Of a stretch of DNA of 64,000 nucleotides, positions 1-64,000 are shown piece after piece. Positions within the stretch are counted from its first letter, which is position 1. Every line of letters starts with the position of its first letter. The translations under genes and the position numbers were made by a program. Under the pieces are notes generated by a model that was not told the origin of the DNA, did no database searches, and was given only the letters and a program-made list of their open reading frames with translations. Source of the DNA: Minisyncoccota bacterium (GTDB taxonomy: Bacteria; Patescibacteriota; Minisyncoccia; Phycocordibacterales; UBA9973). Location: assembly GCA_041658325.1 (NCBI GenBank), contig JBBAAI010000001.1, positions 154,869-218,868 of the forward strand, given 5' to 3'.

Positions 1-29
1 AAATTATATATAAAAAATATAAACAATAT

Positions 30-1127
30 ATGAAAATAGAATGTTCAATTGAAAAAATCAAAAATGCTATCTTCCAAACAGAAAGAATAACTGGTAAAAA
101 TCTTACCTTACCGATTTTAAATTCAATTTTATTAACTGCCTCTGGTAAATCATTAAAATTAAGATCCACAAATTTAAATCTTGGTGTTGAAATTGAAATT
201 TCCGCAAAAATAGAAAAAGAAGGAAGTTTAGCCATTTCAGGAACAGTATTGAACGCTGTTTTTTCTAATGTTTCTCAAAATGAAAATGTTTTTATAGAAA
301 AAAAAGATGAAAATTTATTAATTAAAACAAAAAAGAGTCAAATAAAGTTAAAAAGTCAGCCACACGATGATTTTCCAACGATTCCAATAGTTACCGGGGC
401 TAGTTTTGAGATAGAATCAAAAAAACTAATTGAAGGTATTAAATCAGTTTATTATAGTTCTTCAGTTTCAGATATTAAACCAGAAATTTCGAGCGTTTTT
501 ATCTACACGAAAGAAGATAGTTTAGTTTTTGTTTCTACGGACTCCTTTAGGTTGGCAGAAAAAAGAATAAAAGTAAAAGGAGTTGAGGAAATCTCGGGAA
601 TTTTAATACCCTTCAGAAATATTGGGGAAATAATGAAAATTTTTGGAGAAATTCAAGGAACAATAAATGTTTGTTTTAATAAAAATCAAATTTCTTTTTC
701 TTCCGATGGTGTTTATTTAACCTCACGGATAATTGATGGAATTTTTCCAGACTATCGTCAAATTATTCCAAAAGAATCATCCACCGACGTGGTGGTTTTA
801 AAACAAGACTTATTAAATGCCTTAAAACTTTCAAATGTTTTTTCCGATAAATTTAATCAGGTTAATCTTAAAATTTTACCAAAAGAAAAAGTTTTAGAAT
901 TTTCTTCTGTAAATAATGATATTGGAGAAAATAAAACATATTTAGATGCTGTTATAAACGGAGAAAATATTGAACTAGGTTTTAATTATAAGTATTTTTT
1001 AGATTGTTTCCAATCAATCACCACCGACAGTGTTTCTATAAAATTTTCCGGGAATTCTAAACCAATAGTTGTTTCTCCTGTTTCCGACCCGTCTTTTACT
1101 TACCTTATTATGCCAATGAATAAATAA
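30..1127 (+). CDS. dnaN: DNA polymerase III beta sliding clamp
   Basis: 365 aa; N-terminal MKIECSIEKIKNAI...LPILNSILL clamp signature; three-domain length; first gene of window as expected after dnaA. Confidence 0.85.
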   Translation: MKIECSIEKIKNAIFQTERITGKNLTLPILNSILLTASGKSLKLRSTNLNLGVEIEISAKIEKEGSLAISGTVLNAVFSNVSQNENVFIEKKDENLLIKTKKSQIKLKSQPHDDFPTIPIVTGASFEIESKKLIEGIKSVYYSSSVSDIKPEISSVFIYTKEDSLVFVSTDSFRLAEKRIKVKGVEEISGILIPFRNIGEIMKIFGEIQGTINVCFNKNQISFSSDGVYLTSRIIDGIFPDYRQIIPKESSTDVVVLKQDLLNALKLSNVFSDKFNQVNLKILPKEKVLEFSSVNNDIGENKTYLDAVINGENIELGFNYKYFLDCFQSITTDSVSIKFSGNSKPIVVSPVSDPSFTYLIMPMNK

Positions 1128-1128
1128 A

Positions 1129-1386
1129 ATGATTGAAATTAAAGATTTATTAATTGGGTTTAATAATCTTCTTTTTTCTGAAAAAATTAAAATAGAGGCT
1201 ATTAGAAATGTTATTTTTGAGGTTGTTGGTATTGAAATAAAAAATCAAGATATTAAAATAAAAAATAATATAATTTATTTAAACATTAAACCTATTTATA
1301 AAAATGAAGTTTTTATAAAACAAAACCAAATTCATTTAAAACTCAAAGAAGTTTTAAATAAAAAATCTCCCCCAGAAATAAGATAA
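1129..1386 (+). CDS. small hypothetical protein following dnaN
   Basis: 85-aa ORF tightly coupled to the dnaN stop; Lys/Ile-rich; no recognisable motif. Confidence 0.35.
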   Translation: MIEIKDLLIGFNNLLFSEKIKIEAIRNVIFEVVGIEIKNQDIKIKNNIIYLNIKPIYKNEVFIKQNQIHLKLKEVLNKKSPPEIR

Positions 1387-1389
1387 TTG

Positions 1390-3936
1390 TTATTGTACCC
1401 TAAAATTTAGGGTTGATTCACTGCGGTTGTATACTGTGTCGTAAGATATTATTTTTAGTGTATTTTCTGCTTGAATGTTTCCTATTTCCCTTGGGGTAAA
1501 GGAAAAAATAAAAGGTGATTTTATCGTTTCTATATAAATATCATTTATAAAAACATCTATTTTTAATAAAGGAAAAACACCAAAACTTGAAGTTTTTAAA
1601 TAAATTTTTTGGTCTTGTGGGTAGTTTATTGTGTTGTTTGGTTCAAGAATTAAAACTGTTGGTTTTGATAAATCTGTGTGTATGTCATCTGTCATGGTTG
1701 GTTTTTCTTCCCATGTTGTTGTTGAATATCCATTTTTATTTTGGGCCCACCAGTTTTGTACAGGTATTTCCCAATGATTAAACTGAGGGTCACTCTCTGG
1801 GTTTATTGGGGCTAAACCAAGAATATCGTTTTTGTTTATCCAAAACAAAATTGAATGTACATTTGTTATTACTTTTTCTTGCAGGGTTTCTTTGGGGGTG
1901 AGGGGGGTGGCCAGTTTTCCTGAAAGTTTGTCTATGAAGAAATTTTCATTTCCTTGCCAAAAACCACGTAGGGCTGGTTTTATTTTTTTGGGATCAATTT
2001 CTGTATCTGGTTTTTCAAAACTTTCATTTGGTAAGTTTTTTAATGCTTCAATTATAAATTTATTCCAAATTGGTCCTGCCATTGTTGAACCTCCTTTTTT
2101 CATCGGAGCGTTTTCATTATTACCAGCCCAAACTCCCACTACAATAGATGGTGTATATCCAACAGTCCAGGCATCTTTATTACTATTAGTTGTTCCTGTC
2201 TTTACCGCCACTTTTTTCCCAGCTATTTGAAGAACTGAATTTGTTCCAAAGGTTGGAATCCGAGCTTCATTGTCAGATAAAATATCAGAAATAGTTAAAG
2301 CAGTGTTTTTAGGTAAGACCTCTTGTGTTTTTGGACTAAATTCTTCTAAAATTTTTCCATTTAAATCTTCAACTTTTAAAATTCCAGTATATGGATTTTT
2401 AAGGCCGCTATTTGCAAAAACTCCATAAGCGGAAGTCATATCAAGAAGAGATACTTCACCACCTCCAATAACAAGAGTGAGTCCGTATTGTCCGACATCT
2501 TTTAAAGTACTAATTCCCATACTTTCTGCTGTTTTTAGTGAATCAGAAAGTCCTGCTAAATAAAAAAGTTTTACTGCTGGTATGTTGATTGATTGAGCTA
2601 AGGCATCTCGTAGTGCCATTGGCCCACGATATTTTCCATCATAATTGTCTGGCATATAACAGTCCTTTTGACTGTATCCAGGGAGGGCTTTACCATAAGC
2701 GTTACAGGTGGTTTGAAATTCTGTAGGTAGATCAAAGAGTACTGTTTCTGGAGTAAAACCCTTATTGAAGGCTGTGGCGTAAATAAAAGGCTTAAAAGAG
2801 GAGCCTGGTTGTCTGTTAGCTGTGGCTATATTAAAATTACCATCAATTGTTTTATCAAAATAGTCTCTTGACCCAACCATTGTTAAAATCTGTCCAGTTT
2901 TTGGGTCTATTGCTACTAATCCCGCATTTTTTCCACTCCAATCTTTTTCGTTTTTAAGGGCACCCTCTTTTACAATTTGTTCCGCTTTTGTTTGTAAATC
3001 AATATCAATAGTCGTAGTGATTTTAAGTCCTCCATTTTCCATCATACTAGATCCATATTTTTGTTCTAAATAATCTTTAATAAAAAAAACAAAATGTGGC
3101 GCCTTAATTCCTGTAGTTGCTTGTGGAACAAAAGCAACTACTTCATTTTTTGCTTTATTGTATTCTTCTTTTGTAATAAACCTAAGTTCCAACATCCTAG
3201 AAAGTACTAAATTTTTTCTCTCCTCTAATTTATTTTTATTTTTTCCATAAGGAGAAAAAAAAGTTGGAGACTGGGGGATAGATGCTAAATAAGATGCTTC
3301 CGCTAAGGTTAAATCCTGAGCATTTTTATTAAAATAGGTTTTACTGGCTGCTTCTATTCCATAAACATTTCCGCCATAAGGAATTTCATTTAAATAGGCT
3401 TCTAAAATTTTTTCTTTTGGCATAGATTTATCAATTTTTATTGCCAAAACCCATTCCTTTATTTTTCTAATATAACTCTTCTTTTGGGTAAGAAGAGTGT
3501 TTTTTACTAACTGTTGGGTGATGGTTGATCCACCTCCCCCGATTCCAAAACCAAATAAATTTGAAAGAAATGCTCGAACGATAGAGGTTATTCTTATTCC
3601 TCCATGAGTATAAAACTCAGAGTCTTCAATGGCGACGGTTGCATTTTTAATGTTCAAGCCCATTTGGTCAAAAGAGATATCTGTTCTTTTTGTATCTTGA
3701 TGTATGTCATAAAGGAGAATTTCGCCTGTACGATCATAAATTTGAGTCGAATTTACAACCTTTCTATTTTTAAAAGAATTAAAATCAGGAATACTCATAG
3801 AAAAGATCCAAATAATCACAACACTAGAGATTAAAACAAAAAGACCCGCCAAAAAGAATACTATATTTTTTAATAATCTTTTGTTTTTATATATATTTTT
3901 TAATATTTTAGATATTTCTTTCATCCCTTTAATCAT
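1390..3936 (-). CDS. class A penicillin-binding protein (transglycosylase + transpeptidase) with long C-terminal extension
   Basis: GT51 motif GGGGSTITQQLVKN; transpeptidase SSFKPF and KTGT motifs; N-terminal TM. ORF track extends to 4113 but likely start is MIKGMKEIS near 3936, which avoids overlap with tyrS. Confidence 0.8.
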   Translation of the reverse strand: MIKGMKEISKILKNIYKNKRLLKNIVFFLAGLFVLISSVVIIWIFSMSIPDFNSFKNRKVVNSTQIYDRTGEILLYDIHQDTKRTDISFDQMGLNIKNATVAIEDSEFYTHGGIRITSIVRAFLSNLFGFGIGGGGSTITQQLVKNTLLTQKKSYIRKIKEWVLAIKIDKSMPKEKILEAYLNEIPYGGNVYGIEAASKTYFNKNAQDLTLAEASYLASIPQSPTFFSPYGKNKNKLEERKNLVLSRMLELRFITKEEYNKAKNEVVAFVPQATTGIKAPHFVFFIKDYLEQKYGSSMMENGGLKITTTIDIDLQTKAEQIVKEGALKNEKDWSGKNAGLVAIDPKTGQILTMVGSRDYFDKTIDGNFNIATANRQPGSSFKPFIYATAFNKGFTPETVLFDLPTEFQTTCNAYGKALPGYSQKDCYMPDNYDGKYRGPMALRDALAQSINIPAVKLFYLAGLSDSLKTAESMGISTLKDVGQYGLTLVIGGGEVSLLDMTSAYGVFANSGLKNPYTGILKVEDLNGKILEEFSPKTQEVLPKNTALTISDILSDNEARIPTFGTNSVLQIAGKKVAVKTGTTNSNKDAWTVGYTPSIVVGVWAGNNENAPMKKGGSTMAGPIWNKFIIEALKNLPNESFEKPDTEIDPKKIKPALRGFWQGNENFFIDKLSGKLATPLTPKETLQEKVITNVHSILFWINKNDILGLAPINPESDPQFNHWEIPVQNWWAQNKNGYSTTTWEEKPTMTDDIHTDLSKPTVLILEPNNTINYPQDQKIYLKTSSFGVFPLLKIDVFINDIYIETIKSPFIFSFTPREIGNIQAENTLKIISYDTVYNRSESTLNFRVQ

Positions 3937-3964
3937 AGCAGAAAATATGTTATTATCCAGAAAT

Positions 3965-5146
3965 ATGAAGATTATTACAGATGAGAAAAAAATAGAGGAG
4001 GTTTTAACTCGGGGAGTGGAGGAAATTATCGTCCGTAAAGATTTAGAAGAAAAATTAAAATCAGGCAAAATATTACGAATAAAATTAGGAATTGACCCAA
4101 CGAGCCCAGACATTCATATAGGAAGAGCAATTCCTCTTTTGAAGTTGCGAGATTTTCAAGAACTAGGACACAAGATTATTTTTATTGTTGGTGATTTTAC
4201 TGGAGTTATTGGAGATACTTCAGACAAAGACAGTGAAAGGCCAATGCTTTCGGATGAAGTAATAAAGAAAAACATGAAAGATTATGTTGAACAAGCCGGC
4301 AAAATTATTGATTTATCAAAATGTGAGATTTTTTACAACAGTAAATGGTTGAGTAAGTTAACTTATGGTGAGATAGGAGTACAGGCCGACTGTTTTTCTT
4401 TGTCTGATTTTAGTTCCCGTGAAAACATAAAAAGAAGATTAGATGCGGGAAACAGGGTATCTTTGCGCGAAGTTTTATATCCATTAATGCAAGGATATGA
4501 TTCTGTTGCTGTAAAAGCTGATGTGGAGATTGGGGGAACTGACCAAAGGTTTAATTTATTAGCAGGAAGAAAACTGCAAGAAAAATATGGACAAACTTCT
4601 CAAAATATAATAATGAATCCATTACTTATTGGAATTGATGGCAGAAAAATGAGCTCAAGCTGGGGTAACACCATTAATCTTAAAGCAGAACCAAGTGATA
4701 TGTATGGCAAAGTTATGTCTTTGAGTGATAGTCTTATTGTGCAATATTTTGAGCTTACTACTCGCGTACCTATGTCTGAGGTGAAAAAAATAAAAGAAAT
4801 GAATCCACGAGACGCTAAGATGCGTCTTGCTTTTGAAATTGTAAAAATTTATCACGAAGAAAAGAAGGCAAAAAAGGCTGAAGAAAATTTTATTAAAACT
4901 TTTCAAAAAAAAGAAATTCCGGAAGAAATAGAAGAAACAAAATGCAAAAAAGGAGAATTATTAAGTGAAGTTTTAGTAAAAAATAAGATTTTATCTTCAA
5001 AAGGTGAGTGGCGCAGGCTTGTTTTAGAAAATGCTGTTCATAATTTGTTAAAAAATGAAAATATTAAAGATATAAATTTAAAAATTTTAGAAAATTTAAC
5101 TTTAAAAATAGGAAAGAAAAGATTTGTAAAAATTATACAAAAATAA
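3965..5146 (+). CDS. tyrS: tyrosyl-tRNA synthetase
   Basis: HIGH-region motif GIDPTSPDIHIGRAIPL; KMSSS motif; C-terminal S4-like domain. Start taken at MKIITDEKK (3965) rather than ORF-track 3881. Confidence 0.8.
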   Translation: MKIITDEKKIEEVLTRGVEEIIVRKDLEEKLKSGKILRIKLGIDPTSPDIHIGRAIPLLKLRDFQELGHKIIFIVGDFTGVIGDTSDKDSERPMLSDEVIKKNMKDYVEQAGKIIDLSKCEIFYNSKWLSKLTYGEIGVQADCFSLSDFSSRENIKRRLDAGNRVSLREVLYPLMQGYDSVAVKADVEIGGTDQRFNLLAGRKLQEKYGQTSQNIIMNPLLIGIDGRKMSSSWGNTINLKAEPSDMYGKVMSLSDSLIVQYFELTTRVPMSEVKKIKEMNPRDAKMRLAFEIVKIYHEEKKAKKAEENFIKTFQKKEIPEEIEETKCKKGELLSEVLVKNKILSSKGEWRRLVLENAVHNLLKNENIKDINLKILENLTLKIGKKRFVKIIQK

Positions 5147-5178
5147 AAACACCCTTCAGGGTGTTTTTATTTTTTTTG
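5146..5178 (+). terminator. intrinsic terminator after tyrS
   Basis: aaaaacaccc ttcagg gtgttttt hairpin followed by T-run. Confidence 0.7.
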
Positions 5179-5437
5179 TTATCTATCTTTATCTGGATCT
5201 TCTTCGTCTAAACCAAAATCAGTCATTCCCTCAGGAATATCTAAATCATCATCACCGTCCATTTTAAATTCTTCTTCCTCTACTTCGTCTTCGTCACGCA
5301 TATAAAATTTTATTTTAAATTTTATTTAAATCCGCTTTTGGCGGAAAACGACCTACTAATAATTTCCTACTTTGTAACAAAATCTAAAAGAGTTAGCAAC
5401 AGAATATGTGGATAACCTTTGACAAAAGAAAGACAAC

Positions 5438-5917
5438 CTAAAATCTCATATAAGCAAAGGCCGTTAACGCGATAGCAATAGCGTCTAACTCATCGTCAGA
5501 GGTTTTAGATTTATCTATTTTTACAAGAATTTTTACCATTTTCATAATCTGCGCTTTGTCAGAAGCACCATAACCAGTCGTTGCTATTTTTATTTGGGGA
5601 GGAGAAGCCTCAAAAATTTTAAGTCCTGCGCGAGAAGCTTCATAAATTACCACTCCGCGCGCTTCGGCGACGCACATAACTGTTTTATGATTAGTGGTTA
5701 AAAACAGAGTTTCAATTGAAAGAACCTCTGGTTTATATTTTTTTATTATTTTTTTAATTTCCCCTCCTATTAAATTTAATCGATCTCCAAATTCTAATTT
5801 AGTAGAGGTTTTAAAACATTCTGAAAAAAGAACGTGCTCATTTTTATCGTTTTTATTTTTTTCCAATACAGAGATACCTAATCTCTCATACCCTGGATCT
5901 ACTCCTAAAATTCTCAT
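5438..5917 (-). CDS. ruvC: Holliday junction resolvase RuvC
   Basis: MRILGVDPGYERLGISV N-terminus typical of RuvC; 159 aa. Confidence 0.85.
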   Translation of the reverse strand: MRILGVDPGYERLGISVLEKNKNDKNEHVLFSECFKTSTKLEFGDRLNLIGGEIKKIIKKYKPEVLSIETLFLTTNHKTVMCVAEARGVVIYEASRAGLKIFEASPPQIKIATTGYGASDKAQIMKMVKILVKIDKSKTSDDELDAIAIALTAFAYMRF

Positions 5918-5935
5918 AATATTAAAAGTTTAACA

Positions 5936-6472
5936 CTATTCTGCATTAGTATACACATCTTGGACATCATCATTTTCTTCTAAATCTTCCACTAATTTGT
6001 CTAATAATTCTAAATCAGTGTCAGAAAGGGAAACAGTGGTTGTTGGTACCCACAGAAGTCCTTCGGAACTTTTTTCTTTTTTAAATGCCCAAGCAACCGA
6101 ACCAATTCCACCTAAGGCAAAACCATTTTTAGAAAGGACGTGTTTTATGTCTTGGGCTGTTCTATTTTTACTATCTGTTAAAGTTTCAATAATTATTCCT
6201 ACTCCTCCTGGGCCATATGCCTCATAAACAATTGCATCCATATGAGCTCCCGGCTCACTTGCTTTTTTGATAGCTCTCTCAATGTTTTCTGCCGGCATGT
6301 TTACTTTTTTTGCTTTTTCAATTGCTGAGCGTAATCCAGGGGATTCTTTACCCCCCGACAATTTTGCTTCTACTGAAATAAAACGCACTAGTTTAGAAAA
6401 GATTTTACTTTTTTTTGAATCAGTAATTGCCTTCTTGTGTTTTATTTGTGCCCACTTATTGTGTCCTGACAT
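5936..6472 (-). CDS. YebC/PmpR family DNA-binding protein (short form)
   Basis: MSGHNKWAQIKHKK N-terminus characteristic of the YebC/TACO1 family; classic position between ruvC and ruvB. Confidence 0.7.
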   Translation of the reverse strand: MSGHNKWAQIKHKKAITDSKKSKIFSKLVRFISVEAKLSGGKESPGLRSAIEKAKKVNMPAENIERAIKKASEPGAHMDAIVYEAYGPGGVGIIIETLTDSKNRTAQDIKHVLSKNGFALGGIGSVAWAFKKEKSSEGLLWVPTTTVSLSDTDLELLDKLVEDLEENDDVQDVYTNAE

Positions 6473-6480
6473 AAAAATAT

Positions 6481-7524
6481 TTAAAGTAATTTTTTTTGTA
6501 AATCTTCTGGAAGATCAAAACCTAAATGTTCATATGCTTTTTTAGTAGCAATGCGTCCGCGAGGGGAGCGTTCTAAGAGGCCGAGTTGAAGTAAGTATGG
6601 TTCTATCACTTCTTCCACTGTGGCCTCTTCTTCTGACATTGCAGCACCAATTGTTTTTAGCCCCACTGGTCCGCCGTTAAATTTTTCAATCAATATTTCT
6701 AAAAATTTTCTATCAGAGGAGTTTAATCCAATATCATCAATTGCAAGCATATTAAGGGCTTCTTTAACTGTTTTTTTATTTAAATCTTTTTTATGTACTT
6801 GGGCAAAGTCTCGACAACGTTTCAAAAAATAATTTGCGGTACGTGGAGTAAATCGACTTCGCTCGGCAATTTCTTTTATGGCTTCATTTTCTAGTATCGT
6901 TTTTAAAAGCTTACTGGATCTTTCTATTATTTTTGCAATTTCTTCATTGGAATAAAATTCCAATCTGAAAACTCCACCCGAAAAACGAGAACGAAGGGGA
7001 GAGGAGACCATGGCGACTCTAGTGGTTGCCGCAATTAAAGTAAAAGGAGGAAGATCTAGTTGAATGGTGCGAGCGGACGGGCCTTTGCCGATAATAATAT
7101 CTAAAACACCAGACTCCATTGCTGGATAGAGTATTTCTTCTACCATTTTATTAAGTCGATGAATTTCATCTATAAATAAAATATCTCCAGAAGAAAGATT
7201 TGTAAGGATAGAGGCTAAATCACCTACTTTTTCAATTGCCGGACCAGAAGTGATCTTCATTTGTCTACCTGTTTCCTTGGCTATAAGGTGCGCAAGGGTG
7301 GTTTTTCCTAATCCAGGAGGTCCATAAAATAAAATGTGTTCAGGAATATGGCCACGCTCTTCTGCCGCTCGCAGTAAGATTTTTACGTTGTCTTTTATGT
7401 GTTTTTGGCCGATATATTCATCCCAACTAGTAGGGCGAAGAGTTTGGTCTAAAAAAGAGTCATCAATAGTTGTGTTTTTTTCTGGGGTTATTTTATTTGG
7501 TGTTTTCGTGTTTTTGCTTGACAT
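6481..7524 (-). CDS. ruvB: Holliday junction branch migration ATPase RuvB
   Basis: Walker A GPPGLGKTTLAHLIA; RuvB-type AAA+ domain plus winged-helix C-terminus; 347 aa. Confidence 0.9.
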   Translation of the reverse strand: MSSKNTKTPNKITPEKNTTIDDSFLDQTLRPTSWDEYIGQKHIKDNVKILLRAAEERGHIPEHILFYGPPGLGKTTLAHLIAKETGRQMKITSGPAIEKVGDLASILTNLSSGDILFIDEIHRLNKMVEEILYPAMESGVLDIIIGKGPSARTIQLDLPPFTLIAATTRVAMVSSPLRSRFSGGVFRLEFYSNEEIAKIIERSSKLLKTILENEAIKEIAERSRFTPRTANYFLKRCRDFAQVHKKDLNKKTVKEALNMLAIDDIGLNSSDRKFLEILIEKFNGGPVGLKTIGAAMSEEEATVEEVIEPYLLQLGLLERSPRGRIATKKAYEHLGFDLPEDLQKKLL

Positions 7525-7619
7525 TAGTTTAATATTATGCTATATTTGAAATGTTGTTGTTTTATTAACACAATATACACATAACTATGCACATTATAGC
7601 ATTTGTTGTTCTTTCTATA

Positions 7620-7825
7620 TAGTATAATTATTTTTGTGAGATTATTTAAATTACCGCCAGGGCGGAGCAAGAAGGCATTAATCTCTAAGCAATCAGCCAT
7701 CGGTTATACGATTTTGCATAGGACGTTCTGGTACTTTTATTAGTTCACTGGGCCTATCCTATAATAATTTGTTACTCTTGGGGCCCAGCCCCGAAAGGAT
7801 TGTTTAGAGATTAATGCTTTTTTTT
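7620..7825 (+). ncRNA. candidate structured RNA with a possible SRP-RNA domain IV-like motif; unassigned
   Basis: GC-rich islands in an AT-rich 300-bp intergenic region; CCGCCAGGGCGGAGCAAGAAGGCA resembles the 4.5S motif GGUCCGGAAGGAAGCAGCCAAGGCA; long-range inverted repeat gcattaatctctaa (7672) / ttagagattaatgc (7805) followed by T8. Confidence 0.3.
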
Positions 7826-7829
7826 ATTT

Positions 7830-9527
7830 CTATTCTTCGCGTAGGTCAACAACGCTTTGTACTTCTTCAAACGAAGTAATGCCATTTATTATTTTTACCA
7901 TTCCATCTTGGCGCATAGAAAGTATTCCTTGAGCTCTCGCAACTTTTTTTATTTCTCGTTCACTTGGATTTTCTGTCATAATTTTTTCTATGGCCTCGTC
8001 TGTTCTAATGGCTTCAAAAATACCCATTCTTCCTTTAAATCCTGTCATGTTGCATTTTTCACAGCCAACAGAAGAAAAAAGCTTAAAAGGAACATCTGGA
8101 TTTATTTTATAATTTGAAAGACTTTTCCCTTCTTCTTTTATGCTATTTAGAACAGATTTCATTATTTCTTCCTCTTCTTTGTTTGGGGTTTTTCCTTTTT
8201 TACAAAAAGCGCACAATTTGCGTACTAATCGTTGGGCGATAGAAAGAGACAAAGCTGAAACTAAAATTTTTGGGTTTACTCCAAGGTCGATAAGTCGGGG
8301 AATAACACCAGCGGCATTGTTTGTGTGAAGAGTAGAAAAAACTATATGACCAGTAAGGGCTGATTGAACTGCTATTTCGGCGGTTTCTTTGTCGCGAATT
8401 TCTCCGACCATTACCACATCTGGATCTTGACGGAGAGCTGAACGTAGTCCTTCTGCAAAAGTATAACCTCTTTGGTCATTTGTTTGAGTTTGAGTTATAC
8501 CGGTTAAGTGATATTCAATCGGATCTTCAATGGTTATTATTTTTATTTCTGGAGAATAAATTTTCCTTAAAAAGGCATAAAGAGTAGTGGTTTTTCCAGA
8601 GCCGGTCGGACCAGTAACTAAAATTAGGCCATTTGGTTTTACAATTTCTTGTTCTATCACAGAAAATAAAAATGGTTCTATTCCTATCTCTTCAAGTTCT
8701 ATTTGAATAGACTTTGGATCCAAAATACGCATGACGATTGATTCACCATATGCTCCGGGGATAAGAGAAGCACGAATGCTTATTTCTTCTTTTTCTTCCA
8801 TAATACTAAAACGTCCATCCTGAGCTATATTGGAAGTTAATTTCATTCCAGACAATAATTTAATACGCGAATTTAATAATTTATAAACATCCGTTCCAAA
8901 AAAACTTACATCTTGTAAAACACCATCAAGACGCAGGCGCAATCTACCCCTTTCTTGTTCTGGTTCTATGTGTATATCAGAAGCTTTAATGGCTATTGCT
9001 CCAGCTAAAATTACTTCTAAAAGACGAGAAATTTTATGAATTTTATTTCCCTCTAAGGCCTCCGTTATCATTTTTTGAATATCCTGTATTTTTTGTATTT
9101 TATTTGCTGTCTCTCTTAAAACTTCTCCAGAAATATCCAATCCTCCAATCTTTGAAGTTTCTGCCATTGAAATTTCTTTATATCTTTCCCAAACTTTATT
9201 TATACTGGCCGTGGATACCATGTAAAAAGTTGGAATCAGATTTTTTCTCTCCATATCCTCTTTTAACCTTTTTATAAGATCGTCTTTTGGAGAGTGCAAG
9301 GCTATAAAAATATTTTTTCCAAAAAGTTTAAAAGGCGCTACGTTCATTTCCCTAGAATCTTTTTCAGATATTGCTCGAAGTGCTTCATTGTCTATACCTA
9401 GTCGATAGAGGTCAATATAAGGAAGACCATATTTGGATTCCGCCAGGGTTGCCACCAACTGCTCCTCTTCTTGTTTGTGTAAATCTTCTAGTTGTTTATT
9501 TTGTTTTTCTTCATCAAATAAAGCCAT
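7830..9527 (-). CDS. pilB: type IV pilus assembly ATPase, PilB/GspE family
   Basis: N-terminal GSPII_E_N-like domain; Walker A LVTGPTGSGKTTTLYA; Asp/His boxes; tetracysteine CAFC...CEKC zinc motif. Confidence 0.8.
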   Translation of the reverse strand: MALFDEEKQNKQLEDLHKQEEEQLVATLAESKYGLPYIDLYRLGIDNEALRAISEKDSREMNVAPFKLFGKNIFIALHSPKDDLIKRLKEDMERKNLIPTFYMVSTASINKVWERYKEISMAETSKIGGLDISGEVLRETANKIQKIQDIQKMITEALEGNKIHKISRLLEVILAGAIAIKASDIHIEPEQERGRLRLRLDGVLQDVSFFGTDVYKLLNSRIKLLSGMKLTSNIAQDGRFSIMEEKEEISIRASLIPGAYGESIVMRILDPKSIQIELEEIGIEPFLFSVIEQEIVKPNGLILVTGPTGSGKTTTLYAFLRKIYSPEIKIITIEDPIEYHLTGITQTQTNDQRGYTFAEGLRSALRQDPDVVMVGEIRDKETAEIAVQSALTGHIVFSTLHTNNAAGVIPRLIDLGVNPKILVSALSLSIAQRLVRKLCAFCKKGKTPNKEEEEIMKSVLNSIKEEGKSLSNYKINPDVPFKLFSSVGCEKCNMTGFKGRMGIFEAIRTDEAIEKIMTENPSEREIKKVARAQGILSMRQDGMVKIINGITSFEEVQSVVDLREE

Positions 9528-9565
9528 TTACAATAAAGTATATCTTAAATGGTATAATTTACACA

Positions 9566-11986
9566 ATGCCTGAAAATAATAAAAAATTAGTACTACTAGA
9601 TGCTCACGCTATAATACATCGCGCATATCATGCGTTGCCAGAATTTTTGTCCTCAAAAGGGGAGCCCACTGGAGCTCTTTACGGTCTTTCTAGTATGTTA
9701 ATGAAAATAATTACTGAATTAAAACCAGACTACATTGTTGCTTGTTATGATTTACCACAGAAAACTTTTAGGCACGAAGCTTACGATGGGTATAAGGCGG
9801 GTAGAGCAAAAACAGACGAAGCTCTCATCTCTCAACTAAAGAACTCGCGTCAAATTTTTGAGGGATTTAATATACCAATTTATGATGCTCCTGGATTTGA
9901 AGCCGATGATATTTTAGGAACAATAGTAGAAAAATATAAAAAAGATAAAAAACTAGAAATAATTATTGCCTCGGGAGACATGGATACTATGCAATTAGTG
10001 GAGGATAAAAAGGTACAAGTTTATACTCTAAAAAAGGGAATCAATGACACCATTTTATATGACGAAGACGCAGTAATAAAAAGATTTAACTTTAAGCCGA
10101 AATTTTTACCAGACTATAAAGGTCTACGAGGTGACCCTTCAGATAATATTATTGGCATTAAAGGGATAGGTGAAAAAACTGCTGAAATTTTGATTACAAA
10201 TTTTGGAACGATAGAAGAAATATATAAGAAAATTAAAAAAGACGACGAAGTCTTCAAAAAAGCAGGGATTTCTCCGAGAATAATTGAATTACTAAAAAAC
10301 AATGAGGAGGAAGCTTTCTTTTCAAAAACATTAGCAACAATACGCACAGATGCACCAATAGATTTTGTTTTACCTACAAAAACTTTTTGGAAAAATGTGG
10401 ACCCTAAAAAAATAGAAGAAGTTTTTATTATTTTTGAATTTAGAAGTTTATTTGCACGATTAAAAAATTTTTTAAATTCTTCGGTAAATCCAGCAGAATT
10501 TTCTCAGGTCCTCGGTTCTCCGGGGCCCCGCACCCCGGCCAGACCGTTCGAAAATTCTCTGGATTCACCAATCAACATTAATACTCAAAAATTACAAGAA
10601 GCTAGTATCGCGCTCTGGCTTATTAATTCTGATATTTCAAACCCAGGATTGGAAGATATTTTGCTTTTTGCTAAGACAAAATCTTTTGAGGAGGCATATG
10701 AATTTATTTTTGATAAATTAAAAGAACAAAAATTAGATAAAGTATATGAAGAAATAGAAAAACCGATTATTCCCATAGTGAAAGAAATGGAAGATTTTGG
10801 AATTTTAATAGATAAAAAATATTTTGAAAAATTATCTAATGAATACCATAAAGAATTAGATATTCTAACTAAAAAAATATATAAAGAAGCTGGCGCAGAG
10901 TTTAATATTAATTCTCCAAAGCAAATGGGTGAAGTGCTTTTTGGAAAAATGGGGATGAAGTCTAGTAAAAAGAAAAATGCCAGCGGATCGTTTTCCACGA
11001 AGGTTTCAGTCTTAGAGGAGTTGGAAGAAAACAACCCTATCATAAAAGAAATTTTGGCTTATAGAGAGTTACAAAAATTACTTTCTACTTATATTGATGT
11101 AATTCCAAAAATGGTTTCTGAAGATGGTCGATTACACGCTAAGTTCTTGCAAAATGGAACTACAACTGGTCGATTTTCTTCTCAAGATCCAAATTTACAA
11201 AACTTACCAATAAAAACAGAACTGGGCAGAAAAATTAGAGGTGGTTTTATTGCTGAAAAAGGATGTAAACTCGCGGCCTTTGATTATAGCCAGATTGAAT
11301 TACGTGTAATAGCGATGCTCTCAGGGGATAAAAAGATGATCCAAATTTTTAAGGACAAAAAAGATATTCATGCTGGAGTGGCTTCTTTTGTTTTTGGGGT
11401 GCCTATTGAAAAAGTAGATGGAGAAATGCGTCGCAAGGCAAAGGTAATAAATTTTGGTATTATTTACGGAATGGGGGTTTCCGCCTTAAGAAAAAATCTT
11501 GGAGGTACCCGGGAAGAAGCTCAAAAATTTTATGATAATTATTTTAATCAATTTTCTGGTGTGCGAGATTATTTAGAAAAAGTAAAAATAGATGCTCTTA
11601 AAAAATTTTATACAGAAACTTTATTTGGTCGACGTAGATATTTTCCAAACATAAATTCTAGAATTCCATTTTTAAAAAATATGGCTGAGAGAACAGCAAT
11701 GAATGCTCCTGTTCAGGGCACGGCAACAGCAGACATTATTAAGCTTGCCATAAGATACGCAGAAGAAGATCTGGAAAAAGAGGGTTTATTAAAAAAGACT
11801 CATCTTGTGCTTCAAATACATGATGAATTAGTCTATGAAATAGACGAAAAAGCACTACCACAAGCCTTAAAAATAATAGAAAGTGCAATGAAGGATGTGC
11901 TCAACAGGTCATATTTACACTATAAAACTGATATTCCACTTGAAGTACATTCTGGTTCGGGAAATAATTTTATGGAAGTTAAATAA
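9566..11986 (+). CDS. polA: DNA polymerase I (5'-3' exonuclease + polymerase domains)
   Basis: 5'-3' exo N-terminus LVLLDAHAIIHRAYHA; polymerase motifs DYSQIELR, KVINFGIIYGM, QIHDELVYE. Start taken at MPENNKK (9566). Contains an in-frame GC-rich insert at 10510-10545. Confidence 0.85.
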   Translation: MPENNKKLVLLDAHAIIHRAYHALPEFLSSKGEPTGALYGLSSMLMKIITELKPDYIVACYDLPQKTFRHEAYDGYKAGRAKTDEALISQLKNSRQIFEGFNIPIYDAPGFEADDILGTIVEKYKKDKKLEIIIASGDMDTMQLVEDKKVQVYTLKKGINDTILYDEDAVIKRFNFKPKFLPDYKGLRGDPSDNIIGIKGIGEKTAEILITNFGTIEEIYKKIKKDDEVFKKAGISPRIIELLKNNEEEAFFSKTLATIRTDAPIDFVLPTKTFWKNVDPKKIEEVFIIFEFRSLFARLKNFLNSSVNPAEFSQVLGSPGPRTPARPFENSLDSPININTQKLQEASIALWLINSDISNPGLEDILLFAKTKSFEEAYEFIFDKLKEQKLDKVYEEIEKPIIPIVKEMEDFGILIDKKYFEKLSNEYHKELDILTKKIYKEAGAEFNINSPKQMGEVLFGKMGMKSSKKKNASGSFSTKVSVLEELEENNPIIKEILAYRELQKLLSTYIDVIPKMVSEDGRLHAKFLQNGTTTGRFSSQDPNLQNLPIKTELGRKIRGGFIAEKGCKLAAFDYSQIELRVIAMLSGDKKMIQIFKDKKDIHAGVASFVFGVPIEKVDGEMRRKAKVINFGIIYGMGVSALRKNLGGTREEAQKFYDNYFNQFSGVRDYLEKVKIDALKKFYTETLFGRRRYFPNINSRIPFLKNMAERTAMNAPVQGTATADIIKLAIRYAEEDLEKEGLLKKTHLVLQIHDELVYEIDEKALPQALKIIESAMKDVLNRSYLHYKTDIPLEVHSGSGNNFMEVK

Positions 11987-12010
11987 TATATTGTGTGATA
12001 CAATAAATAA

Positions 12011-12481
12011 ATGGAAAATCACAGCAAAACGGATATTCAAAAACAAAGTGTGCACAAGGTTTTAGCGCACTCATATTCCGTTTATTTAATTTTATTTTTA
12101 ACTGGCGTTTTTCTTGATTTAATTTTTAATTTTAAAATTTTTAATATTTTTTTTATTGTTCCCATGGGTATTTTTTTCTTAGCGTTTGGTACAGGTTTGA
12201 TTATTTGGGCACAGTATACCTCTCTTAATTTAAAAGTAGAAAGTGTGACCAAAGAAACTTTTTGCAAAGGGCCATATTGTTATACTAGAACTCCTACTAA
12301 TTTTGGACTGTTTTTTTTAATGTTGGGATTTGGAATGATAATAAATGCTTTTTTTATAATTTTATTTGCCTTTATTTCTCTTGTTATTACAAAATTCATT
12401 TTTTTAAATAAACAGGAAAAAATTCTTGAAGAAAAATACGGAACTCCCTATCAGGAATATAAAAAATCAGTTAAATTCTAA
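12011..12481 (+). CDS. membrane methyltransferase-like protein (ICMT/PEMT family)
   Basis: 4 predicted TM helices; KGPYCYTRTPTNFG resembles the GPYxxxRHPxYxG motif of the isoprenylcysteine carboxyl methyltransferase family. Confidence 0.45.
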   Translation: MENHSKTDIQKQSVHKVLAHSYSVYLILFLTGVFLDLIFNFKIFNIFFIVPMGIFFLAFGTGLIIWAQYTSLNLKVESVTKETFCKGPYCYTRTPTNFGLFFLMLGFGMIINAFFIILFAFISLVITKFIFLNKQEKILEEKYGTPYQEYKKSVKF

Positions 12482-12496
12482 TTTTCTTAAAATTTT

Positions 12497-13144
12497 ATGT
12501 TGTATCTTTTTTCTGGAGATGACGCTAAAAGTAAAATTTTAAATCATGAAAAATTTATAAAATCTATACCAAAGAGTACGGAAATTTTTTCTGTGAGCCG
12601 AAACAGTTTTGATCCAATTCAAATTGAAAGTTTTTATTCTGGGGCGAGCCTTTTTTCTCCTAAGTCTGCAGTAATTTTTCAAGGGATTTTAGAACACGAA
12701 GAGACCCGTGATTTTGTTTTAGAAAAATTAAATTTAATGGGAGAGTCAGTCAATTCCTTCGTTTTTTTAGAAGGTAAATTAAATAAACCAATATTGGATG
12801 CTTTTAAAAAAGCCCGAGCTGAATTAAATGTTTTTGAATTACCGAAAGAAAAAAAGGAAAAATATGATAATTTTTTAGTAGCAAACGCTTTTGCGAACAA
12901 GGATAAACTTAATACTTGGATTTATTTTAGACAAGCGGTGGATGTCGGGGTCTCCTTAGAGGAAATCGTCGGTGTCCTTTTTTGGAAAATTAAAGATATG
13001 ATTTCGAAAAGGAATTTTAGTAAATTTAAAGAAGAACAACTCAAAGATTTTGCTGTTCGTCTTTCTTATCTTTTACCCGAAGCACGCAAAGAAGGTAAGG
13101 ATGCCGAAGTGGTCCTTGAACAATTTTTACTTGAAGCGTTTTAA
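12497..13144 (+). CDS. holA: DNA polymerase III delta subunit-like
   Basis: N-terminal LYLFSGDD...SLFSPKSAVIF pattern typical of short HolA; position after polA. Weak. Confidence 0.4.
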   Translation: MLYLFSGDDAKSKILNHEKFIKSIPKSTEIFSVSRNSFDPIQIESFYSGASLFSPKSAVIFQGILEHEETRDFVLEKLNLMGESVNSFVFLEGKLNKPILDAFKKARAELNVFELPKEKKEKYDNFLVANAFANKDKLNTWIYFRQAVDVGVSLEEIVGVLFWKIKDMISKRNFSKFKEEQLKDFAVRLSYLLPEARKEGKDAEVVLEQFLLEAF

Positions 13145-13167
13145 AAGTGTGGTATTATCAAAACTAC

Positions 13168-13240
13168 GCGCCCGTAGCTCAGCTGGTAGAGCAGATCCCT
13201 TTTAAGGATAAGGTCCTCGGTTCGATCCCGAGCGGGCGCA
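13168..13240 (+). tRNA. tRNA-Lys (anticodon TTT)
   Basis: gcgcccg/cgggcgc acceptor; D-arm gctcagctggtagagc; anticodon loop cTTTTaa; T-arm ggttcgatcc; CCA not encoded. Confidence 0.8.
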
Positions 13241-13261
13241 CAAAAGGAATTTTAACTACTC

Positions 13262-15457
13262 ATGTCAAAAAGTATTTTTAAACTACATAGTCCTTTTAAT
13301 CCCGCGGGAGATCAGCCGGAGGCCATTTTGAAGCTTCTAGGGGGTCTTGAAAAGGGCATGAAAAAACAAACCTTGCTCGGTGCTACTGGCACAGGCAAGA
13401 CTTTTACGATGGCCAATGTGATAGCCAAGTATAATAAACCGACTCTTGTAATCGCGCATAACAAAACACTTGCAGCCCAACTCGCGCAAGAGTTTCGTGA
13501 ATTTTTCCCCGATGCCGCTGTTCATTATTTTGTTTCCTATTACGACTATTATCAGCCGGAAGCATATATGCCTGTTTCTGATACTTATATTGAAAAGGAT
13601 GCGCAAATAAATAAGGAGATTGATCGCTTGCGTCATGCGACGACTCAAGCATTGCTTACGAGGCGTGATGTGATAATCGTCGCTTCTGTTTCTTGTATTT
13701 ACGGACTCGGTTCTCCTGAAGAATATGAGAAAGTAAATTTAAAACTTGAGGTTGGGATGAAGATGGACAGAATGATTTTAATGAAGAAGTTGATTGAAAT
13801 TCATTTTGAGCGGACTAATGCAGACTTAAATCCCGGAACTTTCCGTTCTGTCAGCGCACGAATAGAATTTATGCCAGTTTCAGAAACTTTTATGTATCAA
13901 ATGGAATTTCAAGATGGAAAAATTTTAAAAATAACAAAAATTGATCCAGTTTCTTCCAGTATTTTAGCAGAAGAAAAAAATGTTTTTATTTTTCCAGCGA
14001 AACATTTCATTACCGAGGAAGGCAAATTAAAAAAAGCGCTAGCTAATATTAAAAAAGAGTTGACCGAACAGTTAAAGAAATTTGGAAAAGGAGGAAAGTT
14101 ACTAGAAGCTGAACGGATAAAAAGAAGAACGAATTATGACCTCGCGATGATAAAAGAAGTCGGTTACTGTAGCGGTATAGAAAATTATTCTAGACATTTG
14201 TCTGGGAAAAAAGAAGGTGAACCGCCGGAAACTCTGCTTTCGTACTTTCCGAAAGAAGGTTTTTTAACTATTATTGATGAATCGCATGTTACCTTGCCGC
14301 AACTGCAGGGTATGTATGCCGGAGATGCTTCTCGCAAGAATACATTGGTGGAATATGGTTTTCGCTTGCCTTCAGCGAAGGATAATCGACCGCTTAAGTA
14401 TGAAGAATTCCAAAAACGGATTGGTCCGGTAATTTATACTAGCGCGACACCCTCCGAACAAGAACGCAGTCAAAGCGAACAAATCGTGGAACAAATCATT
14501 CGCCCGACAGGGCTTGTAGATCCAGAGACAATTGTTAAACCAGTCTCAGCGAGGAGGAGTGCTCTCCAGAATTCGCGCTCTATCTTGGAAGGGCAAGTTC
14601 TTTCTGATAGTAGCGAAGATTCCTTCGAGCACAACTCCTCGCCTTACCCCGGCCAAATTCAAGATTTCATTATTGAAACAGAAAAGACAATTAAAAAAGG
14701 TTTCAGGGTTTTAGCTACCACGTTGACAAAAAAAATGGCAGAAGACCTTTCTGTTTATTTAAAAGATAAAAAAATCAAAGCAGACTATTTGCATAGCGAC
14801 ATAAAAACGATGGACAGAATAAAAATCCTCACCCAATTTAGAAAAGGAGTATTTGATGTTTTAGTGGGCGTGAATCTTTTGCGCGAAGGGCTTGATTTGC
14901 CGGAAGTGGCGCTGATCGGGATTTTAGATGCGGATAAAGAAGGGTTTTTGCGCTCAGAAACATCTTTAATTCAAACAATTGGCCGTGCTGCGCGCAATAG
15001 CGAAGGAAGAGTGATTCTTTATGCTGACTCAGTAACCGGCTCGATGGAATATGCCCTTAAAGAAACTGCTCGCCGTCGAAACATCCAGCTTGCTTATAAT
15101 AAAAAACATGGCATCACCCCGAAAACGATTTCTAAAAAAATAAAAGATATTACCGAAGAACTGGAAAGCGAGCACGGCAAAGCGGTGAATGCTGAACTTA
15201 ATCTTGATTTAGAAGTATTCAAAAAAGCGTATTCAAGAGAACTGAGCAAAGAAGAAAAAGCAGGAAGACAAAAAGTTAATTCAGAATTTTGGAATAAAAT
15301 TTTATCCAACGAAGAACGTGGTAATCTTATTTACGAGAAAATAATCAAAATAAAAGAGAAGGAAATGAATAAAGCAGTCAAAGAACTCGACTTCGAGTCC
15401 GCCGCAATTTTAAGAGATGAAATTATTGTACTTAAAGAAAAATTAACAAAAAGTTAA
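13262..15457 (+). CDS. uvrB: excinuclease ABC subunit B
   Basis: Walker A GATGTGKTF; helicase motifs; C-terminal UvrB/UvrC interaction helix. Carries a ~94-bp GC-rich in-frame insert at about 14549-14642. Confidence 0.9.
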   Translation: MSKSIFKLHSPFNPAGDQPEAILKLLGGLEKGMKKQTLLGATGTGKTFTMANVIAKYNKPTLVIAHNKTLAAQLAQEFREFFPDAAVHYFVSYYDYYQPEAYMPVSDTYIEKDAQINKEIDRLRHATTQALLTRRDVIIVASVSCIYGLGSPEEYEKVNLKLEVGMKMDRMILMKKLIEIHFERTNADLNPGTFRSVSARIEFMPVSETFMYQMEFQDGKILKITKIDPVSSSILAEEKNVFIFPAKHFITEEGKLKKALANIKKELTEQLKKFGKGGKLLEAERIKRRTNYDLAMIKEVGYCSGIENYSRHLSGKKEGEPPETLLSYFPKEGFLTIIDESHVTLPQLQGMYAGDASRKNTLVEYGFRLPSAKDNRPLKYEEFQKRIGPVIYTSATPSEQERSQSEQIVEQIIRPTGLVDPETIVKPVSARRSALQNSRSILEGQVLSDSSEDSFEHNSSPYPGQIQDFIIETEKTIKKGFRVLATTLTKKMAEDLSVYLKDKKIKADYLHSDIKTMDRIKILTQFRKGVFDVLVGVNLLREGLDLPEVALIGILDADKEGFLRSETSLIQTIGRAARNSEGRVILYADSVTGSMEYALKETARRRNIQLAYNKKHGITPKTISKKIKDITEELESEHGKAVNAELNLDLEVFKKAYSRELSKEEKAGRQKVNSEFWNKILSNEERGNLIYEKIIKIKEKEMNKAVKELDFESAAILRDEIIVLKEKLTKS

Positions 15458-15538
15458 TTCTGTGATATAAATTATTTAGTTTAATATTGCAAGAAAAATT
15501 GCTGTCACCCCCTAAGAACAAGGTCGGGTGTCATTGCG

Positions 15539-18139
15539 TTGTATATGAACAAATTAGATAAGAACATAGATAAAATAACAATAAAGGGGGCGAGGACTCA
15601 CAATTTGAAGAATATAAATGTGGAAATGCCTCGCAATAAAATGATAGCCATTACTGGTGTTTCTGGTAGTGGTAAATCATCCTTGGCTTTTGATACCATT
15701 TTTGCCGAAGGGCAGAGGAGATATGTGGAATCTCTCTCTTCTTATGCGCGTCAATTTTTGAATCAAATGCCGAAGCCAGATGTAGACGAGATCACGGGAC
15801 TTTCCCCGGCGATTTCTATTGACCAAAAGTCCCGTTCCAACAATCCACGTTCTACTGTAGCGACGATTACAGAAATTTATGATTACCTGCGCGTGATGTA
15901 TGCGCGTATCGGGCATCCGCATTGTCCGGTATGTGGGGAAGAAATAAAAAAACTTTCCAACGAAGAAATATTAAATTTTGTTTTGGAAAAAATAAATACT
16001 TTAAGCAAAGAAAAAAAGAACAGCAAAAAAGTAATGGGGGTTGAATGGGACGAAACAGAAATCAATATTTTTTCTCCAGTCGTTCGCGGACGTAAAGGGG
16101 AATATTATCAATTGCTTTACGATTTACTCGGAAAAGGTTTTGCTGAGATTCGCCTAGACGGCAAAATGAAAAAGCTTCGCGAGCAAATAGTTCTTTCTAA
16201 AAACAAAGCGCACAACATTGATATTTTAGTTGATCATTTTGCGGTACATGAATTTTCCGACAATAAAGACGCGAGTAGAATGCGTCTCGCGGAGGCGATA
16301 GAACGGGCGCTCATTGAATCCGATAGTTTAGTGACAATAAAAATAGGCGATGAAGAATTTATCATGTCCTCAAAGTTTGCTTGTAAAAATGATGGTTTTT
16401 CTTTTCCAGAAGTTGAGCCGAGATTATTTTCCTTTAATTCCCCGCACGGCGCTTGCTCAGAATGTCATGGTCTTGGCTCAAAATATTTTATGGGAGACGA
16501 ACCCTGTGATGTCTGTCATGGAGCACGCTTACGTCCGGAAGCGTTGAATGTGTTTTTAACTGCAGGGCATAAGAAAATAAATATTTTAGAATTGTCTTCT
16601 CTTCCTATAAAAGACGCGCATGATTTTTTCAAAAATCTAAAATTGTCGGAACAAGAAAAAGAAATTTCTGTTCCAGTGACGAAAGAAATAGAGGCACGAT
16701 TGCAGTTTATGCTCGATGTGGGTTTAGATTATTTGCAACTCTCCCGCAAAGCGAACACTCTCTCTGGCGGGGAAGCGCAACGTATTCGTCTGGCTTCACA
16801 ACTTGGCTCTAGACTCGTCGGAGCGCTTTATGTGCTTGATGAACCAACCATTGGACTACACCAAAGAGACAACGACAGATTGATAAAAACCTTGCAAAAT
16901 CTTCGCGATTTGGGAAATACGATTTTAATTGTTGAGCACGACGAAGATACTATTTATGCCTCAGATTATATTGTTGATATTGGACCAAAGGCAGGGATAC
17001 ATGGTGGAGAAGTGATCGTTTCTGATTATTTAGAAGATTTATTAACTGCTAAAAAAAATACAAATAATTCTAGAACCCTTGCCTATTTGCGAGAAGAAAT
17101 AAAAATAGAAATTCCTAAAAAACGTCGCCAGGCGAAAGGGATGCTACGGGTTGCCGGTGGAAAGATTTTTAATATTAACAATATGAATGTGGAAGTGCCT
17201 TTGGGAGTGATGACTTCTATTACCGGAGTGTCTGGTTCCGGTAAAAGTTCTTTTATGTATGAAATTCTTTATAAAAATCTGCAAGCTCGTTATGAGCGTA
17301 AATATCGCACAGCTAAAATTTTTAACTGTTCTTCTTTTTCCGGCACAGAGTATCTTTCCCGCGCTATTTTGATTGATCAGTCGCCGATTGGTCGCACTCC
17401 ACGTTCAAATATTGCGACATATACAGGCACCTTCACTCATGTTCGTGATCTTTTCGCCTTGACGGAGGATGCTCGACTTCGTGGATGGAAAGCGAACCGT
17501 TTTTCTTTCAATGTGAAAGGTGGACGCTGTGAGGCCTGCGAGGGGAATGGAGAAATTGCGGTAGAAATGCATTTCTTGCCGACCGTTTATGTGACGTGCG
17601 ATGTTTGTAATGGCAAACGTTTTGACAAAGAAACACTCACAGTGAAATACAAGAAAAAAAATATTTATGAGGTACTTAAAATGACCGTGGAAGAAGGACT
17701 AAAATTTTTTAAAGATATTCCGGCTGTTTCGGATAGATTGCAAACCCTTATGGATGTGGGCCTGGGTTATGTTGAACTCGGCCAATCCGCCACGACACTC
17801 TCTGGTGGGGAGGCACAACGTGTAAAAATATCTAGCGAGTTATATCGTCCGCATTTAGAAAAGACGATTTATCTTTTAGATGAGCCGACGGTGGGGCTAC
17901 ATTATGATGATGTGCAGAAGCTTCTAGAAGTGCTTAATAAATTAGTTTCAAAAGGGAATACCGTTGTACTTATCGAACACAATTTAGATATTATCAAAAG
18001 CTCTGATTATATTATTGATATCGGCCCGGAAGGGGGAATAAATGGTGGTAATATTGTGGCTAAGGGCACCCCCGAAGAAGTGGCAGGTAATAGCAAATCA
18101 TATACTGGTAAATATTTAAGGAAAGTATTGCGTAAATAA
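15539..18139 (+). CDS. uvrA: excinuclease ABC subunit A
   Basis: Two ABC ATPase modules (GVSGSGKSS twice, LSGGEAQR twice) with zinc-finger CxxC pairs. Confidence 0.9.
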   Translation: MYMNKLDKNIDKITIKGARTHNLKNINVEMPRNKMIAITGVSGSGKSSLAFDTIFAEGQRRYVESLSSYARQFLNQMPKPDVDEITGLSPAISIDQKSRSNNPRSTVATITEIYDYLRVMYARIGHPHCPVCGEEIKKLSNEEILNFVLEKINTLSKEKKNSKKVMGVEWDETEINIFSPVVRGRKGEYYQLLYDLLGKGFAEIRLDGKMKKLREQIVLSKNKAHNIDILVDHFAVHEFSDNKDASRMRLAEAIERALIESDSLVTIKIGDEEFIMSSKFACKNDGFSFPEVEPRLFSFNSPHGACSECHGLGSKYFMGDEPCDVCHGARLRPEALNVFLTAGHKKINILELSSLPIKDAHDFFKNLKLSEQEKEISVPVTKEIEARLQFMLDVGLDYLQLSRKANTLSGGEAQRIRLASQLGSRLVGALYVLDEPTIGLHQRDNDRLIKTLQNLRDLGNTILIVEHDEDTIYASDYIVDIGPKAGIHGGEVIVSDYLEDLLTAKKNTNNSRTLAYLREEIKIEIPKKRRQAKGMLRVAGGKIFNINNMNVEVPLGVMTSITGVSGSGKSSFMYEILYKNLQARYERKYRTAKIFNCSSFSGTEYLSRAILIDQSPIGRTPRSNIATYTGTFTHVRDLFALTEDARLRGWKANRFSFNVKGGRCEACEGNGEIAVEMHFLPTVYVTCDVCNGKRFDKETLTVKYKKKNIYEVLKMTVEEGLKFFKDIPAVSDRLQTLMDVGLGYVELGQSATTLSGGEAQRVKISSELYRPHLEKTIYLLDEPTVGLHYDDVQKLLEVLNKLVSKGNTVVLIEHNLDIIKSSDYIIDIGPEGGINGGNIVAKGTPEEVAGNSKSYTGKYLRKVLRK

Positions 18140-18143
18140 AACC

Positions 18144-19481
18144 ATGCAAAAAGAGTATCTAAAAAAAGTAAAATTGCCTGATAGGACCGGAGTTTATTTT
18201 TTTCGAAAAGGAAAGGAAATAATTTATATCGGCAAAGCAACTTCTCTTCGAGATAGGGTAAAAAGTTATTTCAGCAAAGATCTCATAGAAACACGCGGGC
18301 AATTCCTTGTGGATATGGTTTTCAAGGCAGATAAAATTGATTGGCAAACTACTGATAGTGTGCTCGAAGCACTAATCCTCGAAGCAAATTTAATTAAAAA
18401 ATATCAGCCGAAATATAATTCCAGAGAAAAAGATGATAAAAGTTTCAATTATGTTTGCATCACGCGTGAAGAAATTCCGAAAGTTGTGCTCGTGAGGGGA
18501 AAAGAATTGGAGGGCTCTGTCGAGCAAAGCTTTTCTCGGGCCCTCGGTTCTCCGGGGCCCCGTGCCCCGGCCAGACCAGCTCGAAAAGCCCCGCTCGGCT
18601 TCGCGAAGGTTTTTGGACCCTATCCGAATGGCGGGCAATTGAAAGAAGCTATAAAAATAATTCGCCGGATATTCCCATTTCTAGACGAGAAGAGTAAAAA
18701 TTATCTTGAATTTTATAAGCAAATAAATTTAGTGCCGGATTTGAAAGACAGGAAACTATATTTGCAGAATATTAGAAATATTATTTTATTTTTTGAAGGG
18801 AAAAAGAAAAAGATTTTGAAAAATTTGGAGAAGGAAATGAAAGAATATGCAAAAAGGAGAGAGTTTGAAAAAGCGGGAGAAATAAAAAGACAAATTTTTG
18901 CGTTGAAACATATAAATGACGTAGCCCTAATCAAAAATGGTAGCTCTGCTTCTTCCAATTTTCTGCCCCTGCGCCCTTCTTCGGGCGCTACGGACTCAAA
19001 GCGGGACCCTCGGGGACAGAAAACTGAAAGAAGCTACGCTAGAATAGAGGCGTATGATATTGCGCATATGGGAGGCAAAAATATGGTTGGGGTTATGGTC
19101 GTTGTAGAGAATGGTGAAGTAAACAAAAACGAATACAGAAAATTCAAAATTAAAACTCAAAAAAATACAAACGACACAGGAGCGTTAAAAGAAGTCATAG
19201 AGAGGCGTTTAGCGCACGCAGAATGGACATTTCCTTCGTTGGTAGTTGTGGATGGAGGAAAAGCGCAAATTAATACAGCAAAAAAAGTTATACTTAAGGC
19301 GGGGTTAAATATTCCGGTGGTCTCAGTTTTAAAAGACGAAAAACATAAACCGAAAGATATTTTAGGCGACAAAATTTTCGCTCGGAAATACGAAAGGGAA
19401 ATTTTGCTTGCCAACAGTGAAGCGCACAGATTTGCGATTAATTATCATAAAAAAATGCGCAATAAGAACTTTTTAAAATAA
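18144..19481 (+). CDS. uvrC: excinuclease ABC subunit C (short form lacking a C-terminal HhH region)
   Basis: GIY-YIG N-terminus GVYFFRKGKEIIYIGKA; UvrC RNase H-like endonuclease region EAYDIAHMGGKNMVG. Two GC-rich in-frame inserts (18542-18577 and about 18955-19025). Confidence 0.8.
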   Translation: MQKEYLKKVKLPDRTGVYFFRKGKEIIYIGKATSLRDRVKSYFSKDLIETRGQFLVDMVFKADKIDWQTTDSVLEALILEANLIKKYQPKYNSREKDDKSFNYVCITREEIPKVVLVRGKELEGSVEQSFSRALGSPGPRAPARPARKAPLGFAKVFGPYPNGGQLKEAIKIIRRIFPFLDEKSKNYLEFYKQINLVPDLKDRKLYLQNIRNIILFFEGKKKKILKNLEKEMKEYAKRREFEKAGEIKRQIFALKHINDVALIKNGSSASSNFLPLRPSSGATDSKRDPRGQKTERSYARIEAYDIAHMGGKNMVGVMVVVENGEVNKNEYRKFKIKTQKNTNDTGALKEVIERRLAHAEWTFPSLVVVDGGKAQINTAKKVILKAGLNIPVVSVLKDEKHKPKDILGDKIFARKYEREILLANSEAHRFAINYHKKMRNKNFLK

Positions 19482-19957
19482 TGAAAAAACAAACGAATAT
19501 TTTAATATTGCATGATATCCGAAGTGTGGAGAACGTCGGGGCGATATTTCGTACAGCCGACGCGGCGGGGATAGATAAGATTTATTTGACTGGTTACACT
19601 CCAGCGCCGCTTGATAGATTTGGTAGAAAAAGAAAAGATTTAGCAAAGTCTGCGCTCGGGGCAGAGGAGTTTGTCCCATGGGAACAAAAGAAAAATATAT
19701 TAACCCTGCTCTCAAAATTAAAACGAGAAAAATATAAAATTATTGCGATAGAGCAAGATAAAAATTCAGTTGATTACAAGAAAGTAAAAACAGGGGAGAG
19801 AAATGCTTTCATTGTTGGTACTGAAGTTTCTGGCATTCCTAAAAATATTCTCAAAAAGTGCGATATAATCGCCGAAATCCCAATGCGAGGTAAAAAAGAA
19901 TCCTTAAATGTCTCTGTCGCCACTGGAATAGTTTTATTTAGAGTGCTTGGTGTGTAG
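19481..19957 (+). CDS. SpoU/TrmH family RNA 2'-O-methyltransferase
   Basis: SPOUT fold motifs VENVGAIFRTADAAG and IVGTEVSGIP; start overlaps uvrC stop (taATG). Confidence 0.7.
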   Translation: MKKQTNILILHDIRSVENVGAIFRTADAAGIDKIYLTGYTPAPLDRFGRKRKDLAKSALGAEEFVPWEQKKNILTLLSKLKREKYKIIAIEQDKNSVDYKKVKTGERNAFIVGTEVSGIPKNILKKCDIIAEIPMRGKKESLNVSVATGIVLFRVLGV

Positions 19958-20792
19958 AACAAAAATGCGCGCTGCGAGAATTGAGAATGATTCTTTTTAT
20001 TATTCCTTTGCAGCCTTTCTTTCTACATTTTTCTCCTGTGCGGCGGTAAGCTTCGTGGTGTAGTTGGAATTTTCCGGGTAAACCATAAATATTTTTGTAA
20101 TCCGACATTGAGTCCCCACCGAAATCTATGCCTTTCTTTAGTGTTTCTTTTATTGCTTTATATATTAATTTTAATTCCTCATTTTTAATTCGAGAGACTT
20201 TCCTCTCCGGATGCACACCAGCGCGCCAAAGAACTTCATCGGAATAAATATTGCCTATGCCGGCAATAATACCTTGATCCATTAAAACGGTTTTAATTTT
20301 GCCGTTTGGTTTTTTATTTAAGCATTCTTTTAGTTTTTCTAAAGTGAATTTCTTATCTAGCGGTTCGGGGCCAACAGTATTTAAATGTTTGCTGTCATGA
20401 GCAATTTTGGTGTCTAGTAAGATAACTTTTCCAAATTTTCTTATATCTGAAAGCACTAAGTAATTTTTATTTGATAGAGAAAAGACAACATGAGCATATT
20501 TAATTTTTGGGTCTTTGCCGTAAAAGAGGTAGCCAGTCATTTTTAGGTGTACTAGGATTGTCTTATCCTCAGAAAGGTTTATTAAAATATTTTTTGCTCG
20601 CCTTTCTGCTGAAATTATTTTTCTATTTAAAACTTGTTTTTTAAATATAGGAAAATATTTTGGGTCAGCGATGGTGCCCTTTTTTCGCTTATCCTTGGTG
20701 GATAAATCGGTCCAAACGTCTTTTATAGTAAGGTTCACCACGGTTTTCCGCAGGCCACGTACAGTTGTCTCTACCTCAGGTAACTCTGGCAT
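19938..20792 (-). CDS. fpg: formamidopyrimidine-DNA glycosylase
   Basis: MPELPEVETT catalytic N-terminus; C-terminal zinc finger CRKKGCKG...C. Confidence 0.85.
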   Translation of the reverse strand: MPELPEVETTVRGLRKTVVNLTIKDVWTDLSTKDKRKKGTIADPKYFPIFKKQVLNRKIISAERRAKNILINLSEDKTILVHLKMTGYLFYGKDPKIKYAHVVFSLSNKNYLVLSDIRKFGKVILLDTKIAHDSKHLNTVGPEPLDKKFTLEKLKECLNKKPNGKIKTVLMDQGIIAGIGNIYSDEVLWRAGVHPERKVSRIKNEELKLIYKAIKETLKKGIDFGGDSMSDYKNIYGLPGKFQLHHEAYRRTGEKCRKKGCKGIIKRIILNSRSAHFCSTHQAL

Positions 20793-20806
20793 GCTATTAT
20801 CATACT

Positions 20807-21640
20807 ATGAGAAGAATATTATTAACATTTTTAATTTTTGGTCTTTTTTTAACGCCAGTGTTTTTTGTACGCGCGGCAGAGCCGATCAAAATTCTCTTAG
20901 TTCCAGGGCACGATAATGAGATTTGGGGCGCGCAATATGGAAATATTAAAGAGGCGAACATGAACCTTGCTTTAGCTACTAGAATTTATAATCTTTTGAA
21001 GAAAGATAAACGGTTTGTAATATATATTACTCGAGATGAAAATGGATACACGAAAGAGTTTGCAGATTATTTTGCTAATCATCGGGAAGCTATTTTAGCT
21101 TTTAAAGAAAATGCTAAAAAGGAAATGCAAAGTAAAATTACTAATAGTATTTTTGTTCAAAAAGAAAATGTTTTTCACAATACTGTTTCAGAAAATACTG
21201 CGATAATTTTATACGGAATCAATAAATGGGCAAATGAGAATAAAATGGATGCAGTTATTCATATTCATTTTAATGATTATCCTAGGGCGCAAAAATGGAC
21301 GGTGGGGAAATATAAAGGTTTTGCTATTTATATGCCAGACGGACAGCTGGCAAATTGGAAAGAGAGTGGACAGCTTGCCGCAGATATTTTTACTCAGTTA
21401 AGAAAAAAATATATTGCTAGTACTTATGAAAAAGAATTAGGTGGATTAGTTTCAGACCAAAAACTAATAGCCTTAGGTTCTAATGGGACACTTCTTTCTA
21501 GTGTTCGTTCTGTTTTAATAGAGTATAAATATGTTTATGAAAAAATATTACGAACCAAAGCTACTCGCTTAAAGGCGTATGACAATATGGCCAGTCTTAC
21601 TGTACAGGGAATAAAGAATTATTTTTCCCCTCGGCCGTAG
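20807..21640 (+). CDS. secreted N-acetylmuramoyl-L-alanine amidase-like protein (Amidase_3-like)
   Basis: Signal peptide MRRILLTFLIFGLFLTPVFFVRAAEP; LLVPGHDNE and IHIHFNDYP resemble Amidase_3 metal-binding motifs. Start taken at 20807 to avoid overlap with fpg. Confidence 0.45.
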   Translation: MRRILLTFLIFGLFLTPVFFVRAAEPIKILLVPGHDNEIWGAQYGNIKEANMNLALATRIYNLLKKDKRFVIYITRDENGYTKEFADYFANHREAILAFKENAKKEMQSKITNSIFVQKENVFHNTVSENTAIILYGINKWANENKMDAVIHIHFNDYPRAQKWTVGKYKGFAIYMPDGQLANWKESGQLAADIFTQLRKKYIASTYEKELGGLVSDQKLIALGSNGTLLSSVRSVLIEYKYVYEKILRTKATRLKAYDNMASLTVQGIKNYFSPRP

Positions 21641-21669
21641 AACGACCACGGGTGAGGCAAGAAATAATA

Positions 21670-22236
21670 TTATTTTCCTCCTAATTTTTTTAATGCTTCA
21701 CGGATTTTAGTATTGGTATTCGTTTCAGGAGAGATGTTTTTTAACGCTTCACGGGCTTCGCTTTGAGAATAACCAAGCGATTTTAAAGCTTCTAGAGCAT
21801 CTAACTCTCCCTGCAAAGAATCGTCTTCTTTTTCTTTACCTATTTTGTCGCGTAATTCAATTATAATTTTTTCTGCAGTTTTCTTTCCAATACCAGATAT
21901 TTTTGTAAGATAACTTATGTCACCTGTTCCGACAGCTTTCTTTAATGTTTTGATCGAAGCAACTCCTAAAATTGACAGAGCTCCTTTTGGTCCAATGCCA
22001 GATACATTAATAAGCATCTCAAAAAATTCTAGTTCCGAGTGGTCTAAAAATCCATATAAATCAAAAGCGTCTTCGCGAACGTGTGTATAAATCCAAAGCG
22101 ATATTTTATCATCTGCTTTTTGGGTTTTGGACAACACATCAGGGGAGACATTTATTTTATATCCCACTCCACCAGTTTCAACAATCAGAAACTTTTCTGT
22201 TTTTAACGTTATTATTCCTTTTATACTACCAATCAT
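21670..22236 (-). CDS. ruvA: Holliday junction DNA helicase RuvA
   Basis: MIGSIKGIITLK...VETGGVGYKINVS OB-fold N-terminus; HhH motifs GIGPKGALSIL / GIGKKTAEKI. Confidence 0.85.
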   Translation of the reverse strand: MIGSIKGIITLKTEKFLIVETGGVGYKINVSPDVLSKTQKADDKISLWIYTHVREDAFDLYGFLDHSELEFFEMLINVSGIGPKGALSILGVASIKTLKKAVGTGDISYLTKISGIGKKTAEKIIIELRDKIGKEKEDDSLQGELDALEALKSLGYSQSEAREALKNISPETNTNTKIREALKKLGGK

Positions 22237-22311
22237 AAATTAATCATAGCATATTTGTCTTATCACGACAGGGATTGCGTTTTTCTGTTTTTTCTGTTAA
22301 ATTGAACATAT

Positions 22312-22563
22312 ATGCCAATAACACAATCAGCTAAAAAAGCAATCCGAGGATCACTTCGCAAGAAGGCTTTTAATGATCAACGCAAGAAGATTATGAAAGA
22401 GATAATAAAAAAGATTGAAAAAATTGCCAAGACGGACAAGGCAGAAGCAATCAAAATGCTCTCAACTGCTTTTCAGGCGATAGATAAAAGCGCTCAAAAA
22501 GGGGTAATCAAGAAAAACAACGCTGCTCGTAAGAAAGCTAGACTTTCAAGGTTGGTTAAATAA
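22312..22563 (+). CDS. rpsT: 30S ribosomal protein S20
   Basis: 83 aa basic; MPITQSAKKAIRGSLRKKAFN typical S20 start. Confidence 0.8.
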   Translation: MPITQSAKKAIRGSLRKKAFNDQRKKIMKEIIKKIEKIAKTDKAEAIKMLSTAFQAIDKSAQKGVIKKNNAARKKARLSRLVK

Positions 22564-22579
22564 TTTTAATTAAATTTTC

Positions 22580-22843
22580 ATGAATAATCTTTTAGAATTT
22601 TATGGAACAGAATGTCCTCATTGTGTGAGTATGCACGAGCTGGTGGAGCGTTTAGAAAAAGAAGAAGGAATAAAAATTGAAAGTTTGGAAGTTTGGCACA
22701 ATAAAGAGAATGAAAAGCGTTTACTTGAATTAGACAAAGATTTTTGTGGAGGAGTGCCTTTTTTCTATAATTTGAAAACTAACAAATGGATTTGCGGAGA
22801 AGAAAGCTATGAGAATTTAAAAAACTGGGCGCAAAATAAATAA
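22580..22843 (+). CDS. small glutaredoxin/thioredoxin-like protein
   Basis: 87 aa with CPHC redox motif near the N-terminus. Confidence 0.55.
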   Translation: MNNLLEFYGTECPHCVSMHELVERLEKEEGIKIESLEVWHNKENEKRLLELDKDFCGGVPFFYNLKTNKWICGEESYENLKNWAQNK

Positions 22844-22847
22844 AACA

Positions 22848-22877
22848 AAAAAAGCCCCTCTCGGGGCTTTTTTTGTT
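22848..22877. terminator. bidirectional intrinsic terminator between convergent genes
   Basis: aaaaaaagcccc tctc ggggcttttttt. Confidence 0.75.
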
Positions 22878-22886
22878 TAGAGAATA

Positions 22887-23084
22887 TTACGCACGTTGTA
22901 CGTTTGTAGCATTCAATCCTTTTGGTGATTCCTCTGTTTCAAAAGAAACAGTATCACCTTCTTTGAGCTCATCAAAGGTTACTCCAACAAGAGAATTACT
23001 ATGAAAGAATAAATCTTTCTGTAGTCCTTCTGCTGTGATGAAGCCGAAACCTTTATCAGTGAGTCTTTTTATTGTACCAGTCAT
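22887..23084 (-). CDS. cold-shock protein (CspA family)
   Basis: 65 aa; GTIKRLTDKGFGFI RNP1-like motif. Confidence 0.85.
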   Translation of the reverse strand: MTGTIKRLTDKGFGFITAEGLQKDLFFHSNSLVGVTFDELKEGDTVSFETEESPKGLNATNVQRA

Positions 23085-23239
23085 TGATTTTTTTGTTTAA
23101 GTTATTAAATTACAAATAAGATTACTTTAGAAATCGACTCTTTTCGCACCTACTTTGTATATCAAGTATAGTATATTGTGGTCGATTTGTCAAGCAAGCA
23201 CACAACGACCTTTCTATTTTAACGCAAATAGGCTAATCT

Positions 23240-24751
23240 GTGTTGATGTCTAAGGAAGCAAAAGGAATAAGAAAAAACCCAAAAACAAAAGAAACAATAG
23301 TTAGATTTGATAAAGTCTCATTTGAATGGGGCGTAAATAAACCTATTTTAGACGAGGTAAGTTTTACTATTAGACGAGGAATGAAATTCACTTTAATGGG
23401 ACAAAACGGTGCTGGAAAAAGTACTATTTTTGGCTTGATTTCTAATACATGTTTTCCTGAATCTGGAATTATTAATATTGTTAATGGGGTTAGCATCGCT
23501 TCGGCATTACAAGTAATTCCACGTGACCAGCTAAACTTAACTGTGCGAGAATTTTTTGCAAAATGTTTTAAACATAAGGTTTATGATATTGATCCTAAAA
23601 TTGATGATGTTTTAGAAGTAGTGAATTTAAAGGGGCATACAAAAGTCCACGATAAAGTAATTAAAACTTTTTCTGGAGGACAACAAGCTCGACTGCTCCT
23701 CGCTTCAGCTTTAATTCAAGATCCAGATTTATTATTATTAGACGAGCCAACAAACAATCTGGATAGGGCAGGGATAGAGCACTTAACAAAATTTTTAATT
23801 AATTATAAAAAAACAGTTTTGGTTATTTCTCATGATGCAGAATTTTTGAACGCTTTTACTGAAGGAGTGCTTTATTTAGATGTTTATACAAAAAAGATTG
23901 AACAATATGTTGGAAATTATTTTGATGTAGTAAAAGATATTACTGCTCGGGTGGAAAAGGAAAATATGAAAAATGCTCAGTTACAAAAAGAAATTCAAGC
24001 CAAAAAAGATCAAGCCAATGTATTCGCCTATAAGGGTGGAAGGTTGCGACTAGTCGCAAAACGAATGCGAGAAAAAGCAGAAGAACTAGAAGAAGAAATT
24101 GTGGATGTGCGGAAAGAAGATAAATCTATTGGGCCTTTTATTATTCCCAGTCAGCCTGATTTAATTGGAGAAATTTTAAATATTTCTTCTTTTACAACGA
24201 TGAAGAATGGAAAAATTATAAAACATAAAGCTAAAATATCTTTAAATAAAAATAAACATTTACTTTTACGAGGGCCAAATGGCGTCGGTAAAACCACTTT
24301 ATTGGAGAGATTAGCTAGTGGCCATGCAGATGGAGAAAAAGTGTCCGAGGGAATACGTATTGGATATTATCGGCAAGATTTTTCTACTCTTAATTTTGAA
24401 GATACGGTTTACCAATCTTTAGCACAATCGATGAAAGATGGCGGAGAAAGATTAGATGAAGAAAAAATGCGTTCTATTGCTGCTGGATTTTTAATTACAG
24501 GAGAATTTATTCGTACAAAAATAGGAGATCTTTCAGAAGGGCAAAAAGGCCTAGTTGCCTTTGCGAGATTGGTTTTACAAAAACCAGGACTTTTAATATT
24601 AGACGAACCGACTAATCATATAAATTTTCGTCATTTGCCAATTGTCGCGCAAGCGCTAGATAAATATGTTGGGGCGATGATTCTTGTTTCTCACGTGCCA
24701 GAATTTGTAAAACAAATTAGGATTGATGAAGTATTGGATCTAGAAAAGTAA
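23240..24751 (+). CDS. ABC-F family ATPase (tandem ABC domains, no TMD)
   Basis: Two Walker A motifs (GQNGAGKST, GPNGVGKTT), two LSGGQ-like signatures, linker between. Confidence 0.8.
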   Translation: MLMSKEAKGIRKNPKTKETIVRFDKVSFEWGVNKPILDEVSFTIRRGMKFTLMGQNGAGKSTIFGLISNTCFPESGIINIVNGVSIASALQVIPRDQLNLTVREFFAKCFKHKVYDIDPKIDDVLEVVNLKGHTKVHDKVIKTFSGGQQARLLLASALIQDPDLLLLDEPTNNLDRAGIEHLTKFLINYKKTVLVISHDAEFLNAFTEGVLYLDVYTKKIEQYVGNYFDVVKDITARVEKENMKNAQLQKEIQAKKDQANVFAYKGGRLRLVAKRMREKAEELEEEIVDVRKEDKSIGPFIIPSQPDLIGEILNISSFTTMKNGKIIKHKAKISLNKNKHLLLRGPNGVGKTTLLERLASGHADGEKVSEGIRIGYYRQDFSTLNFEDTVYQSLAQSMKDGGERLDEEKMRSIAAGFLITGEFIRTKIGDLSEGQKGLVAFARLVLQKPGLLILDEPTNHINFRHLPIVAQALDKYVGAMILVSHVPEFVKQIRIDEVLDLEK

Positions 24752-25397
24752 CCAACTCTTCACCTTTTATTTCTCTTAAGCCACCTGGTTTCAAAGTACC
24801 GAGTTTTATATTCATTATTCTTTCTCGTTTTAGGTCGGCGATTTTTTGGAAGAGGGCAGAGCACATTCTACGGATTTGGTGTTTTTTCCCTTCAATTAAA
24901 GTTACCTTAAAAGAATTCTCGTTTAAAATTTTTACTTTGCATGGTTTAGTTTGATATCCTTCAATGTTTACTCCGGCTTCCATTTTCTTTTTAAAACTAG
25001 AACGTAGCTTGTTAGAGGTTCTGACAATATATTCCTTTTCGTGAAAATATTTTGGGTTTAATATCTGGTCTGTAATTCGTCCATCATTAGTTAATATTAA
25101 AAGCCCATGAGAATTTTTATCTAATCGTCCCAGTGGGAAAAGGTCTTCTCGTGGAGAATTTGTTTCAATTCCGATTGGTTTATTGTAAGCAAAATATTTA
25201 TAATCTTTTTCTTTTGCTCCTTTTATTTCTACAATATCTTTTTCACTTACCTTGCTACCAAGAATTGCTAATTTCCCATTAATAAATACCTTTTTGTTTG
25301 TAATTAATTCGTCAGCTCCTCTTCTGGTAGATATTTTCTTAAAGGCAAGATATTTATTAATTCGCATTGGGAATAATGTTGTTGGGTTTTCTTTCAT
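24717..25397 (-). CDS. pseudouridine synthase, RsuA/RluB family
   Basis: S4 domain N-terminus (MRINKYLA) and catalytic GRLDKNSHGLLILTNDG motif. Confidence 0.75.
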   Translation of the reverse strand: MKENPTTLFPMRINKYLAFKKISTRRGADELITNKKVFINGKLAILGSKVSEKDIVEIKGAKEKDYKYFAYNKPIGIETNSPREDLFPLGRLDKNSHGLLILTNDGRITDQILNPKYFHEKEYIVRTSNKLRSSFKKKMEAGVNIEGYQTKPCKVKILNENSFKVTLIEGKKHQIRRMCSALFQKIADLKRERIMNIKLGTLKPGGLREIKGEELVTFLDPILHQS

Positions 25398-25469
25398 AAC
25401 ATTAATATAACATAAAAAGGACTCCAGCCTGCGCCAAAGTCCTTTTTATTATTAATTTATAATTTTATT

Positions 25470-27320
25470 TTATTTTATTGTAGTGGTAGTGGTTTTTTTG
25501 CTAAAAGGTTGGCCAGGTTGACCGAAAAGATATTTAGCAATAAGCACTAATACTAGAATGAGAATAAGCAATAGAAGCCATCCGAAAAGATTTGTCGGAA
25601 GAAAACCAGCCCAGAAGACATTCGCCCCAAGGGAGATTTTGTCATTTGCTGGATCGCTCCAAACTTGTGCGGAGACGTTGGCGTTTACTGATTGAACTTG
25701 ACCAGAAGGATCGATGTAAGAGAGAGTAGCAGGGAAGTTTAAGTTTGTTCCAGCTGGAATATTTTCTCTTACTCGTACTCTCACAGTAACTGTACCTTGG
25801 CCATTTGCTCTAAGTGTTCCTAGATTAAAGACTAAAGTATTGCCAGAAATAATTGGATTGCTTGGAGTTGAGAACATATAATCTACTTCATAAGGAAGAT
25901 TCATTCTCAAAGTAAGTCCAGTTATAGAAGCAGTTCCTATGTTTTGGTAATTTACTGTGTAATTGATTTCATCTCCTGGGCGTGGTCTGGTGTTGTCGAT
26001 TGTAGGAACAATTGGTTGATTGCGATCAATAGAAGAATTGATAAGGACAAGCGAGGTTGGAATAACGGGGTTTGTGTTACTTGCTCCTCGTACATTTATG
26101 GTTACCGAATCAGTATCAGATCCAAAAGCATTGCTACAGGTAATATTATAAGTTCTACTTCCTGTTAATGATCCAGTGTAAAAAGATCCAGGGCCAATAC
26201 TTCTAGTTCCTACCCATCCATTTGATCCACCACTAGCATAACAAGATGTTGCGTTCGTAGTAATCCATCTTATCGTAGCTGCTCCGTTATAAGGAACGCT
26301 CGCTTGATCTGCGTAGAGTACAACTGTAGGTAAATTATTTACAGTATTATATCTACAAGGTAACGTACCTCCATAGTTAATAGCATTTACATCTTGGCAA
26401 ATATTATTTATTTGATTTACATACACTGTCGCTGAAGCATTAGCGGACTGCCCAGTACTGTTCGTACAAGTGACACTATAGTTGGTTGTATATGTTGGAT
26501 AAACTGTTTGAGATCCAGAAGTTGAGTTACTTCCACCCCATGAAGTCGAACAAGATGTTGCATTAGCTGAAGACCAGTTTAAAACTGAACTTTGACCAGA
26601 GGTAATACTTGTTGGATTAGAGTAAAGGAAGACGGTGGGTTGTGCGCTTTGATATCTACAAGGTAACGTACCTCCATAGTTAATAGCATTTACATCTTGG
26701 CAAATATTATTTATTTGATTTACATACACTGTCGCTGAAGCATTAGCGGACTGCCCAGTACTGTTCGTACAAGTGACACTATAGTTGGTTGTATATGTTG
26801 GATAAACTGTTTGAGATCCAGAAGTTGAGTTACTTCCACCCCATGAAGTCGAACAAGATGTTGCATTAGCTGAAGACCAGTTTAAAACTGAACTTTGACC
26901 AGAGGTAATACTTGTTGGATTGGCAGTAAGAGAAACAGTAGGAGTAGCTTGCTGACAAGCAGGCATAGTAAGACTTCTGATATTTAAAGCTTCTGTTCCA
27001 TAGTCGTTTGTAACTATAAGTCTGTAGTAGTATGTGGTGCTTTCAGAAAGACCAGAGATGTATTGTTCAATAGGAAAAGTTCCTTCTGTAGTAAAATACT
27101 GCATCGGAGTTGGAGTTCCTCCACCGTTTGCTACAGTATTATATGACGTATCATATTTAAATTGGGCTCTCGCTGGAGGAGTACCAGTAAAAACCGTACC
27201 AGTAATGGTAACACTATTACAGGTCAACGCAGATGCCGGAGTGGCAACAGCGAAAGAACCTAAGAGGGTAAAAATACCCAACATTAACCCGACCAAAAAT
27301 TTTATATTATTATTTTTCAT
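25470..27320 (-). CDS. large surface protein with signal peptide, Thr/Ser/Asn-rich tandem Ig-like repeats and C-terminal TM anchor
   Basis: Signal peptide MKNNNIKFLVGLMLGIFTLLGSFAVATPASA; C-terminal hydrophobic LLLLILILVLVLIA; internal perfect duplication of about 96 aa. Confidence 0.6.
   Translation of the reverse strand: MKNNNIKFLVGLMLGIFTLLGSFAVATPASALTCNSVTITGTVFTGTPPARAQFKYDTSYNTVANGGGTPTPMQYFTTEGTFPIEQYISGLSESTTYYYRLIVTNDYGTEALNIRSLTMPACQQATPTVSLTANPTSITSGQSSVLNWSSANATSCSTSWGGSNSTSGSQTVYPTYTTNYSVTCTNSTGQSANASATVYVNQINNICQDVNAINYGGTLPCRYQSAQPTVFLYSNPTSITSGQSSVLNWSSANATSCSTSWGGSNSTSGSQTVYPTYTTNYSVTCTNSTGQSANASATVYVNQINNICQDVNAINYGGTLPCRYNTVNNLPTVVLYADQASVPYNGAATIRWITTNATSCYASGGSNGWVGTRSIGPGSFYTGSLTGSRTYNITCSNAFGSDTDSVTINVRGASNTNPVIPTSLVLINSSIDRNQPIVPTIDNTRPRPGDEINYTVNYQNIGTASITGLTLRMNLPYEVDYMFSTPSNPIISGNTLVFNLGTLRANGQGTVTVRVRVRENIPAGTNLNFPATLSYIDPSGQVQSVNANVSAQVWSDPANDKISLGANVFWAGFLPTNLFGWLLLLILILVLVLIAKYLFGQPGQPFSKKTTTTTIK
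26351..26931. repeat. 303-bp direct tandem duplication (2 copies, 278 bp identical per unit) inside surface protein gene
   Basis: Read directly: atctacaaggtaacgtacctcc...gttggatt occurs at 26351-26628 and 26654-26931 without mismatch. Confidence 0.9.
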
Positions 27321-27384
27321 ATTATTTTATTAATTAACCCACGCTTTTGGCGGGGCAAGTTATTAAAAGTGAAACTAATTTTTC

Positions 27385-27470
27385 ACTCTCTAAAGATATG
27401 ACGTAGAAACAATGTTTTTATTTCATAGCTTTAGAGAGTGGAGGAGGGGAGCAATGCTCTCCCTCCTCAC
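27385..27470. promoter_or_regulatory. two adjacent inverted repeats in the intergenic region between surface-protein genes (terminator/regulatory)
   Basis: cactctctaaag...ctttagagagtg (12-bp arms) and gaggaggggag caatg ctccctcctc (11-bp arms). Confidence 0.4.
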
Positions 27471-27480
27471 AACAGATGTC

Positions 27481-28296
27481 TCAGTAGTAATAACCGGTAT
27501 TTCCGCCGTATCCTCCGTTAGGAGGAACGTAGCCATTGGTGTACCCACCAGGGTTGTATCCAGTGGTGTATCCACCGGGGTTGTAACTGCCAGTGTATCC
27601 GCCTACAGTGTAACCGCCAGTGTATCCGCCCGGAGGTACCCCAGGACGAACATAAGGAGGCTGGACGTAATTGTTGTAGCTGTACCCTCCGCCTCCGCAT
27701 CCTCCGCCCAAAGAAATGGAGAGCGAAAAGGATTTTGTGGCTACTGGCGGAGGTGCATAAGCAACCTCGTTTCCATTGTGTCCGTTGTACCCATTGTACC
27801 CATTGTACCCATTGTACCCCGGGGGTCCTGGGTCGCCCTTTTCTCCTTTGTCGCCCTTTGGTCCTTGAGTAAGCTGTGTTTGGTTTACTGTTGGAACAGG
27901 GGCTTGAACCGATGCATGAGGATAGTGAACCTCATATACCGGGTTGCCGCATGCGTCGAGTGCATAGGGCTTCAAGGTTTTATCTCCGAGCACATCCCAC
28001 CGCAGAACTGCTCCGGTGAGCAGGATGACCCACTGCTTTCCGGCGGTGGTCAACATGTGGACCACCGCGTTGCTCTCCAGCGGGGCCGTGATCTTGTTGG
28101 TCCCGTTCACTGGATTGTTCTCCTTAAACCCAAAGTACTTGGGCTCATAGGGGGTAAAGTTTCCCGAGAGTAGGGCAGCGTCTGCCGCCTCGCTGGTCGG
28201 AAACAGGTTGGGTTTGCTTTGAGCGCTGGCTGGCGCGCTCATCAGGGTGGCGACAACCGCCACGAAAACCAACGACGCTACCAGTGCTTTTCTCAT
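27481..28296 (-). CDS. secreted collagen-like, Gly/Tyr-rich protein; GC-rich (compositionally foreign)
   Basis: Signal peptide MRKALVASLVFVAVVATLMSAPASA; GPKGDKGEKGDPGPPG collagen triplets; (YNG)4; GGYTGGYT-type C-terminus; much higher GC than flanks. Confidence 0.6.
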   Translation of the reverse strand: MRKALVASLVFVAVVATLMSAPASAQSKPNLFPTSEAADAALLSGNFTPYEPKYFGFKENNPVNGTNKITAPLESNAVVHMLTTAGKQWVILLTGAVLRWDVLGDKTLKPYALDACGNPVYEVHYPHASVQAPVPTVNQTQLTQGPKGDKGEKGDPGPPGYNGYNGYNGYNGHNGNEVAYAPPPVATKSFSLSISLGGGCGGGGYSYNNYVQPPYVRPGVPPGGYTGGYTVGGYTGSYNPGGYTTGYNPGGYTNGYVPPNGGYGGNTGYYY

Positions 28297-28446
28297 CTTA
28301 AGCCCTCCTCAGGCTATTATTACTACTTTTTTGGTGTGCGATGCGGAGAGAGTCTCCACATCTCTTTCGTCTAAGATTGTATCATACACCCATAATAATG
28401 TCAAGTGCTATGTAGACAAATAGTTTATGTGTGTTTTTATGAATTG

Positions 28447-28518
28447 TGCCTCCGGCAGGAATCGAACCTGCATCATAACTTCCGCAAAGTTACGTCCTAT
28501 CCATTGAACGACGAAGGC
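28447..28518 (-). tRNA. tRNA-Arg (anticodon read as GCG)
   Basis: Reverse complement folds as gccttcg acceptor, D-stem gttc/ggac, anticodon stem taact/agtta with loop ttGCGga, T-arm gcaggttcgattcctgc; no CCA. Anticodon assignment by hand. Confidence 0.6.
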
Positions 28519-28585
28519 AAAACAACTTATAATTGAAGATTATCAGTTTTTTAAAAAAAGTCTAATAAATTTTAAGTTAAACAAT

Positions 28586-29080
28586 CTAGAATCCTAAAAC
28601 TTCCATGATTTTTTCTGAAGGATGTTCTTTCATTTCAATCTCTGCAATATTTTTTGAAATCATTATTGAATGAATTTCCGTTGCGATAGTTTCGTCTATT
28701 GGGATTGAAAGTATTGGCATAAAGACTCTCTCTAAATTTATAAAAAGAGTTGGTTTTAGCTTAGTTTCTCCTGATGTGTCTAATTGAACCCAAAAAGATT
28801 TTATATTTTCATAAGGACAAAGACGATTTCTGATTTTTAGTCCCTTGGTGTTTAACTCATAGTTAACAATGTCTGGTTTTTTAATTGCAAAAAAGCCTAG
28901 CAAGACTCCCGAGAGTAAAAGAAGCGCTGCAAAAAAATAATTGGCAAAAATAATGGAAGCGATTGAGCTCGTAGCAACAATAATTCCAAGAGCCCAAAAC
29001 CAATCTTGGCTTCTTTCCTTTTCTTCGTATTCTAAAGCGGACCAAGACAATCGATTATTTGAGTTTTCGTTTACATTCAT
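28586..29080 (-). CDS. hypothetical membrane protein (2 TM)
   Basis: 164 aa; two hydrophobic helices near the N-terminus; no motif recognised. Confidence 0.4.
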   Translation of the reverse strand: MNVNENSNNRLSWSALEYEEKERSQDWFWALGIIVATSSIASIIFANYFFAALLLLSGVLLGFFAIKKPDIVNYELNTKGLKIRNRLCPYENIKSFWVQLDTSGETKLKPTLFINLERVFMPILSIPIDETIATEIHSIMISKNIAEIEMKEHPSEKIMEVLGF

Positions 29081-29156
29081 AAATTAATTATACCAAACTA
29101 TGCACAAAGATGTCTATGTAAAACAATATAATAAAACTTATAGTTTCGAAAATTTG

Positions 29157-29243
29157 CGGAGGCGGTGAGATTCGAACTCACGGACCCCGTAAAGAGTCTC
29201 TTGTTTTCAAGACAAGTGCCTTCAACCACTCAGCCACGCCTCC
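29157..29243 (-). tRNA. tRNA-Ser (anticodon TGA)
   Basis: Reverse complement: ggaggcg acceptor, gctgagtggttgaaggc D-arm, anticodon loop ctTGAaa, long variable arm, T-arm gtgagttcgaatctcac. Confidence 0.8.
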
Positions 29244-29249
29244 GTAAGA

Positions 29250-29498
29250 TTATTTAATTGACGAGAATGCGTTACGGAAATCTCCCTTTACTTCAACCCA
29301 ACTTTTTTTGGCAATCTTGAAAATATAAAATATTTCTAAAATTCCCACTGTGTTTAATAAAAGCAATGCCACAAACCATTTCTTTTGGTCGTGTTTTACC
29401 GCTGTCCAAATAGCATAAACCTTCCAAGGGATAGTCCAAAAGAATAATATTAAAACGCCTATAATAAAAAAATTATTTGAATATAATGGGTCGTACAT
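29250..29498 (-). CDS. small hypothetical membrane protein
   Basis: 82 aa with two hydrophobic segments. Confidence 0.35.
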   Translation of the reverse strand: MYDPLYSNNFFIIGVLILFFWTIPWKVYAIWTAVKHDQKKWFVALLLLNTVGILEIFYIFKIAKKSWVEVKGDFRNAFSSIK

Positions 29499-29543
29499 AT
29501 AAACATAATATCAGAAAAACGTTTTTTATGCTAGTATTTTACT

Positions 29544-29996
29544 ATGGCATTTTCTGGAAGATTTTTGGGTATTGATTATGGGACGAAGAGAATTGGGGTG
29601 GCAGTTTCAGATGAAAACTGCATCCTAGCGTTTCCAAAAGAGATTGTCCAAAATGATAAAAATACTTTTGATAAACTAGGTGAGATAATAAAAAGAGAAA
29701 AAATAGTAGAAATTGTGATCGGAGAGTCAGTAGATTTTTCTGGCAAGCTCAATGCGTTGTCAGGAAGGATTGAAGTTTTTATTTTGGAATTAAAGGAAAA
29801 ATTTAATTTACCCGTACAAAAACAAAAAGAATTTTTAACTTCAGTAGAAGCGAGAAAATCTAAAGAAGGCAAAAAAGATTTGAACAAAACACAAGCACAT
29901 AGCAAAGTAAAACAAATAAAATCTGGCCGAGTAGATGCTGGGGCCGCGGCATTAATTTTACAAAGATATTTAGACAAAAAGAATAAAGGGAATTAA
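29544..29996 (+). CDS. ruvX: putative pre-16S rRNA nuclease / Holliday junction resolvase-like YqgF
   Basis: FLGIDYGTKRIGVAVSD N-terminus typical of YqgF/RuvX. Confidence 0.75.
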   Translation: MAFSGRFLGIDYGTKRIGVAVSDENCILAFPKEIVQNDKNTFDKLGEIIKREKIVEIVIGESVDFSGKLNALSGRIEVFILELKEKFNLPVQKQKEFLTSVEARKSKEGKKDLNKTQAHSKVKQIKSGRVDAGAAALILQRYLDKKNKGN

Positions 29997-30000
29997 AAAT

Positions 30001-30330
30001 ATGATAAACATAGAAGATTTTAAAAAAGTTGAGATTGTTGTTGGAAAAATTTTATCTGCAGAAAAAGTTCCTGAAACAGATAAATTATTAAAGCTATCTG
30101 TTGATTTGGGTGAAATTTCTCCACGGCAAATAGTTTCAGGGATTTCCTTATATTTCCCAGATTGTTCTGTTTTGGTTGGTAAAAAATGTATGTTTGTGGC
30201 TAATCTAGAAACTAGAGTAATTCGTGGCTTGGAAAGTCATGGAATGATCTTGGCAGTTTCTACTGAAGATGGTAAATTTTCTCTCTTAGAGCCAAATGGC
30301 GAAATCCCTATCGGTGCGCATGCAAAATAA
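30001..30330 (+). CDS. tRNA-binding protein (Trbp111/CsaA-like OB-fold)
   Basis: FKKVEIVVGKILSAEKVPETDKLLKLSVDLGE matches EMAP/Trbp tRNA-binding domain. Confidence 0.7.
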   Translation: MINIEDFKKVEIVVGKILSAEKVPETDKLLKLSVDLGEISPRQIVSGISLYFPDCSVLVGKKCMFVANLETRVIRGLESHGMILAVSTEDGKFSLLEPNGEIPIGAHAK

Positions 30331-30365
30331 TGGCGATAAAAAGATAGATATCGTATAATATTAGT

Positions 30366-31460
30366 ATGTTTAGGAATTCATTTAATAAATTTTTTCTCAG
30401 ATTTTTTCCTGCACCCAATTTTCTAATGGCTCCTTCTTTTGGTTTAGATATTTCAGATGAGTCATTAAAGTTTGTGGAGCTCGTGACGACAAAAAACGGC
30501 ATTAGAACGGGAAGATATGGAGAACGTAAAATTCCGGTTGGTATTATTGAATCAGGTAAAATAAAAAACCCAGCAAAACTAAAAGAAGTTTTACTTTCAT
30601 TGCGAAAAGAAGAAGGGATGAAGTTTGTGCGAGTTTCTTTGCCAGAAGAACAGGTGTATCTATTTGCTCTTCGGTTGGAAAAAGCAGGCTTAAAAAATCT
30701 TAGAGAGGGAATTGAGCTTGCCCTTGAAGAACATATTCCGATATCAGCTCAAGATGCCATTTTTGATTATGATTTGATTAATGAGGATGCACAAAGTTTA
30801 GAAGTTCAGGTTGCTGCTATCCCTAAAAATGTAATTGAAAACTACCTTTCTGTTTTTAGAGATTCTTTGATGTCAGTTCAATCTCTCGAACTTGAAGCTC
30901 AAGCCATTTCTCGGGCTGTTATCAAAAAAAATGACTTAGAAACTTATATGATTGTAGATTTTGGTCAAACTCGCACGGGTATTTTTATTATTTCTCGAGG
31001 TGTTGTAGTTTTTACGTCTACTCTTGATGTTGGTGGAGCTTTGCTGAATAATATGATTCAAAAAAATTTCAATATAAGTTTTGAAGAGGCGGAAAAAATG
31101 AAGCGACAATATGGTCTTCAGCGCAATGTGGAGAATAAAGAAATATTCGCAGTGCTTTTAAATAGTGTCTCTATTTTACGTGACGAAATAGATAAACATT
31201 ATTTATATTGGCATACACATAAGAACGAAGAAGGGAAAAATTATCCACCCATTAAAAAAATAATTCTTTGTGGGGGAGACTCCAATCTTATAGGTCTTTC
31301 TGAGTACTTGTCTGTTAGTATGAAAAGTAAAGTAGAAATGGCGAATGTTTGGATCAACATAACAGAAACAGAAAAATCTGTTCCAGAAATAAGTTTTGAC
31401 CAGTCACTTGCTTTTGCGTCTGCTTTAGGGCTTGCGTTAGGGGATTTTGATTATGATTAA
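30366..31460 (+). CDS. pilM: type IV pilus assembly protein PilM (actin-like ATPase fold)
   Basis: FGLDISDESLKFVEL N-terminus and length; followed by PilN/PilO-like genes. Confidence 0.7.
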   Translation: MFRNSFNKFFLRFFPAPNFLMAPSFGLDISDESLKFVELVTTKNGIRTGRYGERKIPVGIIESGKIKNPAKLKEVLLSLRKEEGMKFVRVSLPEEQVYLFALRLEKAGLKNLREGIELALEEHIPISAQDAIFDYDLINEDAQSLEVQVAAIPKNVIENYLSVFRDSLMSVQSLELEAQAISRAVIKKNDLETYMIVDFGQTRTGIFIISRGVVVFTSTLDVGGALLNNMIQKNFNISFEEAEKMKRQYGLQRNVENKEIFAVLLNSVSILRDEIDKHYLYWHTHKNEEGKNYPPIKKIILCGGDSNLIGLSEYLSVSMKSKVEMANVWINITETEKSVPEISFDQSLAFASALGLALGDFDYD

Positions 31461-31995
31461 TTTAATTCCAAATCAAGAAAAGAAAAAGAGAGTAAAAGAT
31501 TTTTATCTTAGGCTTGTTGTCGTGTGTTTTGTTTTGTTAAGTTTTTGTGTTCTCATTGGTTCTGTTTCTATTTTACCATCTTATTTTCTTTCTTCTGTTA
31601 ATAAAAACCTAGCTAATAAAAGACTAGAGGCACAAAAAAAAGAGCCCGTTCCTTTGATTGACCAGAGTTCTCTTCTTATGATAGAAGATTTAAATAAAAA
31701 ATTAAGTCTGATTGAAAATGCTGAAAAAAATAAATATCCTATATCCCAGAAAGTGATAAATGAAATAATTCTAAAAAAAATGGCTGATATTAAAATCAAT
31801 CAAATTACTTATAAAAACAGTACTTTAGATGGTAAAAAAATAACTATCCGTGGAATGGCTCCAAGTCGTGAACGATTATTGTTGTTTCGTCGTGCTCTCG
31901 AAGATAATTCCGTTTTTAAAAAAGTTGATTTACCAATTTCAAGTTTTGTAAAGGGTTTTAATATAGAATTTAGTTTGACCCTAATTCCTTCTTAA
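31447..31995 (+). CDS. pilN: type IV pilus assembly protein PilN-like
   Basis: INLIP motif at N-terminus followed by a single TM and periplasmic domain. Confidence 0.6.
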   Translation: MIMINLIPNQEKKKRVKDFYLRLVVVCFVLLSFCVLIGSVSILPSYFLSSVNKNLANKRLEAQKKEPVPLIDQSSLLMIEDLNKKLSLIENAEKNKYPISQKVINEIILKKMADIKINQITYKNSTLDGKKITIRGMAPSRERLLLFRRALEDNSVFKKVDLPISSFVKGFNIEFSLTLIPS

Positions 31996-32000
31996 ATAAT

Positions 32001-32558
32001 ATGAAAAGTAATCCTTACAATTCTCCAAATTTTAAAAAAAAGCCGTTGATTATTTCAATAGTTTTTCTTTTGTTTTCTTGTCTTGCTTTCTTTTTTTTAT
32101 ATAAAGAAATTAATAATAATAAAAAGATTGAAGAATTAGCCCAAACAGAGTGGCAGAACGAAGCAAACAGGCGCGAGGGAATAAAATTACTGGATCGTTC
32201 AATTAAAACCATAAGCGAAGAGAGAGCTTCACTGGAATCCCACTTTGCGCAAAGTTCCGATGTTGTCCCTTTTTTGGATACTCTGGAAAAATTAGCATTT
32301 TCTGTTGGAGCTAAGCATGAAGTTGTTTCAGTTGATATTTCGGAAGACAAAACTGGACTTTCTGTTGGGCTGAAAGCCTCAGGTAGTTTTGAAGTAATTT
32401 ATAAATTTTTAACACTTTTAGAAAATTCCCCATATGAATTAGAATTTACTTCAGTTGATATTCAAAAACTAGAAACACAAACTATTTCTGCAAAAAAAGT
32501 TGTTGTTCCACAATGGGGGGCTGTTTTTAAAATAAAACTTTTAAGCTTTGTTCTGTAA
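32001..32558 (+). CDS. pilO: type IV pilus assembly protein PilO-like
   Basis: N-terminal TM then coiled coil; position after pilMN. Confidence 0.5.
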   Translation: MKSNPYNSPNFKKKPLIISIVFLLFSCLAFFFLYKEINNNKKIEELAQTEWQNEANRREGIKLLDRSIKTISEERASLESHFAQSSDVVPFLDTLEKLAFSVGAKHEVVSVDISEDKTGLSVGLKASGSFEVIYKFLTLLENSPYELEFTSVDIQKLETQTISAKKVVVPQWGAVFKIKLLSFVL

Positions 32559-32589
32559 GTTGGTTGCGTAAATTTTTTAGTAAAAATAC

Positions 32590-32898
32590 ATGAAAATAAA
32601 AATATTTAAAAATAAAAAAAGTTTTAAAAAAGGAGGAGTTCATACTAGTCCGAACACTATTTGGGGATTTGTTCTTTGCGCGGCCTTTGGTTTAACGCTT
32701 ATGTTTTTTATTTTTGGAGCTTATCTTTTTATCCAAACAAAACAAGAATTCGTTTTGCCAGCCACGAATGAAAATGGGCAAGCTCCAAAAGTGAACAAGG
32801 AACGTATTTTAAAAGTATTAAATTATTTTTTTGAAAGAGAAAAAAAATCGGTTGAAATTTTAAACTCTCCATCACCCATCGTTGACCCGTCACTATAA
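32590..32898 (+). CDS. small membrane protein, possibly a pilus-assembly accessory
   Basis: 102 aa, one TM; last gene of the pilMNO cluster. Confidence 0.3.
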   Translation: MKIKIFKNKKSFKKGGVHTSPNTIWGFVLCAAFGLTLMFFIFGAYLFIQTKQEFVLPATNENGQAPKVNKERILKVLNYFFEREKKSVEILNSPSPIVDPSL

Positions 32899-32903
32899 AA
32901 TTT

Positions 32904-32978
32904 TGGTGCCCTTGGTAGGAATCGAACCTACATCAAGGCCTTAGAAGAGCCTCGTTCTATCCATTGAACTACAAGGGC
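32904..32978 (-). tRNA. tRNA-Arg (anticodon TCT) with encoded CCA
   Basis: Reverse complement: gcccttg acceptor, gttcaatggatagaac D-arm, anticodon loop ctTCTaa, T-arm gtaggttcgattcctac, caagggc-a-cca. Confidence 0.8.
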
Positions 32979-32982
32979 AGGG

Positions 32983-33055
32983 TGCGCGGTAAGGGACTCG
33001 AACCCCTGACCTTCCCGGTGTAAACGGGTTGCTCTACCAACTGAGCTAACCGCGC
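32983..33055 (-). tRNA. tRNA-Val (anticodon TAC)
   Basis: Reverse complement: gcgcggt acceptor, gctcagttggtagagc D-arm, anticodon loop ttTACac, T-arm aggggttcgagtccctt; 4 nt upstream of tRNA-Arg. Confidence 0.8.
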
Positions 33056-33103
33056 AGAAAACGAACGCTTGTAATTGTAGAACATTTTTACTAAGATTTC
33101 AAT

Positions 33104-33805
33104 ATGAAAATAAAAATCTTATACGAAGACCCTAATATTTTAGCGATAGACAAACCATCTGGTATTTCGGTGCATGGAGATGGACGAAGCAAGAAAAAAA
33201 CGATTGCTGATTGGATTTTAAAAAATTACCCAAAAATGAAAAACGTGGGGGAACCCATGGAAGGAATTCCACGTCCTGGTATTGTTCATAGATTAGACAA
33301 TGAAACTTCTGGAGTTTTACTTTTAGCAAAAAATGAAAAAGCATATCAGTTTTTGAAAAGTCAATTCAAAAACAGAGAAATTAAGAAAACTTATTTGGCT
33401 ATTATTTCTGGCCATGTAAAAAATGATAGAGGGATAATTAATAAGCTGATTGGCCGAAGTCCTAAAGATTTTCGTCGACATTTGGCTGGTCGTGGAGCGA
33501 GAGGTGAGATGCGTGAAGCCATTACAGAATATAAAGTTTTAAAAAGACTTGAGATTTTGCATAGTAAATTTACTTATTTAGAAATAAAACCTAAAACTGG
33601 TCGAACACATCAGATTCGTGTGCATATGAAGTATTTAAATCATCCTGTGGTTTGCGATTCTCTTTATAATCCTAGTGCGCCTTGTCCAAAAGAAATAAAA
33701 CGATTAGCACTTCACGCGAAATCCATAGAATTTAAAAATTTGAAAGGGGAGACAGTAAAAGTAGAATCACCAGTGCCAAAAGAATTCATAAAATTGCAAA
33801 AATAA
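33104..33805 (+). CDS. RluA family pseudouridine synthase
   Basis: HRLDNETSGVLLLAKNEKAY catalytic motif. Confidence 0.8.
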   Translation: MKIKILYEDPNILAIDKPSGISVHGDGRSKKKTIADWILKNYPKMKNVGEPMEGIPRPGIVHRLDNETSGVLLLAKNEKAYQFLKSQFKNREIKKTYLAIISGHVKNDRGIINKLIGRSPKDFRRHLAGRGARGEMREAITEYKVLKRLEILHSKFTYLEIKPKTGRTHQIRVHMKYLNHPVVCDSLYNPSAPCPKEIKRLALHAKSIEFKNLKGETVKVESPVPKEFIKLQK

Positions 33806-33831
33806 AGCGTTTGTGTTAAATTAAACCCACT

Positions 33832-34239
33832 ATGGCAGGAAATAAAATCACAAAAATAAAATTTAGCCCGGTAGATATTGAAGAGCGAAAGAAGCTTGAT
33901 TTCAAAGCGGGGGACACTGTTAATGTTTCTTCTAAAATTCTTGATGAAAAAGGTAAATATCGTTTGCAGTCTTTCGAAGGAATTGTGTTAGCAAGAAAAC
34001 ACGGCAAAGAGGCAGGAGCTACTTTTACTGTTCGCAAGGTTGCTTCTGGAGTAGGAATAGAAAGAATTTTTCCGCTTTATTCTCCGATGATAGAAAAGGT
34101 TGAAATAACCAAAAGATCTCGTGCTCGTAGGTCAAAATTGTATTATATTCGTACTAAAGCTGTAAAAGACGTTCGCCGAAAAATGCGTTCTGTTGTAAAT
34201 AAAGTAGAAACAATAGAACCAGAAGTGGTGGAAAAATAA
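33832..34239 (+). CDS. rplS: 50S ribosomal protein L19
   Basis: FKAGDTVNVSSKILDEKGKYRLQSFEGIVLA typical L19. Confidence 0.85.
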   Translation: MAGNKITKIKFSPVDIEERKKLDFKAGDTVNVSSKILDEKGKYRLQSFEGIVLARKHGKEAGATFTVRKVASGVGIERIFPLYSPMIEKVEITKRSRARRSKLYYIRTKAVKDVRRKMRSVVNKVETIEPEVVEK

Positions 34240-34251
34240 AGCAATTTTTTT

Positions 34252-34335
34252 GCCCAGGTGGCGAAACTGGTAGACGTACTACCTTGAGGTGGTAGCGCCC
34301 GCAAGGGCATGGGAGTTCAAATCTCCCCCTGGGCA
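34252..34335 (+). tRNA. tRNA-Leu (anticodon GAG)
   Basis: gcccagg acceptor, anticodon stem ctacc/ggtag with loop ttGAGgt, long variable arm, T-arm gggagttcaaatctccc. Confidence 0.8.
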
Positions 34336-34339
34336 CAAA

Positions 34340-34410
34340 AGCGAAGCTTTTGTGGGTCCGCAGCGCGACGGCGCGAGGAGCGGGCTGCGAAATTTTTCAG
34401 CAGAAAAATA
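34340..34410. other. GC-rich hairpin-rich spacer between tRNA-Leu and tRNA-His
   Basis: cacaaaagc gaa gcttttgtg hairpin then gcagcgcgacggcgcgaggagcgggctgc in otherwise AT-rich DNA. Confidence 0.3.
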
Positions 34411-34463
34411 TTTGTGGTCAAAAATAATTTGAGTAGCATTTCTCTATATTTTTTGTTATAAAT

Positions 34464-34538
34464 AACCACACATGGTGCCTATAGTGTAATGGTTAGCACT
34501 AGAGCTTGTGGAGCTCTCGGTCAGGGTTCGAATCCCTG
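34464..34538 (+). tRNA. tRNA-His (anticodon GTG) with encoded G-1
   Basis: Extra 5' G pairing with C73; anticodon stem agagc/gctct with loop ttGTGga; T-arm cagggttcgaatccctg. Confidence 0.75.
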
Positions 34539-34579
34539 TAGGCACCCATTTTTCTTTTTATTTTGTATAATATAAATAT

Positions 34580-35968
34580 ATGAAAGAAATAAAATTATTT
34601 CCGGAACCAATTTCTTTTAGAAAACTTATCGGTCCGAGTTTCATTATTCTTGCTCTCGGACTCGGATCTGGGGAAGTTATTTTGTGGCCATATCTTGCGG
34701 CCAATTATGGTTTAGGTATTGCTTGGGGAGCGATTTTGGGAATTACTTTTCAGTATTTTATGAATATGGAAATAGAACGCTATGCTCTCGTAAAAGGCGA
34801 GAGTGTTTTTGTCGGCATTTATAAATTATGGAAGCCCGCGGTCTATTGGTTTATTGTTTCTACTTTTATTGGCTTTGGTTTGCCGGGGATCGTCGCTGCT
34901 TCAGCGAAAGTTATGTCTAGTGTTCTCGGAATTGCTGATTTTAAATGGGTAGCAATTTTATTTTTGATAATTGCTGGACTTATTTTAAGTATGGGCAAGA
35001 CGGTTTATGGAATGATGGAGCGATTGACCAAAATTATTATTATGATCGGCGTCCCTTTTATATTTTTACTAGCTGTTTTTTTGGCCACAAAAACTGATTG
35101 GTCTGCGCTATTTGGCGGGTTAATCGGCAAAGGAGAAGGGTTTTGGTTTTTACCTGAAGGGATAAGTATTGCGACATTTCTTGCCGCCTTTGCGTACTCG
35201 GGTGCCGGTGGAAATTTAAATTTAACTCAATCGATTTACATAAAAGAAAAAGGTTACGGTATGGGAATTTACTCACAAAAAATTGCTAGCTTGTTTTCTA
35301 AAGAAAAAGATCAAGAAATTGTTTTAGACGGTACGGACTGCGCGGGGACAGAAGAAGACGTCAGTCGTTTCAAAAAATGGTGGAAACTGATTAGCATCGA
35401 ACATGCTTTTGTTTTTTGGTTTTTAGGTGCTATTTCTATGATTTTTTTAATGCTTTTGTCTTATGCCACTACTCACGGTTTGGCTGGAAATGTCGAGGGA
35501 ATAAATTTTGTTATAAACGAAGGAAGAGTTATCGGCGAAATTATTTTACCATCTGTCGGAGTGTTGTTTTTGGTGGTAGTTTCTATAATGTTATTTCAAA
35601 CACATTTGGGTGTCACAGATTCCACTTCTCGTATCATGGCGGAGAATTTAGCAATTAGAAAAGTGCACGGGAAAGAAGGAGTAAAAATTAATCTTTCTAG
35701 GATATATTATATTTTTGTTTGGGCACAGATTATTTTTGGAATAATTTTGTTTCTATTTAATTTTTATGAACCGAAAACACTAATAGTTTTAGGCGCAGTG
35801 ATTAACGCTTTTGCTATGTTTGTGCACTTGGCTTTAGTCTTTTGGCTCAATCACAAGAGCTTGCCGAAAGTTTTCCGCCCAACTGTGTTACGAAAGATAA
35901 TAATCGGAATTATCTTTATTTTCTTTGGAGTTTTTAGTTTTATTGTGCTGAAAGATAAGTTGTTTTAA
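34580..35968 (+). CDS. NRAMP-family divalent metal transporter-like membrane protein
   Basis: 462 aa, about 11-12 TM; N-terminal GPSFIILALGLGSGEVILWP resembles the Nramp consensus region. Confidence 0.45.
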   Translation: MKEIKLFPEPISFRKLIGPSFIILALGLGSGEVILWPYLAANYGLGIAWGAILGITFQYFMNMEIERYALVKGESVFVGIYKLWKPAVYWFIVSTFIGFGLPGIVAASAKVMSSVLGIADFKWVAILFLIIAGLILSMGKTVYGMMERLTKIIIMIGVPFIFLLAVFLATKTDWSALFGGLIGKGEGFWFLPEGISIATFLAAFAYSGAGGNLNLTQSIYIKEKGYGMGIYSQKIASLFSKEKDQEIVLDGTDCAGTEEDVSRFKKWWKLISIEHAFVFWFLGAISMIFLMLLSYATTHGLAGNVEGINFVINEGRVIGEIILPSVGVLFLVVVSIMLFQTHLGVTDSTSRIMAENLAIRKVHGKEGVKINLSRIYYIFVWAQIIFGIILFLFNFYEPKTLIVLGAVINAFAMFVHLALVFWLNHKSLPKVFRPTVLRKIIIGIIFIFFGVFSFIVLKDKLF

Positions 35969-35979
35969 AAACTTTTAAG

Positions 35980-36393
35980 TTATTTTTTCTCTTCCACCTC
36001 TTTATCTATATGTTCTAGTTTTTCTTCCACTCTTTTTAGAGTTTTTTGTAGATTTTTGAGTTGCATTTCTTCTGTTTCAAGTTCAGCTTCTTCTTTTTCT
36101 TCTATTTTTCTTTCCCCAACTAAGCCAGAAATAATGAGTTTACTTCCCACAAAAGCAGAAACGAATATTCCTGTCATAAGAAGCATGATACTCCCTATTA
36201 CCAATGAGGTAATTGAGCTGATGCTTATGTCGTCTGCAATATGCCAAACACCGCGCCAGAACAACACTACTCCGATGCCTCCAATAAACGCATAAAGAAT
36301 AGGATAATGGCTTAATTTTCCCCTTATTTTATTTTCCAACTTATCAAAAAATTTAATAATATTTTTTATTAGCATATAGTCTATATAATACAC
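35980..36393 (-). CDS. hypothetical membrane protein with C-terminal Glu/Lys-rich coiled coil
   Basis: 137 aa; two TM helices then EEKEEAELETEEMQLKNLQ. Confidence 0.35.
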   Translation of the reverse strand: MYYIDYMLIKNIIKFFDKLENKIRGKLSHYPILYAFIGGIGVVLFWRGVWHIADDISISSITSLVIGSIMLLMTGIFVSAFVGSKLIISGLVGERKIEEKEEAELETEEMQLKNLQKTLKRVEEKLEHIDKEVEEKK

Positions 36394-36488
36394 TAAATTA
36401 TGCTAGTATAAAAGGACGTGTCCCGTACTAAATTTTTGATTACGGGGCGTAAAAGTAAAAGATTATTAATTAAAATTTTAGTACCGGG

Positions 36489-36935
36489 ATGAAAAAAGTT
36501 TCAAAAAATGTGAAAGAAACAATGGAAATAGCTAAGATTTTTCTTGAAAAAATTCTGAAAGAAAAAAAAATCACAAAAGACGCAACGGTAGTTTGCCTTT
36601 CTGGTAATTTAGGCGCGGGTAAAACAGCCTTTACTCAAGGGATAGCAAAATGTTTAGGAGTAAAAAATAAAGTTGTTAGCCCTACTTTTGTTATATTCAA
36701 AAAATACCCAATAAAAACGAAAAAACATAAATTTTTGTACCACATGGATGCCTATCGTTTAAAAAACAAAAAAGAGCTGCTACCCCTAGGGTGGAAAGAA
36801 ATTATTGGCAACGATGAGCACTTAGTTTTTATTGAATGGCCAGAAAATATCAACAAGGCAATTCCCAAAAATGCTAAATATATTTATATTTCCAATAATA
36901 AAAATGAAGAAAGAATTTTAGAATTAAAAGCATGA
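36489..36935 (+). CDS. tsaE: tRNA t6A37 biosynthesis ATPase TsaE
   Basis: P-loop LSGNLGAGKTAFTQG; about 150 aa. Confidence 0.7.
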   Translation: MKKVSKNVKETMEIAKIFLEKILKEKKITKDATVVCLSGNLGAGKTAFTQGIAKCLGVKNKVVSPTFVIFKKYPIKTKKHKFLYHMDAYRLKNKKELLPLGWKEIIGNDEHLVFIEWPENINKAIPKNAKYIYISNNKNEERILELKA

Positions 36936-37435
36936 ATCTTTTTGAGGATGAAAAATTAATTGAAACGCTTTCTCGTGGTGGGGTAGTGGTTATGCCGACT
37001 GACACTATTTATGGAATTGTGGGACAAGCGCTCGATCAAGAAACCGTTAAGCGGATTTATGAGATTAAAAAAAGAGCGCCGGAAAAAAAATGCATCATTT
37101 TGATCGGTGATTGGAGCGAGACAAATAAATTCGGGATTGATGTCTCTCAGTTTAAAATTCCTGAATATGAGGAACCGACCAGTTTTATTATCGAAAACAT
37201 TGCCTTTCGTGTGCCTGTGCAGGCAGGTTTGCGGGATTTATTAAAAAAAACAGGCCCACTTATCGTTCCATCGGCCAACCCTGAAGGACTACCTCCGGCA
37301 GAGAATATTGCAGAAGCCAAAAATTATTTTGGCGACGAGGTGGACTTATATATAGATGGAGGCACGATAACAGGAAAAGCGTCTAAGCTTATTAAATTGC
37401 ATAAAGATGGGTCTGTTAGTATACTTAGGGAGTAA
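36932..37435 (+). CDS. tsaC: L-threonylcarbamoyladenylate synthase TsaC/YrdC
   Basis: VVVMPTDTIYGI motif; YrdC-length; translationally coupled to tsaE. Confidence 0.75.
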   Translation: MNLFEDEKLIETLSRGGVVVMPTDTIYGIVGQALDQETVKRIYEIKKRAPEKKCIILIGDWSETNKFGIDVSQFKIPEYEEPTSFIIENIAFRVPVQAGLRDLLKKTGPLIVPSANPEGLPPAENIAEAKNYFGDEVDLYIDGGTITGKASKLIKLHKDGSVSILRE

Positions 37436-37460
37436 CAGCATAATATCTAATATAAAAAAT

Positions 37461-37991
37461 ATGTCACAAAATAATGATTTTTTTTCTTCTTTAGTCCCAA
37501 ACGAAAAAAGAGAACAGAGGAAAGAAATTTTTAAGAGTATAAAAGCAAAGACCGATGCAGAAAGAACAATGCCAGAAAAAATTGCCGACTGGATGACTTC
37601 AAATTTTGGCAGTATGACCTTTTTACTTATAAATGTCTGCATATTTATTGCCTGGATAGTGATTAACATAATTGAAATAGAAACAGTTCCTTCTTTTGAT
37701 CCCTTTCCCTTTAATCTTCTAACTACTTTTGTCTCGCTGGAGGCCATCATCCTAGCTATTTTCGTGCTCATTTCGCAGAATCGCAGCGCTAAAATAGCAG
37801 ATCTAAGAGAAGAAACTCAATTACAATTAGATCTTGTTTCGGAAAGAGAAATTACCGAGCTTATTAAAATGCTAATTGTTCTATTAGAAAAACAAGGGAT
37901 AGATTTATCAAAGAACCTCGAAATTAAAAAAATGATTCTCCCGCTCAACGAGGAAGAAATAGAAAAAAAATTGGAAAAAGAAATTTTGTAA
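37461..37991 (+). CDS. DUF1003-like membrane protein
   Basis: Two TM helices; FDPFPFNLLTTFVSLEAIILAIFVLISQNR resembles the DUF1003 core. Start taken at MSQNND (37461). Confidence 0.45.
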   Translation: MSQNNDFFSSLVPNEKREQRKEIFKSIKAKTDAERTMPEKIADWMTSNFGSMTFLLINVCIFIAWIVINIIEIETVPSFDPFPFNLLTTFVSLEAIILAIFVLISQNRSAKIADLREETQLQLDLVSEREITELIKMLIVLLEKQGIDLSKNLEIKKMILPLNEEEIEKKLEKEIL

Positions 37992-39025
37992 TGGAAATTT
38001 TACGAGATTATAACTTATCTGAATTAAACACTTTCGGCATAAAAGTTAATGCAAAATTTTTTATAGAAATAGCTTCTGAAAAAGATTTAACAGAACTTTT
38101 TAACTCGCCAGAATTTAGGCAAAACGAAAAACTATTTTTAGGAGGAGGAAGCAATGTTCTATTTACCAAAGATTTTGAGGGAATAGTTGTTTTAAATAAA
38201 ATAAAAGGAATAGAAATTCTTAAAGAAGATTCTGAAAATGTTCTTGTCCGGGCGATGGGTGGAGAAATTTGGCACGACCTTGTAATGTTTGCGGTAAATC
38301 GTGGATATTGGGGTATTGAAAATTTATCGCTTATTCCTGGCACTGTCGGGGCTGCACCGGTACAAAATATCGGGGCCTATGGTGTTGAAATTAAAGATGT
38401 TTTAGAAAACGTTGAAGCTTTTGAAGTTGAGACAGGCATAAAAAAATTTTTTAGTAAAGAAGAATGTGGATTAGATTATCGAGACAGTATTTTTAAAAAT
38501 AAAGCTAAAGGAAAATATTTTATTTCAGCAATAACTGTAAAATTAGGAAAAATAAATAAAAAAAATGTCGAATATAAATCACTCAAAGAATATTTAGAAA
38601 AAAATAGAATTGAAATTCACAACCCAAAGGATGTAAGCGATGTGGTAGTGGCTATCCGTCAAGATAAATTGCCAGATCCAAAGATCTTAGGCAATGCCGG
38701 CAGTTTTTTCAAAAATGTTTATGTGGACGAAATTAAATTAAAAACGCTGCAAGAAAAATTCTCAGATATTCCATTTTTTAGAGAAGGAGCGGGAATAAAA
38801 ATTCCGGCTGGTTGGCTCGTAGAACAATGCGGCCCACACCACGGCGGGGCAAGCTGGAAGGAAAAGAGAATAGGTAATGTTGGCGTTTACGAAAAACAGG
38901 CTTTAGTGTTGGTAAATTACGGCGGAGCAAGTGGGGAAGAACTTGTAGAATTAGCTAAGAATATTATTGTGTCCGTTGAAGAAAAATTTAGCCTTGAATT
39001 GGTGCCAGAAGTCAATATTGTGTAA
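37991..39025 (+). CDS. murB: UDP-N-acetylenolpyruvoylglucosamine reductase
   Basis: FAD-binding LGGGSNVLF motif; 344 aa long-type MurB. Confidence 0.75.
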   Translation: MEILRDYNLSELNTFGIKVNAKFFIEIASEKDLTELFNSPEFRQNEKLFLGGGSNVLFTKDFEGIVVLNKIKGIEILKEDSENVLVRAMGGEIWHDLVMFAVNRGYWGIENLSLIPGTVGAAPVQNIGAYGVEIKDVLENVEAFEVETGIKKFFSKEECGLDYRDSIFKNKAKGKYFISAITVKLGKINKKNVEYKSLKEYLEKNRIEIHNPKDVSDVVVAIRQDKLPDPKILGNAGSFFKNVYVDEIKLKTLQEKFSDIPFFREGAGIKIPAGWLVEQCGPHHGGASWKEKRIGNVGVYEKQALVLVNYGGASGEELVELAKNIIVSVEEKFSLELVPEVNIV

Positions 39026-39079
39026 ATAAGAAATGAGGTATAATAGGGTTATTAATAATCTAATTAAATTTTTTAAGTT

Positions 39080-39532
39080 ATGGAAAAGAAAAATATGAAT
39101 ATAGTTTTAGCTGTTGCAATTTGTTTAGTTTTGGTCGGAGTTTTAATTTTTATCAGTATAAACAATAAAGAAAAGATGCCTTCAAATAATAATGACACAA
39201 CTAGTGCGATTGATAATACAAATTCAGCCGGAGAAGTAGCAAAAGCGGGGGATGTGGTTACTATGAATTATACTGGCCGATTAGAAAATGGTACAGTTTT
39301 TGACTCAAACATAGATCCAAAATTTAATCACGTACAACCTTTCACTTTTACTCTGGGAGCGGGGCAGGTGATTGCTGGTTGGGATAAAGGAATAGTTGGA
39401 ATGAAGGTTGGAGAAAAGAAAATTCTTACTATTGTGCCAGTGGATGCTTATGGAGCGAATGGCGTGGGTGGAGTTATCCCTCCAAATGCTACGTTAATTT
39501 TTGACGTTGAGCTTGTTAGTATTAAAAGATAA
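39080..39532 (+). CDS. FKBP-type peptidyl-prolyl isomerase with N-terminal signal/anchor
   Basis: [14 protein letters not shown]...[30 protein letters not shown]...[11 protein letters not shown]. Confidence 0.85.
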   Translation: [150 protein letters not shown]

Positions 39533-39560
39533 TTTGCCTCGCTAAAAGCGTGGAATTTTT

Positions 39561-40358
39561 ATGGAAATATCAAATAATGAAAAATCATATTTAGTAAAAG
39601 CAATTCTTGTTTTGGTAATTGTCGTATCTTTGTATTTTGCAGTGAAGACCATTGCAGAAATTAAAAGTTACAATTTTATTGGTGGAGGAGCTACTGCTTC
39701 AAATACCATTAGTTTTAGTGGGAAAGGAGAGATTTCAGCTAGCCCTGACTTAGCAACGATTAGTTTTACTATCCGAGAAAATGCTGTGACAATGAAAGAC
39801 GCTCAGTCTAAAGTAACTACCAAAGAAAAGGCCGCGCTTAATTTTTTAGATAAAAGTGGTATTGCAAAGAAAGACATAAAAACAGAGAGTTACAATTCTT
39901 ATCCAAAATATGATTATGGAACTCCATGTTATGGGTACGGAATGCCTTGCAGACAAGAATCACCAAAGATAATTGGTTATGAAGTTTCTGAATATGTTTC
40001 AGTAAAAGTTCGTGATATTGCTAAAGCAGGAGAGATTGTGCAAGAGATTGGAGCTGTTGGAATTTCTGAAATGAATGGTCCAGATTTTTCAATTGATAAA
40101 GAGGATCAATTAAAAGAACAAGCTCGCAAAATGGCTATAGATGAAGCTAAGGCTAAAGCAGAAATTCTCTCTCGTGATCTTGGTGTGCGTCTTGTCCGTA
40201 TTGTAAATTTTTCCGAAAATGGGAATTATCCTATGATGTATGCTGAAGCTGCAATGATGAAAGATAGTGTTGTAAGCGCTTCGAGTCCTGCGCCAGCGCT
40301 TCCAATTGGAGAAAATAAGATTATTTCAAACGTAACAATTACTTACGAAATTAGATAA
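39561..40358 (+). CDS. SIMPL/DUF541 periplasmic protein
   Basis: N-terminal TM; SIMPL-like repeat architecture (ISFSGKGEISASPDLATISFTI...). Confidence 0.6.
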   Translation: MEISNNEKSYLVKAILVLVIVVSLYFAVKTIAEIKSYNFIGGGATASNTISFSGKGEISASPDLATISFTIRENAVTMKDAQSKVTTKEKAALNFLDKSGIAKKDIKTESYNSYPKYDYGTPCYGYGMPCRQESPKIIGYEVSEYVSVKVRDIAKAGEIVQEIGAVGISEMNGPDFSIDKEDQLKEQARKMAIDEAKAKAEILSRDLGVRLVRIVNFSENGNYPMMYAEAAMMKDSVVSASSPAPALPIGENKIISNVTITYEIR

Positions 40359-40411
40359 AGTTCGTTTGCTCTTTTAGGTTGACTATTTTAGAAAAAAGAG
40401 TATTGTTAAAA

Positions 40412-40436
40412 AAGCCCTTGAAAGGGGGCTTTTTTA
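40412..40436 (+). terminator. intrinsic terminator
   Basis: aagcccttgaaagggggcttttttaaaag. Confidence 0.65.
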
Positions 40437-40458
40437 AAAGTTTAGGAGAATAACATAT

Positions 40459-40644
40459 ATGTCAAAAATTATTGAATATTTAAAAGAAACGAAGACAGAA
40501 TTAAAACATGTGGTTTGGCCACCAAGAAGTCAGACTTTATACTATACTTTGATAGTTGTTGTTTTGTCTGTTGTAATTTCATACTATTTAGGCATTTTTG
40601 ATTTTATTTTTTCACAAATCTTACAGAAAATAATCGTTATTTAA
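40459..40644 (+). CDS. secE: preprotein translocase subunit SecE
   Basis: 61 aa single TM; position immediately upstream of nusG. Confidence 0.8.
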   Translation: MSKIIEYLKETKTELKHVVWPPRSQTLYYTLIVVVLSVVISYYLGIFDFIFSQILQKIIVI

Positions 40645-40651
40645 ATTTACA

Positions 40652-41194
40652 ATGAAACAAGAAACATTAGGAGTTAGAAATTGGTATGCTATCCATACTT
40701 ATGCCGGATACGAGAACGTCGTTCTTCGTAATTTGCGTCAGCGCATTGATTCTCTCGGTATGAACGATAAAATTTTCAATGTTATTGTGCCAGTAGAAAA
40801 GAAAATAAAAATTAAAGCTGGTAAAAGAGTGGAAGTAGAAGAAAAAATTTATCCAGGATATGTGTTGGTGGATATGATTGTAACAGACGATTCTTGGTAT
40901 GTTGTTCGCAATACCCCACGCGTGACTGGTTTCGTCGGGGCGGGAGTGAACCCTGTTCCTCTTAAAAAAGAAGAAGTGGATTATTTGTTTAAAAAGATGG
41001 ATGCTGGTACGACTAAACACAATATTGATTTAGCGATTGGTGAAACTGTACGCATTGCGGATGGACCGTTTAAGGATCTCGAGGGTAAAGTTAACTCAAT
41101 AGATCAGGATCGAGGTAAGGTAAAAGTTCTTGTTTCAATGTTCGGTCGGGAAACTCCAGTAGAACTTGATTTCTTGCAAGTTAAGAAAATTTAA
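40652..41194 (+). CDS. nusG: transcription termination/antitermination factor NusG
   Basis: NGN domain WYAIHTYAGYENVV; C-terminal KOW. Confidence 0.9.
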   Translation: MKQETLGVRNWYAIHTYAGYENVVLRNLRQRIDSLGMNDKIFNVIVPVEKKIKIKAGKRVEVEEKIYPGYVLVDMIVTDDSWYVVRNTPRVTGFVGAGVNPVPLKKEEVDYLFKKMDAGTTKHNIDLAIGETVRIADGPFKDLEGKVNSIDQDRGKVKVLVSMFGRETPVELDFLQVKKI

Positions 41195-41211
41195 GCTAAT
41201 CTAAAAAATAT

Positions 41212-41637
41212 ATGGCAAAAAAGATAACTAAAAAAATAAAACTACAAATTCAGGCTGCGAAAGCAACTCCAGCGCCACCTTTAGGGCCCGCTCTCGGTCA
41301 GGCTGGTATTAATATTGGAGATTTCGTTACCAAGTTTAATGCTGTCACGGCTAAAATGGCCGGAGACAAAGTCGGTGTTTCTATCACTGTTTACGAAGAT
41401 CGCAGTTATGACTTCGTTGTTAAAACCCCTCCCGTAACTGGTTTAATTCTAAAAGCAGCTGGAGTAGAAAAAGGTTCAGGCAAAAACGCCTCAACTAAAG
41501 TTGGAAAAATAACTAAAGCTCAAGCGCTTGAAATCGCCAATAAGAAACGCGTAGATTTGAATGCTAAAGATGACGAAGGAGCTATCAACATTATTGCTGG
41601 TTCCGCTCGAAGTATGGGCATTGAAATTAAAGACTAA
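41212..41637 (+). CDS. rplK: 50S ribosomal protein L11
   Basis: [27 protein letters not shown] typical L11. Confidence 0.9.
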
Positions 41638-41645
41638 AAGAAAAG

Positions 41646-41675
41646 CCAACGGGAACGTTGGCTTTTTGCTTGATG
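41646..41675 (+). terminator. intrinsic terminator after rplK
   Basis: aaagccaacg ggaa cgttggcttttt. Confidence 0.7.
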
Positions 41676-41691
41676 GGGGTATAATTGTGTT

Positions 41692-42195
41692 ATGAAAAAA
41701 GAAACTAAAAAAGTAGCCAAGCACAAAAGGCCATCTTGGGATGAATATTTCTTACAATTAGCAGAAATAGTCGGGTCTCGTGGAACTTGTGATAGGGGTA
41801 GGGCTGGAGCAGTTATCGTTAAAGATAAAAGAATTTTAGCTACTGGTTATGTTGGGGCGCCCGTGGGGCTTCCAAGTTGTGACGACATAGGACATGAAAT
41901 GCATACAGTTAAAAATGAAGACGGTTCTGAGTCTAGACACTGCATCAGAACTTCACATGCAGAACAAAATGCGATAAACAACGCAGCTAGAGTAGGAGTC
42001 GCAGTAGAAGAAAGCACGATGTATTGCAAAATGGCTCCATGCTATAAATGCGCGCAAAGTATTATTAATTCAGGGATTGTTCGTATTGTGGCCATGAAAG
42101 ATTATCATGGGGCGAACAGAACAAAGGAAATTTTTAAACAAGCCAAAATCAAACTAAGTATTTTGGGAGAAATGCAAATTTATAAAGATATGTAA
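41692..42195 (+). CDS. dCMP deaminase (cytidine/deoxycytidylate deaminase family)
   Basis: Zinc-binding HAEQNAI and PCYKC motifs. Confidence 0.8.
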   Translation: MKKETKKVAKHKRPSWDEYFLQLAEIVGSRGTCDRGRAGAVIVKDKRILATGYVGAPVGLPSCDDIGHEMHTVKNEDGSESRHCIRTSHAEQNAINNAARVGVAVEESTMYCKMAPCYKCAQSIINSGIVRIVAMKDYHGANRTKEIFKQAKIKLSILGEMQIYKDM

Positions 42196-42199
42196 TTTT

Positions 42200-42748
42200 A
42201 TGAAAATTATTCTAGGTTTAGTCGGATCACTAGCCAGCGGGAAAGATACCACAAAAAAATATTTGGCAGAAAAATATGGAGCCAAAGATTGCAAATTTTC
42301 TAGTATTTTACGTGATGTTTTAAATAGAATTACTGTTCCAGTCAGTCGAGAAAATATGCAGAACCTCTCAACTGTTTTAAGGGCGAATTTTGGAGAAAAT
42401 TTATTGGCAAGAGTAATTGCGAATGATGCTTCCAAGCTTTATGCTGAGATTGTGGTTATTGATGGCGTCCGAAGACCTACTGATATTGAACATTTAATTA
42501 AACTACCAAACTTTTTTTTAATAAAAATTGATGCTGACCCGCATTTGAGATATGAGAGAATGATAAAAAGAAATGAAAACGAGGGAGATGATAAAAAATC
42601 TTACGAGCAATTTCTAAAAGATCATGAAGCTGAAGCAGACAGCCTGATTCCAGTCGTGATGGAATCCGCAAAATATTCTATTGAAAATAGTGGTAGTTTG
42701 GAAGATTTATATAAACAAATAGATGAAATAATTAAGAAACTTTCCTAA
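42200..42748 (+). CDS. deoxynucleoside monophosphate kinase-like P-loop kinase (phage T4 gp1-like)
   Basis: MKIILGLVGSLASGKDTT closely parallels the T4 dNMP kinase N-terminus MKLIFLSGVKRSGKDTT. Confidence 0.5.
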   Translation: MKIILGLVGSLASGKDTTKKYLAEKYGAKDCKFSSILRDVLNRITVPVSRENMQNLSTVLRANFGENLLARVIANDASKLYAEIVVIDGVRRPTDIEHLIKLPNFFLIKIDADPHLRYERMIKRNENEGDDKKSYEQFLKDHEAEADSLIPVVMESAKYSIENSGSLEDLYKQIDEIIKKLS

Positions 42749-42755
42749 TTATTTT

Positions 42756-44111
42756 CTATTTTAGAACAATATCGTGTTCTCCTCTTTTGATATCAAATCG
42801 GTCTATTTCTTTATCTAAATGTATTACTAACCCAAATTTTCCAAAAAGGTTGAGCAAAGAATCAGCCATCATTTTGGCTTTTTTCCTTAAGGTAGGATGT
42901 ACGAATCTTGTAGCTCGTAATTCCGTTAAATACACCAAAGCGGGGATTCCGCCAGTTAATCTATTTGAAATATTATATCCCATAGCCAGATAGTATTGTC
43001 TTTCCTCTTTAGAAACATTTATTTTTTTGATTTTATCTTCTTGTTTTTCTAAAAATAATTTTGCTTTAGTTCTTAATTCTTCGGGTAGTTCCTCCAGATA
43101 CCATTTTTCGAAACCGATTTCTGGGGTTAAAAGAGGCATTCTTTGAATAACGGCGCGATGTCTTTGGATGTCGCGAAACGATCCGAAATCAAGAAGAAAT
43201 TCAAATTGCAAAGTTCCAGCTTCGCTCAAGTATTTCGGTAATTCTGTTTTTGCAGGTCTATTTTCTAGAATTTTTTTCAGCAATAAACTGGTGTTTATAG
43301 AATTATTCACCATTTTAAAATCTGGACAATTTTTATCGTGATAATAGTAATCTTTTTCCATCCATTCTTTGTTATAATTTTCCGTATTCTCGTAGTGTTC
43401 ATGTCCAAACGAGTTTGGAAAAGCTAAACGCAAAGCCTCTTCTATCGCTTCAGCAACATTTTTAACTTCCTCAAGTGGATGATGACGGAGTAGCATTACT
43501 TTATCCGCTGCTTGTCTTAAATTTGTATGCCAAGCCAAATTTGTTGTTGACCCAGCCGGTAAAAATCCTCTTAATATATCAAAAGCTCTGGCGCTGATAG
43601 CTTTGTCATAAATGATTTCTTTTTCTCCTTCGCCTAGGGGAAATTGTGCCTTTAAATATTTCTTAGTTGGTTCTAATGCTTCAATATAAAACTTTCTGTA
43701 AGCTTCCAATATTTCTTCTCCTTCTTTTGTGCCTAGTGGATTTTTAAATGGTTGAGTTTGAAAATCAATATATCTTGTTGAGGATTCTTGTCCGGAATAT
43801 AAAGGCCAGTCTTGTATGGCTTTCGCTACTAACATTGAAACCCCTTCAATAAATATTGAAGTAGTACCGCAGTCGCCGATAGATTTGTGCCCATAGCCGA
43901 CATAAAAGTTTTTCATAAAATTCTCCGGTCCTTTTTCTGAAAGAATTTTCAAATGATTTTTGAGTCCTCCAGTAGAACGAGAGTGAAGAGCCTGGAGCAT
44001 CGCAGCTGATTCTGGTCCGATGACCGAGCCGGTATCTAAAACGATAACTACGCCGCCTCCTTTTATTTGTGTTTCTGAATGTTTAAGTTCTTCGAGATTT
44101 TTATTTGCCAT
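42756..44111 (-). CDS. ThyX-like flavin-dependent thymidylate synthase, unusually long (451 aa, possibly duplicated domain)
   Basis: RHR motif (FRDIQRHRAVIQR) and S-x-RY (ESSTRYIDF) reminiscent of ThyX; context with dCMP deaminase and dNMP kinase. Motif order is atypical, so the call is tentative. Confidence 0.4.
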   Translation of the reverse strand: MANKNLEELKHSETQIKGGGVVIVLDTGSVIGPESAAMLQALHSRSTGGLKNHLKILSEKGPENFMKNFYVGYGHKSIGDCGTTSIFIEGVSMLVAKAIQDWPLYSGQESSTRYIDFQTQPFKNPLGTKEGEEILEAYRKFYIEALEPTKKYLKAQFPLGEGEKEIIYDKAISARAFDILRGFLPAGSTTNLAWHTNLRQAADKVMLLRHHPLEEVKNVAEAIEEALRLAFPNSFGHEHYENTENYNKEWMEKDYYYHDKNCPDFKMVNNSINTSLLLKKILENRPAKTELPKYLSEAGTLQFEFLLDFGSFRDIQRHRAVIQRMPLLTPEIGFEKWYLEELPEELRTKAKLFLEKQEDKIKKINVSKEERQYYLAMGYNISNRLTGGIPALVYLTELRATRFVHPTLRKKAKMMADSLLNLFGKFGLVIHLDKEIDRFDIKRGEHDIVLK

Positions 44112-44223
44112 GTTTTCAGTATAACTTTTTTGCTTGATTTAATAAAACATTGACAAATAAAGGCAGAAATGCTACTCTTTTAATATCATTCTCATCTCTA
44201 ATACATTTTGGGAGTGACCCATT

Positions 44224-45495
44224 ATGTATACACACAAAACGGCTCATCCGAAGAAATTTGGAGGCCACACTACTTTTAAAGTGAAACCGCGTTTTGGCGC
44301 GAGTAAATCCGTCCGTCGCCCACACGGTGTTTTTAACGGTTCCCGTTTTAAAAAGGGTGGAAGTAAAAAATCTCGCGGTGAACATATAGATTTTTCACGT
44401 TTCATAAAAAAAGGAACGCACGTAGAAGAAAAGCCATATGTGGCGAAACATACTTTTGCTGATTTTCCTTTTGCTCCGCAACTGCATAAAAATATTGAAA
44501 GGGCAGGATTTAAAGATCCTCGTCCGATACAAGATCAAGCCATTCCGTCAGTCATGAAAGGGCATGATGTTTTCGGCATGGCGAATACTGGTACAGGCAA
44601 GACCGCAGCATTCTTACTTCCGCTTATAGAGAAAATTTATAAAACAAAAGGGCAGAGTAAAAGAGAAACCGTGCTTATCATGGCACCGACGCGCGAGCTC
44701 GCGCTACAAATAGAAAGTGATTTTAAAAATCTCGCTTTTGGTTTCGGTATGTTTTCTGTCGCCTGTGTGGGAGGACTTCCGATCATGAAACAAATTCGCG
44801 AAATAAAAATGGGAGTTTCGTTTATTATCGGTACGCCGGGGCGTTTGCGGGATTTAATAGATAAAAAAGTTTTAGATCTAACTACTTGTCATTCTGTGGT
44901 GCTCGATGAGGCAGATCGAATGCTCGATATGGGTTTTCGTGATGATATGGTTTATATAATTGGTAAGACAGCGAAAGAAAGACAAACCCTTTTCTTCTCT
45001 GCGACCCTTTCTCCAGAAATTAAAAAATTAACCGAACATTATTTAAAAGAACCAATTTTTATTTCGGTTATTTCTGGCGAGACGGCAAAAAATATTGATC
45101 AAGATGTTATTCGGGTGAAAAGTACTGCCGAAAAAATAGAAAAGCTACACGAAGTTTTGAAAAAAGACGGTTCGGACAAAGTTCTCATTTTTCGAGAGAT
45201 GAAACACAGTGTGGATACACTAGCGAAAGAGCTTGCGCATATGGGTTTCAAAGTCGGGGCGATTCATGGCGACAAAAGAAGTCGTGAGCGTATCCGTATT
45301 CTTGATTCATTCAAAAAAGATAAAATTAATATTTTGATTGCGACTGACGTCGCTGCACGCGGACTGGATATCCCAGACGTGACGCATGTTATCAATTACG
45401 ACGTGCCACAAACTTACGATACTTATGTGCACCGCATCGGCCGAACTGGCCGCTCTGGTAAAAAGGGAAATGCCTTAACCTTTGTTCCTGCGTAA
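44224..45495 (+). CDS. DEAD-box ATP-dependent RNA helicase with basic N-terminal extension
   Basis: Q-motif, GTGKTAAF, DEAD (VLDEADRM), SAT, HRIGRTGR motifs. Confidence 0.85.
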   Translation: MYTHKTAHPKKFGGHTTFKVKPRFGASKSVRRPHGVFNGSRFKKGGSKKSRGEHIDFSRFIKKGTHVEEKPYVAKHTFADFPFAPQLHKNIERAGFKDPRPIQDQAIPSVMKGHDVFGMANTGTGKTAAFLLPLIEKIYKTKGQSKRETVLIMAPTRELALQIESDFKNLAFGFGMFSVACVGGLPIMKQIREIKMGVSFIIGTPGRLRDLIDKKVLDLTTCHSVVLDEADRMLDMGFRDDMVYIIGKTAKERQTLFFSATLSPEIKKLTEHYLKEPIFISVISGETAKNIDQDVIRVKSTAEKIEKLHEVLKKDGSDKVLIFREMKHSVDTLAKELAHMGFKVGAIHGDKRSRERIRILDSFKKDKINILIATDVAARGLDIPDVTHVINYDVPQTYDTYVHRIGRTGRSGKKGNALTFVPA

Positions 45496-45544
45496 AAACA
45501 AATTTTTTAGTGGTATTGCAAAAAAAATAATATATGCTAAATTA

Positions 45545-45850
45545 ATTTCCAGATGCACAACAGGTTAGCCATCGTCTTATTCGTCGTCCTTCGACCTCTA
45601 GGGGCCAGGACAAAACCAGTCATCAGGCTGCAACCCAAGAGGTAGTAGCCAACACAAAGAAAGAGAGGTGTAACCTCGGCGGGCGCAAGTGGATTGGGAC
45701 TCCACAATCACGTGATCGGGTTCGACTCCCGCATCCATGGCAACATGGAAGGGCTGTGGTTAAGTCCGCTACGAACAAGAAAATCCGAAATCCCCGGAAC
45801 CAAGAACCAAGGGGGTGCTGGCAAGCCGGCACCCCCTAATTTTTTTTAAT
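45545..45850 (+). ncRNA. unassigned ~300-nt structured RNA with own promoter and terminator; contains tRNA-like T-arm (candidate tmRNA-like or other)
   Basis: Sigma70-like ttgcaa-N17-tatgct at about 45513-45536; GC-rich body; GGGUUCGACUCCCG T-arm-like hairpin (45717-45731); ccatg GCAA catgg GNRA hairpin; terminal gggggtgctggcaagccggcaccccc + T8 terminator; no long ORF. Confidence 0.4.
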
Positions 45851-45856
45851 TAACTA

Positions 45857-45884
45857 AAAAATCCACCACTGGTGGATTTTTGTT
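45857..45884 (-). terminator. intrinsic terminator after rpmB
   Basis: aaaaatccacca(g/c)tggtggattttt palindromic hairpin flanked by A/T runs. Confidence 0.7.
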
Positions 45885-45885
45885 T

Positions 45886-46137
45886 TTATTTTGCTTGTAT
45901 TAGTTCGGCCTTGAGGAGGGTGGCGTAGACGCCGTTTTTGTTCATGGTGCGTATGCCACGAGCGGAGATTTCAATATTTACAGTTTTATTTAATTCAGGC
46001 ACAAAAAAGCGCTTCTTTTGAAGATTTGGATATTTTCTCTTTTTGCCGGTCGGGTTAAATTTCGTGGCACGAGTCCTGTTTGAGTATCCGCCTCCGACGA
46101 TTGAACCCTTTTTTGTTATTGCACATACTTTCTTCAT
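45886..46137 (-). CDS. rpmB: 50S ribosomal protein L28
   Basis: 83 aa; MKKVCAITKKGSIVGGGYSNRTRATKF typical L28. Confidence 0.8.
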   Translation of the reverse strand: MKKVCAITKKGSIVGGGYSNRTRATKFNPTGKKRKYPNLQKKRFFVPELNKTVNIEISARGIRTMNKNGVYATLLKAELIQAK

Positions 46138-46169
46138 AGTTTTTTTATGTTATCATTAGAAACATCATT

Positions 46170-46790
46170 ATGCAAGGAACTGATGCAATTTTTTATATAG
46201 TCATACTTATCATGTCTGTGGTGATTCACGAAGTTTCGCACGGTTTTATGGCGGAATATTTTGGTGACGATACTGCCAGAAACGCAGGACGCCTTACCCT
46301 AAACCCCATCAAGCACCTAGATTTATTTGGTTCGATTCTTTTGCCAGCAGTTTTAATATTATCGAAAGCCGGTTTTGTTTTTGGTTGGGCAAAACCTGTA
46401 CCTTACAATCCAAATAATTTAAGTAACAGAAAATGGGGGACCTTGGCTGTCGCTTCGGCTGGTGTTCTGGCTAACTTTTTTATTGCTATTATTTTCGGAA
46501 TAATTATTCGTATTTCTTCTAACTTTGTTTTACCTTCTGGTTTTTATTTTATAACTTCTGCCATTGTAATCGTTAATTTAGCTTTAGGTATTTTTAATTT
46601 AGTACCGATTCCACCTCTTGATGGTTCTAAGATACTTTTTTCTTTTTTGCCAGAGAGAGCTTTTTCTTTTATTCTCGTTTATGAACAATATTCATTAATA
46701 TTATTGCTTGTTTTTATCGTTTTCTTTTCGGATTCCTTGTATCCTATATTAGCTTTTCTTTTTAATCTCATTACCGGTCTTGCTTTTTAG
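46170..46790 (+). CDS. site-2 protease family (M50) zinc metalloprotease, membrane
   Basis: HExxH (VIHEVSHGF) in TM1 and [10 protein letters not shown] motif; about 6 TM. Confidence 0.75.
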
Positions 46791-46843
46791 TTTATTTAAT
46801 AGTATATTCTTTTTATAGTCCTATGGGGCTATTTTGTTTACTT

Positions 46844-47269
46844 ATGCCAACAATCAACCAATTAATTAAGAAAAATAGAACAAAGATGCATGCCAAACAC
46901 AAGACGGTGGCTCTGGCTCGTGGCTTTAACGTTCTTAAAAACAGGCCAGTATTTTTTCCTTCACCTTTCAAGCGTGGTGTTTGCACGAAAGTTTCAACGA
47001 CTACTCCTAAAAAACCAAACTCCGCTCTACGAAAGATAGCGAGAGTGCGATTGACTAACGGTATGGAAGTAACTGCTTATATTCCGGGCGAAGGACACAA
47101 TTTACAAGAACACTCTGTGGTCATGCTTCGTGGAGGACGTGTGAAAGACTTGATCGGAGTACGATATCACATCGTGCGTGGAGTCCTTGATACTCAAGGG
47201 GTTGAAAAGCGTCGACAAGGTAGATCACTTTATGGAAATAAGAAGCCTAGAAAAGAAGCTAAAAAATAA
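46844..47269 (+). CDS. rpsL: 30S ribosomal protein S12
   Basis: [10 protein letters not shown] start; conserved [10 protein letters not shown]. Confidence 0.95.
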
Positions 47270-47279
47270 ATAATATTTT

Positions 47280-47750
47280 ATGCGAAGAAAAGTAAAAAAT
47301 AGAAATACAGTAGGACCAGATTTTGTATACAATTCTCAAAAACTAGAGAAGTTCATTAACTATGTCATGTGGTCTGGCAAAAAAGAAACTGCTCGCAAAG
47401 TAATGTATCAGGCCTTTGATGTCATCAAAGAAAAGACAGGTAATCCAAATCCATTAGAAATTTTTGATTTAGCCCTAAGAAATGCTGGCCCTTTGACAGA
47501 AGTACGATCAAAAAGAATCGGAGGAGCAAACTATCAGGTTCCTGTTGAAGTAAGAGCAGAGAGACGCGTGGCTTTAGCTATGCGCTGGATCCGGGATGCT
47601 GCGCGCGGAGGCAAAGGGCGCCCAATGCACTTGAAACTTGCTGATGAACTTATCGCTGTATCAAAGAACGAAGGCGCAGCCATTAAAAAGAAAGAAGATA
47701 CGCACAAAATGGCAGAAGCCAACAAAGCTTTTGCCCATTTCGCTTGGTAA
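47280..47750 (+). CDS. rpsG: 30S ribosomal protein S7
   Basis: 156 aa; S7 consensus RIGGANYQVPVEV. Confidence 0.95.
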   Translation: MRRKVKNRNTVGPDFVYNSQKLEKFINYVMWSGKKETARKVMYQAFDVIKEKTGNPNPLEIFDLALRNAGPLTEVRSKRIGGANYQVPVEVRAERRVALAMRWIRDAARGGKGRPMHLKLADELIAVSKNEGAAIKKKEDTHKMAEANKAFAHFAW

Positions 47751-47756
47751 AAATAT

Positions 47757-49907
47757 ATGGAACGAGATTATCCCCTAGAAAAAGTTAGGAATATTGGAAT
47801 TATTGCGCATATTGATGCAGGAAAGACGACCACGACGGAGCGTGTGCTTTTTTATACTGGAGTTTCACACAAAATAGGTGAAGTGCATGAGGGAGAAACA
47901 GTTACCGACTGGATGGAACAAGAACGAGAACGCGGGATTACCATTACTTCTGCGGCGGTTACTTGTTTTTGGACTCCGACTTATGCTGATCCGAAAGATA
48001 AAGCTAAAAAACACCGTTTTAATATTATCGATACACCTGGACACATTGATTTCACCGTAGAGGTGAAAAGATCTCTTCGTGTGCTAGACGGTGCCGTGGT
48101 TGTTTTCGACGGAGTCGCCGGAGTGGAACCACAATCCGAAACAAATTGGCGCTATGCTGACGAAGCGAAAGTGCCTCGTGTTTGTTTTATAAATAAATTA
48201 GATCGTACTGGTGCTTCTTTTGAGCATTCTTTTGCAACTATTTTAGACAGACTGACGAAAAAAGCGGTGCGTATGCAAATCCCTATTGGCCTTGAAGAAA
48301 AACATGAAGGAGTCGTGGATCTTCTTCGCATGAAAGCTTATTACTTTGAAGGAGAAATGGGCAATAAGGTTATTGAAAAAGAAATTCCAGAAAACATGAA
48401 AGCGGACGCAGAAAAATTTCATAGTGAACTTATTGAAAAAATTGTGGAGACGGATGATGCGATGATGGAGGAATATTTAGAAGGAGTTATTCCAAATATG
48501 GATGTATTAAAAAAGACTCTCCGCAAAGCTGTTATCAACAATGAAATCTTTCCAGTGTTTGCCGGTTCTGCTTTAAAAAATAAAGGTGTACAGCTCGTGC
48601 TTGACGCCGTCGTTGATTATTTACCAGCTCCGACAGACATTCCGCCTATCCCAGGCGTTAACCCAGATACTGAAGAACCGATGGTGAGACATGCGGATGA
48701 TAAAGAACCATTTGCCGCGTTGGCTTTCAAGGTGGCGACGGATCCGTTTGTCGGACAAATTATTTTCTTCCGCGTTTATTCCGGTAGTTTGCAGGCTGGT
48801 AGTTATGTTTATAATCCTCGTACTAGGAACAAAGAACGCATCGGCCGAATTCTCCGAATGCATGCGAATGATAGAGAAGAAGTGAAACAAGTTTTCGCTG
48901 GAGAAATAGCCGCCGCTGTCGGACTCAAAGATACTATTACTTCTGATACTATTTGTGATGAAAATAATCCTATTGAATTAAATCGCATTGTTTTCCCTGA
49001 ACCAGTTATTCAGCTTCGTATTGAACCGAAAACCAAAGCAGACCAAGAGAAAATGGGTATGGCCTTGAACCGTCTCGCGCAAGAAGATCCTACTTTTAAA
49101 GTTACTACTGATCAGGAAACAGGGGAGACGATCATCGCCGGCATGGGAGAACTTCATTTGGAAATTATTGTGGATCGTATGAAACGCGAATTTACTGTGG
49201 AGGCGAATGTCGGCAAGCCACAAGTAGCTTATCGAGAGACCATTACTGGTACTTCTGATGCAGAAGGAAAATACATCAAGCAGTCTGGCGGACGCGGTAA
49301 CTACGGACACGTGAAGATAAAAGTGAAACCAATGGAAATGCTTACTAAAGAAGAGTTGGAAGATTTGCCGAAAAACACTAAGCGTTCTGAAGGTTTTGAA
49401 TTTGTGAATAGTATTAAGGGGGGTGTCATTCCACAAGAATACATCGCGCCTTGTGAAAAAGGATTTAAAGAAGGACTCGATCGCGGAATCTTAGCCGGAT
49501 TTAAAATTGTAAATGTTTCTGTGGATCTTTGGGATGGAAGTTATCACGAAGTGGACTCCAACGAAATGGCTTTCAAAATTGCTGCTTCTATGGCTATTCA
49601 AGATGCTTGTCGTCGCGCAAACCCTGTCATTCTAGAACCGATGATGAAGGTGGAAGTTATTACCCCAGATAAATTTATGGGAGATGTTACCGGAAATCTT
49701 TCTTCTAAGCGAGGTCTTATCGAAGGAATGGAAGATCGCGGGATGAATAAAGTGATAAAAGCAATCGTGCCTCTTTCCGAAATGTTTGGTTACATGACCG
49801 GGCTCCGCTCCATGACCGAAGGCCGCGCTGGTTTCACAATGGAATTCTTCCGTTATGACATTGTGCCTCAAAACGTGGCTGAAACTATCATCGCTGCGAG
49901 AAAGTAA
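47757..49907 (+). CDS. fusA: elongation factor G
   Basis: G-domain [17 protein letters not shown]; 716 aa. Confidence 0.95.
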
Positions 49908-49927
49908 AAATATGTTATTATGTTTTT

Positions 49928-50341
49928 ATGGGTGAATTTTCTCCAAAAACAAGCAATCCTGAAAGAAATGAAAAACTTTCAAAAAGAATATTATTTGCTG
50001 ATGATGAAAAAAGTATTTTATTTGGGTTGGGTATGCTTTTAGAGGGCGAGGGCTATACTGTTGATACGGCAGAAAATGGACAATTACTTTTAGATAAATT
50101 GGAAAAAGAAAATTATGATCTTGTTGTTACTGATAATAACATGCCTATACTTGATGGCATTGAAGCACTTAAACGGATTCGTGGTGACGCACGTTTTAAA
50201 AACTTACCGGTAATTGTTAATTCAGGAGATGATGTTGGAGAAACTGTCAAAAGCCTAGGAGGAGTCTTTTCTTCGAAAGGTAATTCTTTTAACATTCTAC
50301 TTAAAAAGATTAAAGATCTTCTTTCAGATTCTGGGGAATAA
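49928..50341 (+). CDS. stand-alone response-regulator receiver (CheY-like) domain protein
   Basis: ILFADDEKSI...LVVTDNNMPILDGIEALKRIR with conserved Asp pocket and Lys; no output domain. Confidence 0.7.
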   Translation: MGEFSPKTSNPERNEKLSKRILFADDEKSILFGLGMLLEGEGYTVDTAENGQLLLDKLEKENYDLVVTDNNMPILDGIEALKRIRGDARFKNLPVIVNSGDDVGETVKSLGGVFSSKGNSFNILLKKIKDLLSDSGE

Positions 50342-50498
50342 GATTGTTTGACAACGTTTTATAATCTGCTATTATCTAAACAACTGCACTTTCTGCAGTT
50401 TTTATATTGTTTTTTTATTATTAATAGCTAATTTATTAGTAATTAAGCCTTAGCAACTGGTTCTCGTATGCTGAGTTTTGATTATTAAAAACAAAAAT

Positions 50499-51692
50499 AT
50501 GGCAGAAGAATTTAAGAGAGACAAGCCGCACATCAATGTCGGCACTATCGGTCACGTTGACCATGGAAAGACCACTTTAACCGCTGCAATCTTGCACGTG
50601 TTAAACATGGCAGGAAAGACTGTTCGTCTACGCGGAGTTGATCAAATCGATAACGCTCCAGAAGAAAAAGCTCGTGGAATCACCATTAACATTTCTCACA
50701 ACGAGTATGCTACCGATGCACGTCACTATGCGCACATCGATGCTCCAGGACACGCTGACTACATCAAAAACATGATTACCGGTGCCGCTCAAATGGACGG
50801 TGCTATTTTGGTGGTTGCGGCTACTGACGGTGCTATGCCTCAAACTCGTGAGCACGTTTTGCTTGCAAAACAAGTTGGTGTGCCAAAAATGATTGTTTTC
50901 TTAAACAAGTGCGACATGGTTGATGACAAAGACATGATCGATATGGTGGAAGAAGAAATCCGTGAACTTCTAACCAAGCAAGGTTTTGATGGCGCAAATG
51001 CTCCAGTTATTCGTGGTTCTGCTCTCAAGGCTCTTGAAGCAAAATCTCTTGATGATGAATGGGCAAAGAAAATCCTTGAATTGACCAATGCTCTTGATAC
51101 TTATATCCCTGTTCCTGAACGTGATGTTACCAAGCCTTTCCTTATGCCAGTAGAAGACATTTTCTCTATTGAAGGACGAGGTACAGTAGTTACCGGTAAA
51201 ATCGAAAGAGGAGTAGTAAAAGTTGGAGAAGAAGTGGAAATTATTGGAATCAAGCCTACTCAAAAAACAACTGTTACCGGTATTGAAATGTTCAACAAAA
51301 ATCTTCAAGAAGGTATGGCTGGCGACAACGCTGGTATTCTTCTCCGAGGTTTAAAGAAAGAAGACATTACTCGCGGACAAGTTCTTGCTAAACCAGGAAC
51401 AGTTACTCCGCACGATAACTTTACTTGTGAAATTTACGTTTTGAAAAAAGAAGAAGGTGGACGTCACACTCCATTCTTCAAGGGTTACAAACCTCAGTTC
51501 TACATTCGTACCACGGACGTAACTGGAGATGTGACACTTGCAGAAGGCACAGAAATGGTTATGCCTGGTGATACAGTTAAAATTACAGTTAAATTAGTTA
51601 CTCCAGTTGCACTGGAAGAATCACAAAGATTTGCAGTTCGAGAAGGAGGAAAGACAGTCGGCGCAGGGGTGGTTACTAAAATTCTTGGTTAA
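50499..51692 (+). CDS. tuf: elongation factor Tu
   Basis: [22 protein letters not shown] motifs. Start taken at [11 protein letters not shown]. Confidence 0.95.
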
Positions 51693-51723
51693 AAGTTTGT
51701 GGAAAAAAGTTCCTTAAAAAATC

Positions 51724-52134
51724 ATGACAACAACAGAAACAAAAATAAAAAAACCTAAAGCTCCAGTAAAACCTAAAGCTGGGGTATCAAAAGCCAAAAC
51801 TTCTTCTAAAACAGAAAAAGTTGACGGTAAGGTGATACTTCGTATTCGAGTTCGCGCTTACGAGAGCAAAATCTTAGATGCGTCTATTAAACAAATTATG
51901 GATACTGCTGTGCGTTATGATGCTGTGATTGTAGGACCTGTTCCACTGCCAATCGAAATAAAGAAATATACAGTTAATCGTTCTCCTTTTATTTACAAAA
52001 ACACACGAGAACAATTTGAAATAAGAGTGCATAAACGATTGATTGATATTATAAATCCAAACGCAAAGACCGTTGAGGCTCTGACGAATCTTTCGCTTCC
52101 CTCGGGAGTCGACATTGATGTCAAAATGATGTAA
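51724..52134 (+). CDS. rpsJ: 30S ribosomal protein S10 with Lys/Pro-rich N-terminal extension
   Basis: Core ILRIRVRAYESKILD...; about 35-aa basic extension. Confidence 0.9.
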   Translation: MTTTETKIKKPKAPVKPKAGVSKAKTSSKTEKVDGKVILRIRVRAYESKILDASIKQIMDTAVRYDAVIVGPVPLPIEIKKYTVNRSPFIYKNTREQFEIRVHKRLIDIINPNAKTVEALTNLSLPSGVDIDVKMM

Positions 52135-52158
52135 TTACGAGCTTAACGTCACAAAATT

Positions 52159-52773
52159 ATGAAATTTATTCTGGGAACAAAAGAAAATATGGCGGAGTAC
52201 TTTTCCGAAGACGGAACTGTTTTTCCAGTTACGATAGTTTCTGCGCCATCATCAATTGTGACAAGAATTTTTGAAAAATCCAAAGATGGCTATGATTCTG
52301 TTCAAGTTGGTTTCGGCACACAAAAAAAAGAAAGAGTCACAAAGGGAAGAGCCGGAGCGATGAAGGGTGCTTTTTACAAAACCCTCAAAGAATTCAGGCT
52401 AAAACCCACCGATAAAACTGAAGTGAAAGAAGGAGACGTTATTGATGTTGGCACTTTTTCTGCTGGCGATAAGATAATAGTATCTAGTATTTCTAAAGGT
52501 AAAGGCTTTCAAGGAGTTGTAAAACGTCATGGTTTTCATGGTGGTCCACGTACACACGGTCAAAAACACTCAGAACGAGAACCTGGGAGTATCGGAGGTG
52601 GACTTCGAACACATGTTCCAAAAGGGATGAGAATGGCAGGTCGCATGGGCTCTGAACGTATTACTCAGAAAAATTTACAAATTGTTTTCGTAGATAAAGA
52701 AAATAGTTTGTTGCTTGTGAAGGGTGCCATCGCTGGACGAAAAGGAAGTTTAGTCGAAATAGTACAGAGATAA
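52159..52773 (+). CDS. rplC: 50S ribosomal protein L3
   Basis: S10-operon order; FQGVVKRHGFHGGPRTHG motif. Confidence 0.9.
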   Translation: MKFILGTKENMAEYFSEDGTVFPVTIVSAPSSIVTRIFEKSKDGYDSVQVGFGTQKKERVTKGRAGAMKGAFYKTLKEFRLKPTDKTEVKEGDVIDVGTFSAGDKIIVSSISKGKGFQGVVKRHGFHGGPRTHGQKHSEREPGSIGGGLRTHVPKGMRMAGRMGSERITQKNLQIVFVDKENSLLLVKGAIAGRKGSLVEIVQR

Positions 52774-52778
52774 TTTAT

Positions 52779-53438
52779 ATGGAAGCAAAAATATACAACC
52801 AAAAAGGAGTCGAAGCAGGGAAAATAAATCTTCCAGCAAAAGTTTTCGCCGCTAAGTGGCGAGCAGATTTGGTGCACCAAGTAGTAGAAGGAATGCGTAG
52901 CAATAAACGCGCTGGCACGGCTGATACTAAAGACCGTGGAGAGGTGAGTGGTGGAGGCAGGAAGCCGTGGAAACAAAAAGGAACGGGGCGTGCGCGACAC
53001 GGTTCTACACGATCACCTATTTGGGTTGGCGGAGGAGTTACTCATGGTCCTTTAGCAGAGAAAAATTACAAAAGAAAGGTATCAAAGAAGATGCGTGCTC
53101 AAGCTCTCTTTTCTGTACTTTCTAGAAAAATGAAAGACGGCGAAATTATTTTTATTGATACTCTCGCTTTGTCTGAGATGAAAACAAAGAAAGCTCTCGA
53201 TGTTATGAAGAATATTGCTAAAGCTTCCGGATTGAAACCATTTGCTGGATCAAAGAAAGCTAGAGTTTTGACAGCTTTATTTGGACGCAATGAAAAAGCA
53301 GAAAAGAGTTTTAGAAATTTACCTCAATTAGAAATTATTTTTCTTAAAAATCTTAATCCGATGGACGCCCTTAATCATCAATATATTTTAATAGAAAATC
53401 CCGAGGAGGCAGTTAAATTTTTAGAGGCTAGGGGTTAA
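52779..53438 (+). CDS. rplD: 50S ribosomal protein L4
   Basis: Order and KPWKQKGTGRARHGS motif. Confidence 0.9.
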   Translation: MEAKIYNQKGVEAGKINLPAKVFAAKWRADLVHQVVEGMRSNKRAGTADTKDRGEVSGGGRKPWKQKGTGRARHGSTRSPIWVGGGVTHGPLAEKNYKRKVSKKMRAQALFSVLSRKMKDGEIIFIDTLALSEMKTKKALDVMKNIAKASGLKPFAGSKKARVLTALFGRNEKAEKSFRNLPQLEIIFLKNLNPMDALNHQYILIENPEEAVKFLEARG

Positions 53439-53452
53439 TTTGAGTTAAATTT

Positions 53453-53722
53453 ATGACAACAATTATTAAAAATCCAAGAATTACTGAAAAAGCATCTTTT
53501 GGCGCAGAACAGAATGTTTATACTTTTGACATTACTTCTTCTGCCAACAAAACAGAAATAAAGAAGGCCATTTTTTCCCTTTATAAAGTAAAACCCCTCA
53601 AGGTAAATGTTCTGAATATTCCAAGAAAAAAGATTATGTCTAAAGGCAAGGCTGGAGTAAGAGGAGGTGGAAGAAAAGCGTTTGTTTATTTGAAAAAGGG
53701 AGATAAGATAGAGTTTGTGTAA
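53453..53722 (+). CDS. rplW: 50S ribosomal protein L23
   Basis: 89 aa; order. Confidence 0.85.
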   Translation: MTTIIKNPRITEKASFGAEQNVYTFDITSSANKTEIKKAIFSLYKVKPLKVNVLNIPRKKIMSKGKAGVRGGGRKAFVYLKKGDKIEFV

Positions 53723-53730
53723 TTTTTAAT

Positions 53731-54570
53731 ATGAAAACATATAAACCAACAAGTAAATCAAGAAGACAAATGACTAACGTAAGTTATCGGGGAGTTCTAA
53801 CGACCTCTACTCCTTTGAAGTCTCTTACTTACGGATTTAGGCGTGCAGTCGGAAGAAATAGTGCTGGACGCATTACGATGAGACACAAGGGTAGCGGGCA
53901 CAAACGTCTCTATCGTCTAGTTGATTTTTTATATGACAAAAAAGAGATTCCAGCCAAAATAAAATCTGTTGAATACGACCCAAATCGTTCAGCATTTATT
54001 GGGCTTGCTGTTTATAAAGATGGAGAAAAAAGATATGTAGTGTTGCCAAAGTCTGTAAAACCCGGAGATTCTTTTATCGTATCTGCGAAAGCCCCACTTG
54101 CTCCCCTCAATAGATTGCCTCTCAAAAATATCCCAGTTGGAACTTTTGTTTATAATATTGAAATCAAGCCGGCTGGTGGAGCAAAGATTGGCCGTTCGGC
54201 TGGAATTTTCGCCCAAGTAGTCGCTAATGCTGATGGATATACTAATTTGAAAATGCCTTCAACGGAAGTCAGAAAAATAAATGAGAATTGTTGGGCTTGT
54301 GTTGGAACTGTTTCCAATGAAGAACATCACTTAGAAAATTATGGTAAAGCTGGACGCAGTCGCTGGAAAGGAATACGTCCAACTGTTCGTGGTACGGCGA
54401 TGAATCCTGTTGACCATCCGTACGGAGGAGGAGAAGGCAGACAAGGGCGCGGAACCAAACGTCCAAAAACTATGTGGGGTAAAGTTACTGGTGGACGCAA
54501 GACTCGTGGTCCAAAGAAATACTCCAACGTCTTTATTGTTTCTCGACGAAAGACAGGAAAGAATAAATAA
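53731..54570 (+). CDS. rplB: 50S ribosomal protein L2
   Basis: GTAMNPVDHPYGGGEG signature. Confidence 0.95.
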   Translation: MKTYKPTSKSRRQMTNVSYRGVLTTSTPLKSLTYGFRRAVGRNSAGRITMRHKGSGHKRLYRLVDFLYDKKEIPAKIKSVEYDPNRSAFIGLAVYKDGEKRYVVLPKSVKPGDSFIVSAKAPLAPLNRLPLKNIPVGTFVYNIEIKPAGGAKIGRSAGIFAQVVANADGYTNLKMPSTEVRKINENCWACVGTVSNEEHHLENYGKAGRSRWKGIRPTVRGTAMNPVDHPYGGGEGRQGRGTKRPKTMWGKVTGGRKTRGPKKYSNVFIVSRRKTGKNK

Positions 54571-54582
54571 AAATTAACTAAA

Positions 54583-54620
54583 AGAATCCCCGATAAGGGG
54601 ATTTTTAGTTGCTTTTTATT
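54583..54620 (+). terminator. intrinsic terminator after rplB (unusual mid-operon)
   Basis: aatcccc gata aggggatt hairpin + tttagttgctttttatt. Confidence 0.6.
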
Positions 54621-54663
54621 TTGAAAGTGTTATAATACTCTCTATCTATCTGAGGAGGTGTCA

Positions 54664-54837
54664 ATGTCGAAGAAGGTTCCGGCAAAGAGGAGAAGGTACA
54701 AGAGAAACCTGGAAAAGAAACAGCGCGAGGAGAAACTTGCGCGACAACAGGCTAAGGGGAGAGGGGTGCCGGCCGGTACTTTCCAAGATATTCAACCCGC
54801 TCTGAACAAGAGATTTAATGGGCGGGCACAAAGTTAG
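54664..54837 (+). CDS. small highly basic protein (57 aa), GC-rich, strong Shine-Dalgarno; inserted between rplB and rpsS
   Basis: gaggaggtg 5 nt upstream of ATG; MSKKVPAKRRRYKRNLEKKQREEKLARQQAKGRG...; below the 60-aa ORF-track cutoff so read directly from sequence. Confidence 0.5.
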   Translation: MSKKVPAKRRRYKRNLEKKQREEKLARQQAKGRGVPAGTFQDIQPALNKRFNGRAQS

Positions 54838-54852
54838 CTCTGTTTGGATCAC

Positions 54853-54899
54853 GGGCGTGTTGCGGGTTTGATTCCCCGGCACGCCCTTTGTTTTTATTT
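54853..54899 (+). terminator. intrinsic terminator after small basic ORF
   Basis: gggcgtg...cacgccc stem enclosing a nested cggg/cccg hairpin, then tttgtttttattt. Confidence 0.6.
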
Positions 54900-54971
54900 A
54901 AAAATTGACATTTTATTTGAATTTGCTATTATGAAACCAAGCTCGTTAGGAGCTTTTTGTTTGCTTAAATT

Positions 54972-55319
54972 ATGACTAGATCAATCAAAAAAGGATTAAA
55001 TGTTGACGAGAGGCTCTTAAAAAAGATTGCTGGCAAAAACCCGCTTCAGACTCCGATGATTAAGACCTGGAAAAGAGCCTGTGTTATTTCTCCAGAAATG
55101 CTGGGTTTTACTTTTGGTGTTTATAACGGCAAAACGCATTTAGAAGTTCTAGTTACGGAAGACATGGTGGGGCACAGATTAGGAGAATTTTCTCCAACCA
55201 AAAAATTCATGAAACACGGAGGAAAAATGCAGAAAGAACTTGAACAAAAGAAAAAAGAGGCCGAGATAACTCAAGCTAAATCAGCTACTGCTGCTGCAGT
55301 GGATGCTAAAAAGAAATAA
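54972..55319 (+). CDS. rpsS: 30S ribosomal protein S19 with C-terminal Lys/Ala-rich extension
   Basis: MTRSIKKG...GHRLGEFSPTKKF core. Confidence 0.9.
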   Translation: MTRSIKKGLNVDERLLKKIAGKNPLQTPMIKTWKRACVISPEMLGFTFGVYNGKTHLEVLVTEDMVGHRLGEFSPTKKFMKHGGKMQKELEQKKKEAEITQAKSATAAAVDAKKK

Positions 55320-55347
55320 TTATTCAGCAAACTTATAATAAATTAAC

Positions 55348-55728
55348 ATGAAAGCTTTTTTAAAAAATTACAGACAATCCCCGAGGAAAGTTCGTTTAGT
55401 TGCTGGATTGATTAAGGGTAAAAACGTATCAGAGGCAATCGCTGAGTTAAATTTTTTAGCAAAACGTGCTGGGCTTCCGATCAAAAAACTTTTACTTTCT
55501 GCTGTTGCAAATGCAAAACAAATGGGTATTGAAGTAGATAATTTATTTATAAAAGAATTGCGAGTTGATAAAGGTATCGTAATGAAAAGAATGATGCCCG
55601 CAGCGATGGGTACAGGACACAGGATAAACAAGCGTACAAGTCACTTAAATCTTCTTTTAGCAGAAAAAGTTATAAAAAAACCAGCAAAAACGAAAGAAAT
55701 AAAAGCTAAGAAAGCAGTAAAAAAATAA
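55348..55728 (+). CDS. rplV: 50S ribosomal protein L22
   Basis: order; 126 aa. Confidence 0.9.
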   Translation: MKAFLKNYRQSPRKVRLVAGLIKGKNVSEAIAELNFLAKRAGLPIKKLLLSAVANAKQMGIEVDNLFIKELRVDKGIVMKRMMPAAMGTGHRINKRTSHLNLLLAEKVIKKPAKTKEIKAKKAVKK

Positions 55729-55729
55729 T

Positions 55730-56452
55730 ATGTCAAAAATAGTTCACCCATATGCACATAGATTGATTATATTAAGAGACTGGAAGTCTCGTTGGTTTGC
55801 TGATCCAAAAAAATATTTAATTTATCTAAAAGGAGATGTCTTACTTCGCCAGTTCTTGGAAAAGAAATTGCGTGGAATGTATATTTCTAGTATTGAAATT
55901 GAAAGAAGCAGGAAAGCTACTCGTTTTATAATTAAAACTTCTCGTCCTGGTCTTATTATTGGTAGAAGTGGAGAAGGAGCGACAAAACTCAAAGAAGAAA
56001 TTTTAAAGAAAATGGATAAATTAAAACTTCCAAGACCGGAAGATTTCAAACTTGAAATTATGGAAGTTTCAAATCCAGAAGCGGATGCGGCTATCGTGGC
56101 TTATATGATTGCTGAAGGATTAGAAAAGAGAATGCCTTATCGTAGAGTAATCAAACAAATTATTGAAAAAGTTATGCAAGCTCACGGAGTAGAGGGAGCG
56201 AGAGTGGTATTGTCAGGTCGTTTAGGAGGAGCTGAAATTGCTCGTACGGAAGAGCTTAAGCGTGGAAGTATTCCGCTTCAGACTTTCCGCGCGGACATAG
56301 ATTTCAAGCGAGAGCGAGCGACATTGTCTTATGGTGTTGTTGGTATTAAAGTTTGGATTTATCGGGGTAAAATTTTCTCTGAAAAGAAAGCTCGCACCGC
56401 TTTTTCTACAGCGCCAGTTAATGAAAAAGATAATAAATTAAAAACTGATTAA
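55730..56452 (+). CDS. rpsC: 30S ribosomal protein S3
   Basis: KH domain and GRLGGAEIAR motif. Confidence 0.95.
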   Translation: MSKIVHPYAHRLIILRDWKSRWFADPKKYLIYLKGDVLLRQFLEKKLRGMYISSIEIERSRKATRFIIKTSRPGLIIGRSGEGATKLKEEILKKMDKLKLPRPEDFKLEIMEVSNPEADAAIVAYMIAEGLEKRMPYRRVIKQIIEKVMQAHGVEGARVVLSGRLGGAEIARTEELKRGSIPLQTFRADIDFKRERATLSYGVVGIKVWIYRGKIFSEKKARTAFSTAPVNEKDNKLKTD

Positions 56453-56457
56453 ATATT

Positions 56458-56883
56458 ATGTTAGTACCCAAAAAAGTAAAATTTAGAAAATGGCAGACAG
56501 GACGTTCTAATCCAAAATCACGATCAGCTGATACTCGTGGTGTTAAACTTGCTTTTGGTTCTTATGGTTTAAAGTCTGAAACTCAAGCGAGAGTGAAATC
56601 AAACCAAATCGAATCTGCTCGAAAAGTTATTTCTCGTACCCTAACTAAAACTGGTAAATATTGGGTTCGTATTTTCCCAGATCGTCCGTATACAGCTAAA
56701 GCTGCGGAAGTGGGCATGGGAAAAGGAAAAGGAGACCCACAGGGATATTGTTTTGATGTTCTTCCTGGACGTATTATTTTTGAAGTAGATGGCGCAGATA
56801 AAAAAACTTCTCATGAAGCGCTTCGAAAAGCTGGGTCTAAGTTACCGATTAAAACCAGAATTGTCGGCAGAGTAAATGAATAA
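56458..56883 (+). CDS. rplP: 50S ribosomal protein L16
   Basis: MLVPKKVKFRK start. Confidence 0.95.
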   Translation: MLVPKKVKFRKWQTGRSNPKSRSADTRGVKLAFGSYGLKSETQARVKSNQIESARKVISRTLTKTGKYWVRIFPDRPYTAKAAEVGMGKGKGDPQGYCFDVLPGRIIFEVDGADKKTSHEALRKAGSKLPIKTRIVGRVNE

Positions 56884-56892
56884 TATTATTTT

Positions 56893-57105
56893 ATGGCAAA
56901 GACAAAGAAAAACTCAAGAGGAAATTTTAAAGAAATGACAGAAGCAGAGCTAAAAAAAGAGCTTGTTACTTTGCGAGATGGTTTACGAGTTATTCATTTT
57001 AAGTCTGAGGGCTCAAGATCAAAAAACGTCAAAGAATCTGCGACTTTAAAGAGACAAATAGCTAGAATGTTGACAGAAATGAATAAAAATAATAAAAAGC
57101 AATAA
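56893..57105 (+). CDS. rpmC: 50S ribosomal protein L29
   Basis: 70 aa helical; order. Confidence 0.85.
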   Translation: MAKTKKNSRGNFKEMTEAELKKELVTLRDGLRVIHFKSEGSRSKNVKESATLKRQIARMLTEMNKNNKKQ

Positions 57106-57108
57106 TAT

Positions 57109-57369
57109 ATGACAAAAAAGATACAAGAAAAGAATACTGAAAACAAAGGAAAATTCTTAAAAGGAGTGGTTGTTTCCGACAAAATGGACAAGACCGTTGT
57201 TGTGTCAGTTTCTCGATTTGTGAAGCATCCTTTGTATGGAAAGTTTTACAAAATTAGCAAGAAATACAAAGCTCACGATGAAGCTAATAAATATAAGATA
57301 GGAGATAAGGTAGAAATAGTGGAAACCAGACCGATTTCCAAAGATAAAAAGTTTAAAGTCGTGCAGTAA
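57109..57369 (+). CDS. rpsQ: 30S ribosomal protein S17
   Basis: [14 protein letters not shown] motif. Confidence 0.9.
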
Positions 57370-57384
57370 TTTTAATTAAATTTT

Positions 57385-57756
57385 ATGATTCAAAACGAAA
57401 CCTTAGTAAATATAACAGACAATGCCGGAGGCACCGTAGGAAAGGTGTTCAAGATTTTAGGCTCTTCCAAAAAGAGATATGCTACTTTGGGAGAATTGGT
57501 TATTATTTCAGTTAAAATAGCTTCTCCCCGCAAGGCCGTAAAGAAGAAAGATGTGCATCAGGCTGTCGTTGTACGCACTCGTGGTGCTTATAGAAGAAAA
57601 GACGGTTCATATATTCGTTTTGATGATAACGCGGTAGTTATTTTAGAAAAAGGGAAAAAAGATCCAAAAGCAGGCCGTATTTTTGGACCTATTCCAAGAG
57701 AATTGGCAGAGAAAGGATTTCAGAAAATAATTTCCTTGGCGCAAGAAGTTATATAG
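57385..57756 (+). CDS. rplN: 50S ribosomal protein L14
   Basis: MIQNETLVNITDNAGG typical. Confidence 0.95.
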   Translation: MIQNETLVNITDNAGGTVGKVFKILGSSKKRYATLGELVIISVKIASPRKAVKKKDVHQAVVVRTRGAYRRKDGSYIRFDDNAVVILEKGKKDPKAGRIFGPIPRELAEKGFQKIISLAQEVI

Positions 57757-57773
57757 TATTTTAAATAAAACAT

Positions 57774-57992
57774 ATGAAATTAAAAAAAGGAGACAATGTA
57801 AAAATAATCACCGGTAAAGACAAAGGAAAGTCTGGTAAAATTGTGCGAGCTTTGCCTAAAGAAAACAAAGTGATTGTTGAAGGTTTGAATATGATGAAAA
57901 AACATCAACGTCCTAGAAAGTCTGGGGAAAAAGGCACAATGGTAAATATTGCTATGCCTATCCACATTTCTAATGTTAAAAAAGCAGATTAA
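57774..57992 (+). CDS. rplX: 50S ribosomal protein L24 (short KOW form)
   Basis: MKLKKGDNVKIITGKDKGKSGKI KOW motif. Confidence 0.85.
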   Translation: MKLKKGDNVKIITGKDKGKSGKIVRALPKENKVIVEGLNMMKKHQRPRKSGEKGTMVNIAMPIHISNVKKAD

Positions 57993-58002
57993 ATAAAAAA
58001 TT

Positions 58003-58551
58003 ATGAAACACTTAAACGTAAAAGAAAAAGAAATAGAGGCATTTGGAAAAATGAAAGACGCTTTTCATTTTAAAAATGTGATGGCTTCTCCAAAAATGAA
58101 GAAAGTCGTAATCAATGTCGGCACAGGAACGATGGTCAAGAAAGACAAAAATAAAAATGAAGCCGTAGCAGACAGGTTAGCAAAAATTACCGGGCAAAAA
58201 ACTGCCTTGCGAGGAGCGAAGCAATCCATTTCTTCTTTTAAAATTCGCCAAGGAGATCCTGTCGGAGTTGTCGTCACTCTTCGTGGTAAAAGAATGTTCG
58301 CCTTTTTGGAAAAATTAATTAATGTGGCGCTTCCTCGTACGAAGGACTTCCGTGGTATTAATCGTAAAGCAGTAGATAATATCGGGAACTTAACTATCGG
58401 CATCAAAGAACATACCATTTTCCCAGAAACAGCTGATGAAGATATCCGCGACGTTTTCGGTTTGTCTATCACCCTTGTTTCAACTGCAAAAAACAAAAAA
58501 GAAGGCACCGCCTTCTTCGAACTCCTAGGTGTTCCTTTTAAAAAGGAATAA
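58003..58551 (+). CDS. rplE: 50S ribosomal protein L5
   Basis: 182 aa; order; conserved L5 core. Confidence 0.95.
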   Translation: MKHLNVKEKEIEAFGKMKDAFHFKNVMASPKMKKVVINVGTGTMVKKDKNKNEAVADRLAKITGQKTALRGAKQSISSFKIRQGDPVGVVVTLRGKRMFAFLEKLINVALPRTKDFRGINRKAVDNIGNLTIGIKEHTIFPETADEDIRDVFGLSITLVSTAKNKKEGTAFFELLGVPFKKE

Positions 58552-58561
58552 AACTTTCTAT

Positions 58562-58590
58562 TGACTTTTTCTTAAAATATGCTATCCTAT
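58562..58590 (+). promoter_or_regulatory. sigma70-like promoter for DGR target gene
   Basis: ttgact-N17-tatcct; followed by a 46-nt leader hairpin gtcatagcca...tggctatgac (58626-58671). Confidence 0.45.
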
Positions 58591-58750
58591 AAAGATAGTT
58601 CTTTAAAATTACTTGCGAAGGTGGTCATAGCCAAAAGGTGCTTAATATTAGGCATTTCCTGGCTATGACTACCGTTGTGGTTGTCCTCTAGCAAAAACCT
58701 AACCGATGCGTCCTATGGGATGTGTCAAAGAAAAAGGAAGGATGTGCCAA

Positions 58751-59377
58751 ATGGCAAATGCGTCCGAAATCTCTGTCGGTTTAGTTCACGAGCTCGCCAT
58801 CACGGGCACCAAGGTCGGATTCGAGCCCAAAGACTTCGCTACTCTCGCCCACAGCGAGGAAAGGATGTCTTCCATCCTCGGCGTGCTTCATGGTACGCAC
58901 GAGATCCGTCCGATCGATTATGTGATCGATTTCAACTCTCCGGCTCGGTTGCCGTTCAACGGTGCCGTGCTCGAGGTGCACCGCGGAACGGGCATCGTCA
59001 AGCTCGAGAAGAAGGCCGACGGCCTGTATCTCGACGGAAAGAAGCTCACGCTCTTTCTCTCCAAGAAGCAGAAAAAGGGAGGCGTCATCGAGGGCAACAA
59101 GCTTCGCATCGAGCTCGAAAAGAGGGGTAAAAATGTAGGAGCGAAACTCCTTGACCACTTCGTCGAGCATCCAGAGATGTGGCCCGAGGAGTGGAAGAAG
59201 GACGACCAGGGTAATACGCTCTACGTGTTTTTCTGGGATGACATCTTCCGCAACCCGGCGTGTGGCGATCTGTATGTCCGGTGTGGGTGCTGGCGCGGAG
59301 GCGAGGTCATCTCGGGCTACGACTGGCTCGGCGATGACTGGCGCGGCCGCAGCCCGGCTGTCTCTTCCGTAAGTTAG
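58751..59377 (+). CDS. DGR target (variable) protein; C-terminal VR; GC-rich
   Basis: About 208 aa. The 3' 124 bp is homologous to the TR with mismatches only at TR adenines. Start chosen at MANASEISVG (aggaagg SD 9 nt upstream); ORF track alternative start is 58706. Confidence 0.75.
   Translation: MANASEISVGLVHELAITGTKVGFEPKDFATLAHSEERMSSILGVLHGTHEIRPIDYVIDFNSPARLPFNGAVLEVHRGTGIVKLEKKADGLYLDGKKLTLFLSKKQKKGGVIEGNKLRIELEKRGKNVGAKLLDHFVEHPEMWPEEWKKDDQGNTLYVFFWDDIFRNPACGDLYVRCGCWRGGEVISGYDWLGDDWRGRSPAVSSVS
59246..59369 (+). repeat. DGR variable repeat (VR)
   Basis: ttccgcaacccggcg...gctgtctcttccg; 104/124 identical to TR; all 20 mismatches lie opposite TR adenines. Confidence 0.85.
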
Positions 59378-59426
59378 TAATCAGAACTTTGCCTCTTGGA
59401 TCTTCTTGATCCTTGAGACTTAGTCC

Positions 59427-59473
59427 TTGGGCCCTGTGTGTTTGCTTCGGCATTCGCGCAGGGCCTTTTGTTT
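59427..59473 (+). terminator. hairpin + T-run after target gene
   Basis: gggccctg tgtgtttgcttcggcattcgcg cagggcc ttttgtttt. Confidence 0.55.
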
Positions 59474-59706
59474 TGGTAAAATAAATATGGTAGTAGGTGA
59501 ATACGCGAGCGACCACGGTTTCTCGCTACCGAATCCAGTATCCGTATGTCGAGAATATTTGCGACTAAGGTTTCAAATAGGGTGATATACGAAGACACTT
59601 CAAAAATGAAGTTACTTGGTGTAAGGTGCTATGGCATTACGATGCCGAATACGATACAACCTTGAGAGTATTCAAAAGGTGGTGGCACAGAAGGCAGCTT
59701 ACACAT

Positions 59707-59830
59707 TTCCGCAACCCGGCGAATGGCAATCTGTATGTCCGGTATGGGTACTGGAACGAAGGCAAGGTCATCTCGAACTACAACTGGCTCGACAATGACT
59801 GGAACGGCAACAACCCGGCTATCTCTTCCG
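59707..59830 (+). repeat. DGR template repeat (TR)
   Basis: Intergenic copy of VR, rich in AAC/AAT codons (nine Asn codons in VR frame). The open frame in the ORF track (59626..59859) is a consequence of VR homology. Confidence 0.85.
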
Positions 59831-59839
59831 CAACTTACT

Positions 59840-60205
59840 TCATTTCTCTCTCGTCTTAACGGCGGGAGAGTTTTGTTTTAGGAGTTGTCCGTTCCAACCC
59901 CCGAGCATTTTTCCAATTTCTTCTATTTTTTGAGAAAGAACAATATATTTTTTATCGTCAATTGATTTTGCTTCCCATAAAACCATCAAAAGTATTTTTA
60001 GAGTATCTGATTTTCGTATCGCTAACCGAACCCAAGGATGTTTTTCTTCTCGAGATAAAAAAGTAGCGATAGAAACAGCTTCAATAATTTCAATAAACAT
60101 CGTATCAATCTTTAATCCCAAAGAGTGCTTGTGTATTTTGGGCAGAATTTGATAAAAGGTAATCCAGAGAAGATAACAGCTCTTAACTTTTGCCAATAAT
60201 GGCAA
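59840..60205 (-). CDS. avd: Avd-like four-helix-bundle accessory protein (TIGR02436 / 23S rRNA-IVS protein family-like)
   Basis: About 120 aa; EAVSIATFLSRE and EEIGKMLGGW match the AVSIPSNIAEG and eeIgkML signatures of the family; lies between TR and RT on the opposite strand; apparent TTG start. Confidence 0.5.
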   Translation of the reverse strand: MPLLAKVKSCYLLWITFYQILPKIHKHSLGLKIDTMFIEIIEAVSIATFLSREEKHPWVRLAIRKSDTLKILLMVLWEAKSIDDKKYIVLSQKIEEIGKMLGGWNGQLLKQNSPAVKTREK

Positions 60206-60210
60206 AAGTT

Positions 60211-60220
60211 GGGGGGGGGG
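60211..60220. repeat. G10 homopolymeric tract in the divergent avd/RT intergenic region
   Basis: gtt gggggggggg tac, 17 nt upstream of the RT ATG. Confidence 0.9.
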
Positions 60221-60236
60221 TACTATTATAAATACT

Positions 60237-61253
60237 ATGTCCCGAATCCAATTTAGTCATACTTACGACTATATCATTTCTCTAGAAAATCTGCTTTTGG
60301 CGTGGAAAGAATTTGTTGTCGGCAAGAAAAATCGCAAAGACGTAGAAGAATTTCAAAGAAATTTGATGACTAATATAATTTCGTTACATACGGATTTAGT
60401 AAATAAAGCATACAAGCATTCCCAATATGAAGCATTTAATATTTCTGACCCAAAACCGCGCAATATTCACAAAGCGAAAGTACGGGACAGATTATTACAT
60501 CATGCGATTTATCGAGTTTTGTATCCTTTTTTTGACAGGACATTTATTACTGACTCCTATTCTTGCAGAAAAAACAAAGGAACACATAAAGCCATAAACA
60601 GATTCAGAAAATTTGCCTATCAAGCGTCAAAAAATCATACCAGAACAGTTTGGGTTTTGAAAGGGGATATTAAAAAATTCTTTGCTAATATTGATCACGA
60701 AATATTAAAAGGAATTTTGAGAAAACATATTCAAGATAAAAATGTTCTTTGGCTCTTGGGGCAGGTGATAGATAGCTTTTCTTCCCAAAAACATATTTAC
60801 GCTATCGCTGATATATGCAGTAAGGGTTTACCACTCGGCAATCTAACTTCCCAACTTTTAGTAAATATTTATATGAATGAATTTGATCAATTTGTGAAAC
60901 ATAAAATCAAAGCGAAACACTATGTTCGTTATGCGGATGATTTTGTAATTTTGTCGCAAAATAGAAAATGGTTAGAAAATACAATTGTTAGAATAAAAGA
61001 TTTTCTTGAAAATGAACTTATGCTTTCTTTACATCCTGCAAAATTATCCATAAGTACCGTTGCCTCTGGCGTGGATTTTTTGGGTTGGGTTTTATTTCCA
61101 GACCATAGGGTAGTCAGGACTATCACGAAACGGAGGATGTTTCATGGTGTAAAAAAGAAGCACGGGAGTTTTGAAACAGTGCAATCATATCTAGGCTTGT
61201 TAAGCCATGGAAATGCAAGAAAGTTAGAAAGTGAGATAAAAAATTATATTTGA
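60237..61253 (+). CDS. DGR-type reverse transcriptase
   Basis: RT motifs 1-2 (ISDPKPRNIHKAKVRDRLLHHAIY), motif 4 LGNLTSQLLVNIYM with DGR-specific SQ, motif 5 YVRYADDFVIL (YADD); 338 aa. Confidence 0.85.
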   Translation: MSRIQFSHTYDYIISLENLLLAWKEFVVGKKNRKDVEEFQRNLMTNIISLHTDLVNKAYKHSQYEAFNISDPKPRNIHKAKVRDRLLHHAIYRVLYPFFDRTFITDSYSCRKNKGTHKAINRFRKFAYQASKNHTRTVWVLKGDIKKFFANIDHEILKGILRKHIQDKNVLWLLGQVIDSFSSQKHIYAIADICSKGLPLGNLTSQLLVNIYMNEFDQFVKHKIKAKHYVRYADDFVILSQNRKWLENTIVRIKDFLENELMLSLHPAKLSISTVASGVDFLGWVLFPDHRVVRTITKRRMFHGVKKKHGSFETVQSYLGLLSHGNARKLESEIKNYI

Positions 61254-61391
61254 CTCTTTTGGGATTATTTGCTAATATCAAAACAAGGGAATAGGGCTTT
61301 GATTAATCCACTTTTCTCCTTTAATTCTTTAGTTTTAAAGGGTTAAAGAAAAAAAGTGAGATATTAACGGAGCAATCCTGATAAATTATTT

Positions 61392-61577
61392 ATGGCAAAA
61401 ACATCAGTAAAAGCTAGAGCAGCAAAAAAACCAAAATTTTCTACTCGACAGAAAAATCGATGTTTTCGCTGTGGCCGAGGAAATGGTTTTATGCGTGATT
61501 TCGGTATTTGCCGAATTTGTTTTAGAGAATTAGCAAACGAAGGAATGCTTCCGGGTGTTCGTAAATCAAGTTGGTAA
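61392..61577 (+). CDS. rpsZ: 30S ribosomal protein S14 type Z (zinc-binding)
   Basis: 61 aa; [23 protein letters not shown]. Confidence 0.95.
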
Positions 61578-61583
61578 AATTTT

Positions 61584-61970
61584 ATGGATCCAATTTCAAA
61601 CATGATAATAATAATGAAGAACGGAAGCCTTGCAAACAAGGAGTCTGTTTCAATTCCTTTTTCTAAGATGAAAAATGCGATCGGCGAATGTTTGAAAAAA
61701 GCTGGATATGTTTCTGAAGTTTCAAAAAAAGTTAAAAAAGGTCAGCCAGTTTTAGAAGTGGGGCTGATCTATGTAGATAAAAAACCAAAAATCGCAGAAG
61801 TAGAAAGAATTTCTAAACAATCTCGCCGAGTTTATTTTGGTATGAAAGATATTCATTCTGTCCGAAATGGCTCAGGCTTGCTTGTGCTTTCAACACCGAA
61901 AGGAATTTTGTCAGGCAAAGATGCTCGCAAAGAACAAGTTGGAGGCGAAGCATTATTTAGAATTTGGTAG
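61584..61970 (+). CDS. rpsH: 30S ribosomal protein S8
   Basis: order; 128 aa. Confidence 0.9.
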   Translation: MDPISNMIIIMKNGSLANKESVSIPFSKMKNAIGECLKKAGYVSEVSKKVKKGQPVLEVGLIYVDKKPKIAEVERISKQSRRVYFGMKDIHSVRNGSGLLVLSTPKGILSGKDARKEQVGGEALFRIW

Positions 61971-62512
61971 AAAATTTTATGAGTAGAATAGGCAAACAAG
62001 AAATATTAATACCAGCCGGAATAAAGATCACCCAAAGTGGTGGAGTTGTTGCTGTAGTAGGCCCAAAAGGAACACTTACTAAAAATTTCAGAGATGATAT
62101 TACTATTACCATTACTGATAAAATGGTAACTTTAAATATAAAAAGAAACGATAAATTTTCCAAATCTCTCTGGGGTACCTATGCTTCACATATAAAAAAT
62201 ATGATTACTGGTGTCCAAGTTCCATATCAAAAGAAATTAATTTTAGAAGGAGTTGGATTTAAGTCTGAGGTTAAGGGCAAAGAACTCCATTTCGCTCTTG
62301 GTTTTTCTCATCCTGTTATTGTAAAAATTCCAGAAGGCATTACTGCTACTGCAGAGAAAAACAATATTACCATTACTGGTATTGATAAAGAATTAGTTGG
62401 TAGTTTCACCGCGGCTGTTCGTGCCCTGAAGAAACCAGAACCATATAAAGGTAAAGGAATGCGTTATGAAGGTGAAGTTATCAGACGAAAACAAGGCAAG
62501 AAGACAGTGTAA
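61964..62512 (+). CDS. rplF: 50S ribosomal protein L6
   Basis: order; two-domain L6. Confidence 0.9.
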   Translation: MVENFMSRIGKQEILIPAGIKITQSGGVVAVVGPKGTLTKNFRDDITITITDKMVTLNIKRNDKFSKSLWGTYASHIKNMITGVQVPYQKKLILEGVGFKSEVKGKELHFALGFSHPVIVKIPEGITATAEKNNITITGIDKELVGSFTAAVRALKKPEPYKGKGMRYEGEVIRRKQGKKTV

Positions 62513-62530
62513 AAATAATTTTAAAATAAA

Positions 62531-62872
62531 ATGATTAAAAAAGACGACAAAAGAATACGCTTAAAGAAAAAGATCAGAGTAAAAATCCAGGGTACTGATA
62601 TGCGTCCTCGCTTGACCGTTTTTCGATCCAACAAGTTTATTTATGCTCAAGTTATAAATGATGTGACAGGCAAGACTTTGGCGCAAGCGAGCGACGTGAA
62701 GACGACCAAAGGCACAAAGACAGAGCGAGCGAAAGAAGTCGGGAAGTCTATCGGCGCAGCTTGTCTCGCAAAAAAAATTAAGAAAGTTGTTTTTGATCGT
62801 AATGGATTTAAATATACTGGAAGAATAAAATTAGTAGCTGACGAAGCCCGCGTCAGTGGTCTTGAGTTTTAG
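62531..62872 (+). CDS. rplR: 50S ribosomal protein L18
   Basis: order; RLTVFRSNKFIYAQVI motif. Confidence 0.9.
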   Translation: MIKKDDKRIRLKKKIRVKIQGTDMRPRLTVFRSNKFIYAQVINDVTGKTLAQASDVKTTKGTKTERAKEVGKSIGAACLAKKIKKVVFDRNGFKYTGRIKLVADEARVSGLEF

Positions 62873-62891
62873 GGATTAGAATTTTAACTTT

Positions 62892-63482
62892 ATGGAAAAC
62901 ACAAAAGCAAAAGAAAATACAGGAACAAGAGAAAAAAGAAACAGTGGCCGTCGAGGTTCCTCTTTCAACAGAGTCAAGCCAGAATTTGATCAAAAGATTT
63001 TAAATATTCGCCGAGTTACTCGTGTGGTCGCTGGTGGACGCAGATTTTCTTTTTCTGTAGCGCTTGTCGCGGGGGACAAAAAGGGAGCTGTTGGTTTAGG
63101 ATTGGGAAAAGCTGGAGATACCGCTTTGGCGATCAATAAAGCTTTAAGAAATGCCAAGAAAAATATGATTAGATTGAATCTTACCAAAACAATGTCTATT
63201 CCGCATGAGCTATCTGCTAAGTTTTCAAGTTCATCTGTGATGTTAAGGCCTAACAAAGGTCGTGGGCTTGTGGCTGGTTCGGTTATTCGAGACATTATAA
63301 AACTTTCCGGAGTTAAAGATATTACTGGAAAAATTTTATCCAACAGTAAAAATAAATTAAATAATGCAAAGGCAGTAATGTCGGCGTTATCCGTGATTTC
63401 TTCAAAATACGCAAAAATCGCCCCAGAAAGTGTAGTTGTCGCGGGGAAGGAAGTAACTGTACCAGTAGAAGAATCCCAGTAG
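62892..63482 (+). CDS. rpsE: 30S ribosomal protein S5
   Basis: dsRBD + S5 C-domain; RVTRVVAGGRRFSF. Confidence 0.95.
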   Translation: MENTKAKENTGTREKRNSGRRGSSFNRVKPEFDQKILNIRRVTRVVAGGRRFSFSVALVAGDKKGAVGLGLGKAGDTALAINKALRNAKKNMIRLNLTKTMSIPHELSAKFSSSSVMLRPNKGRGLVAGSVIRDIIKLSGVKDITGKILSNSKNKLNNAKAVMSALSVISSKYAKIAPESVVVAGKEVTVPVEESQ

Positions 63483-63515
63483 TAGAGTAAAGCTCACTAC
63501 GGGATAAATAATTTT

Positions 63516-63818
63516 ATGCAAATACATAATTTAAAAAGAGAACATAAGAATAAAAAAGACAGACTTGTTGGTCGTGGAGGAAAACATGCGAAGACTTCTG
63601 GCCGTGGAGGAAAAGGACAAACAGCCCGCGCGGGTAACAAGCGTCGCCCAGAGCTTCGTGATATCATTAAGAAATTGCCTAAGAATCGCGGATATCAATT
63701 TAAGTCCATTCAAAAGGTTTTTATCTTAGAGAAAGACAAACTTGCTAATAAGACAGAGAAATTTTCTGAAATACGAAAACGTTTAGGAATCAAAGGAAAA
63801 AAGATCAGAATTAAATAA
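63516..63818 (+). CDS. rplO: 50S ribosomal protein L15 (short)
   Basis: GRGGKHAKTSGRGGKGQTARAG Gly/Arg-rich N-terminus; follows rpsE directly (no L30). Confidence 0.8.
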   Translation: MQIHNLKREHKNKKDRLVGRGGKHAKTSGRGGKGQTARAGNKRRPELRDIIKKLPKNRGYQFKSIQKVFILEKDKLANKTEKFSEIRKRLGIKGKKIRIK

Positions 63819-63845
63819 CTGCTAGTTTAACGTCACACAATATTA

Positions 63846-64000
63846 TGCAAAATTTTTGGAATAAAATAAAATTAATTTGGACAGACCCAATCTTGCGTAA
63901 AAAAGTTTTGTTCGTATTTTTTGCGTTAATAGTATTCAGATTACTTTCTGCTATTCCGATACCAGGTATTGATACCGTAGAGCTCAATAGATTTCTATCC
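63846..64000 (+). CDS. secY: preprotein translocase SecY (5' partial, continues past window end)
   Basis: MQNFWNKIKLIWTDPILRKKVLFVFFALIVFRLLSAIPIPGI typical SecY start; spc-operon position. Confidence 0.85.

Follow-up and report, generated by a model that had tools for sequence, protein, structure and literature searches.

The question raised by this locus is what kind of reverse transcriptase (RT) is encoded by the open reading frame (ORF) at positions 60237 to 61253 of the window, as we call the whole stretch of 64,000 nucleotides analysed here, and whether the genes and repeats around it still form a working system. The exact protein is present in the public databases, in a Candidatus Paceibacterota MAG, under the NCBI name 'reverse transcriptase/maturase family protein'. 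A preliminary description made from the DNA sequence had instead proposed an RT of the type found in diversity-generating retroelements (DGRs), with the LGxxxSQ form of RT motif 4 as its leading argument.

The identity of the product as an RT is far beyond chance, since RVT_1 is the only Pfam domain found in it (amino acids 73-285, E 1.5e-25, 90.5 bits against a cut-off of 29.6). As the preliminary description had stated, the protein is 338 amino acids long, and Pfam finds no maturase or endonuclease domain in it. The two motifs that had been singled out are both in place: PLGNLTSQLLVNIYM covers amino acids 199-213 (nt 60831-60875) and includes motif 4, LGNLTSQ, at amino acids 200-206, while YVRYADDFVIL covers amino acids 229-239 (nt 60921-60953) and includes the YADD of motif C at 232-235; motif A is represented by D144. 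In a sequence search of the PDB the best match is 8ub7_A (328 aa; E 1.9e-42 over amino acids 9-323), and the second best, the RT of a group II intron, is 22 orders of magnitude weaker (7e-20). When an AlphaFold2 model of the protein (42 homologues, pLDDT 75) was compared with the PDB by Foldseek, the top five matches were 8ub7, 8ubd, 8ubc, 8ubf and 8ube (E 2.4e-17, TM 0.70/0.72), each of which bears the entry title 'Diversity-generating retroelement (DGR) ribonucleoprotein reverse transcriptase'; group II RTs rank behind them (5e-13). The phage family PHROG 1423 (RT) matches at E 1.6e-105. The PDB sequence alignment places D144 and D234/D235 on the catalytic residues D138 and D215/D216 of the Bordetella enzyme, bRT, and K30, F67, R75 and I77 on K29, F66, R74 and I76 of bRT, with LGNLTSQ on its IGSLTSQ. 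In the cryo-EM study of bRT these last four residues and the IGSLTSQ motif are template or RNA contacts (bioRxiv 10.1101/2023.10.23.563531). By sequence and by predicted fold alike, the best solved relative of this protein is bRT, and the proposed DGR affiliation has held up on both counts.

The surroundings of the gene are decisive for its assignment as a DGR RT, because an Avd homologue, a pair of template and variable repeats (TR and VR) that differ at adenines only, and a target ORF all lie directly upstream. The inserted cassette and its flanks comprise the following features, numbered as in the window.

58003..58551, plus strand: rplE (L5), the left flank of the insertion.
58561..58588, plus strand: promoter-like TTGACT-16-TATCCT directly after the rplE stop codon, at the left insertion edge; the probable promoter of the target gene.
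58620..58673, plus strand: hairpin of two tiers in the target gene's 5' leader, common to the sister-species locus L001 and several unlinked cassettes.
58751..59377, plus strand: target gene of the DGR; translation from the ATG at 58751 gives 208 aa, and the longest ORF begins at 58706.
59246..59369, plus strand: VR, at the 3' end of the target gene, delimited by comparison with TR.
59430..59475, plus strand: imperfect GC-rich hairpin followed by a T-run, about 55 nt past the target stop codon.
59474..59482, plus strand: extended -10 promoter-like element TGGTAAAAT (family consensus TGATATAAT), conserved in 67 loci.
59488..59706, plus strand: structured 5' domain of the TR RNA, from RNAalifold on 67 loci.
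59604..59612, plus strand: strand a of a long-range duplex (AAAUGAAGU), pairing with 59837-59845.
59707..59830, plus strand: TR, 124 nt with 32 adenines.
59837..59845, plus strand: strand a' of the long-range duplex (ACUUCAUUU), 7 nt 3' of the TR end.
59846..59879, plus strand: conserved 10-bp hairpin with a U-run, directly after TR (UA:27/CG:25 at one pair).
59840..60205, minus strand: avd accessory gene, 121 aa with a TTG start, divergent from the RT gene.
60211..60220, no strand assigned: run of ten G (G10) within the 31 nt that separate the avd start (60205) from the RT ATG (60237).
60237..61253, plus strand: DGR RT gene, ATG start, 338 aa, identified by Pfam, PDB sequence search, PHROG and structure match.
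61250..61278, plus strand: conserved promoter-like TTGACT-17-TAATAT of rpsN, at the right insertion edge.
61392..61577, plus strand: rpsN/Z (S14), the right flank of the insertion.

The order of the cassette is thus target-VR-TR-avd(-)-RT. TR and VR belong to a direct repeat of 131 nt (59246-59376 with 59707-59837), and over the 124 nt compared they differ at 20 positions, 20/20 of them TR adenines and all at codon positions 1 or 2. At the non-A positions they are identical (92/92), which implies that VR was overwritten recently. Apart from VR there is no second match to TR within the 64-kb window. In the target frame, nearly all of the TR adenines (31/32) occupy codon position 1 or 2, and the TR contains 10 AAY codons and 20 recodable codons, which amounts to about 10^18 possible protein variants. 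The target ORF stops 8 nt past the end of VR, and TR ends 407 nt upstream of the RT start. The homology between the two repeats stops at ...TCTTCCG, just after a G/C-rich run; beyond this point VR continues with TAAGTTAG and TR with CAACTTAC. This is also where, judging by position, IMH and IMH* (the recipient versus the donor elements) would be expected to stand.

The target protein has no signal peptide and no Pfam domain, and a Foldseek search of the PDB with its model gave no match under E 0.7; its C-terminal part, with VR inside it, is a putative C-type-lectin-like domain. The hairpin that follows the gene (59430..59475) is likely to be either the terminator of the target gene or the counterpart of the hairpin seen 3' of VR in other DGRs. 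The 121-aa minus-strand ORF probably encodes Avd: three libraries agree on this, with scores under the curated cut-offs, namely NCBIfam DivGenRetAVD (E 1.9e-14, 53.8 bits against 80), Pfam bAvd (E 3.9e-9, 37.4 bits against 40) and PHROG 3206, 'Avd protein of DGR' (E 1.8e-12). By tblastn, 80 of 85 related loci have avd, likewise on the minus strand. In the window its final 13 or so codons overlap the 3' end of the TR RNA in antisense.

More than 8000 proteins in a database search match the RT at E below 1e-20, and species-representative genomes contain more than 574 relatives at the level of species loci. The best 80 of these more than 574 all come from CPR/Patescibacteria-type MAGs, with RTs 62-84% identical to the one studied here. 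VR and TR were recognised in the relatives as a segment whose mismatches fall only at TR adenines. Many contigs break off in the 1.2 kb or so before the RT, where TR and VR are situated. The layout was counted in the 65 loci with enough upstream DNA; a plus-strand VR/TR pair and the same target-VR-TR-avd(-)-RT arrangement are present in 65/65. Their targets are about 200-235 aa long, except for four of about 610-646 aa, and the median distance from the TR end to the RT start is about 411 nt. The 1094 TR-to-VR mismatches pooled from these 65 loci, which come from segments defined as adenine-only, consist of 649 A>G, 271 A>T and 174 A>C. The related loci correspond to DGR clade 2, which is CPR-restricted and cell-encoded and has targets without recognisable domains (Roux et al. 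2021, PMC8144416). The RT is therefore a member of an already described and abundant clade of CPR DGRs, with no difference in kind.

Turnover of VR can be seen directly among close relatives. One RT protein (P0104, 66% identical to the RT of the window) occurs in identical form on nine contigs from different samples, and 8/9 of these contigs also have an identical TR segment of 141 nt. A comparable VR is available in 3/9: these differ from TR at 17, 17 and 11 positions and from one another, pairwise, at 12-16 positions, every one of which is a TR adenine. Different VRs in different samples, on a background of identical RT and TR, mean that this DGR family is active in nature. Two more of the P0104 contigs start within VR. 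The species of the window is represented by a single VR haplotype, which its only further copies, L086 and the cluster members, share at 100% identity.

The RNA around TR is a conserved part of the cassette: an alignment of 67 loci shows conservation of about 225 nt upstream and about 50 nt downstream of TR. The fold of the 5' flank obtained with RNAalifold on these loci has 35 pairs, 32 of them with compensatory changes. It contains a 12-bp helix (59619-59630 with 59693-59704) that ends 2 nt before TR and has pairs such as CG:31/UA:30, a hairpin (59633-59637 with 59642-59646) and a further helix (59659-59663 with 59676-59680). For the long-range duplex a/a', 88% of the cells are paired, versus 43-54% in slid controls, and 55 cells have a double change, versus 5-22 in the controls; 0/500 shuffles reach the observed values. 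Supported in this way against both controls, the duplex would close TR into a loop. Just 5' of the structured domain, TGGTAAAAT is a putative promoter from which, we infer, the TR RNA would be transcribed. The conserved hairpin with its U-run is a candidate for an Avd-binding stem-loop, a terminator of the TR RNA, or both. In the bRT-Avd-RNA complex seen by cryo-EM there is an Avd-binding stem-loop 3' of TR as well as a duplex between upstream and downstream RNA, and stem-loops just downstream of TR occur in 207/278 DGRs (bioRxiv 10.1101/2023.10.23.563531). The region flanking TR (59350-60300) has no Rfam match, either at the gathering threshold or at E values up to 10. We also considered a TR:primer duplex, between GCAACU at the TR 3' end and AGUUGU downstream, and rejected it: the two strands pair poorly (in 33-63 of the 67 loci) and do not covary.

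The cassette lies between rplE and rpsN, in a cluster of ribosomal-protein genes. The insertion extends from about 58552 to 61241, and the TGA stop codon of the RT falls within the -35 box of the rpsN promoter-like site. A sister species (L001/L005) has a cassette at the identical rplE-rpsN site; its ribosomal proteins are 88-90% identical to those of the window (S14 100%), its RT 84% and its Avd 88%. The rplE-rpsN context was found in none of the other 79 of the 80 loci of the genome scan. Among relatives with an identical S14 protein, the junction is empty in L088, where the rplE stop is followed at once by the rpsN promoter-like site, and probably also in L093, where the gap between the two genes is about 198 nt; elsewhere it carries a 280-nt insert (L091), a 161-aa minus-strand ORF (L087 and L089) or a 385-aa ORF (L094). 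The junction, which separates two transcription units, looks like a lineage-specific hotspot of insertion. That the DGR might be functionally tied to the ribosome was considered and dropped, the location being confined to the window and one sister, with the junction elsewhere empty or occupied by other cargo.

When the window is compared with L001, the RNA scaffold, avd and RT align but the target gene and TR do not, which means that target and TR modules are exchanged while the chassis stays conserved. The conserved scaffold also explains how such modules can be swapped. With its strong covariation, it provides a second model, besides that of Bordetella, for the way in which DGR RNAs present their template.

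The preliminary description had further remarked that the RT has the AT-rich composition of its host, unlike the target gene and TR, and this is indeed the case: the GC content is 0.331 for the RT and 0.344 for avd, with 0.362 for the window as a whole, and 0.574 for the target, 0.54 for TR and 0.694 for VR. At third codon positions (GC3) the values are 0.72 for the target versus 0.29 for the RT. The same holds widely in the family, where the part of the small targets outside VR has a mean GC3 of 0.64 versus 0.41 for the RT (n=59 loci, Wilcoxon p = 4e-11) and the GC3 of the target exceeds that of the RT in 61/65 loci; the four long targets (about 610-646 aa) and a minority of the small ones lack this GC-richness. 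The GC-rich target genes have sharp edges, and A3 and T3 are both depleted in them. Adenine mutagenesis was rejected as the cause, since T3 is depleted like A3 and the whole gene is affected, up to its sharp edges. A recent horizontal transfer of the whole cassette is also an unlikely cause, because the GC3 of the RT follows the GC content of the host (r = 0.77) and that of the target hardly does (r = 0.32). The GC-rich targets are a regularity to which both explanations are a poor fit.

The G10 tract in the short spacer between avd and the RT gene is the sole G/C run of the 64-kb window that reaches 7 nt. At the same avd-RT spot, 67 of 78 related loci have a run of G7-14 (mode 10), one more has G6, and seven have other simple repeats; six of the latter lie near the RT start, as (CTGG)10, (TGATTGC)11, (TGGCGGC)6, (GT)9, (GT)16 and (GA)7, and the remaining one, (TG)7, lies at the far end of the -150 interval. 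In 74/78 relatives this spot was scored as having a G-run or a different simple repeat, four being without any; the background, taken from 832 kb of these loci, is 8 such repeats, or 0.002 per equivalent window. Tract lengths were compared between contigs from different samples that have an identical RT protein and identical flanks of 100-110 nt. Bearing in mind that homopolymer lengths from short-read assemblies are error-prone by 1 nt or so, one such group includes G8, G9 (five contigs), G10 and G11 (two contigs), another G8, G10 and G11 (three contigs), and a third G10 and G11. The G10 of the window corresponds to G13 in L001, with nearly identical flanks. A pattern scan of metagenomes for avd-RT spacers of the window type, with a tract of any length, returned only the already known sister contig.

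In about a third of the loci, the window included, a -10-like TAnnnT hexamer comes immediately after the tract, and in those loci the distance from the tract to the RT ATG is 4-16 nt or more; on the other side of the tract, avd starts about 5 nt away. Many loci have an antisense ATG at RT+23, which is in frame with avd in only about 15-25% of the assembled loci; it could place the tract inside an N-terminally extended avd ORF. A fixed position, interchangeable repeat units and polymorphism of length are hallmarks of a contingency locus. We consider it quite possible, if still tentative, that the repeat tract is such a locus, where slippage would switch or tune the RT and/or Avd and would make hypermutation phase-variable across the family. 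The effect might be exerted through promoter spacing or the 5' UTR, or perhaps through the reading frame of an N-terminally extended Avd. The regulation of DGR activity is, to our knowledge, largely unknown, and our search of the literature accessible to us for DGRs in combination with homopolymers or phase variation turned up no relevant paper. A position-specific and length-polymorphic repeat next to the RT in almost all members of a family that numbers thousands offers a concrete hypothesis for such regulation; if true, a stochastic ON/OFF switch would be superimposed on a targeted mutator.

How well do other explanations of the ORF account for these observations? The public name of the protein implies an RT/maturase of the group II intron type, and its best NCBIfam match is indeed TIGR04416 (group_II_RT_mat, E 5e-46), with group II RTs also its second-best structural class. 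However, NCBIfam has no DGR RT model, the TIGR04416 match scores 157 bits where the cut-off is 300, and it is limited to the RT part of that profile (positions 21-273 of 353). Moreover, the protein lacks a maturase, DNA-binding or endonuclease domain, its motif 4 is LGxxxSQ and not QGxxxSP, Rfam finds no group II intron RNA in the window, and the presence of Avd, TR and VR argues against such an origin, which we regard as extremely improbable. Just as hard to credit is a defence-type RT (retron, Abi or UG/DRT) that happens to lie beside a chance repeat. There are weak matches to Drt3a, retron St85, Drt2, AbiA and several UG profiles, but they fall far under the cut-offs (67 bits versus 235 for retron St85, 69 versus 200 for Drt3a) and also below the DGR-type matches, so that the comparison with RT families comes out as the preliminary description had anticipated. 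Chance is no explanation for a 124-nt repeat that closes an ORF in frame and has 20/20 of its mismatches at adenines of a single copy, the adenine-only pattern recurs in 65/65 relatives, and the neighbours of the RT are Avd, TR and ribosomal-protein genes.

A genuine DGR could also have fallen silent in this particular genome, either through decay or in an OFF state set by the G10 tract. The single VR haplotype would fit with this, and the range of tract lengths (7-14 in the family as a whole, 8-11 within populations) suggests that some lengths are perhaps non-permissive. We nevertheless think a silent element unlikely: all of the ORFs of the cassette are intact, the catalytic residues of the RT are present, the agreement of VR with TR outside the adenines speaks for a recent overwrite, and the RT, avd and RNA scaffold are conserved in the sister species, whose cassette occupies the same site. 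We are highly confident that the ORF encodes the RT of a complete and probably functional DGR of a Patescibacteria (CPR) lineage, for which a mechanism is proposed below. This assignment puts right an imprecise public annotation and reveals a complete DGR.

According to this mechanism, a TR RNA of about 390 nt (about 59488-59879) would be transcribed from its own extended -10 promoter, and the RT and Avd would bind the structured RNA around TR, that is, the 5' domain, the TR-closing duplex and the 3' hairpin. The RT would then copy TR into cDNA, misincorporating specifically opposite the template adenines, and the cDNA would take the place of VR in the 3' end of the target. In what is putatively the C-type-lectin-like ligand-binding domain of the 208-aa protein, as many as 20 codons would be recoded in this way (about 10^18 variants). 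For the Avd-RT-RNA complex, the cis-priming and the steps of retrohoming we infer a course like that of the Bordetella phage system, from which these parts of the scheme are taken by analogy.

The DGR of the Bordetella phage BPP-1 (PDB 8ub7-8ubf) is the natural standard of comparison. The two RTs have the same fold, a similar length (338 versus 328 aa) and no extra domains, and they share the catalytic and template-contacting residues, among them the [I/L]GxxxSQ motif. Both systems have an Avd four-helix accessory protein and TR-to-VR differences confined to adenines. The VR lies at the C-terminus of a C-type-lectin-like domain in Mtd of BPP-1 and, putatively, in the target described here. In both there is structured RNA on either side of TR, with a hairpin just 3' of it and a duplex between upstream and downstream strands. 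On the other hand, the RTs are about 27% identical in the structural alignment, and avd is here on the opposite strand, between TR and RT, so that the RNA 5' of TR is dedicated non-coding sequence rather than avd coding sequence. The TR RNA also appears to have a promoter of its own here, as well as a hairpin with a U-run. Finally, the element is chromosomal, in an ultra-small CPR bacterium and not in a phage, its target is a small protein without a tail-fibre context, and the spacer that separates avd from the RT gene contains a poly-G tract.

A conserved structured RNA adjoining the TR of a DGR has a precedent in the RT-10 RNA motif of Rfam, which is the Sp region of the BPP-1 DGR (Weinberg et al. 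2017, PMC5737381). The RNA described here differs from it in that no RT-n family matches 59350-60300 and in that its large conserved domain is 5' of TR. The DGRs of CPR bacteria are cell-encoded, Patescibacteria-restricted and abundant, with targets that have no recognisable transmembrane or conserved domains (PMC5758913 'CPR set', Wu et al. 2018; PMC8144416), and with respect to these the cassette is one more member with no difference in kind. The poly-G or simple-repeat tract, the conserved 5' RNA domain and the GC-rich targets are undescribed in the CPR DGR papers covered here.

The tract itself is best compared with contingency loci, which it resembles in being position-specific and situated in a short divergent promoter/5' region, in having interchangeable repeat units at one site and in being polymorphic in length between otherwise identical sequences. 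Loci of this kind consist of homopolymers or short tandem repeats in promoters or 5' coding regions and are found in Neisseria, Haemophilus, Bordetella and Campylobacter. The difference would lie in what is controlled: not a surface antigen, as in those loci, but perhaps the mutator itself, the RT and/or Avd.

The ribosomal-protein gene cluster in the window is interrupted by an entire DGR, which is flanked by rplE (58003-58551) and rpsN (61392-61577); it is also interrupted a second time, between rplB and rpsS. The features of the two sites are the following:

54571-54971, second interruption of the ribosomal cluster, rplB on one side and rpsS on the other
54664-54837, very basic 57-aa ORF starting MSKKVPAKRRRYKRN..., inside the rplB/rpsS interruption
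58552-61241, the whole DGR insertion
58620-58673, two-tier hairpin (GGUCAUAGCCA...UGGCUAUGAC) in the target-gene 5' leader
59474-59879, conserved structured RNA around the TR
60211-60220, G10 tract in the spacer separating the divergent avd and RT genes
60258-60260, antisense ATG opposite codon His8 of the RT, 23 nt into the gene
61242-61278, right edge of the DGR insertion, including the conserved promoter-like site of rpsN, which has TTGACT as its -35 box

The sister species (locus L001) carries its DGR at the identical rplE/rpsN site. Because relatives having an identical S14 (the rpsN product) show this junction either empty or occupied by unrelated cargo (a 161-aa ORF, a 385-aa ORF or a 280-nt insert), it is an insertion hotspot. 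The RT stop codon TGA is contained within the -35 box of the rpsN promoter-like site, and this overlap marks the right edge of the DGR insertion to within a few bases. The rplB/rpsS interruption is made up, in this order, of one terminator-like hairpin, the promoter-like site TGTTATAAT, the basic ORF, a second terminator-like hairpin and a second promoter-like site; the corresponding gap is only 110 nt in the related locus L088 and about 650 nt in L001.

The G tract between avd and RT has an equivalent site in the related loci (L001-L116): a run of 7-14 G is present there in 67 of 78 relatives, and 7 further ones have some other simple repeat instead. Among contigs that share an identical RT and flanks its length ranges from G8 to G11, which makes the tract a candidate for a switch that phase-varies the DGR. 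The antisense ATG within the RT gene, also found in most relatives, opens a frame that crosses the poly-C tract towards avd and matches the avd frame in only about 15-25% of the assemblies. The arrangement could serve to turn translation ON and OFF, or it could be coincidental.

Many of the related contigs break off no more than about 1.2 kb before the RT, in the region of the poly-G tract, the TR and the VR (L011, L017, L020, L026, L027, L031, L032, L038, L048, L051, L052, L059, L062, L080, L083, L100-L104 and L113). These ends are probably the consequence of assembly breakage at sites of repeat and population heterogeneity, implying that MAGs often hold only truncated DGR cassettes of this CPR family.

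High GC marks the small DGR target genes over their full length, with a third-position GC content (GC3) of 0.72 in the window (58751-59245, the target gene minus its VR) and a family mean of 0.64, and about 55 related loci show this richness; the RT, avd and neighboring genes, in contrast, have a GC3 of about 0.3-0.4. In the GC-rich small targets both A and T are depleted at the third position, and the edges of the gene are sharp. The four long targets (~610-646 aa) and a minority of the small ones lack this GC richness. The sequence of the two-tier leader hairpin recurs upstream of the targets in six related loci (L001, L003, L006, L044, L050 and L074). Changes from TR adenines to the VR are skewed to A>G, both in the window (17 of 20) and pooled over 65 loci (59%), which could reflect either a misincorporation preference of the RT or selection.

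The RNA in which the TR is embedded (59474-59879) shows strong covariation in 67 loci and has no match in Rfam. Its parts are a 5' domain some 220 nt long, a long-range duplex by which the TR loop is closed, and a hairpin with a U-run on the 3' side; it also has its own extended -10 box. Between the window and L001 this RNA scaffold, avd, the RT and the flanks are 77-84% identical, whereas the target gene and the TR cannot be aligned (58678-59471 and 59707-59830 versus 4461-5235 and 5471-5595 in L001) and the VR family differs. The target and TR have been exchanged as a module, and the chassis that carries them is conserved.
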